Source: Mobula hypostoma (Eukaryota). Taken from it: 64,000 bases of DNA. The position numbers were made by a program, and so were the translations under genes. Below the pieces are notes generated by a model. That model was not told the DNA's origin, did no database searches, and saw nothing but the letters and a program-made list of their open reading frames with translations. The stretch is taken from NCBI RefSeq assembly GCF_963921235.1, contig NC_086097.1:86244001-86308000 (forward strand). The letters are read 5' to 3'. Shown one piece after another: positions 1-64,000 of this stretch (the first letter of the stretch is position 1; every line of letters begins with the position of its first letter).

Positions 1-133
1 AATGCACACTCCAGACTACACTAAACTTTAAAGCGAAATGTTTTGATCGTAAATTTACCTAACTTGTAATGTTTTAGTTGGGGAAGCAGGAATAGACAGT
101 TGCCAGACTGGCATGGTACAGAAGCACAACATG

Positions 134-400
134 GGGCGGCATGGGAGTGTAGTGGTTAGCACAACACCACAGTAATAGGCGACAGGGGTTCAATTCCTGA
201 CGCTGCCTGTAAGGAGTTTGTATGTTCTCCCTGTGGCCACATGGGTTTCCTCCTGGTTTCCTCCCAAAGACCAAAGAGGTACTGGTTGGTGGATTAATTG
301 GTCATTGGAAGATATCCCATGATTAGGCTAGGGTTAAATCATGGCTTGAAGGGCCCAAAAGGGCCTACTCCATGCTATATCTCAATCAATAAGTAAATAA
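134..400 (+). mobile_element. tRNA-derived V-SINE (HE1-like) with CR1-type 3' tail
   Basis: A-box-like TGTAGTGGTTAG, B-box GGTTCAATTCC, V-domain-like GGAGTTTGTATGTTCTCCC...GGGTTTCCTCC, CR1-like tail GGGCC...GGCCT and A-rich end. Confidence 0.75.
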
Positions 401-423
401 AGTTATACCCAGCACTGAAGGTT

Positions 424-930
424 GATTCAGATTCAGATTCATTTACTTATCACATGTACATCAAAGCATATAGAGAAATATATCGTTTGCATTAACATCC
501 AACACGACCTAATGACGTGCTTTGGGCAACCCACAAGTGTCATCACACATTCTGGTGCTGACAAAGCATGCTCACAATGTTCAGCAGAACAACAGGTGCA
601 ACAGTAACAATAGAACAACAACAACAAAACAACACAGCAAGCCAAACTCCTTTTCTCCCTCCCACCTTCCCACTCACACATGCAGACAGGCCTCCAGCTT
701 TAGGCTCCAGGCCTCCAGCCTCCAGTGGCCTCACAGACTCAAGGCTTCAGCCATTGGGCCTTGACATCTGGACTTCCAATCAACCTACACACTTTGATCT
801 TTGGTATCAAACCCAGGACTCACCCTGAACTCCAGGCCTCAAACTCCAGACTCATCAACTCGAATACTTGGGGAGTCATCAGCTCTCATGCCTCCTGCCT
901 GCATGGAAGCATGAGGGCCGATCTTGCATC
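424..930 (-). mobile_element. SINE / non-autonomous retroposon with (TCTGAA)n tail
   Basis: GATTCA repeats at the left end; 440-565 is homologous to 2420-2590 and to the tail of the SINE at 48800-49110. Confidence 0.55.
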
Positions 931-949
931 CTGAAACCTGCTGACAAAA

Positions 950-1230
950 TCAGGAGATACGAGTTCAATCCCACCTAATTAAAATTTAGTTAATTAAATA
1001 AACCAGAAACAAAAAGCTGGTCTGAGGAGGTAACTTAAAAACAGTGGTGACGACATAGTTATCAGGCCGTTTGGCTTGCCTTTGTAAAGTCAGGCCTTAA
1101 TATGGTTGCCAGATATTTGCCCCAGTAATTTGATAGACCTATCTGATCTCAGAAATAGTCCAGCTAGCCACTGAGTCTGAGGACAATTGGGAAGGAACAA
1201 AGAGCATATGCATTACTTATGAGGCTTACA
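950..1230 (+). mobile_element. Decayed elasmobranch SINE (related copy at about 33700-33930)
   Basis: B-box GAGTTCAATCC followed by an AT-rich linker and a LINE-like tail; heavily diverged. Confidence 0.35.
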
Positions 1231-1334
1231 ATCTGCAAAAAAGGTGAAAAACAAAAAAAGTTGCATTAATTTAGAGAATCTGCACTGAACTAATACCATA
1301 TTATAGGCTTGGAGCTGAAGTAATCTCTACTGAT

Positions 1335-1575
1335 TGTTTGTTTGTTTGTTTATTTATTTATTTATTGAGATACAGCACGAGTAGGCCGTTCCGGCCCTTT
1401 GAGCTGCGTCGCCCTACAACCCTGATTTATCTCTTGCCTAATTACAGGACAGTTTACAATGACCAATTAACCTACCAACCGGTATGTTGTTGGACTATGA
1501 GAGGAACCCGGAGTACCCAGAGGAAACCCACCGGGTCAAGGGGAGAACGTACGAACTCCTTACAGACAGCGGCAA
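1335..1575 (-). mobile_element. V-SINE fragment
   Basis: (TTTA/TTTG)n tail, CR1-type end, reverse-complement V-domain GGAGTACCCAGAGGAAACCCAC. Confidence 0.7.
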
Positions 1576-2419
1576 GATTAGGATGTTGCTTGGTGATCTT
1601 TTAGGCAAGAAGTATAAATGTAATCCATACTCTGTCCAAAGACTACAGCTGTTAAGGCAATCACAAAATGCCTTCCACCATAAGAGTGTGCCTGCATGAT
1701 GAAATTGGCAATACACGCTTTCTGTTAGCTCCCAGTTTTAATCACTTAGTGAAGGACATTAAACTGGAAAACTGCAATCCAAAATTCACATTTGGGCAGA
1801 GCCATACAGCTTGAATGAGTCTTTAATGGACAAACACTGAGAATCAAAGATAATAAGAACGGATATACCTAGTGGCCCTATATCTTAATGTTTGCTTCAG
1901 CTGGAAGATAGATATTCCTCTGCAGAACACATTCAGAGATAAATCTCCATTGTTACAAACTTATATTCAGTGAAGCTCTAATTCCTCCTGACTTCAGCAG
2001 GAACAGCTGCTGTCACAGTTACTTTCAGTCTTGTTATGTAATAATAAATGCCTATTAATCTTATTATGCAGTCTTGAGGTTTGACTGAGAGAAATTATTT
2101 TTCCCAACATCAAACACAAGGGACTGCAGAATCAAAAATGGCATTAATGCAGAGTGAAGTTGGTTTGGACATGCTTCTCATGCATTTTGACTAATCAATT
2201 TTTGGGTGAGATTTTTGTTTTTGTTAGACCTATTTCTCCATCATCGAGCTTACCCAAACAATGTCATCCATCAAACAATGCCCATAATTCAAAATCGATA
2301 AGATTCTCAACCACATTGGTCTGAAAATACTAGCACTCTGATTACTTGTGCAGAGCCAACTTTCTCTAATGCTGAAGGCTCAAGATAAAGGTTATTTAAA
2401 GGGCCAATGTCACTAAACT

Positions 2420-3050
2420 GCACAGAGCATTGTGAGCGTGTTGTGTTGGTGCAGGAATGTGTGGTGACATTTGAGGGCTGCCCTCAGCACATCCTTCAGT
2501 TGTGTTGGTTGTTAATGCAAAAGGCACATTTCACTCTATGTTTCAATGTACATGTGATAAGTAAAATAGATCTAAATCTGAGTCTGAATAAACACAGCTC
2601 AGCACAACAAGGATGCCACCTTTCCCTCCATAGACCCTTGTCTTTTCTCTTGCTGCCTCGGTAAAACAGCAAGCATAATCAAAGATCCCAGCCACTCTGG
2701 ACAGTCCCTCTTCTCCCATCTCCCAGTGGGCTGAAAATACAGAAGCCTGAAAGCACACACCACTGGGATCAAGGGCAGCATCTATCCCACTGTTAGAAAT
2801 TTATGGATCGGTTCCTTACTATGATAAAATGGAACTTTGACCTCAGAATCTACCTCATTAGGAACTTCCACCTCATGTTTACCTGCACTGTACTTTCTTT
2901 GTAACCCTAGCACTTTATTCTGCATTCTGTTATTGGTTTCCTTTGTTCTACCTCAATGCCTTGCTGTAATGTATTGATCTGTATGAGCAGTATGCAAGTT
3001 AAGTATTTCCACTGTACATTTGACAACAGTAAACTATTTTACTGATTTCC
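2420..3050 (+). mobile_element. SINE 3' fragment followed by a Rex1-LINE-derived 3' fragment
   Basis: 2420-2590 is shared with 440-565; 2610-3050 is homologous to 14640-15110 and to the Rex1-type 3' end at 37430-37800. Confidence 0.55.
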
Positions 3051-3499
3051 TTACGATGATAACCCAGCTGCTCCCCTCCACCTCACACCTTCCTGGCTTA
3101 TACTGCAGAATCCTCACACCAGAGACTCACATTTTCTTCCAGTCTCATAAACCCCAAAATTTATAATATCCACTTATCTAGGGCAAACACTCATCTTAAT
3201 GTATAACAAAGGCACATAAATATTTCTTCCAGAAAGAACAGTACATACATAGACCACATGAGCTCAACGCTGAGCTCCTCATTCACCCACACAAACTTCA
3301 CAGAAAGGCACACTTTCATTGACGTTCCTCAGAAGCACAATAATTATACATGCTATGCTTCATCAAGGCAATCATCAATCATATCTGCAACATCATAGAA
3401 TATCAAGTGCAACTCATCTGGATGGCGGCACTGCTCTCACTGTACTAGTCAAACTCATCCTCAATCCCAACTTCCTAGCCTTTAAGACACAAATACCCA

Positions 3500-4660
3500 A
3501 CAGAGGAAGTGATCCAGCTAAGCCTAAGAAGGAAATTTAAAACCAATATTATAGGAAAGGTTGATAATGTTGCAAAACTGCCAGTAAGCCTGAGAAATAG
3601 GGATTCAGCAAAGATGGACTCAAAAATTGATAAGGAAAGGAAAGTAGAATATAAACATAACTCAGCAAGAAACATAAAAGCAATAAGTAAAGGCTGTATG
3701 TAAAAAGGAAAAAAAGAAAATAGTAAAAGTTAATGAGGATCTCTTGTAGACATGTCAGATGACCTGTCCTCAGATCAACACTTAGATGCGTTCACAAAGA
3801 AGCCATGGTAGCTCCTTGACTTTCTTAGAAGATCAAGGAGACTTGACATGTCACCAAAAATGCTAACTGTACTGTTGAAGTTATCATGTTGGTTACATTG
3901 TGGTCTAGTATGGCAATCTGGATGCAGTGGAATGTAAGAAGCTGTGGAGAGCAATGGACTTAGCCCAATATATCACAGGCACCTCACTTCCCACAAATGG
4001 TAGTATCAACAGGAGATGATGTCTCAAGAAGGCAACATCAATCATCAAAGGTTTTTGCCATCAAGGCCATGCCATCTTCTCTACTTGATATACATCTCAA
4101 GGGCTGGAGATGGTGGACACACAATGCCAAAATTCCAAAGATTTTAGAAGCGTTTCAACAGATTGTACAGTAGCACATATAATCCTTTCAGGATGTACAG
4201 AAGCCTTAAGTCAAACTCCATCAGGTTTAAGAACACCATACTTTCCTTCACCACTTGTTCATAAACCAACCTACACAACTCTAATCACCACCACAGTACA
4301 GCACTATGTAACCACTTTGCATTACAATGGACTTTTCTTTTGTTCTAATTATGTTGAAGATTCAGTACAAGTGTAAATACAGCTTACTGGAAATTTGAAA
4401 GGGCTTGGTCAGACCTCAGTTGGAATAACATGAAGATGCCTGGTCCCACTCCTTAAAGAATTATATACCTGTGCTAGAGGAAGCACAACAAATGGTTCAT
4501 CTGGGGTGGGAGGTTTGTATTATGAGGGGATTTTGTCTCCTGAGTTTACAAGAATGAGAGGAGATCATATTGATAATATAAAATTCTTAAGGAGCTTGAC
4601 GGGATTAATGTTGGAATGCTAATTCCCTTGATTGGGCTGTCTAGAACTTGGATCACAGTA
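3500..4660 (+). mobile_element. Decayed CR1 fragments (3500-3760, 4380-4660) flanking a Rex1-type fragment (3760-4380)
   Basis: Similarity to better-preserved CR1 and Rex1 copies elsewhere in the window. Confidence 0.5.
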
Positions 4661-7600
4661 ATCTTTCCATAAATTTTATAAGGTGATGCCTCCTAAGATA
4701 TCAAGCACATAGTCCACAAAGGTGGCAAACATGGGAGATTTTATAGTGTTACTTAAAATCATTTCTATTATAATGAGCGTATCTGTAATCAGCTGACTAG
4801 ATGTTGATCATTTCCAAATATAAACAAAATTCCTGGGGCACCTTCTTTCATTTCAGATGAATTCTTTCTTGATTGAGAGATTGCTTCATTTGGACAACAC
4901 TGTTTAAACCAATATATTATATTGTGTAGTTCTAATCTTTTTTTCTCTCTGTTGAAACTGCAATTTAAACTATCCATCATCTTACAGATGCAGTTACTCT
5001 TCACAAAGTAATATTCCAAATGATCAAAAAACTTCATAGAAAATTTCTTAACAATTCCTCTCATCAAATGATCTATATAGCTGAAATTACTTAATATAAT
5101 TTGTATGTCAAATTAAGCCTGTTAATATATCAATGCCATATACGGTAATTACCATTGTATAGACATAATCACAATTGCTTTGTGGATGACACAATTACAG
5201 AAATTACTCTGAGCAGGATCCTAACACCACAAGTACATTTTTACTTTACAGGTGATATTATTGCTCATGCATCCGCTATTTTGAAATTGCACTAATATTG
5301 GTCCACGACTACTGAAACATTTGTTATTTATTCATGACAAGGCCAGCATCATATTAAAAATGTACAATTAAGTTTGACAAGCACAAGGAAAGCTTATAAT
5401 ATTTCCTAGATCTTCATCCTTCAAGCCAATTAATTCAATAATTTATTACTAGTTTTCACATTGTCTCTTTTTTTTTATAAATTATACACTAATCTATCCT
5501 TGTTAAAAGGAACTAACATAATGTTGAATACACCAACACCTACTAATAATGTGATCTACTGATAAGCAATTTTCAAAGTAACCATATTCAATATAAACTA
5601 ATTAATAAGCAATTTTCAACTGAATGGTGATCAACTGATTCAATCCTAAAAGCCACAATTTGGAATGAGCAGTGAAATAATCCACTATCTATTTTGTCAG
5701 GATAAAATATCTTAAGACATCAATCAAATTCTCAACATAAGACACTAAAACCGCCATCACTGCCAAGATGCCTCTAGTGGCATTCAGTAACTGCACCTCT
5801 ATCCCCATCCCTGCCAGTAATAAGAAGATAGAATCATTTCCCACCTCAGTGACTTGGTTGTTCATGTGTCACTGTGCTTTATTGCTGAACAAAAGCTGAC
5901 AATTAAGGAAGGAATCTCAATTGATTTCAGGAAAATAATTTTTGAAAGTGGATTAGTGTTTAATTGTATTTTAATTTAAATGGAATTCAGGCAATTTTGG
6001 TTTAAAGAATAAAGATTAAGCATAATTGCCTGATTTCAACAGTCATTTCTCCTCAGTGGCCAATTATTTTTTCCCTAGATGGTTAGCCTCTAACATTATT
6101 CAGTCCCATGTACACTTGTACTGAATGGCTGGCCTTTGGCTACTGTACAGTATCTTTAATGAAAAGCTGAAGCACTGATATTTGGTCTTTCTTTTCGACA
6201 AAATCTGCTATGGGGCAGCATAGCTACATTAAAACAATGTTTTGTAAACTTGGGGATAAGGAACTATGTTTAGTAAGTGTTCATAGGCACTAGTTTCCCT
6301 GGATCCAAACTAAAAAAAGGTGGCAATGTAAAAGCAGAAAATAAAGAGCTTGCTCTTTTCATGATCACAACATGGAACACTTCAGAAAGTATTGGAAACA
6401 CTCAGCAGATCAGGGAGCACAGTAGCCACCATCCATGCAGAGAGTTTCCAGCATTCTCTACTTTTATTTCATTGCAGATTTACAGTATCCATAGTTTTTC
6501 TTTCTATTTTCATGTAAAAATACACTTTATGACCAGTACTTCAAAATTAAGTAATGTATGAAAATGGAACAGGCAAAGTGTACAGAGCAAGTTTCTGGTA
6601 ATTGTTTGGCTGTGATCCAGGTTGAATGAGCGTTATAGCTCAGGACAGAGAGTGATACCCCTTCTCTCATATGATACAGTGTACCCCGTGGCAGGACAGA
6701 TGGGACTTTCATTGAACATGGCATTTAAAGAATATAGAAGAAATATATTTGCAGATTTACTCCCTGGTCTATGCAAAGAGAAGTGATCTTAACCTGAATG
6801 ACAAGAGGGTATGTGACCGCAGTGTCAGTATGTGAGCCAAGGCAGGGTTCTTTCCAAAGTTCCTTTTCCATGTGGAAATGCCATGGGTAAATGGCATTGT
6901 TATATTCAGCTGGCATCTCACATCGCATCTTCTCCACTACTCACACTGCCTAAGCCACAAACTCTCACCATCAGCCTTCACAAGTAAACAAGTGCTTGAG
7001 TGAGTGACACATGGCAGAGATTCCCTCATTGTACTCCACTGTCGTTGCCAGTACTCACAAGGATTGGAAACAGAAAACAATGTGAAGAGAGTTAGGTGGG
7101 TAGGGGATAAGGGGTGGAATCTAAAAGATATTTTGGAATACCACACTAAGTAATTTACAGTGGCCAGTTAACCTAACAAATGGGGCGGGATGGGGTGAGT
7201 TTGGCACATGGAAACCAGAATTCCTGGAAAAAGAAGCGGTTACAGGCAGATAGTGCAAACTCTGCATGCAGCTAGCACTGGAGATCAGCATTGAACACAG
7301 GTCACTGGAGTTGTGAGACTCTACTCACTGTGCCACTGGGCTACCCTTCGTGTGTTCGTCGACATGAAGCAAAGGGAGTCCCATGACAGGCAGCCATTGG
7401 TGAAGCTGAGGGTAAGATAAAACACATTGTGAACACATAGAATAGCACAGCAAATAATATGCTCTACAGCCCACAATGCTTTGCCGACCCACTCCATGAT
7501 CTAAGCCTTCCCTCCTCCACAGCCCATAACCCTCCATTTTTCTTATATCCATGTGCCAAAAATGTTACTAGCACGACCATGGCATGATCTGAAGATAAAT

Positions 7601-9638
7601 CACTGCACTGATGTCACTTAGCTCTGAATAGCTGTGATGTATAATTTTTGAAAAATGCTTTTCCTTCCCTCTTGTAGTGAGACAATGCAGACTTTGAAGG
7701 CAGTGGTTTATATTTTCCACAGTGACAGATTGGAGTTTCAAAAATAATGGACGGAACCAGTTGGAATTGCCCAGAGAAACAGAGATGATGGAGCCAATTA
7801 ATCATATAATTAGAGACTGCAGGAGCTTTGAGGCTGTTAAAAGGAAAACAAATTCAGCTGCAGAAAATGTCTTACCTAAACAAAAATCCTTTACCTTCTT
7901 TATGTTGTCACATTTCAAGTGGTAGAATTAATAACTTAAAATAAATTGGTCTCAGTAAAAAAAAGATCGTAAGACACAAGAAGTAGGTGTAAGAGTAGGC
8001 TACACAATCCCTCGAGCCCACTCCACCATCCAATAATATCACGGCTGATCTGATTTTGGCCTCAACCTCACTTTCCTGTATAATCCTCTTGATACTCCTG
8101 CAAGTACAAAAATCTACCTCAGTATTGAATATATTCAACAATTCAGACTTCACAACTCTCTAGGGTACCGCAGTGCAAAGGTTCACAATCCACTGGAAAG
8201 AAATTTGTCCTCTTTCTGCAGTGCACTTGAAAATGGAATGTCAGCTAATCTCATACTGCAGGTAAATTCTAACAATAATAATCTCCAAGGCATGCCAGGA
8301 GTTCCAAAACTCTGTGTGTACTTTATTGAAGACTTCATTTTGTGCCAACATTATGAGTGTGATGATAGCACTATGTTACACACTCAAATTATTCATTTAT
8401 TACCATACAATATATCATACTTCTTTCCCCATTTGAAATAAAGTACGAATTTTTTTTTTACATACGGAAAGCAATTCAGGCTCAGTCTTTAGGCTAGTGT
8501 TCTTAGATGCCTAAACGTCTCAAACTTAGAAACGTTAATTCTGTTTTTCTTTCCTGGATGTTGCCTGACCCACTGAATGTTTCCAGCACTTCCTGACTTT
8601 ATGTCACATTTCTTGAATCTTTTACTTTACTTAAACACTCTTCAATGTGTTTGTGTCTCTCATATTGTAGTTACTTTTTGATCTGAAAGGTATGTGACTT
8701 CCTGACTCATCTCAATGTTGATATGTACCTCCTCTTTAGCGGCAGGTTCTATATCCACTTCTGAGATAACTTTATCATCATATAGTTCTTCAACATGCTT
8801 TGGTAAGTTTATCTCTGCAATAGTCTGGTCAAACAAACACTTCTGATATTTCCTCCATTCAAACCAAATATTGTAATAGTTTGCAGACTTGCACTACCTC
8901 ACCTGTATAGCATTCTACGTTTGTGCACTGTGTTTGTTCATCTGACTTAACGTTCACACTTTCTCATGCAGCTTTTCATAGTGAGTTGTTGTAATGCAAA
9001 TCATGATTTATCCTTATTGTTTGGCTGCTGCCTCTGCAATCTTTCCTACAAAACAGACTGTACCAGGCTCAGGCACATTCCAACTCCCTGGAATCAGCTC
9101 TCAGTTATAGTGAAGAAAATAGTTGAATATGCTTTTGTATGACACAGGAACAAGAAATTAGCCAATCGATGACTCACATGACTCAATGTTAGCCCGAATG
9201 TTCATATATAAATACAGAATGTATCGCAATCTGTTGAGCTAGCAGGTTCAACAGCTTCTTCTTGTAATCCCCACAGTGTGACAGGACATCCAGCCTAGAG
9301 AGAGCAGACACTGCTGAAGCCCTGCCCACCAGTAGCTCAGTGAAAGTAGGGATGAAAAAGAGAACAGAGCAAGAACAATTTAATTCTAGAAGGACTGAAT
9401 GAATGGAATATTAAATTTTATGATTTTTGTTCATGAGGATGAGAACATTTGAGCTGTTTTGTGACTGGAACCAAGCAAGCAATTCTTTATTTTTTTTGTG
9501 TATGCTGCTTACCTGATGCTATAAGATGTTACTGAAAGTCTTCATTACACCTGTGCATGATGCAATTGTTCATATAACAATGAACATGACTTTGATTTAC
9601 TTCACAGCATTTGAGGATTCAAGCATACAAGATGTAAA

Positions 9639-10905
9639 TGTCATGATCCGGTCCGTGGAGTCCTCATTCTGGTTCACAGTCTGGTCCGTGGACTCAGGAC
9701 TCCGGGTCTTCCAGCTGTCCCTTGTTTGAGTTAATCATAGGCACCTGATTCCCATCTCGGGGCTTGGAATACAAATAGCCTTGGGGTTGAGTGTGGGCTG
9801 CTGGTTTGTTGTGTCAAGATCCCCTGGGAGCAACCTGCTGTTGGAAGGCTAGAGTAGCCAATTGCCATCTTTAGGCCGCATTGGGGAACCATCCCCTCAT
9901 GGAGCCTTGCTGTCAGTAGTTGGAGCTGTATTTGTGGTATGGATTTGACTGTTACCCAGGCCAGCTACTCTGAGCTAAGTAGGGATCCGGCTGTTTCCGT
10001 AGCCAGCTGAGGCTGTTGGCCGAACTGAGACTCGGAGCTACTCCAGAGCAGAGATGGAACTGTCTGTTATTCTTTGGTCTTGTCTTGTCCTGTCCTCGCC
10101 GCTGTGGGGTAAGCCAGGCTGTTCTGCCGTTGCCCTGCGGGGGGTCTTGTCTTGTCCTGTCCTTGCCTCCATGGGGTAAGTCAGGCTGTTTTGCTGTTGC
10201 CCTGTGTGGGGATCTGTCTTGTCTTATCTTTGCCTCTGTTGGGTAAGTCTGGCCGTTCTGCCATTACCCAATGGATGGTTCTGTCCCACCTTGGTGTGGA
10301 GAAGTTGAGTCCTAGCTTGGCTTAAGTATAAGTCCTGGCTCTATGTCTATGTACTGTCCTGTCTCATGTGGGTGTCGTGTTAAAGATGAGTCCTAGTTTT
10401 TTGAAGGATAAGTCCTGACTCTATGTTAATGTACAGTTCCCAGTCAGGCTCCCAGACCCCAGCCGGCAGCCAAGCTCAGGTTCCCAGACCCAGCCGGCAG
10501 CCAAGCTCAGGCTCCCAGACCCCAGCCGGCAGCCAAGCTCAGGTCCCAGATCCCAAGCCTCGAGGATCCCAAGCCAAACTCCAAGGACCCAAGCCTGAAG
10601 ACCCCAGCCTCCATGCCTCAAGCCTCTAGACCCCAGCCACATCCTATCCCGTAGCCATTTTATGTCCTTGCCTGGTTCTGGGGTCCGAGCCCGAGGCAGG
10701 GCCCAGGTTCTGGGTCCTTGTCCAGTCTCGGACTCGGAGTCGAAGCTTTGTCTCCTAGTCCATGGCTTCTAGTCCTGGTCCCGCTTTCCCTAGCTCAAGT
10801 CTGCATTCTTGTCCCTGCTCCTGGTCTGAATCCTGTCACATCCCTACTCTAGTCAAGTCCAGTTCCTTGTACTTCAGTGTCTGTGTCTCGCACCCCACTG
10901 TGACA
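9639..10905 (+). mobile_element. Long solo LTR with internal tandem repeats
   Basis: TGTCA...TGACA termini; flanks GTAAA/GTAGA (4/5 match, probable TSD); internal ~60-bp and ~31-bp arrays; strand tentative. Confidence 0.7.
10443..10560. repeat. ~31-bp tandem repeat (CAGGCTCCCAGACCCCAGCCGGCAGCCAAGCT), about 3.5 copies
   Basis: Directly visible. Confidence 0.9.
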
Positions 10906-12320
10906 GTAGACTACTGTTTTCTCTAAGCTGTGTGGATGTGTGGTTGCACAGTAACTGAAAAGCTCCCATGCACATAGCCTTTGTTACTGTGCAGGAAAAG
11001 TTTACAAAATGTGGAAGATTTTCTTTGTTGTGCTGTTTTTCATAATACCCTCCAATTAATAAACAAAATAAAAAGCATGTGATTATTAAATTTTCATTCT
11101 AAATATTCATAGTATGCATACGACAAAAAAACATTTAAAGTGCTGCAAAGTTTTCAGGCCTTGTAAAAAATTTCCTGCTCAGAGCATTTGTTGGTCTGCA
11201 CAGCTGTAAAAATAATTAGAGTGATGGTTGATGTAGGCACCACATTGATTGCACCAGATACGTAGCCAACCACATATTTTAGTTGTAAAGATAGAGTTCT
11301 CTTTCACATTGGCAACATCATCAATCCTGCATTTCTTCAATGGACTGCACTTCATTCCTTCAATAAATGAAGTGCCTATGCCATTTGGACACAAGATGGC
11401 TTGTCTCAGCCTTTATATTGGTTCTGGAGGTAATAGATGTCCTCTGAATCGATCGTACTTTTATGCTGGAGGATATATATATGGAGGGAGGATGCATTGT
11501 TCTTTTCATGGGAAGGAAAGTTAAGCAATGACATAATAGGCAGCATAAGGGGATAATTCTGGGATAAGACAAAGCTTTTGTGAAAGGGTGATCATGATTG
11601 ACTAATTTTTGAAGTTCTTGAAGAAATAACATGTGGATAAAGGGAAACTGATAGATCTGATATACTCTATGGATGGTTTTGATAACATGCTGCTTCAAAG
11701 TTCAGTGTAGAAAGTAAAAGTTCATGAAACAGCAGATAACATAAAAGGTTGAATATATGATTGGCTGGCCCACAGGAAACAAAAAGTAAGCAAAATTAAT
11801 TTTTTTGTTGGTTAGCAGATGTAACAAGTGGTCTGCCATAGGAATCAGTTCTGGGGACCTCAATTTTATCCTATTTAGATAAATGTTTTAGATGAAGGCA
11901 CCAAAGGCATGATTGCAAATTTTGCTGAAATCACAAGAGCAGTAAGTTGTGAAGATGATTTAAGAGGGCTACATAAAGACACTGATAGGTAAAATAAGTG
12001 GGTAAAGATCTGACAAATATTCTGCTATGTGGGGAAATACAGAATTGTCCAGTTTTGCAGGAAAATAGATAAACAGCAGAATTCTGAAATGCTAAGTCTC
12101 TTCCTCCAACTTCTTCTCTGACATGGCATAGAAGGTGACAGACCAACTGCCAGAAAATGGGATCAGTAGATGAACACTTAATGATTGGATGGATATGTTT
12201 GTCCATAAGATCTGTTTCTGGGCTGAATGATTACAAAATCTGTGGCCCAAAGGTTCTGGGAGTGGGGGAATAAATCTACTAAACAAATTTAATGTGATTA
12301 GGAAAGCTAATCGAATGTTA

Positions 12321-12437
12321 CTCACTCTTCCTTCAGTTAGTCCTGACGAAGGGTCTCAGCCTGAAACGTCGACTGCACCTCTTCCTACAGATGCTGCTTG
12401 GCCTGCTGCGTTCACCAGCAACTTTGATGTGTGTTGC
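12321..12437 (+). mobile_element. Penelope-like element pseudo-LTR fragment inserted into CR1
   Basis: 10-bp TSD TCGAATGTTA/TCAAATGTTA (12311-12320, 12438-12447); same family as 50446-50651. Confidence 0.75.
12339..12374 (+). ncRNA. Minimal type I hammerhead ribozyme (Penelope-associated)
   Basis: AGTC-CTGACGA-AGG(gtctcag)CCT-GAAA-CG-TC-GACT: stem I AGTC/GACT, stem II AGG/CCT, palindromic ACGT in place of stem III. Confidence 0.75.
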
Positions 12438-14639
12438 TCAAATGTTATTGCTTATTGCTAGTGGAATTGAATAATAGAAAGTTTAATCTTCATCAATGTA
12501 AACAATGAATGAAACCACACCAGGAGCACTGAGCACAGTGAGAGTACTGTGAGAGTGTGATACTGGATCTCCTATTAGGGAACGGGACAGGACAGGTGAC
12601 AGAAATGCATGCAGGGGAACACTTTGGATCTAGTGACCATAATGCATTAGTTTCAAGGTAATTCTGGAGAAGGATCGCTGTTATTTTCAGCTTAAGATTC
12701 TAAATTGGAGAAAGGCCAATTTTGATGGCATTAAAAAAGATCTGGCAAGTGTAGATTGGGTCAGGTTGCTTTCTGGCAAAGGTGTGCTTGGTAAGTGGGA
12801 GATCTTCAAAAGTTAAATTTTGAAAGCACAGAGTTTGTAAGAATAAAAGGTAAGGATAACAGATTTAGAGGACCTTAGTTGTCAAGAGATATTGTGGCCT
12901 TGGTTAATAAGAAGAAGGAGGTGCATATCAGGTATAAGTAGCAAAGAATAAATGAGGTACTTGAGAAGTATAAGAATTGCAAACGAACACTTGAGAGGGA
13001 AATCAAGAGGGCTAAAAGAATGCATGAGTTTGCAGACAAGGTGAAAGAGAATTCTAAGAGCTTCTTAAAATATACTAAGAGCAAAAGCATAGCAAGGGAC
13101 ATAATTGGTCCTCAGTAAGATCAGTGAATATCTATGCATGGAGCCAAGAGAGATAGGGGAGAGGTTTAATGGATTTTTTGCATAGGCATTTACTCGCTAG
13201 ACAGACACAGCATCTATAGAAGTGAGGCCACATAGCAGGGAGGACATGACTGTACAGGGATTACAGAGGAGGAGGTGTTTGCTGCTTTGAGACAAATTAG
13301 GGTGGATAAATCCCCAGGGTCTGACAAAGTGTTCTCTCAGACCTTGTGGGAGGCTAGTGCAGAAATGGCAGGAACCCTAGCAGAGATATTTAACATTTCC
13401 TTAGCCATGGGTGTGGTGCCAGAGGACTGGAATATAGCTAATATTGTTCTGTTGTTTAAGAAAGACCCTAAGGATAAGCCAGCATATCATAGGCTTGACA
13501 GCCTGACATCAGTAGTGGGTAAGTTTTTGGAAGACATTCTAAGGGACTGGGTATATAAGTATTTGGATAGACAGGGATTGATTAGGGGTGGTTTTGCGTG
13601 TGGTAGATCATGTCTGACCAATTTTATAGGATTTTTTTAATGAAGCTACCAGTACAATCATTAATGATCTGTTAGACTGCCAACCAGAATCCTGTATAGG
13701 ATCCTATCTTGTTTTAGAGTCTGCCTAAGACCAGAACTCCTGTCAGGTGTTAACATCAAGCCCATTACTATTGTGTTTACCTATATATGTTCAAGAAATG
13801 CACCACTCCAGCCTAGAATTCCCTTCCCAAAGAGCAGAGTCTTTGAATGTTAAGGTGGATAGATACTTAATAAGCAAGAGGCTGAAGGATTAACACAAAA
13901 TATTGTCAATGTGCTGTTAAGGTTACAACCATTTCCAGCACAACTTTATTAAGTGACTGAACAGGCTTGAGGGGCTGAGTAGTCTACATATGACATGGAG
14001 CCCGCATGAAGATTTGAAAAATATATTTTGCTGTCTGACAATAATTAAACGGGTCACCTCCACCTTTTCCGAGATGAAATTCAGGGCTAATTTTAGTCTA
14101 CTGGTGCGATATCCATTGTACATTGAGATCAATAGAAAGTCAAATTAGGTCACCTGTAGCAAGAGCAGCTGACCCAGCTTTGATCCAATTTTTTTAAAGG
14201 CAGATCAAGTTACGGTTACTGTTCGATATCATATTAACTGAATTCAGATGATCAAAGCCATTGGCAATGAAGATAAATCCATTTTGTGCATAGATTATGA
14301 CAAGTTAATTCCTACAGAATTAAATATAATTGAATAGGCCTTACATCAAGCTAGTGATAATGTCTTTTTGTATTATAAACTGATTTGTGTTTTGCTTCGA
14401 TGTGCTCAGAAGATATCAACATAATAAGTAAAGCATCCAAACTCAAAATTACCCTGACTTTGATATATTAACAAGTCTCCTTTTCCATCTCTAAGGGAAA
14501 AATGTATCAGCATTCTTATAAGCACTCTCCTATCTTACAAAATATTGGTGCCCCGAAGGAAGATGAACGTGGGAGAAGAGATAATTCATCTTTCAGCCTT
14601 TTCACAAAGTTATTTTTTTTTTTATAAATGCACCATAGA

Positions 14640-15110
14640 AAACATCCAACCTTAATGCATCATGGCTTGGTGTGGCCACTGCCCTACTCAAGACCACAAG
14701 AAACAGCTCAGCTCATCATGAAAACTAACCTCTGTTCACTCTGTCTACACTTCTTACTTTCTCGGTAAAGAAGCCAACATCATCAAAGACCCCGCGTCAG
14801 TAGGACAGAAGATGCAAAAGCCTAAAGGCACATACCACCAGGCTCAAGGACAGTTTCAATCCCAGTTATAATAAGTGGGAATGGACCTCTTATATGATAA
14901 GATGGACTCTAGACCTCACAAGCTACCTTGTCATGGCCTTGCACCTTACTGTGTGCCTGCACTGAACTTACTCTGTAACACGATACTCCATATTCTGTTA
15001 CCGCTTCTCCCTCAATGTTCTGATGTGATGAAATGATCTGTATGGATGGTATGTGAAAAAAGTGTTTCACTGTACCTCAGTACACATGACAATAGTAAAC
15101 CAATCCACCA
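14640..15110 (+). mobile_element. Rex1-type LINE 3' fragment / derived SINE
   Basis: Homologous to 2610-3050 and 37300-37800. Confidence 0.55.
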
Positions 15111-16095
15111 CTTACTAATCACTGATGCCAGATTTGTTAATGCTCGGAAACAAAAACAATCAGATTCATAACTAAATTTGCATAAAAAGTTTTCCCAAAA
15201 TGAGCCGTAAGCAAATGACAAATTTATGTGATCAAAAATCAAAACAAAATGTGAGTCAGAAGGTAAACTTTAGATTCAATTGCAAAACTCCCTTTTTAAT
15301 ATATGGAATAAATCAGTTACTACAACTTTAAAAACACAAATTTATTGCTGATGGAATATATCCTCAGCTGAACTATGACTGACTACTGCACCAGGGAATG
15401 CTTTGCCCATCCCATTGAGATCATAAAAGATATGTTATTAATTGATAGAGCCTGTCAAAATGGGTGCTCCCTGCACCAAACAAGTGTCACACCAGTATAA
15501 ATCAACACCGAGAACATTTGTCATCCCTCATTTATTTTTCCATTTCCTTCCTCAACCCCTGCACTGATTACGGCATGGGGCTCTTGGACATTTCCCAACA
15601 CATCACTCAAGTGGTAATTTCCCCCAGCACAAATGGGACAGCGTGTGTCAGTAGATAATTTAATGACCGTGAACCATCTGAGCTGAACCAAATCCTTTCC
15701 TTGCCAAAGCAGGGTTTGACCAAATAGATGCAGGATGCTGTCCAAGATGAAAGAGAACAGCCAAAAATCTTAGTTCATTCCACTTTTGGAGTTAATAACA
15801 TGGATCAAGAAAGGTGTTTCATTTACATGTTACATAAAATAGAAAAAAGATGATAAGTAATGACTCAGTATAATTACTGTTGAATTCAGAAAGAGGAAAA
15901 CAGTTCCAGCAAATGAAAAAGTATAAAAGAACAGAAATTCACAACACAGAAAGGCATCATTCAGCCCATCAACTGTGCTGGTCTAAAAAGAATCTACCAG
16001 CCCTTCCTAATTTCGGGTCTTTAATCCATGGTTTAGAGCACTCCAAGTGCTGATCAAAATAATCATTAAATCTAATGAGTGTCCTAAGGAACTTC

Positions 16096-16780
16096 TGTTA
16101 TGCTACACCAAAACATTTGCAGGATTGATTGGGAAGGCAGAAGGATACAGACACCAATCATCTACCTAGAACAACAAAACTTCATTTATTAGAACATAAT
16201 ATCAAGCATTAAATCACTGATGTACGTTTGTAGGTACACACGGGCCCCATCTCACTGCAGCATGCTTCCTTTTCTATGTAATCCATAGCACCACTCAGGT
16301 TCCAGCCCACGGTGGAGTTCTGAGAACCCGATACCTGACTTCCCCGATTGCTCTACGATTACACCCTCTCCGCAGATATGAAATGCTGTAGTAAGTGGAC
16401 CAATATGTTCACACCTGCTCCAATCACTGAATCAGAACCAATCATCACGTCACCACCCTTTGCCAACCTGCCCCTGTGTTCACCTGACTCTCATGGTTGT
16501 ATTCCCTCTGTATATTGCATTCTTTCACTTGTCGTATTGTATTCCCACAGTTGTAATCAAAGCTTCTGCAGCCAGTTCATGTAATCCCAACACCATAGTG
16601 GTGAATACATTTGACAAGCACGAAGATTATTCCTTTAAAATACATTCCTCCTCCCCCCCACAACTGTTGCAACCCCTACATCCAACCTACAGGCTTTCAT
16701 ACAACCCCCATAAAATCCTTACCATATTACAAGCAAATCACAAAAGTACTAAATATCAAAGCAAAATGGCTATCGTAACA
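16096..16780 (-). mobile_element. Solo LTR
   Basis: TGTTA...TAACA termini; flanks CTTC/CTCC (3/4 match); TTTATT near the left end is AATAAA on the minus strand. Confidence 0.6.
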
Positions 16781-16789
16781 CTCCAGTGC

Positions 16790-18003
16790 ACTACTTCAGA
16801 CAGAGGGTAGTGGTTGAAGGGACTTATTCGAGCTGGAGTGTTGCAATTAGTGGAGTTCCACAGGGATCTGCACTGGGTCCTCTGCTGTTGGTGATGTTTA
16901 TAAATGAACTGGATGAAAATGTAGACAGAGGGTCAGTAAGTTTGCGGATGATACCAAGATTGGTGGAGTTGTTGCTAGTGTAGAGTACTGGCAAAGGATA
17001 CAATGCAATATAGATCACAAACAAGAGAAAATCTGCAGATGCTGGAAATCCAAGTAACACACACAAAATGCTGGAGGAACTCAGCAGGCCAGGCACCATC
17101 TATGGAAAAGAGTACTGTTGATGTTTCGGGCCATGACCCTTTGGAATTCTTCCAGCTTTTTGTGTGTGTTGCAATATAGGTTATTTGCCAATATGGGCAG
17201 AGAAGTGGCAGATAGAGTTTAAACCAGATAAATGTGAGGTGTTGCACCTTGGTCGGGTAAATGCAAGGAGACAATAAACTGTTAAGGGCAAGATCCTTAA
17301 CAGTGTTGCTGAGCAGAGCGACCTTGGGATCCAAATTCATAGCTCCTTGAAAGTGGCTACACAGGTTGATAAGGTGATAAAGAAGGCTTGTAAAATGTTT
17401 GCTTTTATTAAACAAGGCATTGAGTTCAAAAGTCAAGAGATTATGTTGCAACTTTATAAAACTCTGGATAGGTCACATCTGGAATACTGAATATATTTCT
17501 GATCGCCCCACTATAGGAAGAATTTTGAGGCTTTAGAGATAGTGCAGCAGAGGTTTACCAGGATTCTGCCTGGCTTAGGGGGCATGTGCCACTTGAGAGA
17601 CTGGATAAACTTGGGTTGTTATCTCTGGAGTGCTGAGGGGAGATCTGATAGAGGTTTATAAGATTGTGAGAGGCATAGATAGAGTAGACAGGGAGTATCT
17701 GTTTCCAGGGTTGAAGTGTCTAATTTCAAAGAGAATGCATTGAAGGTGAGAGAAGATAGGTTTAAGGGGGATGTGAGGGGTGAGTTTTTCACTCAGAGAG
17801 TGGCAGATGCCTGGAATGCGCTGCCTGGTATGGTGGTAGAGGCAAATACATTAGAGGCTTTTAAGAGACATTTGGATAGGCACATGGATGTAAGGAAGAT
17901 GGAGGGATTGGCGTTTGGATCTTTTTGATTTGATTTTTAGCTGGTTTGATGCAACATTGTGGGCTGAATGTCTTGTTCCTGTGCTGCACTGTTCTATGGT
18001 CTA
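16790..18003 (+). mobile_element. CR1 LINE 3' part (RT to 3' UTR)
   Basis: SGVPQGSALGPLL motif, RGEFFTQRV C-terminus, TTCTATG tail. Confidence 0.85.
17014..17169 (-). mobile_element. Penelope-like pseudo-LTR insert with short inverted end, inside CR1
   Basis: 10-bp TSD TGCAATATAG (17004-17013, 17170-17179); truncated hammerhead GGGTCATGGCCCGAAACATC on the minus strand. Confidence 0.7.
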
Positions 18004-18004
18004 A

Positions 18005-19258
18005 TAATAACAAATAAAAAATAAAAAAATAATAATATTGAGAACATAAATTGTCAAATCCTTAAAAGTGAGTCCATAGCTTGTGGAATAGTTCAGTGTT
18101 GAAGTGAGTGAAGTTATATACTATGGTTCAGGAGCCTGATGGTTGAATTGTAAAAACTGTTCCTGAACTTGGTGGTGTAGGGCCAAAGTCTCCCGTACCT
18201 CCTTCCTGATGGCAGCAGTGAGACGAGAGCATGGCCTGAATGGTGGAGGCCTTCGATGATGGATGCTGCTTTCTTGCAGCAATGCCCCTTGTAGATATGC
18301 TCAGTGGAGGGGAGGGCCTTTCCTGTGATGAACTGGGCTGTATTCACTGCTTTTTGTAGGCTTTTCCCACTCTTGGACATTGGTGTTTCCACAGCAGGCC
18401 GTGATGCACAAGTTACGAAACTCTCCCCTGTGCATCTATTGACATTTATCAAAGCTTTAGATGATCTGTCAAGTCTATGCAAACTTCTAGGAAGGTAGAG
18501 GCATTGCCATACCTCCTTCCTATTGCACTTACATGCTGATCCCAGGACAGATTCTCTGAAGTGATAACATCAAGAAATTTAAAGTTACTGACACTCTCCA
18601 CCCGAGGACTGGCTCATCAATCTCCTGTTTCTTTTCCTGAAGTCAATAATCAGCTGCTTAGTCTTGCTGACATTGAGTGACAGGTTGTTTCTGTGGCACC
18701 ACTCAGACAGATTTTCCATCCCCTTCCTATATGCTGATTCGTCACCACCTTTGACTCATCCAATGGAGGTGGTGCAATCAGCACACTTAAATATGGCATT
18801 GGAACTGTGCTTAGCCTCACGGCCATAAGTATAAAGCAAGTAGCGCAGGGAGCTAAACACATAGCCATATGGTGCACATATACTGATGGTGATTGTGGAG
18901 ATCTTTTTGCCAATCTGAACTGACTGGTTTTGGCAAATAATGAAATCCAGGATCAGATTGCACAAGGAGGTATCAAGGCCTAGAATTGGATCGTAGTGAT
19001 TAGTTTTGAGGGGATGATATTATTCAATGCTGAGCTGTGATCAATGAATCATGATATATGCATCTTCACTGTTCAGATGCTCCAGGGCTGAGTGAAGAGC
19101 CAGTGAGATGGCATCTGCTGTTGACTTGTTGCGATGGTAGACAAATTCCAGTGGATCCAAGTCATTCCTCAGGGGATTTGATATACTTCATGACCATCTT
19201 CTGAAAGTACCTCACCCGATGGAGGAAAGTGCTGCTGGGTGATAGTCATTGAGGCAGG
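18005..19258 (-). mobile_element. Rex1/Babar-type LINE fragment (continues at about 21355-21590)
   Basis: ORFs with H.GHAL.SLLPSGRRY..L...TT.FRNSF and LCNLILDF; degenerate RT. Confidence 0.75.
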
Positions 19259-21351
19259 TGTCCTGTGGTGGGGGGTGGGGGGTGCGTGTGTCTGACTCTG
19301 ATTGTCAAAAGTCATTTTTGTAATGATTGGTTAGTTGCTGTTCCCATTGGCAGACGTTTTTCCCTTTGGTTAGCTGCCTGGCATCCAGTTTCAAATATCC
19401 TAGGTATATAGAGAGTGCATGTGGGAAGTTCTCTCTCTCTTCCCTTGTTTCAGGCAAGCAGCGCACATGACCATTGGGAAGGTATGCTCTGCATGTGCTT
19501 TTAAATAAGTATGTTTGTTGAATGTATGTTTGATGAATATTCAACTTGATAGCTTCTGTAACTTGGGGAACATGAATGTTTGTTTGAATTTTTACTGATT
19601 GTAAATAAATGATTAATATACTCATTCACAGTCAATGTTTTCTGTCTCACATGTCAGACTCGTGATTTTGATTCAACATTTTGGTGCAGTGACAGGGTGT
19701 GGATTTCCGAGCAGAAATGCTTTTCTTTAAAAGGCTATTTAAAAGAGTGGACTCTCTGCATGAGAGGTGCAGAGTCCCAGGCTGGACAGAAAATAGTGCA
19801 GGCTTTAGAAGTCTCGCCAGCTTGTTGATGGGTTACGGGATGCCGGTAGATTAGTCAGACCAGTTAGATTTCACTGGGGTTAAAATGGGACAGCACAATG
19901 TTTCCATACTTAAATCATAGGGTTTTCATAGGAGAAAAGATAATTGGCAGAATACTTTGCGGTGATTGTAAGACAGCAGTATAAAATGATAGTGAGTCTT
20001 AAGAATGATTGAAATGTCAGTCAGCGCTGTATTATTCTGAGAGAATCACTATTGATGGCTCAGGGTAGGGTTGAAAAGTTAGAGAATAAGAACATAGAGA
20101 TAGATTGTAAGCTAATGAAGCTACAGCGCTTAGACGTCGTGTGCTGAGCTGGTTGGCGGCCCAACTCTGTTAAGGTTCGAGCCATAATGAGACAGGTTCA
20201 TGATTGTACTGTGGGCTTGGAGACGGGGATGTCTGGCTGGAAAATGAAAATGAGGGAGAGAGGGTAGCACTGACCCCTCAGTTTAAGGGAGGGAAGAGAA
20301 GATGGCGGCGCGACGCAGCTTGCAGTGGCCACTCCAGTGGTGATGACTGTTATTTGTCAAGTAGGGTGCAGTGCACAATCCTGATTTGATGGAGACAGAT
20401 GTGAGAGCACGGAGGAACATGGCAGGGAGAGTTTCTCCCTTCAACCATCTGCGTGAGATGATGGGACTTTCGAGAGACTTTGAGACTATTTTTTACCATG
20501 CCCATGCTCTGTCCTTCATCAAATTATGGTATTGTTTTGCACTGTTGTAAATATATGTTATAATTATGTAGTTTTTGTCAGTTTTTTTAGTCTTGGTTTG
20601 TCTTGTGTTTCTGTGATATCATTCTGGAGGAACAAATTGTATCATTTCTTAAAGTATGCGTTACTAAATGACAATAAAAGAGGACTGTGTGTCCTCATAA
20701 TCTAATCTAATCATGTGGTTTTGTCAGTTTTAGTCTTGGTTTGTCCAATGTTTTTCTCGTGATATCATGCTGGAGGAACATCATATCATTTTTTAATACA
20801 TGCATTTCTAAATGACAATAAACGAGGACTTTGCTTGTTGCTCGGTGGCTGGGGCAGGGTCGAAGCACTCGGCAGAGGATAGTGCTCAGATGGGTGTTTT
20901 ACTTTTATGTTTTATATGTAACTTAGGGAGCTCATGAAATTCATACTAGTCTGAAGGTTGGATCATCACGTGGGGTGTCCTGTGGAGGTGTGGCTTCTGT
21001 CTCAATTGGTTAGTTTAGAAAGTGCAGCTGCTTTTCCCATAGGTTAACTGCCTGGGTCCAGTTTTAAATATTCTAGGTATTTAGAGAGCATGTGTGGGAG
21101 GTTCTGTCTCTCTTCCTTCGTTTAAGGTAAGTGGTACACATGACCATTGGGAAGGTATGCTCTGTGGGCACTTTTAACTAAGTATATCTGTTGGGTGTAT
21201 ATTTGATGAATATTCAACTTGATCATCTCTGTAACTTGGGGAACATGAATATTTGGTCAAATTTTTACTGTTTGTGCATAAGTGATTAATATACTTATTC
21301 CCAATCAGTGTTTTCTGTTTCACTTGCCAGACCCACAAACATGATTCAGCA
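19259..21351 (+). mobile_element. Decayed, internally deleted LTR element with two LTRs (19259-19678 and 20976-21351)
   Basis: Diverged direct repeats TGTCCTGTGG...TTCA(A/G)CA; PBS-like TGGTGCAGTGAC just after LTR1; GGGG before LTR2; no clear TSD. Confidence 0.75.
20288..20890 (+). mobile_element. Non-autonomous LINE-derived retroposon (AAGATGGCGGCG head, hairpin and (ATCTA)n tail), rearranged copy
   Basis: Homologous to 61230-61903 in reverse orientation. Confidence 0.75.
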
Positions 21352-22047
21352 TTACAGCAGCTTGCTATGTCCTTCAACTGCTATGATTGAAGCCTTCTAC
21401 CTGGTACCTCAGACTGCCAAAGCAAGTGGATAAAAATGTCAACAAACACTCCAGCCAGTTGATTAGCACTGTCTGGGCTGGATGCTTTCTGTTGGTTCAC
21501 TCTCCTGAAGGATGCTCTCACATCGGCCTCAGAGACTGAATTGATAGGGCTAACGGGGGCTGTGGGAGTTTGTGAAAGTGCCTCTATGTTGATGACTTAG
21601 TCATTGGTCTGGTTGGTGGCTTTTCTGTTCAAGGAAATAGATTCTTCCTAGCCACTCTTAGGAAGGGTATATCATAACTTTAGACATCTCTATTAAATCA
21701 CTCCCAGATTCATCTGAATCTCTGGAATTCTCTAACCCAGAGTGATATAGATCATTGAGGATATTTAAAGAGGAACTAAAGACTTTGGGGAACACGCCAA
21801 AATGTAGAGTTTAGCCTGGGCAGGTCAGATGTGCTTATATTGAATAACAGTGCAAGTTTGAAGGGCTCATCCTTTCTAATGTTCACTATTTCAAAGAAAC
21901 TGGCATAGTCCTGTCAACTTTTTCCATGTCGTAGAAAGCTTCATCACTGACAGCATTCTCATAAATGTCCCTTGTGCTCCATCTAGCTGATCTGATAACA
22001 ATCTTTCAGGAAGGTAAAGAACAGAACTATGTGCAGTGCTCTAGTTA

Positions 22048-23910
22048 GAAACATAGAAACATAGAAAAGAGGTGCAGGAGTAGGCCACTCGGCCCTTCGA
22101 GCCTGCACCGCCATTCAGTATGATCATGGCTGATCATCCAACTCAGAACCCTGTACCAGCCTTCCCTCCATACCCCCTGATCCCTTTAGCCACAAGGGCC
22201 ATATCTAACTCCCTCTTAAATATAGCCAATGAACTGGCCTCAACTGTTTCCTGTGACAGAGAATTCCACAGATTCACCACTCTCTGTGTGAAGAAGTTTT
22301 TCCTAATCTCGGTCCTAAAAGGCTTCCCCTTTATCCTCAAATTGTGACCCCTCGTCCTGGACTTCCTCAACATTGGGAACAATCTTCCTGCATCTAGCCT
22401 GTCCAATCCCTTTAGGATTTTATACGTTTCAAGCAGATCCCCCCTCAATCTTCTAAATTCCAATGAGTACAAGCCCAGTTCATCCAGTCTTTCATCATAT
22501 GAAAGTCCTGCCATCCCAGGAATCAATCTGGTGAACCTTCTTTGTACTCCCTCTATGGCAAGGATGTCTTTCCTCAGATTAGGGGACCAAAACTGCACAC
22601 AATACTCCAGGTATGGTCTCACCAAGGCCTTGTACAACTGCAGTATTACCTCCCTGCTCCTGTACTCGAATCCTCTTGCTATAAATGCCAGCATACCATT
22701 CGCCTTTTTCACCACCTGCTGTACCTGCATGCCCACTTTCAATGACTGCTGTATAATGACACCCAGGTCTCATTGCACCTCCCCTTTTCCTAATCAGCCA
22801 CCATTCAGATAATAATCTGTTTTCCTGTTTTTGCCACCAAAGTGGATAACTTCACATTTATCCACATTAAATTGCATCTGCCATGAATTTGTCCACTCAC
22901 CTAACCTTTCCAAGTCACCCTGCATCCTCTTAGCATCCTCCTCACAGCTAACACTGCCGCCCAGCTTCGTGTCATCCGCAAACTTGGAGATGCTGCATTT
23001 AATTCCCTCATCCAAGTCACTATTATATATTGTAAACAACTGGGGTCCCAGCACTGAGCCTTGCGGTACCCCACTAGTCACTGCCTGCCATTCTGAAAAG
23101 GTCCCATTTATTCCCACTCTTTGCTTCCTGTCTGCCAACCAATTCTCTATCCACATCAATACCTTACCCCCAATACCGTATGCTTTAAGTTTGCACACTA
23201 ATCTCCTGTGTGGGACCTTGTCAAAAGCCTTTTGAAAATCCAAATATACCACATCCACTGGTTCTCCCCTATTCACTCTACTAGTTACATCCTCAAAAAA
23301 TTCTACGAGATTCGTCAGACATGATTTTCCTTTCACAAATCCATTCTGACTTTGTCCGATGATTTCACCGCTTTCCAAATGTACTGTTATCACATCTTGG
23401 CTAACTGACTCTAGCATTTTCCCCACCACCAATGTTAGGCTAACCGGTCTATAATTCCCTGGTTTCTCTCTCCCTCCTTTTTTAAAAAGTGGAGTTACAT
23501 TAGCCACCCTCCAATCCTCAGGAACTAGTCCAGAATCTAACGAGTTTTGAAAAATTATCACTAATGCATCCACTATTTCTTGGGCTACTTCCTTAAGCAC
23601 TCTGGGATGCAGACCATCTGGCCCTGGGGATTTATCTGCCTTTAATCCCTTCAATTTACCTAACACCACTTCCCTACTAATATGTATTTCCCTCAGTTCC
23701 TCCATCTCACTGGACCCTCTGTCCCCTACTATTTCCGGAAGATTATTTATGTCCTCCTTAGTGAAGACAGAACCAAAGTAATTATTCAATTGGTCTGCCA
23801 TGTCCTTGCTCCCCATAATCAATTCACCTGTTTCTGTCTGTAGAGGACCTACATTTGTCTTAACCAATATTTTTCTTTTCACATATCTATAAAAGCTTTT
23901 ACAGTCAGTT
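22048..23910 (-). mobile_element. Young 5'-truncated CR1 LINE; RT ORFs 23882-22794 and 22742-22143
   Basis: YLDFQKAFDKVPH, GVPQGSVLGP and KFADD motifs; (TTTCTATG)n tail. Confidence 0.95.
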
Positions 23911-24199
23911 GTAACTTAATGAGTGATAATTCAGTTCTATCATAATAGTTGTGCTCTTATAGACACTTAATGCACCCTGGCATTCAAAAAAAAAAACAGG
24001 AAATAGCAAATGCTGGAAACACGGAACAGGTTAAGCGGTATTCATGGAGAGAGATTGTTTCTATTGAGAAATTGAAACCGAGATTCAGAATGGACCAAGG
24101 ATTGGAAAGCAACAAAAAATAAAGCAGACTCCAGAAATCTGAGGATGCTGTTGGGGTTTTCCAAATTTCTTTTTTATTTCAGATTCTGAGCATCTGCCA

Positions 24200-26790
24200 T
24201 GTCATGCTATGGAACAAAGGAAATTACAGTGGTATGAGAGAGGAATTGGCCCAAGTAGATTGGAAAAGTAAGCTAGATGGAGGGATGGTAGAGCAGAATT
24301 GGATGAAATTCCTACAAGAAATAAGTAAAATGCAGGAAAAGTATATTCCAAGAAAAAAGAAAATCATGAATGGAAAAATGGCTCAAATGTGGCTAACGAG
24401 AGAGGTTAAGGCTAAAATAAAAGCAAAGGAGACGGCGTACAAGGAAGCAAAAACTGAAGACTGGACGACTTTTAAAAACTTACAGAAGGAAACTAAGAAA
24501 GTCATTAGGAAAGAAAAGATGAATTATGAAAGGAAGTTGGCAATTAGCATAAAAAAGGATACCAAGAGTTTTTTTAAATATATGAAGAGTAAAAGAGTGA
24601 CGCGGCTAGATATAGGACCGATTGAAAATGATGCTGGAGAAATTATAATAGGTAACAAAGAGATGGCAGAGGAACTGAATGAGTATTTTGCATCAGTCTT
24701 CACAGTGGAAGACATTAGCAACATACCTGATAGCCAGAGGTCTCAGGGAATAGAATTAGGTACAGTCAAGATTACTAGAGAGAAAGTGCTTGGGAAGCTA
24801 AATGGGCTAAGAATAGATAAGTCTCCCGGACCAGATGAGGTGCACCCATGGGTTCTGAAGGAGGTGGCTTTGGAGATTGTGGAGGCATTGGAAATGATCT
24901 TTCAGGAATCAATAGACTCTGGCATGGTTCCGGAGGACTGGAAGTTCACAAATGTAGTTCCGCTGTTTAAGAAAGGGGGGACGCAGCAAAAAGAAAATTA
25001 CAGACCTATTAGTCTGACATTGGTAGTTGTAAAGTTATTGGAGTTGATCCTCAAGGACGAGGTTAGGAAATACCTCGAGGTGCATGACAAGATAGGCCCA
25101 AGTCAGCATGGTTTCATGAAGGGAAGGTCCTGCCTCATCAACCTACTGGAATTTTTTGAGGTAATCTCAAATAAGTGTATGCAGTTTTTTTTTGTATGTT
25201 AAATTTAAAATGGCTTCTTTGTTATGTTATACTTGGGAATGCTTCTTTCTTATGTTAAATGCTGAGAAAGTCTCTAGCTAGACATTTGCTTGGGTTAGTA
25301 CAGACAGCAGGGTGCTATTAGCCAATGGGTATTCATGTTATCGTTTTTTTTCGCGTGATAATGCTGTCTCATATGACTGGGAACGGGAGTTTTTGGCGGG
25401 GAGTCGGAGGAGAGACGGGGAGGACGGTGGACGTGCGAAAGGCTCCGGTCGATCACTCCGGGTGGTCCAGAGCCGTGAGTCAACAGGATTCAGGTAGTCG
25501 TCAGGAATTTATTGAGCTCCAACAGTTGTGCACGAAGAACTTGGACTTTGATAAGTCTGGCACCTTTTTTTTCCATTACTTCTTTTTCTGTATCGAATTT
25601 ATATTAATTTCGTAGACTTAGTAACATCTATAAAGTGTACTTGGTGAAACGTACTGTGTGTGCTGGCTGATGATTGATGTCTGGGATTGATTTGGGCAGC
25701 GGGGTGCAGCAACTGACTCCGTGGGAAGCGTTCAGGCAAGAGCTGGGCAGGATTTCCCCTAGACATATATGAGCCAATATAACTGAGCATTACATAAGAT
25801 TGGTAAGGGGGAGGCTGTGGATGTTGTGTATTTGGATTTTCAAAAGGCCTTCGATAAGGTGCCACATAAGAGGCTGCTTAATAAGATGAGACCCCATGGA
25901 ATTACAGGAAAGATATTGGAATGGGTGGAGCATTGGCTGATAGGCAGAAAGCAAAGGGTGGGAATAAAGGGATCCTATTCCGATTGGTTGCCGGTTACTA
26001 GTGGTGTTCCGCAGGGGTCGGTGTTGGGGCCGCTTCTTTTTGCAATGTATGTCGATGATTTAGATTATGGATTAAATGGTTTTGTGGCTAAGTTTGTGGA
26101 TGACACCAAGATAGGTGGAGGAGCAGGATGTGTTGAAGAAACAGAAAAGTTGCAGAGAGACTTGGTCAGTTTAGGAGAGTGGGCAAAGAAATGGCAGATG
26201 AGATACAATGTTGAGAAATGTACGGTTGTACATTTTGGAAGAAGAAATAATCGGGCAGATTATTATTTAGATGGGGAGAAAATTCAAAAATCGGAAGTGC
26301 AAAGGGACTTGGGGTTCCTCGTGCAGGCTACCCTAAAGGTTAACCACCAGGTTGGATCGGCAGTAAGGAAAGCGAATGCTATGTTGGCATTCATTTCAAG
26401 AGGAATAGTGTATAAGAGTAAAGAGGTGTTGATGAGACTCTATGGGGCACTGGTAAGACCTCATTTGGAATACTGTGTGCAGTTTTGGGCCCCCTATCTT
26501 AGAAGGGATGTTCTGCTGTTGGAGAGAGTTCAGAGAAGATTTACGAAGATGATTCCTGGAATGCAGGGGCTAACGTATGAGCAGAATTTGTCGGCTTTTG
26601 GACTGTATTCATTAGAGTATTGAAGAATGAGAGAGGATCTCAAAGAAACATTTCGAATGTTGATAGGGTTGGACAGAGTAGATATGGAAAGGCTGTTTCC
26701 CTTGGTGGGTGAGTCCAGGACAAGAGGCCACAGTCTTAGAATCAGAGGGTACTCATTTAAAACAGAATAGAGAATGAATTTTTAGCTAAC
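24200..26790 (+). mobile_element. CR1 LINE ORF2 fragment split by a solo LTR
   Basis: ORFs 24204-25202 and 25817-26623 are consecutive parts of CR1 ORF2. Confidence 0.95.
25176..25794 (+). mobile_element. Solo LTR inserted in CR1
   Basis: TGTA...TACA termini; perfect 4-bp TSD TAAG (25172-25175, 25795-25798). Confidence 0.85.
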
Positions 26791-27009
26791 CTTTCTTGAA
26801 AAAGCAGGTAGTTAAGCTTAGCTTACCTGTCTTGAAATTACTTGCTTTCTCTTTCATATATTTTAAAAACTCATAAGGTAAACATAATAATTCTCTCAAT
26901 TCTGAGGCGAACTTGAGATAAGCATACACTGTTGCACTTGCAACTGAAATGAGACGATTTCTATCCTTGCTCTAGATGCTTGTTAAACAAGAAAACCTTG
27001 CTCACACCC

Positions 27010-27395
27010 CACCTGGTCAGATCCCACTTGGAGTACTGTGCTCAATTCTGGTTGCCCCACTACAAGAAGGACGTGGAAACCATAGAAAGGGTGCAGGGGA
27101 GATTTACAAAAACGTTGCCTGGTTTGGGGAGCATGCCTAATGAGAATAGGTTGAGTGAACTCGGCTTTTTCTCTTTTTCACTCAGAGAGTGGTGAGTGCA
27201 TGGAATGGGCTGCCAGCGGTGGTGGTGGAGGCGGAAATGATAGGGTCTTTTAAGAGACTCCTGGATAGGTACATGGAGCTTAGAAAAATAGAGAGCTATG
27301 GGAAAGTCGAGATAGTTCTAAGGTAAGGACATGTTCGGCACAGCTTTGTGGGCTGAAGGGCCTTTTTACTGTAGGTTTTCTATGTTTCTATGTTC
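27010..27395 (+). mobile_element. CR1 3' fragment
   Basis: LVRSHLEYCAQFW motif and TTTCTATG tail. Confidence 0.85.
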
Positions 27396-27479
27396 CACAC
27401 ATGTAAGAATTTGAAAACTGCAGCAAAACGTTCATTACTTTCCGATGTATGGCAGGATACTCTTCTTTCACAAAAATCC

Positions 27480-28840
27480 AGAAGTAATCCAGGAAATTAT
27501 AGGCTGGTAAGTTTGAGGTCAGTAGTGGGTAAATTATTGGATGGAGTACTAAGAGATAGAATCTACAAGTATTTGGATAGACATGGACTTATTAGGGAGA
27601 GTCAACATGGCTTTGTGCGTGGTAGGTCATGTTTAACCAATCTATTAGAGTTTTTCGAGGAGGTTACCAGGAAAGTGGATGAAGGGAAGGCAGTGGGTGT
27701 TGTCTACATGGACTTCAGTGAGGCCTTTGACAAGGACCCGCATGGGAGGTTAGTTAGGAAGATTCAGTCGCTAGGTATACATGGAGAGGTGGTAAATTGG
27801 ATTAGACATTGGCTCAATGGAAGAAGCCAGGGAGTGGTTGGTGAGGATTGCTTCTCTGAGTGGAGGCCTGTGACTAGTGGTGTGCCACAGGGATCAGTGC
27901 TGGGTCCATTGTTATTTGTCATCTATATCAATGATCTGGATGATAATATGGTAAATTGGATCAGCAAATTTGCTGATGATACAAAGATTGGAGATTTGGA
28001 CCAGCTGGAAAAATGGGCTGAGAAATGGCAGATGGAGTTTAATACAGACAAGTATGAGGTATTGCGCTTTGGAAGGACAAACCAAAGTAGAACATACAAG
28101 GTAAATGGTAGGGCAAGGAGGAGTGCAGTAGAACAGAGGGGTCTGGGAATACAGATACAAAATTCCCTAAAAGCGGCGTCACAGGTAAATAGGGTTGTAA
28201 AGAGAGATTTTGGTACATTGGCCTTTATAAATCAAAGTATTGAGTATAAGAGTTGGAATGTTATGGTGAGGTGGTATAAGGCATTGGTGAGGCCGAATTT
28301 GGAGTATTGTGTACAGTTTTGGTCACCTAATTACAGGAAGGATATTAATAAGGTTGAAAAAAGGTTTACAAAAATGTTGCCGGGACTTGAGAAACTCAGT
28401 TACAGAGAAAGGTTGAATAGGTTAGGACTTCATTCCCTGGAGGGTAGAAGAATGAGGGGAGACTTGATTGAGGTATATAAAATTATGATGGGTATAGATA
28501 GAGTGAACGCAAGCAGGCTTTTTCCACTGAGGCTAGGGGAGAAAAAAACCAGAGGACATGAGTTAAGGGTGAAGGGAGAGAACTTTAAAGGGAACTTTGG
28601 GGGGGCTTTTTCACACAGAGAGTGGTGGGAGTGTGGAATGAGCTGTCAGATGAAGTGGTAAACGCAGGCTCACTTTTAACATTTAAGAAAAACTTGGACA
28701 GGTACATGGATTAGATGTGTATGGAGGATATGGTCCAGGTGCAGGTCAGTGGGACTAGGCAGAAAAATGGTTTGGCACAGCCAAGAAGGGCCAAAAGGCC
28801 TGTTTCTCTGCTGTAGTGTTCTATGGTTCTATGGTTCTAT
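27480..28840 (+). mobile_element. 5'-truncated CR1 LINE with an open RT frame
   Basis: ORF 27390-28661 with RT motifs; (GTTCTATG)n tail. Confidence 0.95.
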
Positions 28841-29521
28841 TGTCCAGGGGCAGTTCAGTAAATCGGATCGTGAATGTATGATCGGAGTGCAACTCACAAA
28901 GTTCCTCTGTATTCTGTTCATCATATTAGTGGGACAAATCGGCACAAATTTCGCAGACATGAAGCACAGCAGCCGACGGCAGTCTCACAGCGTTAACATC
29001 GTGGAGGGAGAAGCTTCCAGACTGTCTGGGCCAGCATTTAAATTGTCTGAATCTCACACTAGGACCTGCTGCTGAAGGAACCATTCTAGACCTCTCCAAA
29101 TCAGTTCAGAGCCCAGAGCAATCCAACCTCGTCCGATTCTCGGCCACCTGCCTTTCCAGTCTATATGGGCAGGCAGTTAGATTGTACAAACTGCGGATTG
29201 TACCTTGCATTAGGACCTGGGCCTTGTGGTGCCACCCATTGATTTGCTATGGACCTTGCTATGGATTTGCTGCCAAACAGGCTGTTCTCGAACTCTCTAA
29301 TTTAGCTTGCCATTTAGAGCGATCCACCCTCATACCTGGGCTAGTTGGATGGCCATCAGAACTCCTCTGTTTTGCCTTCTCCCCTCTGAATCATTCACTC
29401 AAACCAGCACGGCACTAACTACAAGTGCATTGATTTTGCAGCACACCAGCAGGGCACATCTCATGAATTTACTTTTCCTTCGCTTGCTTCTTCATTGTTT
29501 GTGATGATAATTTATCACAAT

Positions 29522-30225
29522 TTACTTCTTCAGCTGATGATTGGTGTGTCAAGGCTGACCTGGACAGGAAAGGCAGTTTCCCGGAGCAAATAGCTTTCAC
29601 AACATTGTGTCCAGATATAATTGTATGGTCTGACACCAGTAGAGAAGTGGTTATTGGTGAACTCACAGTCCCCTGGGAAGACAACATCGATGAAGCCCAT
29701 GAGCGCAAGTTAACCAAGTATGCAGAATTAAGATCAGAGTGTAGAGACAGAGGGTGGAAGGTCTCATGCTATCCATTCGAAGTAGGCTGCCGTGGGTTTA
29801 TCGCGTTCACTCTCCAGAAGTGGCTGCGTGACCTTGGCTTCACTAGAAGAGAGATCAAGTCAACCAGCAGGGCTGTAGCTGAGGCAGCAGAGAAAGGATC
29901 AGCATGGGTGTGGACCAAGTATGTCCAGAGGGGCAGATAGTCAGACAGTGTATACACATCTTGCAAACCCTTCAGTAGCTGCATAGACACCTGAAGAGTA
30001 GACTATCTGTTGGATGGAAGTGACCAACAACTCTGATAGAAGCAGATGCCAAGTTTTTAAGCTCACCAGTGGGAGGTTGTGCTTTAGCACTGCTGGCCCA
30101 CCACCTCGAGGGAGTCTTGATCATAAGCAGGCCGAAACTCCTGAAGACAGGTGGCAGATCAACTGATAATCCCACTGGTGATAGCACAGAACAGTTAACA
30201 TCTTAGTCCATGTGTATTTTGTAAC
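29522..30225 (+). mobile_element. HERO-type non-LTR retrotransposon 3' end (restriction-like endonuclease domain and 3' UTR)
   Basis: CPDIIVWS...ELTVPWE...AHERK..KY..L...C...GW....PFEVGCRGF is the PD-(D/E)xK RLE signature typical of HERO elements; stop at 29940. Confidence 0.85.
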
Positions 30226-30299
30226 TCAAGAAAGTGCTATTAATAATGGTTTTCATTGAATTTCTTTGCTTTTGAACGACTAATAAGCTGTTGCTTGTC

Positions 30300-30850
30300 T
30301 TCAATAGCGCCATCTTAAACTACAATTTGGGTCTGGAATTCCTCTGAGTCTATGAGGATGTTCGATTCCTCAACCTCCACTTCACAGGACATTTTGAGGA
30401 CATCCTTGAAGTGTTTTTCCTTCACTTCTGTAAATCTCAGAGCTCAGAGTATGGTGCTTTGTGTCAGAAATCTGGTGTGACACACAGAAAACACTATTGA
30501 ACTGATGCACTGTGTTTGGAGTCTTAATACTGGAGATGCTGGTCATGGCAGAATATTGATGTTCATTTGCTTATCATCGCATGGGATTTGGAACATTTTG
30601 CAGGAACAATATTGATTGTACCTCTCTAGTGCTTAGGGAGCCTGTTGTAATCTGTCTATACCTTCCAAATATACTGGTGAGAGGCCATCACTGCTCCTTG
30701 GTAAATCAAAAGTGATTCTGATACCAGTGATGTAAACATCCTTGGATTTCTTCTCTTAAACACTGATATTATCTAAGCTGCTCCAGAGCCTGGATTGATG
30801 GCATTGATGTGGTACAGGTTGACCTTCACTAATCCGGCACCATTGGGACC
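30300..30850 (-). mobile_element. Decayed RTE-like LINE 3' fragment
   Basis: Minus-strand K.FKDVLK-like C-terminal motif; otherwise degenerate. Confidence 0.4.
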
Positions 30851-33044
30851 TGAGGAGGGCCGGATTAGTGAAAATGCTGAATTACAGAAGGATCACATTA
30901 AGCATAATCAGTGCCGGATTATAGAAGGAACCAGATTACAGGTAGTTGGATTAGTGAAGGTCGACTGTATTGTTTTTTACCCTCTGAGGAAACATAGTGT
31001 TGGTTACAAAAATGTGATCTTTCAAGCATTTTATTAGGAGGAGGACTCCACTGGAGATTACTTTCCTTGCCAATCAACAAGCTTATTTTTGGTGATCGAA
31101 TTATCCCCATAAAAATGGCTTTCCTGCATGCTAAGATTATTCTTTCCAATTCCTCCGGAAAAATATTACCTAGCCTCAGTTATTGATTTACAGTACACTG
31201 ACAATGCTTACGTATTTAAAAATTTGGAAGTGCAATTCCAGGTCATCACTGTCTGCTTCATAAATTGTATGAAATAATGGCCCTTGCATTAAACACCTGG
31301 AAGACAAAGGGCCTCTATCAACCTCCATACAAAATCCCAACCTCTTCCCATCTGATAATTAATATGCATAACAAAACCCTTGAAAAACTGTCTTGGTTTC
31401 CGCATTTTTGGTGCCACCTTTCAGTAAAGACTGATAACAATGACAACATTCACTAGTGCCTCCTTTGTACTCGTACAACTTTCAGCTGAATGAAGGAAAG
31501 AGCATCTGAAGATCAAGATCTTGAAGTCAGAACCAGGCTGAAGGCTTACCCAGGATCAGTAGTACTCTCCATTCCTGTATACTTTAGAGACATGGGCAAT
31601 TTCACTAGATACCTCAGGCACTGGATAGGTATCACCAATAATGTGCCCACAAAATTTTATGTTTCAAGAAGATCACATTCTAGTAAGAAACAAAGCCTTT
31701 TCAAGAACACTAATTATGGCAGACCAAGACAAACCTGGGACTGTGAATGCCTTGTGGCTTCTGTTAGTTGGAAGTCATCAGCTTGTCTCCGAGTGAGTAA
31801 ACTTTCTTTGCAGGATTCTTGATTCTTCTGCCATTATTTTTATTGCAGCACCATTTCTGCTGTTTTTTATTGTTTAGGGGCTAATATTAAATCAGGAAAA
31901 ATTGCTTAACTGTGGCTTCAGGAGAAAATTATCAATAGTATTAGGTACAAAGAGGAAACAAATAAAATTGCCAGAAAATGCAGTAGGCTTAGAATTGGAA
32001 GCACTTTAGAATTCAACCCAGGATGAGAAGTTTGAAGCATGAAACAGAATACTGCAGTTTACAACAATGTACCTTCCCATTGTACTTTTTATGAAGTGAA
32101 ACATCTGAGGCGTCTAACAGGAGCATAATTGGAAAAAAAAAGTTGCAATGAGTCACCAGAACTTTGTGTGACCTGAGGTTTGCAGAGGGTAGGATACAGA
32201 GAACTGGCCTGAAGTACATTGGTAACAATCCTAGAGTTCATTGCAGAGCAAAGTAGCTTGAAACATTAATTTTATTTCTCCCTCGAGGTTTTTCTGATTT
32301 TGAATCTTCCAGCATGCTTTGCTGTTACTCAGATTTCCAGATTTGCACAGTTTAATTTTCTTTTTTGACCAAGCTCTGAGCATTCAAGATAAAGGTATTA
32401 ATGATCTTGCAGACATTAGGAGTCAATCTAGTGCCTCTATCACTACAAGGAGTGATGGTCAAGGCAGATACATGGAGGGCATTTAAGAAACTCTTAGGTA
32501 GGCACAGAGATGATAAAGAAAAATGGAGGGCTATGTAAGAGGGAAGGGTTGGATTGATCTTAAAGTAAGCTAAAATCCATCATGGTCTGCAGGGCCTGTA
32601 TTGTTCTGTAATGGTCAATAGTAAATGTTCTGTGCCCAGCCTGATAGAGGAAAGGGATGGAATAACATGAGGAAGGGAAAAAGCAAGTAGAGATGATAGG
32701 GAATGGAAGGAGGGAAAGTTGAGTACAATGGGGAAAGGGGAATTGGAAATCTAAGGATCTTCTCTGCTTCAGTAGACTTGCTCTATTCTTGAAATTTTGA
32801 TCTTTTCCTGAGGATCTGTTCCTTTCCTCAGGATATTTCAATTCCAAGCCTGTCCTTCCACTAAGGATCCAGCCTTTTGTTGAGGATCTGAACCACCCCA
32901 GAAGATCCCACAACTCTTGTGAAGATCCGCCACTCTCCATGGCCCTTTCCTACAACTTCATGAAAATTCTGCCTCTCTTTTGATGTCTCTGTGGAACCTT
33001 GCCTTTCCCCTGAATATTTCTGGAGGAGTTACCCTCCTGAAGTC

Positions 33045-33587
33045 AGACCCCACTTGGAGTATTGTGTTCAGTTCTGGTTACCTCAGTACAGAAAGGAGGT
33101 GGATACTATAGAGAGAATGCAGAGGAGAGTCCTAATTGGACAGCGTGCCTTGTGAGAATGGGTTGAGTGAACTTGGTCTTTTCTCCTTGGAGTGACAGAG
33201 GATGAGACGTGACCTGATAGAAGTGTAGAAGATGATGAGAGACATTGATCGTGTGGATACCCAGAGGCTTTTTCCCAGGGCTGAAATGGCTAACATGAGG
33301 GGCATAGTTTTAAGGTGCTTGGATGTAGATACATAGGAGATGTCAGGGATATGTTTTTTCACACAGAGAGTGGAGGGTGTGTGAAATGCACTGCCAGCAA
33401 ATGTGATAGAGCTGGATACAATAGGGTCTTTTAAGAGAATATTAGATAGGTACGTGGAGCTTAGAAAAATAGAGGGCTATGCGGTAGGGAAATTTTAGGC
33501 AGTTTCTAGAGTGAGTTACACGGCCAGCACAGCATTGTGGGCCGAAGGGCCTGTAATGCGCTGTAGATTTCTATGTTATATGTTCAA
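33045..33587 (+). mobile_element. CR1 3' fragment
   Basis: CR1 C-terminus and 3' UTR; 7-bp TSD TGAAGTC (33038-33044, 33588-33594). Confidence 0.85.
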
Positions 33588-35289
33588 TGAAGTCCCTCTC
33601 CTGAGGGTAAAACCTTCTTCTGAAAACCTGCCATCTCAGTAAGATCTTCCTTCTCTCTGAACTTGTTGCTGCTGCTAGATTAGCATCCTAAGGGCCAGAC
33701 CTTTGATCAGGAAGCTTGAGTTTTGAATACTACAATGATGATTAAACTTGAGTCAATAAATTTAGAATAATAATTGGTGATGGTACTCATGAAACTGCCC
33801 GGTTATTGTTAAAACCCATCAAGAGGAAAGAAATTTGTTACCCTAACCTTGTCTGTCCAAAAAGTGACAAGAAGATGACCAATATGTTAACCATGGGTTC
33901 AATTGAAGGGGTAATTATGGACAATCAAGAAATGTTAACATTGCCAGTGACTTGTACAACTGTAAATGATGCAATTAAAACCAAGAGCCAAAAATGCTTT
34001 AGAGGATAAATTTTGTGTTGGAGAAGCAACAGCAATGGCATCTCTCTTGTTTAGCAGCCAAATAAATTATTTTGCCCCAATTACATAATGCAATCTCAAC
34101 ACTCGACTTGTCAGAGCAGTACAGTCTATGAAACAAGTGCATTTAATTGGTACAGACCCTCATTGTGGAAGCTGTTAAATTTTCAAATGTTAAAATGTGG
34201 AGAGCAAATACAGACAGTATTCCTTCTTCCTTCAACCCGCCACAGCCCAATCTCCAACGTAAAATAACAGACAAGGTGAAAATAGTGTGCCAGCCTGCTA
34301 TAATCCCTGACAGGTGAGTGACAGGCTGGCAATTGTGCGTGAGCTTGCCATCATCATTGCTGCTCACCCTTTTAACTGATCGATGATCCCAGCCGCAGCC
34401 TTCAGGCAGCAGGCTCCCACAGTATAGTCCTGCGTGCTCAATATCGCCTTATCACAGGCAGACAGCTGTAGAAGCTGAGACACTTCTTTGAAAGATGTTA
34501 GACTGATGTGAAATAGATCACCCAGCAGCTCTTTCATGTTGGCTCTTGCTTCTCATTTGCATTCCGATGACGCTGTGACTGAGATTCTCTCTGCCATTCC
34601 ATTGTACATTTTACGTGACTTGAAATATGTGAAAGACTTTGTGAGGTGTCCTTCTTCCTGCTGCTTCTGCAGCTACCACCAACACCAGCACCCCCTCCAC
34701 CACCAATACCATCACCACCACTCCCACCCTCAGCAAATGGTGCTCAGTGCATAGCTAACTGCACCTGGAGATTGTCAGCAGATCACTGTTTGCCTGAACA
34801 CGGGGTTTAGATAAGTTCACACTTCACAAAGATCTGGCCTTGGGAGGCGGATTTAGGAACCTCATCCTGTAATCTGCATTTGATTGCAGGAATAGAACTT
34901 TGTAAAAACATCTTAATAATGCTAAATGGTTTATTCACCACCCCTTTCCAGAGGGCAATAACTGTAGATTAGATGTTGTCCTCAATATAGTATCCAAGGG
35001 TGCTCCATCTTGAAGACCAGCGACAACAACTTGTACATTGCAGTGTTTTTAACATCCCAATGATAAAAGCACTTTGCATGAACTTTTTATATTTTCCTCT
35101 GACTTGAATTGACTCCCTTGAATTAAAAGACTGCAAGCTTTTATTGAATTAATTTAAAACATGGAAGAATTTTTTTAGGGTAAGTACAAAATCAATCATA
35201 TCCTCTGTTTGGGAAATCCATGGGAAGGGATGCATTATTATGAATGCCACTCAGAATCAGGTTTAATATCACCGGCATATGTTGTGAAA

Positions 35290-36365
35290 TTGAGGGTTCG
35301 GTACAGTCCCCTGGTAGCGTGCTCTTCTGGACCGAGATCTCAGATGTTGTTCCTGGAATTTGTTGGAGCCTCTCTCCCAGTCCAGGTTTCAGAGCTCCAA
35401 GTGCTCCTATCACCACTCCTGCTTTTATTGCTTGTGCTCAGCGCCTGTTCTTGAGCAGTGCCTCTGTGCTGTTCCTCAGCACTGCCATTTCCAGCCATTG
35501 GTAGGACTTTCTTATGTCAGTCACCTCTGATATCTGGCAATTGTACATCCCATGCAGTGGCTTGTCCTGCCATGGCCTCTGGTCCTCTGGCTCTGCTTCA
35601 CCCACTTCGATTTCCCTGTCCCCTGCCTGCTATCTGAGGTGTTCTCCTGGCAGGTTGTCCTTAGGGGGCCATCTTGCTGACATACTCATGGATGTTTTGC
35701 ATTTCTTCCAGGACCGTGGCCTTGACATTTTCAAGTCCCCTCCTCCTTAACTCCAGTGAGTGTACAGTCACTCAGTGTTGTACTTTGGATGGAATCCTCC
35801 ATGTATTGTTAGCAGTTTCCAGGTCTTGATGTCAGTGGCTTCCAGATCGTTCCTTGGCCGGCACACTATTGTGGCTGAGTATCTGATGACTGGTAGGGCC
35901 AATGTGTTGATGGCTCTGATCTTGTTCTTCCCATTCAGCTGGCTTCTTAGGACCTGTCTCACTCTCTGGAGGTTGTTGGATGTTGCAGCCTTCCACGTGT
36001 CCTCATCATGGCTTCCATGTGCCTGCAGGATCCCCAGGTATTTGTAGATCCTGTACATCTGGTATGTGGCCTTCAGGTAACTTGACTCCTTCAGTTGTGA
36101 TGTGTTTGCCTCTTTTCCCTACCATCCGGCTGCACTTTTCCAGTCCAAATGACATCCTGATGTCTCTGCTGTACTCCCCTGTCAGGTGGATTAGTGCATC
36201 AATGCCTCTCCCATTTCTAGCATACAGCTTGATGTCACCCATGTACAGGAGGTGACTGATGGTCACTCCACTCTTGAACTTGTACCCATATCCACTCTTT
36301 GAGATGATCTGGCCTAAGGGGTTAAGCCTATGCAAAACTGCAGTGGGGATAGTGCATCATCCGAG
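35290..36365 (-). mobile_element. R4/Dong-type (RLE) non-LTR retrotransposon remnant, internally deleted
   Basis: ISHLLYMGDIKLY (RT), YKYLGI, LNGKNKIRAINT, VIGALG...VQKS C-terminus. Confidence 0.8.
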
Positions 36366-37109
36366 TATACTAAATACAGTTTGTAGTTAAATTAAAAAAG
36401 TAGTGCAAGGATAGAAATAAAAAGTAGTGAGGTAGCATTCATGGGTTCAATGTCCACTCAGAAATCAGATGGCAGAGGGGAAGAAGCTGTTCCTGAATCA
36501 TTCAGTGTGTACCTTCATGCTTCTGTACTTCCTTCCTGTTCGTAGCAAGGAGAACAAAGCATAATCTGGAAAGAAATAATTTCTCAGGAAAGAAATCAGG
36601 AAGTATTCTTTCAAATTAAAAAGCTGCAATTCTCTGCTCTGAAGATTTGAAGACCTTGTGCATCAATTAGAATTTTCAGAAAGAGGAAGAAGACACAGGA
36701 GTGGCCAGACAATAAGACATTGGCTGAAATGGACATAGAACAGAAGGCAGATAAATAAAGTTAAAGCAATGGCTATCCATTATTTAACTTAATACGTTGG
36801 AGAGGTTTAATGTCCTTCTCTTCATCCTATGTCACAACACAAATTTAGCTGGTTAACTTTGGGGTTCTGACATTTAACTGTCATTCATTGTTTGGGGGCA
36901 CTCCTCTGTTTTTCGTGGATGGTTGCAAAGAAAGAGCATTTCAGGGTGCATATCATATACATTTCTCTGACATTAAATGTACCTTTGAAACCATTGGCAG
37001 TTATTTTGGTGAATAACAAGAGAGAGACCTGATCCTACCCTCAGCTAAATTTGTGGATAGTCCAAAACCTACAGTAGATTGGGCTGGTCTGACCAATTAC
37101 ACATTCTGT

Positions 37110-37800
37110 ACCAGCACTTATTGAAGGATCCACGGTGGAAAAGGTGAGCATTTTCAATTTTCCGGGTGTAACCATCTCTGGGTATCTACCTTGGGCCCAA
37201 CATATTGATACAATTACAAAGAAGGCAAGTCAGCAGTTATATTTCATCGGAAGTTTGAGGAGCTTTGGTATATAACTAAAGACCAACAAATTTCTACACG
37301 TGTACCATGGAGAGCATTCTAACTGGTTGCATCACATCCGATATAGAAGGGCCAGTGCACAGGATCAGAAAAAGCTGCAGAGGGTTGTAAACACAGCCAT
37401 CTCCATCAAGAGTTTAGCCCACCCCAGTGTCAAGGACATCTACAAAGAACGATGCCTCAAAAAGGCTGCACCCATCATTAATGACTCCCACCTCACAGGA
37501 CATACCATCTTCTCATTACTACCATCAGAGAGGAGATACAGGAGACTGAAGATACACACTCAACATTTTAGGAACAGCTTTTTCCCCTCCACCATCAGAT
37601 TTCTGGAGGGAACATTAACCCATGAACACTACCTCCCTATTTTTTGCTGTATTTTCATGCTATTTATTTATTTATCTATCTATTTTTGGGTTTCCTGTTA
37701 TAAGTTATAGTATATATTACATATTGCACTGGACTTTTGTTGCAAAAACAACCAATTACATGACATTATTAGTGATAATAAATCTGATTCTGACAATTCT
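37110..37800 (+). mobile_element. Rex1/Babar-type LINE 3' end
   Basis: KLQRVV..A...IY..RC.KKA..II.D..H..H..FSLLPS.RRYR; AATAAA and (TCTGA)n tail. Confidence 0.8.
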
Positions 37801-38739
37801 TACACTTTAGGAAGGATTTATTGACCTCGGAGGAAATGTAGTGTTGATTTATCAGTTTGATATTGGAAATGGAAGAGTCAAACTTAAGAAACTGAATGAC
37901 ACTAGGATTCCAAGAGTTAAAATATAAATATATTGCCTTGACTAGCAAGGCTTAAGAGTGATTTGACTAAATTTTGCTAGGTACTAAGGAGAATTGATAG
38001 GGAAGGTTGAGGAAAATTATTTTGGTTATTTGGGAAGTCTAGAATTGGGAGACAAATTTAGAGGTGGGCCTTTCAGGTGTGAAGTTTTCAGGTGCTTATA
38101 TATGCAAGAATAATATAACTTTAGAGCTTTAATACACAAATTGCAATGATGATTTTATTTTAATGAGTTAATAGATGTCAAGAAATGTTGTATCAAGTGA
38201 GTACATGGAAGGGATCAGTAGAAAGCCCTGCGAGGTTTGGTGGGTACTCCTATCCCTATATGCCTGGGCACAGACACAGACACAAACAAGCAAAAAGCAA
38301 AATCTCTCAATGAATTCTGCAATTTATCCAACAAGTAAATTGCAAAATTCATAGAGCTTTTGCTTTCTGCAGCTAAGCAATGTTTCTGCTGCAGATAAAT
38401 TAGCAGAGGGGATAATTCTGGGATCTATCAGATTGTCTATTCATTGTTACAGGACTAGGAGGTATAATGAACTTCTGAACTACATGGACTGAGCTGTTTC
38501 AGGTATCACCATGAAACAGTGATCATATACATTAAAGTACAGAAACAGTCTTTCTAGCTCATAGTGTTAACTTCTAAAGAATCTGTCTATTTCAATCACA
38601 TGGCCATATTCTTTCTTATTTTCTTATCTTCTATTTCATATACGTTCAGACCTTATTATCTAGGGAGATGAATAATAAAAGTGCAGATACATGCATTTGT
38701 ACTCAATAAGCTTCAAAAAAATATAGATATGTGCAAAGA

Positions 38740-41700
38740 TAGAACCATAGAACCATAGAACATAAGAGCACAGAAACAGGCCTTTTGGCCCTTCTTGGCT
38801 GTGCCAAACCATTTTTCTGCCTAGTCCCACTGACCTGCACCTGGGCCATATCCCTCCATACACCTCCCATCCATGTACCTGTCCAAGTTTTTCTTAAATT
38901 TTAAAAGTGAGCCTGCATTTACCACTTCATCTGGCAGCTCATTCCACACTCCCACCACTTTCTGTGTGAAGAAGCCCCCCCCCCATGTTTCCTTTGAACT
39001 TTTCCCCCTTCACCCTTAACCCATGTCCTCTGTTTTTTTCTCCCCTTGCCTCAGTGGAAAAAGCTTGCTTGCATTCACTGTATCTATACCCATGATAATT
39101 TCATATACCTCTATCAAATCTCCCCTCATTCTTCTACACTGCAGGGAATAAAGTCCTAACCTATTTAACCTTTCTCTGTAACTGAGTTTCTCAAGTCCTG
39201 GCAATATCCTTCTAAACCTTCCCTGCACTCTTTCAACCTTATTAATATCCTTCCTGTAATTTGGTGACCAAATCTGTACATAATACTCCAAATTCGGCCT
39301 CACCAATGCTTTATACAACCTCAACATAACATTACAACTCTTATACTCAATACATTGATTTATAAAGGCCAATGTACCAAAAGCTCTCTTTACGACCCTA
39401 TCTACCTATGACGCCACTTTTAGGGAATTTTGTATCTATATTCCCAGATCCCTCTGTTCTACTGCACTCCTTTGTGCCCTACCATTTACCCTATATGTTC
39501 TACCTTGGTTTGTCCTTCCAACATGCAATACCTCACACTTGTCTGCATTAAACTCCATCTGCCATTTTTCAGCCCATTTTTCCAGCTGGTCCAAATCCCT
39601 CTGCAAGCTTTGAAAACTTTCCTCACTGTCCACTGCACCTCCAATCTTTGTATCATCAGCAAATTTGCTGATCCAGTTTACCACATTATCATCCAGATCA
39701 TTGATATAGATGACAAATAACAATGGACCCAGCACTGATCCCTGTGGCACACCACTAGTCACAGTTTCCACTCTGAGAAGCGATCCTCCACAACCACTCT
39801 CTGGCTGCTTCCATTGAGCCAATGTCTAATCCAATTTACCGCCTCTCCATGTATACCTACCGACTGAATCTTCCTAACTAACCTCCCACGTAGGACTTTG
39901 TCAAAGGCCTTACCGAAGTCCATGTAGACAACATCCACTGCCTTCCCTTCATCCACTTTCCTGGTAACCTCCTCGAAAACTCTAATCGATTGATTAAACA
40001 TGACCTACTACGCACAAAGCCATGTTGACTCTCCCTAATAAGTCCCTGTCTATCCAAATACTTGTAGATCCTATCTCTCAGTACTCCTTCCAATAATTTG
40101 CCTGCTACCGACGTCAAACTTACAGGCCTATAATTTCCCAGATTACTTTTAGAGCCTTTTTTAAATAACGGAACAACATGAGCTATCCTCCAATCCTCCG
40201 GCACCTCACCTGTAGACGGTGACATTTTAAATATTTCTGCCAGGGCCCCTGCAATTTCAACACTAGTCTCCTTCAAGGTCCGAGGGAGTACCCCATCAGG
40301 TCCTGGGGATTTATTTACTCTGATTTGCCTCAAGATAGAAGCACCTCCTCCCTCTCAATCTGTATAGGTTACATGACCTCACTATTTGTTTGCCTTATTT
40401 CCATTGACTCTATATCAGTTTCCTTAGTAAATACAGACGCAAAAAACCCATTTAAGATCTCCCCCATTTCTTTTGGTTCCATACATAGCCGACCACTCTG
40501 ATCTTCAAGAGGACCAATTTTATCCTTTACTATCCTTTTGCTCTTAATATACCTGTAATAGCTCTTTGGATTATCCTTCACCTTGACTGCCAAAGCAACC
40601 TCATGTCTTCTTTTAGCCCTCCTGATTACTTTTTTAAGTATTTTTTTTGCACTTTTTATACTCCTCAAGCACCTTATTTGCTCCCTGTTTCCTATACATG
40701 TCATACATCTCTCTCTTCTTCTTTATCAGAGTTCCAATATCCCTTGAGAACCAAGGTTCCTTATTCTTATTCACTTTGCCTTTAATCCTGACAGGAACAT
40801 ACAAACTCTGCACTCTCAAAATTTCTCCTTTGAAGGCCTACCACTTACCAATCACATCCATGCCAGAGAACAACCTGTCTCAATCCACGCTTTTCAGATC
40901 CTTTCTCATTTCTTCAAATTTGGCCTTTTTCCAGTTTAGAACCTCAACCTGAGGACCAGATCTATCTTTATCCATGATCAAGTTATGATCACTGGAACCA
41001 AAGTGTTCCCCTACACACACTTCCGTCACCTGTCCTAACTCGTTTCCTAATAGGAGATCTAATATTGCATCCTCTCTAGTTGGTACCTCTATATATTGAT
41101 TTAGAAAACTTTCCTGAACACATTTTACAAAATCTAACCCATCTAGACCTTTAACAGTATGGGAATCCCAATCAATATGTGGAAAATTAAAATCCCCTAC
41201 TATCACAACTTTATGTTTACTGCGGTTGTCTGCTATCTCTCTGCAGATTTGCTCCTCCAATTCTCGCTGACTATTGGGTGGTCTATAATACAACCCCTTT
41301 CCTGTTTCTCAGCTCCACCCATATGGCCTCGGTAGACAAGCCCTCTAATCTGTCCTGCCTGAGCACTGCTGTAATATTTTCCCTGAGTAGCAATGCCACC
41401 CTCCCCCCCTCCACCCTTCATCCCTCTGCCTCTATCACGTCTGAAACGTCGGAACCCTGGAACATTAAGCTGCCAGTCCTGCCCCTCCTGCAGCCAAGTT
41501 TCACTAATGGCTATAATGTCGTAATTCAATGTGTCAAACCACGCCCTCAGCTCGTCAGCCTTCCCCACAATACTCCTTGCATTGAAATAGACACACCTCA
41601 GAAGAATATTACCACCACACACAACCTTTCTATTTGTGACTTTGCATGAACTTTTGACGTAATTTATTTTCACCTCCGCTCCACTATCTGCTCTGGCACT

Positions 41701-41745
41701 CTGGTTCCCATCCCCCTGTAAATCTAGGTTAAACCCTCCCCAGAT
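38740..41745 (-). mobile_element. CR1 LINE with nearly complete but frameshifted ORF2 (APE endonuclease and RT)
   Basis: YFNARS...ISETWL, YYRPPN, VGDFNFP, LDL.L...GSSDHN endonuclease motifs; RT motifs; (ATAGAACC)n tail on the plus strand. Confidence 0.95.
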
Positions 41746-44184
41746 CAATGCATTAAATATTGAAATACATAAAAAAATGATATTAACTAATAAACAATTT
41801 AATTAAACTTGCAGTGACTGGTTTTGTACTAACAAGGTGTTCTTGAGTAAACAATATTCATTCTTTTTTGGAACAGCGCACTTGATACAAGTGACCTGGA
41901 AAGCGATCATTCTATTTAGAGAGACAATAATTTCTTCCTCAATTGTACATATATAGAGATATATTTGTTCAAACATTTTGAGATAGAGTCTGCGGCTGAA
42001 CTCATGAATGTTTGGATCCATAGGTGGCAAAATCCCTTATAAGTGATACCCTGGTCACAGACACATTAACTGTTAACAGTACTCCTCCTCATTCTTCAGA
42101 AGTCCTTAAAACTATGGACAACTTGCTTCTATTTTGGTTTTGTAGATTCAGAGGAGGGCAATGAGGCAGTGTGGGCCCCAAAGCTTCCGTCCTTGGTGGA
42201 GCAGTGAGTGCATTATAGAAGGGATGGGTGGGTAGCTTGAGATGGTGCATTCTGTCCAGTTTATATTGAGTTTCTGGACATTCTAAGCAAAGAGTCTTTA
42301 ACTTCACAGTGCCACACTGAATGTCATCCATTTTGAATGGTCATAGGTCAAGAAGTCCACACCTTGGTGGGACTACTATTCATTGTTTCCTCCATCGACA
42401 TTGTAGCCTTCTGTCATAATGCAGCTGAGAGTTGTGAGAAATCAGGTGTTGTTCATATCGACAGTGTGGCTTGCCCATGAGAATCATCTGAGTGCAACTG
42501 GGGTCCTGATGTTGGAAACATTGACCTGATTGGCCTGTGTGTTGGTTCACTAATCCTGCCTGTGGTCTTGGAGTTACTTGCATTGGTGATACCTCTCCAG
42601 TGCCTTGAGATGCCTATTGCTTGCAATCTACTGTACTTATCCAAACTGCACAAGAGGGCATGGATCATTACTGTATGACTGCCTCACACTGGGTATGAAT
42701 CCTTGATTTTCAATACTTAGCCTGCAGTGGCTTGGCTCTCCTTCATAGTTGCCTGTTTACCAATCTCAAAATCCCAGGATGAGGAATGGGAATATAGCCA
42801 AACAAATACGAACTCTCCAATGTTTTGGTCACCTAATTTACATTTTGTTCACGGATTTTGCTTAGCACATGGCAGTGAAGTCCTCCGCACTTCTGATCCG
42901 TGCCAATAGCCAATCGGTAGACTGCTTTGCAATCACATTAATAAGGAAGGAGCTGAAAACAGATTTCTTTCCACCCACTCACATTACTTCAAACAATCAA
43001 ACTCACCGACAGAAGAAAAGAGCGTGTATGAAAACAAAAACTGAAAATATCACATCATTACCATAGCAGAAAAAACCCTCAAGTCTAATTGAAATTCCTG
43101 GCTGCTACAAATATGGATTCTGACAGCAGGCATTGTGAGGAATTCACATGTTGAGTTGTTTTACATGTATTAGATTCAAAATAAATTTCTTGGGTTTTTT
43201 GTAGCAAGGAAGCGTCATGTTGTGTTCATGTTACAGGCCAAGTCTTTATGCAAAGATGTCTTTAGATTTGTGAAACTGGCAACCAGATTATTGGGAAAAT
43301 AGATCCCGAAGCTTTAGTATACGTATATTATTATTAGTACTGCTGAGTGTGCAAGCTCTTAATCCTAAAGTGAATTAGTCTCCTATTGATTTTCCTCGGT
43401 GCAATCTCAGTAATATACACTTGGGTCTATCTTTTTGTTCAATTACATTCATTCCAACTCCCCAGATGGGCTCAAGACTGAACGCCTTTTTCTGGGATGA
43501 CGATTTATCATGTAATGCAGACAACCGCTGTGGTTCTGTAACAGGCTGCCTTGCCATGCGTGAAATGGAGGGCGAGAACATTTTTGTCTGCAAGCAGAAT
43601 GAGAAGGACAGATTTAGTGCAGAATACAGAGCTGAAAGGAACCAGGAATAATCACAGCATAAAAACAAAAAGCAATCATCATGTACCGGTGAATAAATAT
43701 GAGGCAGTCCAGTTTCTAAACTTACATGTTAACTATAACAATCTATGCTTTTGGGATCTCAACAAAAAGTTTCAGAAATATTAGTGGGTCCAATCTTCTT
43801 TTATTTAACTTAGAATATATAGGACTTGAATTCAGTGATTCCTATATTTTTATCTGTAAGTTTTTACAATTAGTCATAGAGGAAATTTGATATTTGCTTA
43901 TGAAACAAGAGAAAGTTGGATTGATTTTCAGAGAAGAGTTCATAGAACTAAGCCCCATTTCAGCTTGATATCTCAGTGTGGTAATAGTGGAATGTTATAT
44001 TACTTGTGCCACCTTTTAGATCACAATTCAACCATGGTCCATTCCAGTTGATACCAAATAACCACAGAGGTATTCAAAGAAGCGCAGTGAACTTGCAAAG
44101 ACTCTTGACCTACTTAATCCAAACTTCTCTGGATGAGATTTGAATTCTCTTACATTTATCTAATAGTTCCTTTAAACAAAATAT

Positions 44185-44710
44185 GCACTCAGTGGCCAAA
44201 TTATTAGGTACCCCCTCTACTTAATAAAGAGGCCACTGAATGTATGTCCATGATCTTCTGCTGCTGTAGCCCATCCAATTCAAAGTTCAAAGTATTGTGC
44301 ATTCAGAGATGCTCTTCTGCACACCACTGTTGTAAAGTGTGGTTATTTGCATTACTGTCACCTTCCTGTCAGGGCTTGAACCAGTTTGGTTGTTCTCCTC
44401 TGATCTCTCTCTGCCACTCACTAGATGTTTGTTTTTTTGCACCATTCTCTGTAAACTCTAGAGACTGTTGTGCATGAAAACCCCAGGAGATTAATGGTTT
44501 CTGAGATATTCAAACCACACTGCCTGGCATCAATAAATATTCCATGGTCAAAGTCAATTAGGTCACACGTCATCCCTATTCTGATGATTAGGCTGGACAA
44601 CAACTGAACCTCTTGACCATGCCTGTATTAAATTGCTGCCCCATGATCGGCTGATTAAATAATTGCATTAACAAGCAAGTGTAAATATCTAATCAGCTAT
44701 TCTCAGCCAA
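44185..44710 (-). mobile_element. Tc1/mariner-derived DNA transposon remnant
   Basis: TIR-like CACTCAGTGGCCA...TTATTAGGTAC; ORF DL.DFD.G...AR..G..ISE...LLGFS.TTVSRVYREW matches a Tc1 N-terminal HTH. Confidence 0.75.
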
Positions 44711-44759
44711 TCAATGAGCAAGAAATGCCTCGGTAGTCTACACTCTGATGAGGAAATGA

Positions 44760-45095
44760 TCAACTTCTGTCTCAAATATACCCATGGACTTGGCCTCCAC
44801 TGCACTCTGTGGCAGAATGTTCCACAAATTCACTACTCTCTGCCTGAAAAAAATTCCTCCTAACACTGTTCTAAAAGATCACCCCTCAATTTTGAGTCTA
44901 TTCCCTCTAGTTCTGGATACCCCCATAGGAAACATCCTCTCCACATCCACCCTATCTAGTCCTTTCAATATTTGGTAGGTTTCAATGAGATCTTCAAGCA
45001 GTCTTCTAAATTCCAGTGAGTACAGGCCCAAAGCTGCCAAACCCTCCTCATTCCTGGAATCATCCTCATGAACTTCCTCTGGACTCTCTCCAGTG
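44760..45095 (-). mobile_element. CR1 fragment
   Basis: LGLYSLEFRRL..DLIETY.ILKGLDRVD. Confidence 0.8.
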
Positions 45096-45099
45096 ATAC

Positions 45100-45870
45100 T
45101 CTTGGTAGGGTCACCCATGCCAAACAGATCAAAGCGCAGAGGCCAGACTAAAAGTGGTCCTCTGGTTCTCCAGGTTTGGGGGTCAAGCTGAGGGCTAACA
45201 ACTCTGGTGGGTAAAACAAAATTCTTACAGAAACATCAATGAAGAAACTTTCTACATCTGAGTGTGATGGAATTCCTGAGTTTCCACCTGCAACTTGTAT
45301 GATGGACAGAATTGAAAACCAAGAAGAAGATACTGACACGATGAAGGAAGCTGTAAACTCCGCCTGAGATGGAGGACCTTCAATAATGTCCTAAGTGAGT
45401 GCGGCATAACAGGAAGTAAATAGTGGAGGTGTAAAGTGCTCCTTCCCTCCATGAGCCTGCAGGTCACCCTTGGGCAAGATGTAGCACCTGCTTAGCGCTC
45501 TCCCCCCCCCCACCCCCCATTAGATCAGGGTCAGGTGAAGCCATGGGAGCAAGCGGTGGATGGTTATATGAGCAGCTGATGCATATCACAAGTCCTGGTT
45601 ATGTGACCACTGACACTAGGCTGTCAATCTCTGAAGAGTATTGGTAATGGCTGGGGTTACCCATCTTGTAACGACACTGCCCAGAAGAAGGCAATGGCAA
45701 ACCATTTCTGTAGAAAAATTTGCCAAAAACAATCATGGTTGTGGATACAGCAACAGTGTGAAGGGGTCTTCCCCGTAGGGAGCAATCCCTCACTCGGTAG
45801 ACAGATTAAAGACAAATGGAAGACCATGACCACCCATGTCATATGACATGGCACAAAATGATGGTGATAA
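45100..45870 (+). mobile_element. Two adjacent RTE-derived non-autonomous retroposons (about 45100-45422 and 45424-45870)
   Basis: RTE-like 5' motif GGGCTAACAAC...GTAAAA; BovB/Bov-A-like GAAGGCAATGGCAAACCA; short microsatellite-like tails. Confidence 0.55.
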
Positions 45871-46499
45871 CTCAGTAGTAGGATGGGAAAGTGTAGCCTA
45901 GGAAAGACAGCTGTATGCCATTGCAAACAATAAGCAGGTGTTTGATCCAATAACTATCTGGATTGTTCGTCTGATAAGAAAGAGTTACAAGGTATTGAAA
46001 TGGACAAAAGGCAAAAGAAGGCTACTTCAGGCAGGGTAGCAGCCTTCCTCTCTAGAAGTAAACTACTTTATGGGACATCAAGTCACTTTATGATCACTTT
46101 TATTGTTCGTGTCTTGAACTTCATTGAAAATTGTCCTAAGTGGGATTTTCCTTCACATCAGTACAGGATCTTAGAACTCAATTCCTGGAGAATGTTGTCT
46201 AGGCTTTTCTGCATTTTGGATATGGACTTGGACTATAGACTTTTCTCAGTCTTATAGATGTTTATATTCTATGTTTTTCGACTGATATTTCTAGTTTTTT
46301 TTGTGTGGAGGGGCAGTGGGATTTTGGGGTCGATGTGCCTGTTCCATTTTTGTTCATTTTTTTTGTGCAGAGAGGGGGGATTTTGGGGGTTGATAATTGT
46401 GCTATCACTCTCTTCTTTCTTGGTTTTGTGACTATCTGGAGAAGAAGGATTTCAGAGTTGTATACTTCAATAATAAGTGAATCTTTGAACCTTTGAATT

Positions 46500-48295
46500 C
46501 AGAATGAAATCAGGAGGGATAAAAGAAGGCATGAAGTTGTTCTAGCATACAAGGTTAAAGAGAATCCCAAGGGCTACTACAGATATATTAAGAGCAAAAG
46601 GATAGCAAGGGATAAAATTGCTCCTCTCGAAGATCAGAGTGGACATCTATGCATGGAACTGAAAGAGATGGAGGAGATCATAAATGGATGTTTTGCTTCT
46701 GTATTTATTTGGGAAATGACCCGGAGTCCATAAAAGTGAGGCAAATAGCAGTAAGGTCATGGATGATATGAAGATTACAGAGGAGATGGTGTTTGCTGTG
46801 TGAGGTAAAGTAGGGTGGACAAATCCCCAGGACCTGAAAAGGTGTTTCCTTGTACCTTGTGGAATCCCTAGCATCAATAGTTAAAATGCCCTTAGCAAAA
46901 TGTGAGGTGTCAGAGGACTGGAGGATAGCTAATGTTGTTCTATTGTTTAAGAAAGGCTCTAAAAATAAGCCAGGAAATTATAGGCTGGTGAGCCTGACAT
47001 CAGTAGTGCATAAGTTATTGGAAGATATTCTAAGGGACTGGATATGTAAGTATTTGAATGGACGGGGACTGATTAGGATAGTCAACATGGCTTTGAGTGT
47101 GGTAGGTTGTGTCTAACCTTATAGAGATTTTTGAGGATGTTAACAGGAAAGTTGATGAAGGCTAGGCAGCAGACATTGCCTACATGGACTTCAGCAAGGC
47201 CCTTGACAAGGTCCTGAGTGGGAGGTTGGTTAATAAGGTTCAGTTGCTTGGCATTCAGGAAGAGGTGGTAGATTGGATTAGACAAGACTAGTAGGTGGTT
47301 ACCCCTCTGACTGGAGGCCTGTGACTAGTGATGTGTCAAAGGGATCGGTGCTAAGTCTGTTGTTGCTTGTCATCTATATCAACAATCTGGATGATAATGT
47401 AGTAAACTCGGTCAGTGAATTTATGGATGTCACCATGATTTGGGGTGTAGTTGACAGTGAAGAAGACTGTCAAAGCTTGTTGTGGGATCTGGGCCACCTG
47501 GAAAAATGGTCTGAAAAATAGCATAAGGAATTTTGGAGACAAGTGTGAGGTGTTACACTTTGGAAAGACCAACCAGGGTAGGACTTACACAGTGAACAGC
47601 AGGCCACTGAGGAGTGTTGTAGAACAGAGGCGTCTGGGAATAGAGATTCATGATTCATTAAAAGTAGCATCACAAGAAGATAGGGTCGTAAAGAGAACTT
47701 CTGCATAAATCGAAGTATTGAGTGCAGGAGTTTGGATGTCATGTTGTAATTGTATAAGATGTTAGTGAGGCCTGATTTAGAGTATTGTCTACCTACATGA
47801 AATATATCAATACTGTAAGATTGAAAGAGTACAGAGAAAATTTGGAAGGATGTTGCCAGGACTTGAGGACTGGAATTATAGGGAAAGGTTGAATAGGGTA
47901 GAGCTGAGGAAAATGAGAGGAGATTTGACAGAGGTGTACAAAATTATGAGGAGTTTAGATACTGTTTATGCAAGTAGGCTTTTTCCACTGAGTTTGGGTG
48001 AGACTAGAATTAGAGATTAAGTGTTAAGGATGTAAGGTGAAATATTCAAGAGGAACATGAGAGGCAACTTCTTTACTCTGAGGGTGGTGAGAGTGTGTAA
48101 CAAGCTGTGGATTAGTGGAAGTTTTAGATTCAGGTTAGCATTCAACATTTAAGAGAAATTTAGATAGATAAATGAGTTGGACAGGTATGAAAGGCTCTAG
48201 TCTGGGTGCAGGTTGATGGGACTAGGCAGATTTGGCACAGACACGATGGGCTGAAGGGCCTGTTTCTGTGCCGGAGAGTTCTATGACTCTATGAT
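46500..48295 (+). mobile_element. Decayed CR1 LINE ORF2 and 3' UTR
   Basis: EDWRIANVV.LFKKG...PGNYR motif; RT remnants; CTATG tail. Confidence 0.9.
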
Positions 48296-48794
48296 CCTAT
48301 TTGGGATCACCAATTCAAAAACATAACTATCTTCCTAGAATATATCATACAGACTCAGCCAGTCTCAAGTCACTTTATAGTAAGCTTGCACAATTGATCA
48401 AAGTCCTTTTATGTTTAGAATACAATATAATTCAGAGTTCCCCCATTTACTGATCAATACTTAATGACCTGAAAGACTGGCTGCTTTGACAGAGAAAACA
48501 AACTTGTGCTTAGTATTGTGATGTCCCAAAAGGTCAACAATTCCCATTGCAGACTCACACAGGAACAGTAGCACCAGCACAAGATACTGTATTTGATACT
48601 TTGCAGGTAGGAAATATCTTGTCTGAATATAATTCAGCTATTTGAGAAAAGGATGAAGAAAATAAAGGGGGGTAAATGGAGAAAGTTGTTACTGAATGTG
48701 AGCAGCATTGTGCAGTTGTGGTATCAGAATGGAGTTGAGGTACTTGGTATCTGCTAAAATACCATAAATACAGAGTCCTGTTATCCTAAATATG

Positions 48795-49112
48795 AAAGAT
48801 TAGATTTATTTGTCTCTTGTACATGAAAACTTCAAAACATACATTGTTTGAGTTAATGGACAACACAGTCTGAGGATGTGCTGGGGGCAGCCTGTAAGAA
48901 GCACCATGCTTCCAGTGTCAACGTGGCATGGCCACAACTTACTAAATTTAACCGTTCATCTTTAGAATATGGAGGGAAACCAGAGCACCAAGAGGAAACC
49001 CACACAGTTATGCAGACAGAGAATGTACAAATTGCTTCCGGACAGCAGTGGAATTGAACCCAAGTTGCTGGTACTGTAAAGTGTTACCCTAATTGCTATG
49101 CTACCATGTGGC
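48795..49112 (-). mobile_element. tRNA-derived V-SINE
   Basis: GGAATTGAACC (reverse B-box), reverse V-domain GAGGAAACCCAC, tail shared with 440-565. Confidence 0.7.
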
Positions 49113-49554
49113 CCAGTACCAATATAAACTGAAACATCATCCAGAGCTGTATGGTTTAAGCTGAAAATGTAAGCTGTAAAAGTGACCCTTTAGTGCCGTG
49201 ATTGTCCAATAAACTTAAAAATACATATTGACTAAGTCAAAAGCAATAACATAATACCAAGGGAATCTGTTTTCAAAACTCAATTTTAATGGAAAATTTA
49301 AAAAAAAATGTTCATTTTGTTATTCTGTTACTCCAATAAGCAAATTGAAAGATTGGAGCTATTTTACAACAGTCCTACTTCCCTAAAATTTCCCCTTTAT
49401 TTCACCCAGTGCGTTCATCCACCAAGTGTTCATGGTTGGTCTAAGTGTTGCTTTCATGTCTGACTCCTAAACAGAAGATCAGCAATTTGAACTTCTGAGA
49501 ACACTTCTCCATTGGACGGGGTTCGGCTCTTCGTTGCTGAATGCAGAACAGATC

Positions 49555-50370
49555 ACAAAGCATTCAACAGCTCCATTTAATATCAGAGAAATGTATACAA
49601 TGTACATCCTGAGATTCTTTTTCTTCGCAGACATCCACAAAAAACAGAAGAGTGCCCCCTCTACTCCCCTCTCCCATGCACAAACAGTAGCAAAGCAACG
49701 GCCCTCCCCACCCACTTATGCAAAGCAGCATCAGCACCCTCTACCCACCAAGCAAAAAATAGAAAATCCCCCAGCAAAGACCATGATCTGCAGTACAACA
49801 AAATCTAATTGTTCACCCAACACTTCGACATGCCACAGGCCCTCTCTCTTCCTAATAAAGGGAGAAAAGGTGTCCCTTTCACAGCAAGAGGGGAGACATA
49901 ACGAACAACTTGCTGATTTATGGTGTTAAAAGTCTGTCATGCTGTGACCCGAGAATCGGCAACAATCTCTCACCACCAACGAGAGAGAGAGAGGGATAGC
50001 GAGAGCACAACTCGCTGAGTACAGAGCCTCTGACAGCTGATCCGCTGTTCCTGATGTTCCGTTCTCTCCCGCAACGCTTCAGTCAGCAGCACTGACATAG
50101 AATCAGCCTGTTCACAGGGCCGCGAAAACTTGGAACCCAAGAGGTGTGCTTGTCTTTTAGGCTGCATCCTCGAAAAGCTGTTTGCCACGAGCCCTGGGAG
50201 CATGTCCCACCACTGCAAAGAACCAAAGTCTGAGTGTAACTCCAGGTCAGGGTTTTCAACAGAACCCCATCCTCCCTGAAAGGGAAAAGGAGAGACATCA
50301 AAGGTAGAAATTAAGTTATTTTCATAGATGAATATGAAGAAGTGTCAATTTAGTACCATCATGACTCCAC
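49555..50370 (-). mobile_element. Non-autonomous LINE-like retroposon (3' ends also at about 36890-36995 and 46170-46497)
   Basis: Shared 3' block ...GAAGAA.GAAT.TCAG..TGTA...ATTTCTCTGA.ATTAAA; decayed AGATGGCG-like head near 50360. Confidence 0.55.
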
Positions 50371-50445
50371 CTCTGCCTATGTTTATTGTGATGATAGAAA
50401 GATGTCGTATGGTGAAAAGACTTTTGCCATATATTGTAATGTCAC

Positions 50446-50651
50446 GCAAACATGAAGAAATCTGCAGATGCTGGAATTTCAAGCAACACACATAAAAGTT
50501 GCCGGTGAACGCAGCAGGCCAGGCAGCATCTCTAGGAAGAGGTACAGTCGAAGGGTCCTGACGAAGGCTCTCGACCTGAAATATCGACTGTACCTCTTCC
50601 TAGAGATGCTGCCTGGTCTGCTGCGTTCACCGGCAACTTTTATGTGTGTTG
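50446..50651. mobile_element. Penelope-like inverted pseudo-LTR insert (68-bp hairpin arms) with a hammerhead core in the loop
   Basis: Arms 50484-50551 and 50584-50651 (one mismatch); 13-bp TSD ATTGTAATGTCAC (50433-50445, 50652-50664); CTGACGA...GAAA in the loop. Confidence 0.85.
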
Positions 50652-51338
50652 ATTGTAATGTCACTATCCCTTCTTTCCAGGTAGTCCCAATTCTGGCTCA
50701 AAGAGCTTACTCAATACCCCTTTAAGACCTGTTTTGAATCCATTACAACTGCTGTTTCAGGAGTGAAGTCCAGACACAATTCACTGCAATTTTTTTCTCT
50801 CATATTTTCTTTGGTTCTTTTACCAATCAAATTAAACCTTTGTCTTGTACTATTGATTCTGCTAAGACTGGAAGTAGTTTCATCTTATTTACTCTCCACA
50901 AAGCCACAATTTAGTCTATGAAAAAAAACACTGCTGTGTGAATGTTAGGTGAGATCAGTTACATGTGTTTTAATCTTAATCTCCTTCTGTCAAAAGATAA
51001 CTCAGGCTTTCTGCTTGCTTACCCTACCAAATCCTGGGTGATGCAAATGCAGACTATAAATTGCAGACAAGTTTCAGTGGTCTTGTCCTCTCCTTCAATT
51101 TTATAGGCATCACTGTTTGGAAAGATGTGAAAGGTAGACTGCTACCTCAAAGCCCCATTTTCAATTGTGACCTTGGGTGCTAACTGCATTGAGTTTGTAC
51201 ATTCTCCATGTGACTTCATGGGTTTCTTCCAGATTCTTCAATTTCCTCCCACATTCATGATAATTATCCATGTTAATTGTCCATGATCAATTGCTCTTAA
51301 TACATAAGTGAATGGGAGAAACTGGAAGGTATTGATGG

Positions 51339-52180
51339 TGTTACGTACCCTGTAACTGGGTTGCCAAACCAGCAGAAATAGATCACTCAGTTGGAGTCTG
51401 GATTACTAGAACTAAGGAAGTTTTATTAAAGAAACAAGCAACACAGTAATCGAAAGGATAATAAATGCAACAGTTCAGCAATGATAAACACACATGTGCA
51501 CAGAATTAAGGTAACAGCATCAATCAAGCTCTATCGTTATCTAGGGGTAAATGACCAATTTCAAAGTGACACAAAGTTCAGTCCAATTTAGTTCAGTTCG
51601 CAGTAATCGTTGCCATGGCGATGGACAACGTGGGGGGAGGGAGAGAGAGAACGGGAACGGCTTCCACTCACAGACCGGCGATATTGCTCACAAGCAGCTT
51701 TCGGGCTGGTCCTTTGTGATGTCACCTGAGGTCACCGACTGTGACCTCTCCTCTAGATGCGGTCGATCCTCTGCAGTGAACCCGGCACCCAAGCGAGGGT
51801 GGACACACACCGGGTTCCCGCTGATCGTACCTTTCCACCCTGTGCGTTTATGGCCCGGTACTTCCTACCAACTTGTGAGAGGCGCACCGCTTCCAGGGTC
51901 TCGTTACCTCGGGTGTCATGTGTGTCCTGCCTTAGCTAACCTGTCCCTTTTTATCCCCCTGCTGGGGTATTGCCTGTCCATCACTTCAAACAGTTCAGAG
52001 TTCAAAGGGGGAGCCGCTCTAGACAGCTCTCTCTCCCGTCCCTTCATTACACATCTCCAGATGCTGCTTCATTGTTCCTTATCTCTCCTTCCCCTGAGGA
52101 CAGGTGGCAGACCAACTGCTGATGCCACTGATGCTAGCCCAGGCCAGCAAACATCTTAATTTATGTGTATTCTCGTCACA
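51339..52180 (-). mobile_element. Solo LTR inserted next to or within a V-SINE remnant (51160-51338)
   Basis: TGTTACG...CGTCACA termini; perfect TSD ATGG (51335-51338, 52181-52184); minus-strand AATAAA near 51422. Confidence 0.85.
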
Positions 52181-53179
52181 ATGGTAATGAGGAGTGAGAA
52201 CTGTTCCATGCTGTATGACTCCAAGTCTGAGAGAGAATACTGAAGAGATTTACTGGATTGGGTCCAGGGCTGAGGAATTATTATTTTAGGTTTAGAATGG
52301 TGAAGCTGAATAGATCTTCTTGGAGCTAAAAAGTGGAGAGACAATTTGGTGGATGTGTACGAGATTGTGTTGGGCCTAGACAAGAATAAATCTGAATCAA
52401 CTAGCTTATGCTTGGAAGGCAAATGGACACAGATATATAATAACGAGAAGATACAGGAAATAATAAAGAAAGCTTCTGTAAGAGAGAATGGTTATGATTA
52501 GTTCTGCCAAACATGGTAGAAATAGTACTTCTCAGTGTTTTCATAAAATATGAGGATAAATAACTTGCAGGGTTGCAGTAAGGAGAAGGGAATGAGACTG
52601 AGTACAGAAGCTGGCATGTACTTGATAGTTCTGAATAGCCTCTTTTTATGTAATTACTGTGAGATGAGTCCATGGTTCTACGACCATGGCCCACTGAGTT
52701 GAGCCAGCCAAATATCATAGAGTTGGAGGGTCAGTCAGCACATTGGGTCCATAGCCTTCTGTTGCCTTGGAGAGTCAAGGACTCACCAAGATGATTCTTA
52801 ATGTGCTGAGAATGCCTGCTTCCACTATTTTCTGAGGAAGCATGTTCCAGGCTCCAACTATTGTACTTAAGAAAAAAAAAACCCTCAGATACCCTTTGAA
52901 CCTCCTAACTCTCATCTTGTTGGGTACACCCCCATCATGTGCAGGTTATCAGATGATATATACTTTTAAAAGAGGCAGTCATGAACTCCATTGTATTTCC
53001 AGTCACTGGGACTTCAACCGTCAAGTGCAGAGCATTCATGTGAAGAACACAGAGTGAGGGGCTGGAGGGGATTATTTGCTCCATCAATTCCACGCTGGCT
53101 CCCAGCAGAGCAATCTCATCATCCCCTTCACTTAATTCATTCTTTGTCATGTGCATTTCAGCTCCCCCCGCCATTTGCA

Positions 53180-53805
53180 AATGCAATGTTAGCATTCATT
53201 TTGAGAGAACTAGAATATAAAACCAAGGGTCTAATGCTGAGGCTTTATAAGGCACTAGTGTATTGTGAGCAGTCTTCAGCCCCTTATTTAAGAAAGGATG
53301 TGCTGGCGTTGGAGAGAGTCCAGAGGAGGTTCTCAAATATAATTCTGGCATCGATGGGCTTATCATGTGAAAAGCATTTGATGGTTCCAGGCCTGTACTC
53401 ACTGGAATTTAGAAGGATGATGGAGAATCTCACTGAAACATATCAACTGTTGAAAGGAGTAGATAGAGTGCATTTGGAGAGGATGTTTCTTATGACAGGG
53501 AGTCTAAGCCCAGAGGACACAGGCTTAGAATAGAGGGACGTCCATTTACAGTGGAGATGAGGATAAATTTCCTTAGCTAGAGGGTGGCGAATCTGTGGAA
53601 TTGGTGGCCACAGTCGGCTGTGAAGTGCAAGTCACTGGGTTTATTTAAGGTGGAGGTTTGATAGTTTATTGTTTAATCGGTTATAAAAGGTTATGGGAAG
53701 AAAGCAGGAGATTGGGGCTGAGAGGGAAATGAATCAGCCATGATGAAATGGTAGAGCAGACTAGATGGGCCAAAAGGCCTAATTCTGCTCCTATATCTTA
53801 TGGTC
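53180..53805 (+). mobile_element. CR1 3' fragment
   Basis: ANAMLAFI.R..EYK...LYKALV; CR1 3' UTR. Confidence 0.85.
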
Positions 53806-54011
53806 AGTTTTTTTTTGTCACTTACCTGTACTAAGATGAAGCCTACAGTTGGCAATTCACCTACCAGTGTGCCTTTGGGACATGGGAGGAAACCCACAGG
53901 GCCATAGGGAGAACATGCAACTTCCACACAGGTGGCACCTGAGTTCAGAATCGGATCTGAACTGTGAGATTAACTGCTGTATTCTGTGCCACCCTGTCAG
54001 GCCTTGGCATC

Positions 54012-54760
54012 TGTTACCTGTCCCATGAGTAGCTCATGAATATGATGTAATTGTCTTGTGATAGTGGGGTGATGTAATTGTCTTGTGATAGTGGGGTGAT
54101 GTGGTGTCACGTGATGGCATGTTCCAACTGGTATATAAGGGGAAACCGCAATTGTTGCGTAGTTTGTTTTGTTGGGAGTCCATTGTTGGTAGTTACGCCG
54201 TCGGAGAAGAAGAAAGAGTGAGAGTGAAGAATCTCCAGCTCCGAACGAACCCAAAAAGGATTGGGGTTAACCAGCAGCATTCGGTGCATTACGAGTGTGA
54301 CATTTGGAACCGTCCATACGTGGCACGCACGTTTTGTTAACCGTGACACTGTTTGGGTATTGTGTGATGATCACTTTGTTGAAAGGTCAGTTACGTTGAG
54401 AAATTGTATTCTGTGTCATAACTTCACACAAGGCATTTTGGCTGGGAGCGGTGTCAGCAATGACGTCTTTACTCCAGGGACTGTTCCAAAGCTGGTTTGG
54501 GAAGTCTCTCCTCTCGAATATTTCAGGAATTATTTGGACTTATTAAATTACCACCTTAGGACTGGGCTTAAATAGTATCTGTTAAGAATTGTCTTTAAGT
54601 TCGACTGTTTGATAACTATAGAGCATAATACTGTTAACATTCGTTTAATTTAATCGTTCGTTTACTGTTCCATGATTTTTTAGTACAGGTTAATAAATGT
54701 CGTTGTTTATTGTATAAAAACTCGACTCAAATTCATCTCTGTTGCTGCTGGTTTATAACA
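54012..54760 (+). mobile_element. Solo LTR
   Basis: TGTTA...TAACA termini; perfect TSD CATC (54008-54011, 54761-54764); TATATAA near 54132; AATAAA near 54692; 27-bp tandem duplication in U3. Confidence 0.85.
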
Positions 54761-55247
54761 CATCCGAGAGTCAACAAAAACTAAATAGCTTTACAAGCAT
54801 TTTGCAAAAGCACCAGTGATAAAAGTTAGAAATTTTATGGAGTTGTGTTTTGCTTTTGTGAAATGCAGCTTTGCTCCACTGTTGCAGTCCTTGGATACAG
54901 CAAGACCCTCCTCCCAGACTGGATTCATCTTCCCAGTGGAAGGCTGGGACCTGCCTTGTGTTAGTGAAGCACCTTCAATAACTCCAAAAGACTGAAGTTG
55001 GGTAAAATACTGAAAGGCTTTTATTCGCTGTACAACACGACCTCCAAGCTGAGTGTCTGCCCCTGGACTGAGGGGGAGGGGCAAGGGGAAATCACCTTTA
55101 TTCAGGACACTGTGGGAGGAGCCACAGGAACAGTCAGCAGAGGGGCGTGTCCAGACAGTTAACCCAGTTACAACATATATGGTTTACCACATTCACCCCT
55201 CCTTTTTTTTTAAAAAGAGTCCCGCGGGGTGAAGTGACTGACAATAT

Positions 55248-57903
55248 TTACAAGAAGTATATTTGCAGATCAATTCCATCAGGCAGTCGGGTCCGTCGCT
55301 GTGATCTACGTAGCACCGGTGGTGATTGCACTAGCAATGGTGGTTGTGCTGGCTCCGGCCTGACTTGAGGTGTCAGCACGTTAGGCGTCGGTAATCCCTC
55401 GCCCGGTGCTCCTGTGGGCCTCAGGTCGCGGATGGAGACCGTGTCCTCCCGCCCATCAGGTAAAACCACGTAGGCATACTGGGGGTTCGCGTGAAGTAAG
55501 TGAACCCTCTCAACCATCGGGGAGTATTTATTGCTCCTCGTATGTTTCCGGAGCAGCACTGGCCCCAGGGATGTCAGCCATGGTGGTAGGGTGGTTCCAG
55601 TGGTCGATTTTCTGGGAAATGAAAAGAGCCGCTCATGAGGGGTGGCATTGGTGGCTGTGCATAACAGGGAGCGGATGGAGTGGAGAGCCTCGGGAAGGAC
55701 CTCCTGCCAGCGGGAGACCGGCAGTCCCTTTGACCTGAGGGCTAAGAGTGTGGCTTTCCACACTGTGCCATTCTCCTTCTCTACCTGTCCATTCCCCCAG
55801 GGATTATAGCTCGTGGTCCTACTGGTTGCAATTCCCCTAGCCAGCAGGTATTGGTGCAGCTCATCACTCATAAACGAGGACCCTCTGTCACTGTGGATAT
55901 AGCATGCGTATCCGAACAGAGTGAAGAGCTTGCGCAGGGCTTTTATAACTGACGTGGTAGTAGTGACGGGGCAGGGGATGGTGAAGGGGAACCGTGAGTA
56001 CTCGTCGATAATGTTAAGAAAGTACACATTGCGGTCGGTGGAGGGAAGGGGGACCTAAAAGTCAACACTCAGTCGCTCAAAGGGGCGGGTGGCCTGATGA
56101 GTGGTGCCTTTTCGGGTCGGTAGAAGTGCGGTTTGCACTCTGCGCAGACTTGGCAGTCCCTGGTCATCATCCTGATCTCCTCAAGGGAGTAAGGCAGGTT
56201 CCGTGCTTTCATGAAGTGGAAAAGCCGGTTGACCCCCGGGTGGCAAAGATCTGTATGTAGGGCGTATAGCCGGTCGATCTGCGCGCTGGCGCATGTTCCC
56301 CGGGATAGGGCATCGGAGTGCTCATTGAGTTTCCCAGGCCTGTACATGATGTCATAGTTGTAGGTGGAGAGTTCGATTCTCCACCTCAGAATTTTATCAT
56401 TTTTGATTTTCCCCCGCTGTTGGTTATTAAACATGAATGCAACTGAGCGCTGGTCAGTTAGGGTGAACCTTTTGCCGGCGAGATAGTGCCTCCAGTGCCT
56501 AATAGCTTCCACTATGGCCTGGGCCTCTTTCTCCACCGCGGAGTGCCAAATTTCAGGGCCTTAAAGGGTACGGGAGAAGAACGCCACTGGTCTTCCCGCC
56601 TGGTTGAGGGTAGCAGCCAGCACAAAGTCGGAGGCGTCACTCTGTGCTTGGAAGGGAATGGCCTCATCCACCGCATGCATTGCTGCTTTGGCAACGTCCC
56701 CTTTAATGCAGCTGAAGGCCGCATGGGCCTCGGCTGAGAGGGGGAATGTGGTGGACTTAACCAGGGGGCGGGCCTTGTCTGCATAGTTAGAGACCCATTG
56801 GATGTAATATGAAAAGAAGCCCAGGCACCTTTTGAGGGCTCTGAGGGTATTGGGAAGAGGGAGTTCCAACGGGGGCACATATGGTCGGGGTCAGGGCCAA
56901 TGACTCCACTCTCCACGACACACCCAAGGATAGCAAGTCGGGTGGTCCCAAATACACACTTGTCCTTGTTATAGGTGAGATTGAAAGCTTTGACCACTTG
57001 GAGAAATTTTTGGAGGTTGTTGTCATGATCCTGCTGGTTGTGACCACAGATGGTGATGTTATCCAGATATGGGAATGTGGCCTTCAGTTGGCACTGGTCC
57101 ACCATCCGGTCCATTGCCCTCTGGAAGACAGGTACACCATTTGTGACACCGAAGGGGACGCGCAGGAATTGATAAAGCCTGCCGTCCGCCTCGAAGGCAG
57201 TGTAAGGGCAGTCCTCCCGGCGGATGGGGAACTGATGGTAAGCGGATTTTAGGTCTATGGTCGAGTACACCTTGTACTTTGCAATCTGATTGACCATATC
57301 TGCGATGCAGGGTAGGTGGTACGCGTCGAGCTGCATGAACCTATTGATGGTCTGGCTATAGTCCACGACCATCCTATTCTTCTCCCCGTTCCGAACAACG
57401 ACCACCTGCGCCCTCCAAGGACTTGTGCTTGCCTCAGTGACCCCCTCCCTGAGCAGCCGCTGCACCTCCGACTTAATGAAGGCTCTGTCCCCCGCGCTGT
57501 ACCTCCTGCTTTTAGTTGCCACAGGTTTACAGTCGGGGGTCAGGTTGGCGAACAGCGGTGGGGGAGGGATCTTGAGGGTGGAGAGGCCACAAGTGGTGTC
57601 AGTAGTGTGGCTGTTGGTATGGTGTTGGGTGGGATGCGCGGGTCGGTGTGTGTGTGTGGTCAGTAGCGGGGTATGTGACATATTCCTACAAAACTGGGGA
57701 TTTACGACAGTAATTGGTGGGAGGGGCCCATCATACTTCATTGTCACGCTTTTCAGGTGGCTCTGGAAGTCGAGCCCCAATAGCACAGGGGCACACAGTT
57801 GAGGCAAGACCAGTAACGTAAAGTCCCGATATTCTGTGCCCTGCACCACTAGCGTCGCTACACAACCCCCCCGGATGTCTGTTGTATGCGACCCGGAAGC
57901 CAT
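55248..57903 (-). pseudogene. pol: Pol (RT, RNase H, integrase) of the Gypsy element, frameshifted
   Basis: IDLKSAYHQ, VPFGVTN, YLDN; SDASD...FFSRTL; TDQRS; HHCC zinc finger; DEYSRF, HSDRG, NGQVE; no chromodomain visible. Confidence 0.92.
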
Positions 57904-57912
57904 GGTGACCCT

Positions 57913-59076
57913 CTAACTTACCGGCCATATCACGAGTCTGCAATGCTGCACCGTGTCCAGGTGGATAAAACTCTCCATGCTGCCTGTGTCAAACAGGCAG
58001 CTTGTCCTGCGCCTCTCCACCAGGATGTCCATCACTGACCTTGTGAACTGGTGGGGAGCGCTTTGGTCGAGGGTCACGGAGGCCAGGGTTGAGTTGCTGT
58101 CTTGGTCTGGCGCGGTGGGGTGTCCCGTGAGCACCCGTTGGTTGTAAGCAGTGGGAGGGGGCCCCGACCAAGATGGCCGCTCCCATGTCTCGCACGTGGT
58201 GGCGGCGTGCAGGGAAGGTGGCGGCAGGCAAGATGGCGACCTCCATGTCTCACACGTGGTGGCGGCGTGCAGGGGAGATGGCGGCAGGCAAGATGGCGAC
58301 CCCCATGTCTTGCACGTGGCGCTGCTCGCTCCCGCTCGCGGTTTGGGCTTACAGACCTTGCCGAAGTGGCCCTTCTTTCCGCAGCTGGAGCAGGTAGCTT
58401 GTCGAGCCGGGCAGCGCTTCCGGGGGTGCTTCTCGAGTTCGCAGAAGTAACACTTAGCGGACTCGCAACTGGCAGCAGCCGAGGTCAATTCGCTGGCGGG
58501 TTGCAGGGTCTGCGGCGCCCACAAGGCTGTCAGGGGATTGCGTGCCTGGAGAGCCTCAGAGTTATGCAGAGCGGCCTCCAGCATGTTGGCCAGCTCGATC
58601 GCCAAACGTAAGGTAAGATCAGCTTTTTCCAGCAGCCGCTGGCGCACATACACTGACCCAGTCCCCGTGACGAAGGCGTCTCTCACTAGGAGTTTTGCAT
58701 GCTGCGCTGCCGTCAGCTCCTGGCAATTGCAGGCTCGCACGAGCGTCTGTAAGGCCTGGACGAACTCAGTAATTGATTCCCCGGGCCGTTGTTATCATGT
58801 TGGTAAGTGATGTCGCGCGTAGACGCTGTTTATCGGCCGCAGGTATTGTCCTTTGAGTGCGCTCATCGCGCTGTCGTAGCTCGGCTGGTCTCTGATCAGT
58901 GAATAGACCCGTGGACTGACCCTGGAGAGTAGAACTCTGCGCTTCGCTACGGGGTCGGTCGCTTTAATCTCCTCTAGATACGCTTCGAAGCAGGCCAGCC
59001 AGAGTTCGAAAGCGTTTCCAGCTTCAGGCACTTGCGGGTCGAGGTCTAACTTGTCGGGTCTCAAAGCGTGTTCCAT
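57913..59076 (-). pseudogene. gag: Gag (two zinc knuckles) and aspartic protease of the Gypsy element; premature stops near 58795
   Basis: CYFC...H....C and CSSCGKKGHF..VC; LFDTGS protease motif. Confidence 0.9.
58171..58320. repeat. 60-bp tandem repeat (2.5 copies) within gag
   Basis: Directly visible; encodes in-frame 20-aa units. Confidence 0.9.
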
Positions 59077-61229
59077 TCTTTAAAATTTACAGTGAATAAA
59101 ATTGAAGCACCTTCAATAACTCCAAAAGGCTGAAGTTGGGTAAAATACTGAAAGGCTTTTATTTGCTGTACAATACGACCTCCATGGTGAGTGTCTGCCC
59201 TCAGACTGAGGGGGAGGGGCAAGGGGAAATCACCTTTATTCAGGATTCTGTGGGAGGAGCCACAGGGGCAGTCAGCAGAGGGCTGTGTCCAGACAGTTAA
59301 CCCAGTTACAACATATATATGGTTTACCACAGTTAGTAATCCTAAAGTGATGATTGAGCTGTTGTCCGTGAGAGATGGAAAGAGACTATTCCCATCAAGC
59401 ACATTCGTCATTTGCAGCTGTGGAGTTAGAAAACCCAGAACTGTGTGTCAAGGCTTACAATTGAACAAGGTTCCACACCCCATCCATGGTTTATAAAGAG
59501 GGTAATGAATATAAGATAAGTCTAGAAAGATGATTTTAAAATATATTTTCCAGGCATTAAGAATGGTGTTGCCTTTCGCTGAAGTGGCAGAGCTGTGTGA
59601 AATCCTCTACAATGAAGACAGAATTTGCTAATATACTCAGCAGGTCAGGCAGCATCCATGGAAAGAGGAACAGACTTAATGTTTCAAATTAAAGATCCCT
59701 AAACTTCAGCAGACTTTTGCAAAAAAATTTCATTTAGTGTGAAATCTGCCTTTGTTTTATAATTAACCCCTTTGACCCCAACACAGTTTGCCTGCTACGT
59801 AAGCATGTTCAGTGTGCAACCCAAGTGTTAATGCAGACAAACCATCCACAGGATGCCGTTTGTGAAATCATTTCCTGCTTGTGAAGTGCTGGGAAACAGA
59901 AGTCACGGCAGGGATTTCAAAGCAATGACAGGCAATTCATTAGCAGTAACAAGATGAATTTGGGAAGCTTGGCACTTCAAGAGTATCTCACCAGTTAAGT
60001 AAAGCAGAGATGTGACAAATGGAATGGGTAGGGAGCTGTAGATTGTAAATTGACTGAGAAAATTGCAAGGAGGACTGTCTTAAACAAACTAAAAGATATT
60101 CATTTCACAAGAAAATCACAGGAAATCATGCCGCGCTTGAAATGGTCCTAGGGAGAATGGAGACATCAGACAGTGTTATTGCACTAGATTACCAGCCAAT
60201 GGACCGTGACAATACTCAAACAAATTAAGTTTCCTTTGTAAAATCACAGAGGATTAAAAGGGAAAGCCTTTTAAAGAGGCAATCATTATAGACCTTTAAG
60301 CAGCAGGTTAGGTTCATGCTGTCTCACAATTTGATTAATTGCTGGGTGCAGTCATTGCCTCCTGTGCTGTTCATTGTCTGTGCACATCAGCCAATTTTTA
60401 CGAGAGGTTGCGACTACTTAAAGGCACGCTACAGCAGGGTGGCTGGGAAAAGGAGCGGGATCACTTTGTGAACTAACTCATCGGAACCCCTGGAGGAGGA
60501 GGAGCAGGTGCAGGAGAAAAGCATTTTATGTTCATTGTGGGCAGATGGCCTCCACAAGAACACAGGGAGAAAATAGTGTCTGAGTTCCGTGCTTAAGAAT
60601 AGGGCTCCAAGCATGTGGTACATGCAGGTTGCTTACTAACTGGACAAAGACTTTAAGGATGAGTTGAATCTTCACTAATGCTATCTATTGATTACAAACC
60701 TTATGTAGAATCTCTATCCATCAATCTCTACTAATAATCTGTATTAGGTTCATCCCTATCCTTTTTTTTTCAGCTTACCCCTGACTTTACTCTCACCCAA
60801 CATACAAGCCACAGCTAATGCACACTGACAATCAATTATTACACAAAGATTTTCAGTTTGCACACTTCACGTTCTACCCCCATGGAGCAGACCAGACAGG
60901 AAATAACAGCAGATATCTGGGAGCAGGACGTGCACCTCTGGGTTGAGCTTTGCGGAACCCTGCATAACAGGTTTTACTTGTGTCTTCCCATTTCATCTTC
61001 TATATCATGATCTCTTCTGACTCAGAAGGAGAAAAATGCAGAGACACGCACTTTTTCCTGCCGCCTAACCATAGCCCAGTTCTTTTCCAGATCGTGTGCC
61101 CAGGGAGACGAGTTTTCCCACACAGTGGAGGAAGAGAAAAGAAGTCAGTGACGAGATACTGTTACCTGATAACACAAGGAGGCTCACCAACCACCAGCAC
61201 CAGTCAACACCATACATGGTACAGATGAT

Positions 61230-61903
61230 TAGATTATGAGGACACTCAGTCCTCGTTTATTGTCATTTAGAAACGTATGCATTAAAAAATGATACAACGT
61301 TCCTCCAGAATGATATCACAAGAAAACACAGGACAAACCAAGACTATAACTGACAAAATCACAGAATTATAACATATAGTTACAACAGTGCAAAGCAATA
61401 CCATAATTTGATAAAGAGCAGACCATGGGCACGGTAAAAAAAAGGGTTTCAAAGTCCTGATAGCCTCATCATCTCACGCAGGCAGCAGAAGGGAGAAACT
61501 CTCCCTGCCATGAAACTCCAAGCGCCGCAAACTCGTCGATACAGCACCATTGGAAGCACCCGACTGCAATGGACTTTGAGTCCGTCGGAAAACTTCGAGC
61601 CTCCGACCAGCCCCTCCAACACAGCCTCACTGAGAACTATCCTCTGCCGAGCGCTTCGACCCTGCCCCAGCCGCCGAGCAACAAGCAAAGCCGAGGACTC
61701 GGGGCCTTCTCCTCTGGAGATTCTGGACCACACAGTAGCAGCAGCAGCGAAGCAGGCATTTCAGAAGTTTCACCAGATGTTCATCCGTCTCCATTAAATA
61801 AGAATTGTGCACGGCACCCTACTTGACAAATAACAGACATCACCACTGGAGTGGCCACTGTGAGCTGCATCGCGCCACCATCTTCTCCTCCCGCCACGCC
61901 CGA
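61230..61903 (-). mobile_element. Complete non-autonomous LINE-derived retroposon
   Basis: TSD AGATGAT (61223-61229, 61904-61910); head AAGATGGTGGCG; 3' GAGGAC/GTCCTC hairpin; homolog at 20288. Confidence 0.8.
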
Positions 61904-62517
61904 AGATGATGGAAAGATTTACACATTGCTGGACACTGCATCAGAGTAAAAGAGCCATTCTTTGGGAAAGGATAGAACAGCTTGCCTGTGAGTTCTGCTA
62001 CAGAAAAAAAAATGATGAGAACTTTGATTGGCAAGGACACATTAGTGTACAATTCAATATTCAAGAACCATCGGTTGGCTGGTGCCACACCAGTTGTTTC
62101 CACGTAACCTCTAACAGCTGCCAATGTGACCTTCTGTAGTTCCGCTCAGGGTAGCTCCAGGGTATTCCAGCAGGTTATCAATCTGTCCTTCAATAGATAT
62201 CTTCTTGGATTTGTCAGGGATAACAGTATTTGTTTTCCCTCCATTTCCTTTCTGCTCACACCCTTACCATAGCCAGCTAGCCAGTATTAGTACCAGTCAT
62301 AGTGTATTCTGAAATTAAGCTGGCAGGGCACAGAATTGTTCGAGATCACCATCTGCAAATGTTGACAGCACCCATATACCAAATAGTGATTGAGAAATTA
62401 TTGCATTGGATCACTTGGATAGACAGAGTGACTTGGAGCACAGACGCCAAGGGTATTCATATGGAATATAGGTCCAGATTTCTTCTGCATAATTTAATAT
62501 TTACTGCCCTACAACTT

Positions 62518-63815
62518 AGAAACATAGAAAACCTATAGCACAATACAGACCTTTCGGCCCACAATGCTGAACATGTACTTACTTGAGAAATTACCTAGGG
62601 TTACCCATAGCCCTCTATTTTTCTAAGCTCCATGTAGCTATCCAGGGGTCACTTAAAAGAACCTATTGTATCGACCTCCACCATAGTCGCCGGCAGCCCA
62701 TTCCACATACTTACCACTCTCTGTGTAAAAAAACTTACCCCTGACATCTCCTCTGTACCTACTTCCAAGCACGTTAAAATCGTGCCCTCTCATGTTAGCC
62801 ACTTCAACCCTGGGAAAAAGCCTCTGACTATCCACACAATCAATGCCTCTCATCATCTTATATACCTCCATCGGGTCACCTCTCATCCTCCATTACTCCA
62901 AGGAAAAAAGGCCAAGTTCACTCAAACTATTCTCATAAGGCATGCTCGCCAACTCAGGCATGCTCTAGGGTTTCACTGCTGTGTAACATGCTGTAAGGTT
63001 TCACTGATAATGTAATGGTTTCTCTGTAGCAGCAATGTTTGGGTTATGACTAGTGATAACGGGGACGAGGTCAATGGTGGACGATTGACTTATCAGTGAG
63101 CTCCAACATTGCGCAACAGACTGTTTAATAAGATTGGGCCCTTATTTTTTTCCTGTTTTTGTTTCTTTACTAACTATATAGTCAAAGTAAGAATTATAAA
63201 ACTTAATCGTTTCATCGCATATTGTGTACTGTTTTTCATTTCGGGGTACTGATTTGTAACGGGGACACATCATGTAGCATCCACCCAAACGAGATTTCTT
63301 AATTTTGGCCAGGCCAGGGGCTATCACCCCCTATATTAAGCCACTAGCCAAAGCAAGAGTTACACTTGTAAATCTCCTCTGCACCCTTTCTATAGTTTCC
63401 ACATCCTTCCTATAGTGAGGTGACCAGAACTAAGCACAATACTCGTAGTGAGGTCTGACCAGGGTCCTATATAACAGTACCATTACCTCTCGGCTCTTGA
63501 ACTCAATCCCATGGTTGATGAAGGCCAATATACCATATGCCTTCTTAACCACACCGTCCACTTGTGCAGCAGCTTTGAGTGTCCTATGGACTTGGACCCC
63601 AAGATCCTTCTGATCCTCCACACTGTCAAGAGTCTTACCATTAATACTATATTCTGCCATCATATTTGACCTACCAAACTGAACCACCTCACACTTATCT
63701 GGGTTGAACTCCATCTGCCACTTCTCAGCCCAGTTTTGCATCCTATCAATGTCCCACTGTAACCTCTGACAGCCCTCCACACTATCCACAACACCTCCAA
63801 ACTTTGTGTCATCTT
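62518..63815 (-). mobile_element. CR1 3' fragment interrupted by an LTR-like insert
   Basis: ORFs 63430-63789 and 62653-62886 are consecutive CR1 ORF2 pieces. Confidence 0.9.
62982..63364 (+). mobile_element. Solo LTR related to 25176-25794
   Basis: TGTAAC...GTTACA termini; shared GAGCTCCAAC block and overall layout; TSD not clear. Confidence 0.65.
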
Positions 63816-64000
63816 CTGCACTTTTGTTTTTTTTTACCTTGTGAATGCCCTGGGATGTTTTTGCTTTTAAATGTGCTTCAAATAACAGAGTTGCTGTTCT
63901 AGTAAGATATGGACTTGTAACGGTTTTGTTTTAAAACCTGCGATACACCTATGGGGGTGCTAATAAGTAAGATAGTGGCCAAAGTTGACTAAACTATAAG

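Follow-up and report, generated by a model that had tools for sequence, protein, structure and literature searches.

A conserved hammerhead core with a stem II completed from upstream, probably self-cleaving, in the 3' UTR of a HERO-like retrotransposon, and a possible circular template for its copying

A stretch of 64,000 nt from Mobula hypostoma (contig NC_086097.1, positions 86,244,001 to 86,308,000 of the forward strand; hereafter the window, to which all coordinates refer) carries hammerhead-like strings in the 3' UTR of a 5'-truncated retrotransposon copy (29526-30227), in an order that a first-pass annotation had taken to be novel. The locus raises the questions of whether these strings belong to a ribozyme and of what such an RNA would do for the element that carries it. 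Each of the strings was verified in place (GGGAGT-C-TTGATC at 30110-30122, GGCC-GAAA-CTCCT at 30130-30142 and GATCAA-CTGATAA at 30157-30169), as was a 12-bp helix formed by 30063-30074 and 30170-30181. The observation was thereby confirmed, and the interpretation placed on it is supported in part, as set out below.

The host family is abundant, with 1738 first-look candidates in a search of the Mobula hypostoma genome. Longer copies encode a single ORF with a reverse transcriptase (RVT_1, scoring below the Pfam cut-off), a CCHC knuckle (zf-RVT; both Pfam scores were weak) and a C-terminal PD..D/ExK-like nuclease whose motif was spotted by eye, and R2 proteins were the nearest solved structures to the element protein. 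The element was assigned to the RLE type because of this combination of reverse transcriptase, CCHC knuckle and PD..D/ExK-like tail, with R2 proteins nearest. The family is putatively HERO, the name used in the first-pass annotation. Insertions of the family are dispersed and show no site specificity, which fits the description of HERO in the accessible text of an earlier report (PMC4640811). Elsewhere in the window, the reverse strand at 55248-58791 holds a disrupted LTR-type retroelement whose protease-like, RT, RNase H and integrase pieces follow the Ty3/Gypsy order. Several fragments of LINE-type RT ORFs, which we take to be CR1-like, lie on both strands at 22143-28661.

The features of the copy and of the predicted ribozyme RNA, which is about 130 nt long, are as follows.

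29526-30227, + strand: high-copy, 5'-truncated, RLE-type (HERO-like) non-LTR retrotransposon copy, 96.4% identical over 702 nt to a longer copy
29526-29940, + strand: C-terminal part of the ORF, PD..D/ExK-like endonuclease region (PDIIVW...ELTVPWE), stop at 29938-29940
30063-30074, + strand: helix X, 5' strand, pairs with 30170-30181 (12 bp, from sequence pairing)
30075-30094, + strand: hairpin H, 8 bp in most copies, directly abutting X on one side and stem II on the other; T30078 here, mostly G
30095-30099, + strand: stem II, 5' strand (G10.1 = G30095), contributed by sequence 5' of the cut site; 96% of alignment cells paired
30101-30106, + strand: helix Z, 5' strand, pairs with 30149-30154; two-sided change in 6/6 pairs, 88% paired
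30107-30109, + strand: non-bulged strand (C-G-A) of a kink-turn-like motif, from the GA / NNN-GA pattern
30110-30122, + strand: block S, comprising a stem III strand, the predicted cleavage nucleotide C17 (30116) and a stem I strand; from verified strings, descriptor and alignment
30129-30142, + strand: block G, comprising the stem II 3' strand, GAAA and a stem III strand; A30129 here, G in most copies
30143-30154, + strand: bulged strand (GAA-GA-C) of the kink-turn-like motif and 3' strand of helix Z, from pattern and alignment
30157-30169, + strand: stem I strand and CUGAnGA core; CUGAUAA in the window copy (G8A), likely inactive
30170-30181, + strand: helix X, 3' strand, directly after A9, at the position of stem II in all described hammerheads
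30182-30227, + strand: 3' tail without poly(A), which also precedes the 5' UTR in full-length insertions; units end at 30225-30229

The order from 5' to 3' is thus X', hairpin H, II', Z, GA, III', N17, I', a short linker, II, GAAA, III, NNN-GA, Z', I, CUGAnGA and X. Both strands of the window were searched with a relaxed descriptor in which G8 was left free, and one match only was obtained, with N17 at 30116. The core of the window copy reads CUGAUAA (G8A) and that of most family copies CUGAUGA; G is found at 30168 in 28 of the 30 top copies and in 188 of 197 distinct units, and the earlier suspicion of a decayed copy was thus borne out. Because of G8A and the 5' truncation the window copy is likely dead, and as judged from its letters its RNA is likely inactive. 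All tested core positions are intact in 123/188 family units. The G at 30129 in most family copies gives a 5-bp helix with 30095-30099, and the G at 30078 perfects the hairpin at 30075-30094. A further CUGAnGA, read from the sequence at 30141-30147, was rejected; it has no stem I or GAAA partner and overlaps stem III and the kink-turn-like bulge. Rfam models gave no hammerhead match in the window region or in six intact loci, and the chance matches obtained in the window region (MIR390, far below gathering score) were discarded. Single-strand folding, a method blind to pseudoknots, recovered X and H with z scores of -3.1 to -4.6. A competing 9-bp helix (30073-81:30099-107, -15.6 kcal/mol) is present in the window family and, on this energy model, could misfold it.

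Distant relatives were gathered by a protein-alignment search, from which the best 80 of 552 metagenome loci were taken (best segments 35-47% identical to the query protein) and 75 of these 80, having at least 100 nt beyond the ORF match, were retained. A strict descriptor (U-N17, GAAA and CUGAnGA in order, with stems I and III) matched 54 of the 75. This is far above chance: dinucleotide shuffles gave 5 matches in 3750, and viral stretches selected because they contain these core words gave 3 in 80. Both core words were present in 57 relatives, and stems I and III formed in 54 of these. The 21 misses included 3 degenerate-looking loci, several at contig ends and some with long 3' DNA that show nothing. 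Triplets among the 54 were GUU (21), GUC (16), GUA (13) and AUA (4), so that N17, a position left free in the descriptor, was never G. Among the 45 non-redundant relatives N17 was U in 18, A in 14, C in 13 and G in 0, and nominal odds for this pattern overstate the case because the rows are related. The NUH rule (N17 not G) thus holds in the family's relatives; N7 takes all four letters among the 45, and the A15.1-U16.1 pair is kept.

For the analysis of covariation, a MAFFT alignment of 36 rows was made from 35 of the 54 relatives and one natural intact copy; the 19 relatives omitted were near-duplicates, a group whose stem III is followed by a short spacer, and rows with a mis-set stem II start. 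Possession of stems I and III had been the condition for including a row, and rows were cut back at stem II; helix Z was not used in selection. Across stems II, Z, III and I, 91.4% of cells were paired, compared with 62.7% after shuffling (a shuffle that ignores relatedness), and slid registers of the alignment paired at most 47.3%. Two-sided change was found in 21 of the 23 pairs of these four stems. Stems I and III flanking N17, which the first-pass annotation had described around the core, are conserved and covarying across the relatives that match the descriptor, with two-sided change in 11/12 pairs in rows selected for both stems; GAAA is invariant in the alignment, by selection.

The annotation had further stated that a canonical stem II is absent, and this did not hold. 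Stem II exists as the GGCC(C):(G)GGCC helix, that is, as the very pairing with GGCC at 30095-30098 that the annotation had also suspected. It shows two-sided change in 4/5 pairs and reaches at least 5 bp in 38 of the 45 non-redundant relatives (7.5 expected from shuffling), and its 10.1-11.1 pair, next to G12, is G-C in 43/49 and G-U in 4. In 39 of 45 relatives the strand that follows A9 forms no pair with the nucleotides preceding GAAA; it forms 1-2 bp in 5 and 5 bp in 1. It pairs with the upstream strand of helix X, which reaches at least 9 bp in 25/45 non-redundant relatives, compared with 0.84 when the upstream region was shuffled; the flush hairpin reaches at least 5 bp in 25/45 (0.10 shuffled), and the complete four-way arrangement is present in 22/45. 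The A9-10.1 link is therefore read as opened, because the strand after A9 is clamped in a separate helix X, often with a flush hairpin. In four relatives (L035-L038) a G directly after A9 is able to pair with C11.1, an arrangement that from its sequence may represent an intermediate form. The 5' arm or loop of hairpin H was also seen to hold a second strand pairable with the stem II 3' strand in L044, L046, L050, L051, L054, L056, L067, L069, L075, L087, L091 and L109, possibly an alternative fold or a relic of duplication.

Four features of the fold were unlisted in the first-pass annotation, namely helix Z (30101-06:30149-54), the flush hairpin (30075-94), the kink-turn-like motif and the 5-bp stem II. 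Helix Z reaches at least 4 bp in 52 of the 54 relatives and is likely equivalent to the stem I/II interaction helix of type-SGC hammerheads (see below). In the consensus kink turn, two helices are separated by a bulge of 3 nt and then tandem G.A / A.G pairs. A GA / NNN-GA pattern linking stem III to helix Z was found in 34/54 relatives, with about 3.5% expected per locus, and L3 is U in 25 of these 34 motifs, which are defined by sequence pattern only. We infer that the fold amounts to an SGC ribozyme in which a kink has closed the structure and the A9-10.1 link has been broken open.

Comparative support for this RNA thus comprises six covarying or enriched helices, the core letters, an N17 that is never G, the opened A9-10.1 link and the kink-turn-like joint. 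The pattern of conservation is that of catalysis, because N17 is never G, N7 is free, and the A15.1-U16.1 and G10.1-C11.1 pairs are kept. Given the NUH pattern and the precedent of the tested SGC ribozymes, the RNA is very probably active in intact copies, with predicted cleavage after C17. This activity is an extrapolation, since no hammerhead with a break between A9 and 10.1 is described in the accessible text of the 2023 survey of permuted hammerheads (PMC10085705).

The same evidence bears on two other readings of the fold. A ribozyme-derived RNA that does not cleave, and serves only as a site at which the element protein binds and is positioned, would suit a core split at A9-10.1, the fixed distance from fold to 3' end and the lack of a nick trace at the site in copies (see below); the restriction of N17 to U, A or C, the freedom of N7 and the two kept pairs run against it, and we regard it as improbable. 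The other reading, in which the core assembles only between two RNAs as a dimer or for cleavage in trans, draws on the sterically demanding geometry of four mutually crossing helices with linkers of 0-7 nt, and small Penelope hammerheads reported as dimers offer a parallel. No self-complementary stem is conserved in the alignment as inspected by eye, and type SGC, with a similar linker of about 3 nt, was assayed for cleavage in cis according to the accessible text (PMC10085705), which together make this reading very improbable. A pseudoknotted fold or a dimer had been thought necessary at the outset: the pseudoknotted topology stands, and the dimer is not required by topology because the I-to-II linker of SGC is similarly short.

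The arrangement of genomic copies was then examined. Of 167 ended units, 147 stop at 30225-30229 without poly(A) (14 were unreadable), so that copies end about 110 nt beyond the predicted cut and at a fixed distance from the fold. The tail was found joined to the 5' UTR and the ORF start at three unlinked loci. A search with the 5' UTR only gave 271 candidates, of which 40 were scored and 30 loci fetched, with the query locus excluded from the counts. Of 29 copies holding the 5' UTR, 28 continue upstream into their own tail; 13 of these stop before the predicted cut and 15 cross it, the longest by 1,691 nt of tail. No 5' end of the 29 lies within 5 nt of the predicted cut and there is no pile-up there. 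With these 5' ends and the 3' ends at 30225-30229, the 3'-end processing that had been suggested for the RNA is not supported in a simple form. The junction of tail and 5' UTR is identical in length in 36 of 37 readable cases (of 42), and the head-to-tail layout recurs in 12 of the 37 metagenome loci with at least 250 nt of downstream DNA. It follows from the run-on copies that the template was continuous across the tail-to-5'-UTR junction and across the predicted cut, which fits a circular or otherwise continuous RNA.

Further traces were sought in the copies. Substitutions at 30111-30116 numbered 34 against 21.5 expected (unadjusted p 0.008), an excess outside the top 8 of 201 windows, and a mutation scar at the cut was rejected on this ground; 3' of the cut there were 5 against 20.3 expected, in a sample partly selected on that stretch. 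Divergence within one insertion (117/2510, 4.7%) was hardly closer than between insertions (1234/22389, 5.5%), and no clear target duplication was found in 11 of 12 insertions; neither comparison discriminated between the readings, and both are counted against the circle. Two copies, L199 and L200, begin at an identical 5' end, preceded by about 970 nt of common non-element flank; they lie on different contigs and their 3' flanks differ. L199 carries a 6-bp duplication. The pair looks most simply like a daughter made from linear read-through RNA of a master that lacked an upstream ribozyme; gene conversion is another reading of the common flank, and 5' transduction is likely. Assembled contigs from 23 runs, most only presumed to be RNA, were screened and gave no informative joint. 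In runs X1 and X2, contig depth over L003:1740-1824 (window 30139-30223) exceeded that of the adjacent part more than tenfold, and loose ends occurred at 1739; the organisms concerned may hold a separate short repeat sharing the element tail, and in Mobula hypostoma's own genome no excess over this stretch was found (1374 vs 1359 candidates). Large internal deletions that join the 5' region to the 3' region were seen in L003, L006, L011, L180, L184 and L188.

A second conserved RNA element was seen in the N-terminal coding region of L153, L056, L064, L072, L073, L082, L087 and L095; in L153 it lies on the reverse strand, some 244 nt past the helix X that belongs to the upstream unit. In it, a C-rich strand can pair with the G-rich loop of a hairpin, and a stem of 5-7 bp changes on both sides while the encoded residues change. 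No Rfam match was obtained for it in L153 or L087; from its sequence it is possibly a pseudoknot for translation or protein binding.

We slightly favor a reading in which the HERO-like 3' UTR holds a conserved hammerhead core with a stem II completed from upstream, which likely self-cleaves after C17 (30116) and supports circle-templated copying. The ribozyme would cut read-through or tandem transcripts to unit length at two successive ribozymes, leaving a 5'-OH and a cyclic phosphate that would be held together by X, II, Z and III. The ends would then be rejoined into a circle by the ribozyme or a host ligase, after which the element protein would bind the fold and prime cDNA synthesis from a constant internal site close to 30227, some 45 nt past helix X, and reverse transcription would roll past its own start. 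Helices X, II, Z and III all link the two predicted cleavage products (29 bp), and strand exchange between two ribozyme copies must overcome these 29 bp, which implies a chaperone or a folding switch; the competing 9-bp helix of the window family would be a candidate for the latter. Whether a circle is the main template we hold to be evenly balanced. The broader claim, that an entire clade of autonomous LINE-type elements cuts and rejoins its RNA to circles by means of a split-core hammerhead of a seventh topology, for rolling-circle target-primed synthesis from an internal start, we put a little short of even.

An active ribozyme could also act alongside a linear template. It would then be a switch that cuts or trims unbound transcripts, with protein-bound, uncut RNA being copied, and head-to-tail copies would arise when transcription reads through tandem masters or when the reverse transcriptase jumps precisely between templates, as R2-type enzymes do. 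The common 5' flank of L199 and L200 points to such a linear template and against a circle, and copies show no barrier or scar at the predicted cut. The jumps would have to be near-obligate and near-exact, given that 28/29 copies run on and 36/37 junctions are of the same length, and inherited 5' redundancy would just shrink with each generation. We consider a linear template fairly unlikely and retain copying from a circle as the preferred reading.

If that reading is true, a closed RNA is copied from an internal start and not from a free 3' end, with a bearing on how LINE-type elements define their ends and on tools for RNA-templated gene insertion. Independently of the circle, a likely ribozyme is placed in the 3' UTR of a widespread RLE retrotransposon group, and a stated rule of hammerhead structure, that CUGAnGA is joined to stem II, is broken; the RNA therefore falls outside the six permutations of 2023 and was missed by Rfam. 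In the open literature (subscription journals, Repbase Reports and bioRxiv supplements lying outside the search), neither the opened A9-10.1 wiring nor a hammerhead in a HERO element was found described, and for type SGC a search of the same scope found Eckert 2023 alone (PMC10085705).

The closest known system is type SGC (HRIMA-1 and variants; Eckert, Friedrich, Weinberg and Weinberg 2023, PMC10085705), whose block order, site-GAAA-CUGAnGA, is described in the accessible text together with cleavage in vitro during transcription. The C-B-A order that had been put forward as novel was thus already published; the block order is known, and what is new is the wiring of stem II and the retrotransposon host. 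That text takes the continuity of strand from CUGAnGA to stem II to be unbreakable, and places SGC RNAs beside hairpin ribozymes in metatranscriptomes (PMC10085705). A keyword search of its text and supplement gave no retrotransposon host for SGC, and "kink" and "junction" have 0 occurrences in the supplement (PMC10085705). As far as the accessible text goes, the two RNAs are alike in S-G-C order, the short stem I-to-II linker, all core letters and an additional helix that connects stems I and II on their far sides (helix Z here). They differ in stem II, which follows CUGAnGA directly in type SGC and in the present RNA draws its 5' strand from before the cut site; in the strand after A9, which here enters helix X, a helix of its own that is usually accompanied by a flush hairpin; and in the kink-turn-like motif that here connects the interaction helix to stem III.

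Among retroelements, Penelope-like elements and retrozymes carry hammerheads with the classic three-way junction of type I or III, which are frequently minimal or dimeric, and circular RNAs have been reported for retrozymes. They resemble the present case in having a hammerhead within a retroelement and a terminally redundant head-to-tail layout, and differ in belonging to an element class other than the RLE type. The R2 ribozyme, which is HDV-like, is of another ribozyme class, lies at the 5' end and sets the element's start. In the accessible text on R2, a self-cleaving ribozyme excises the R2 RNA (PMC7650587); as here, a self-cleaving RNA in an RLE-type non-LTR element would free the RNA from a read-through transcript. 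The cut predicted for the HERO-like fold differs from that of R2 in being placed about 110 nt before the 3' end and in being crossed by copies.
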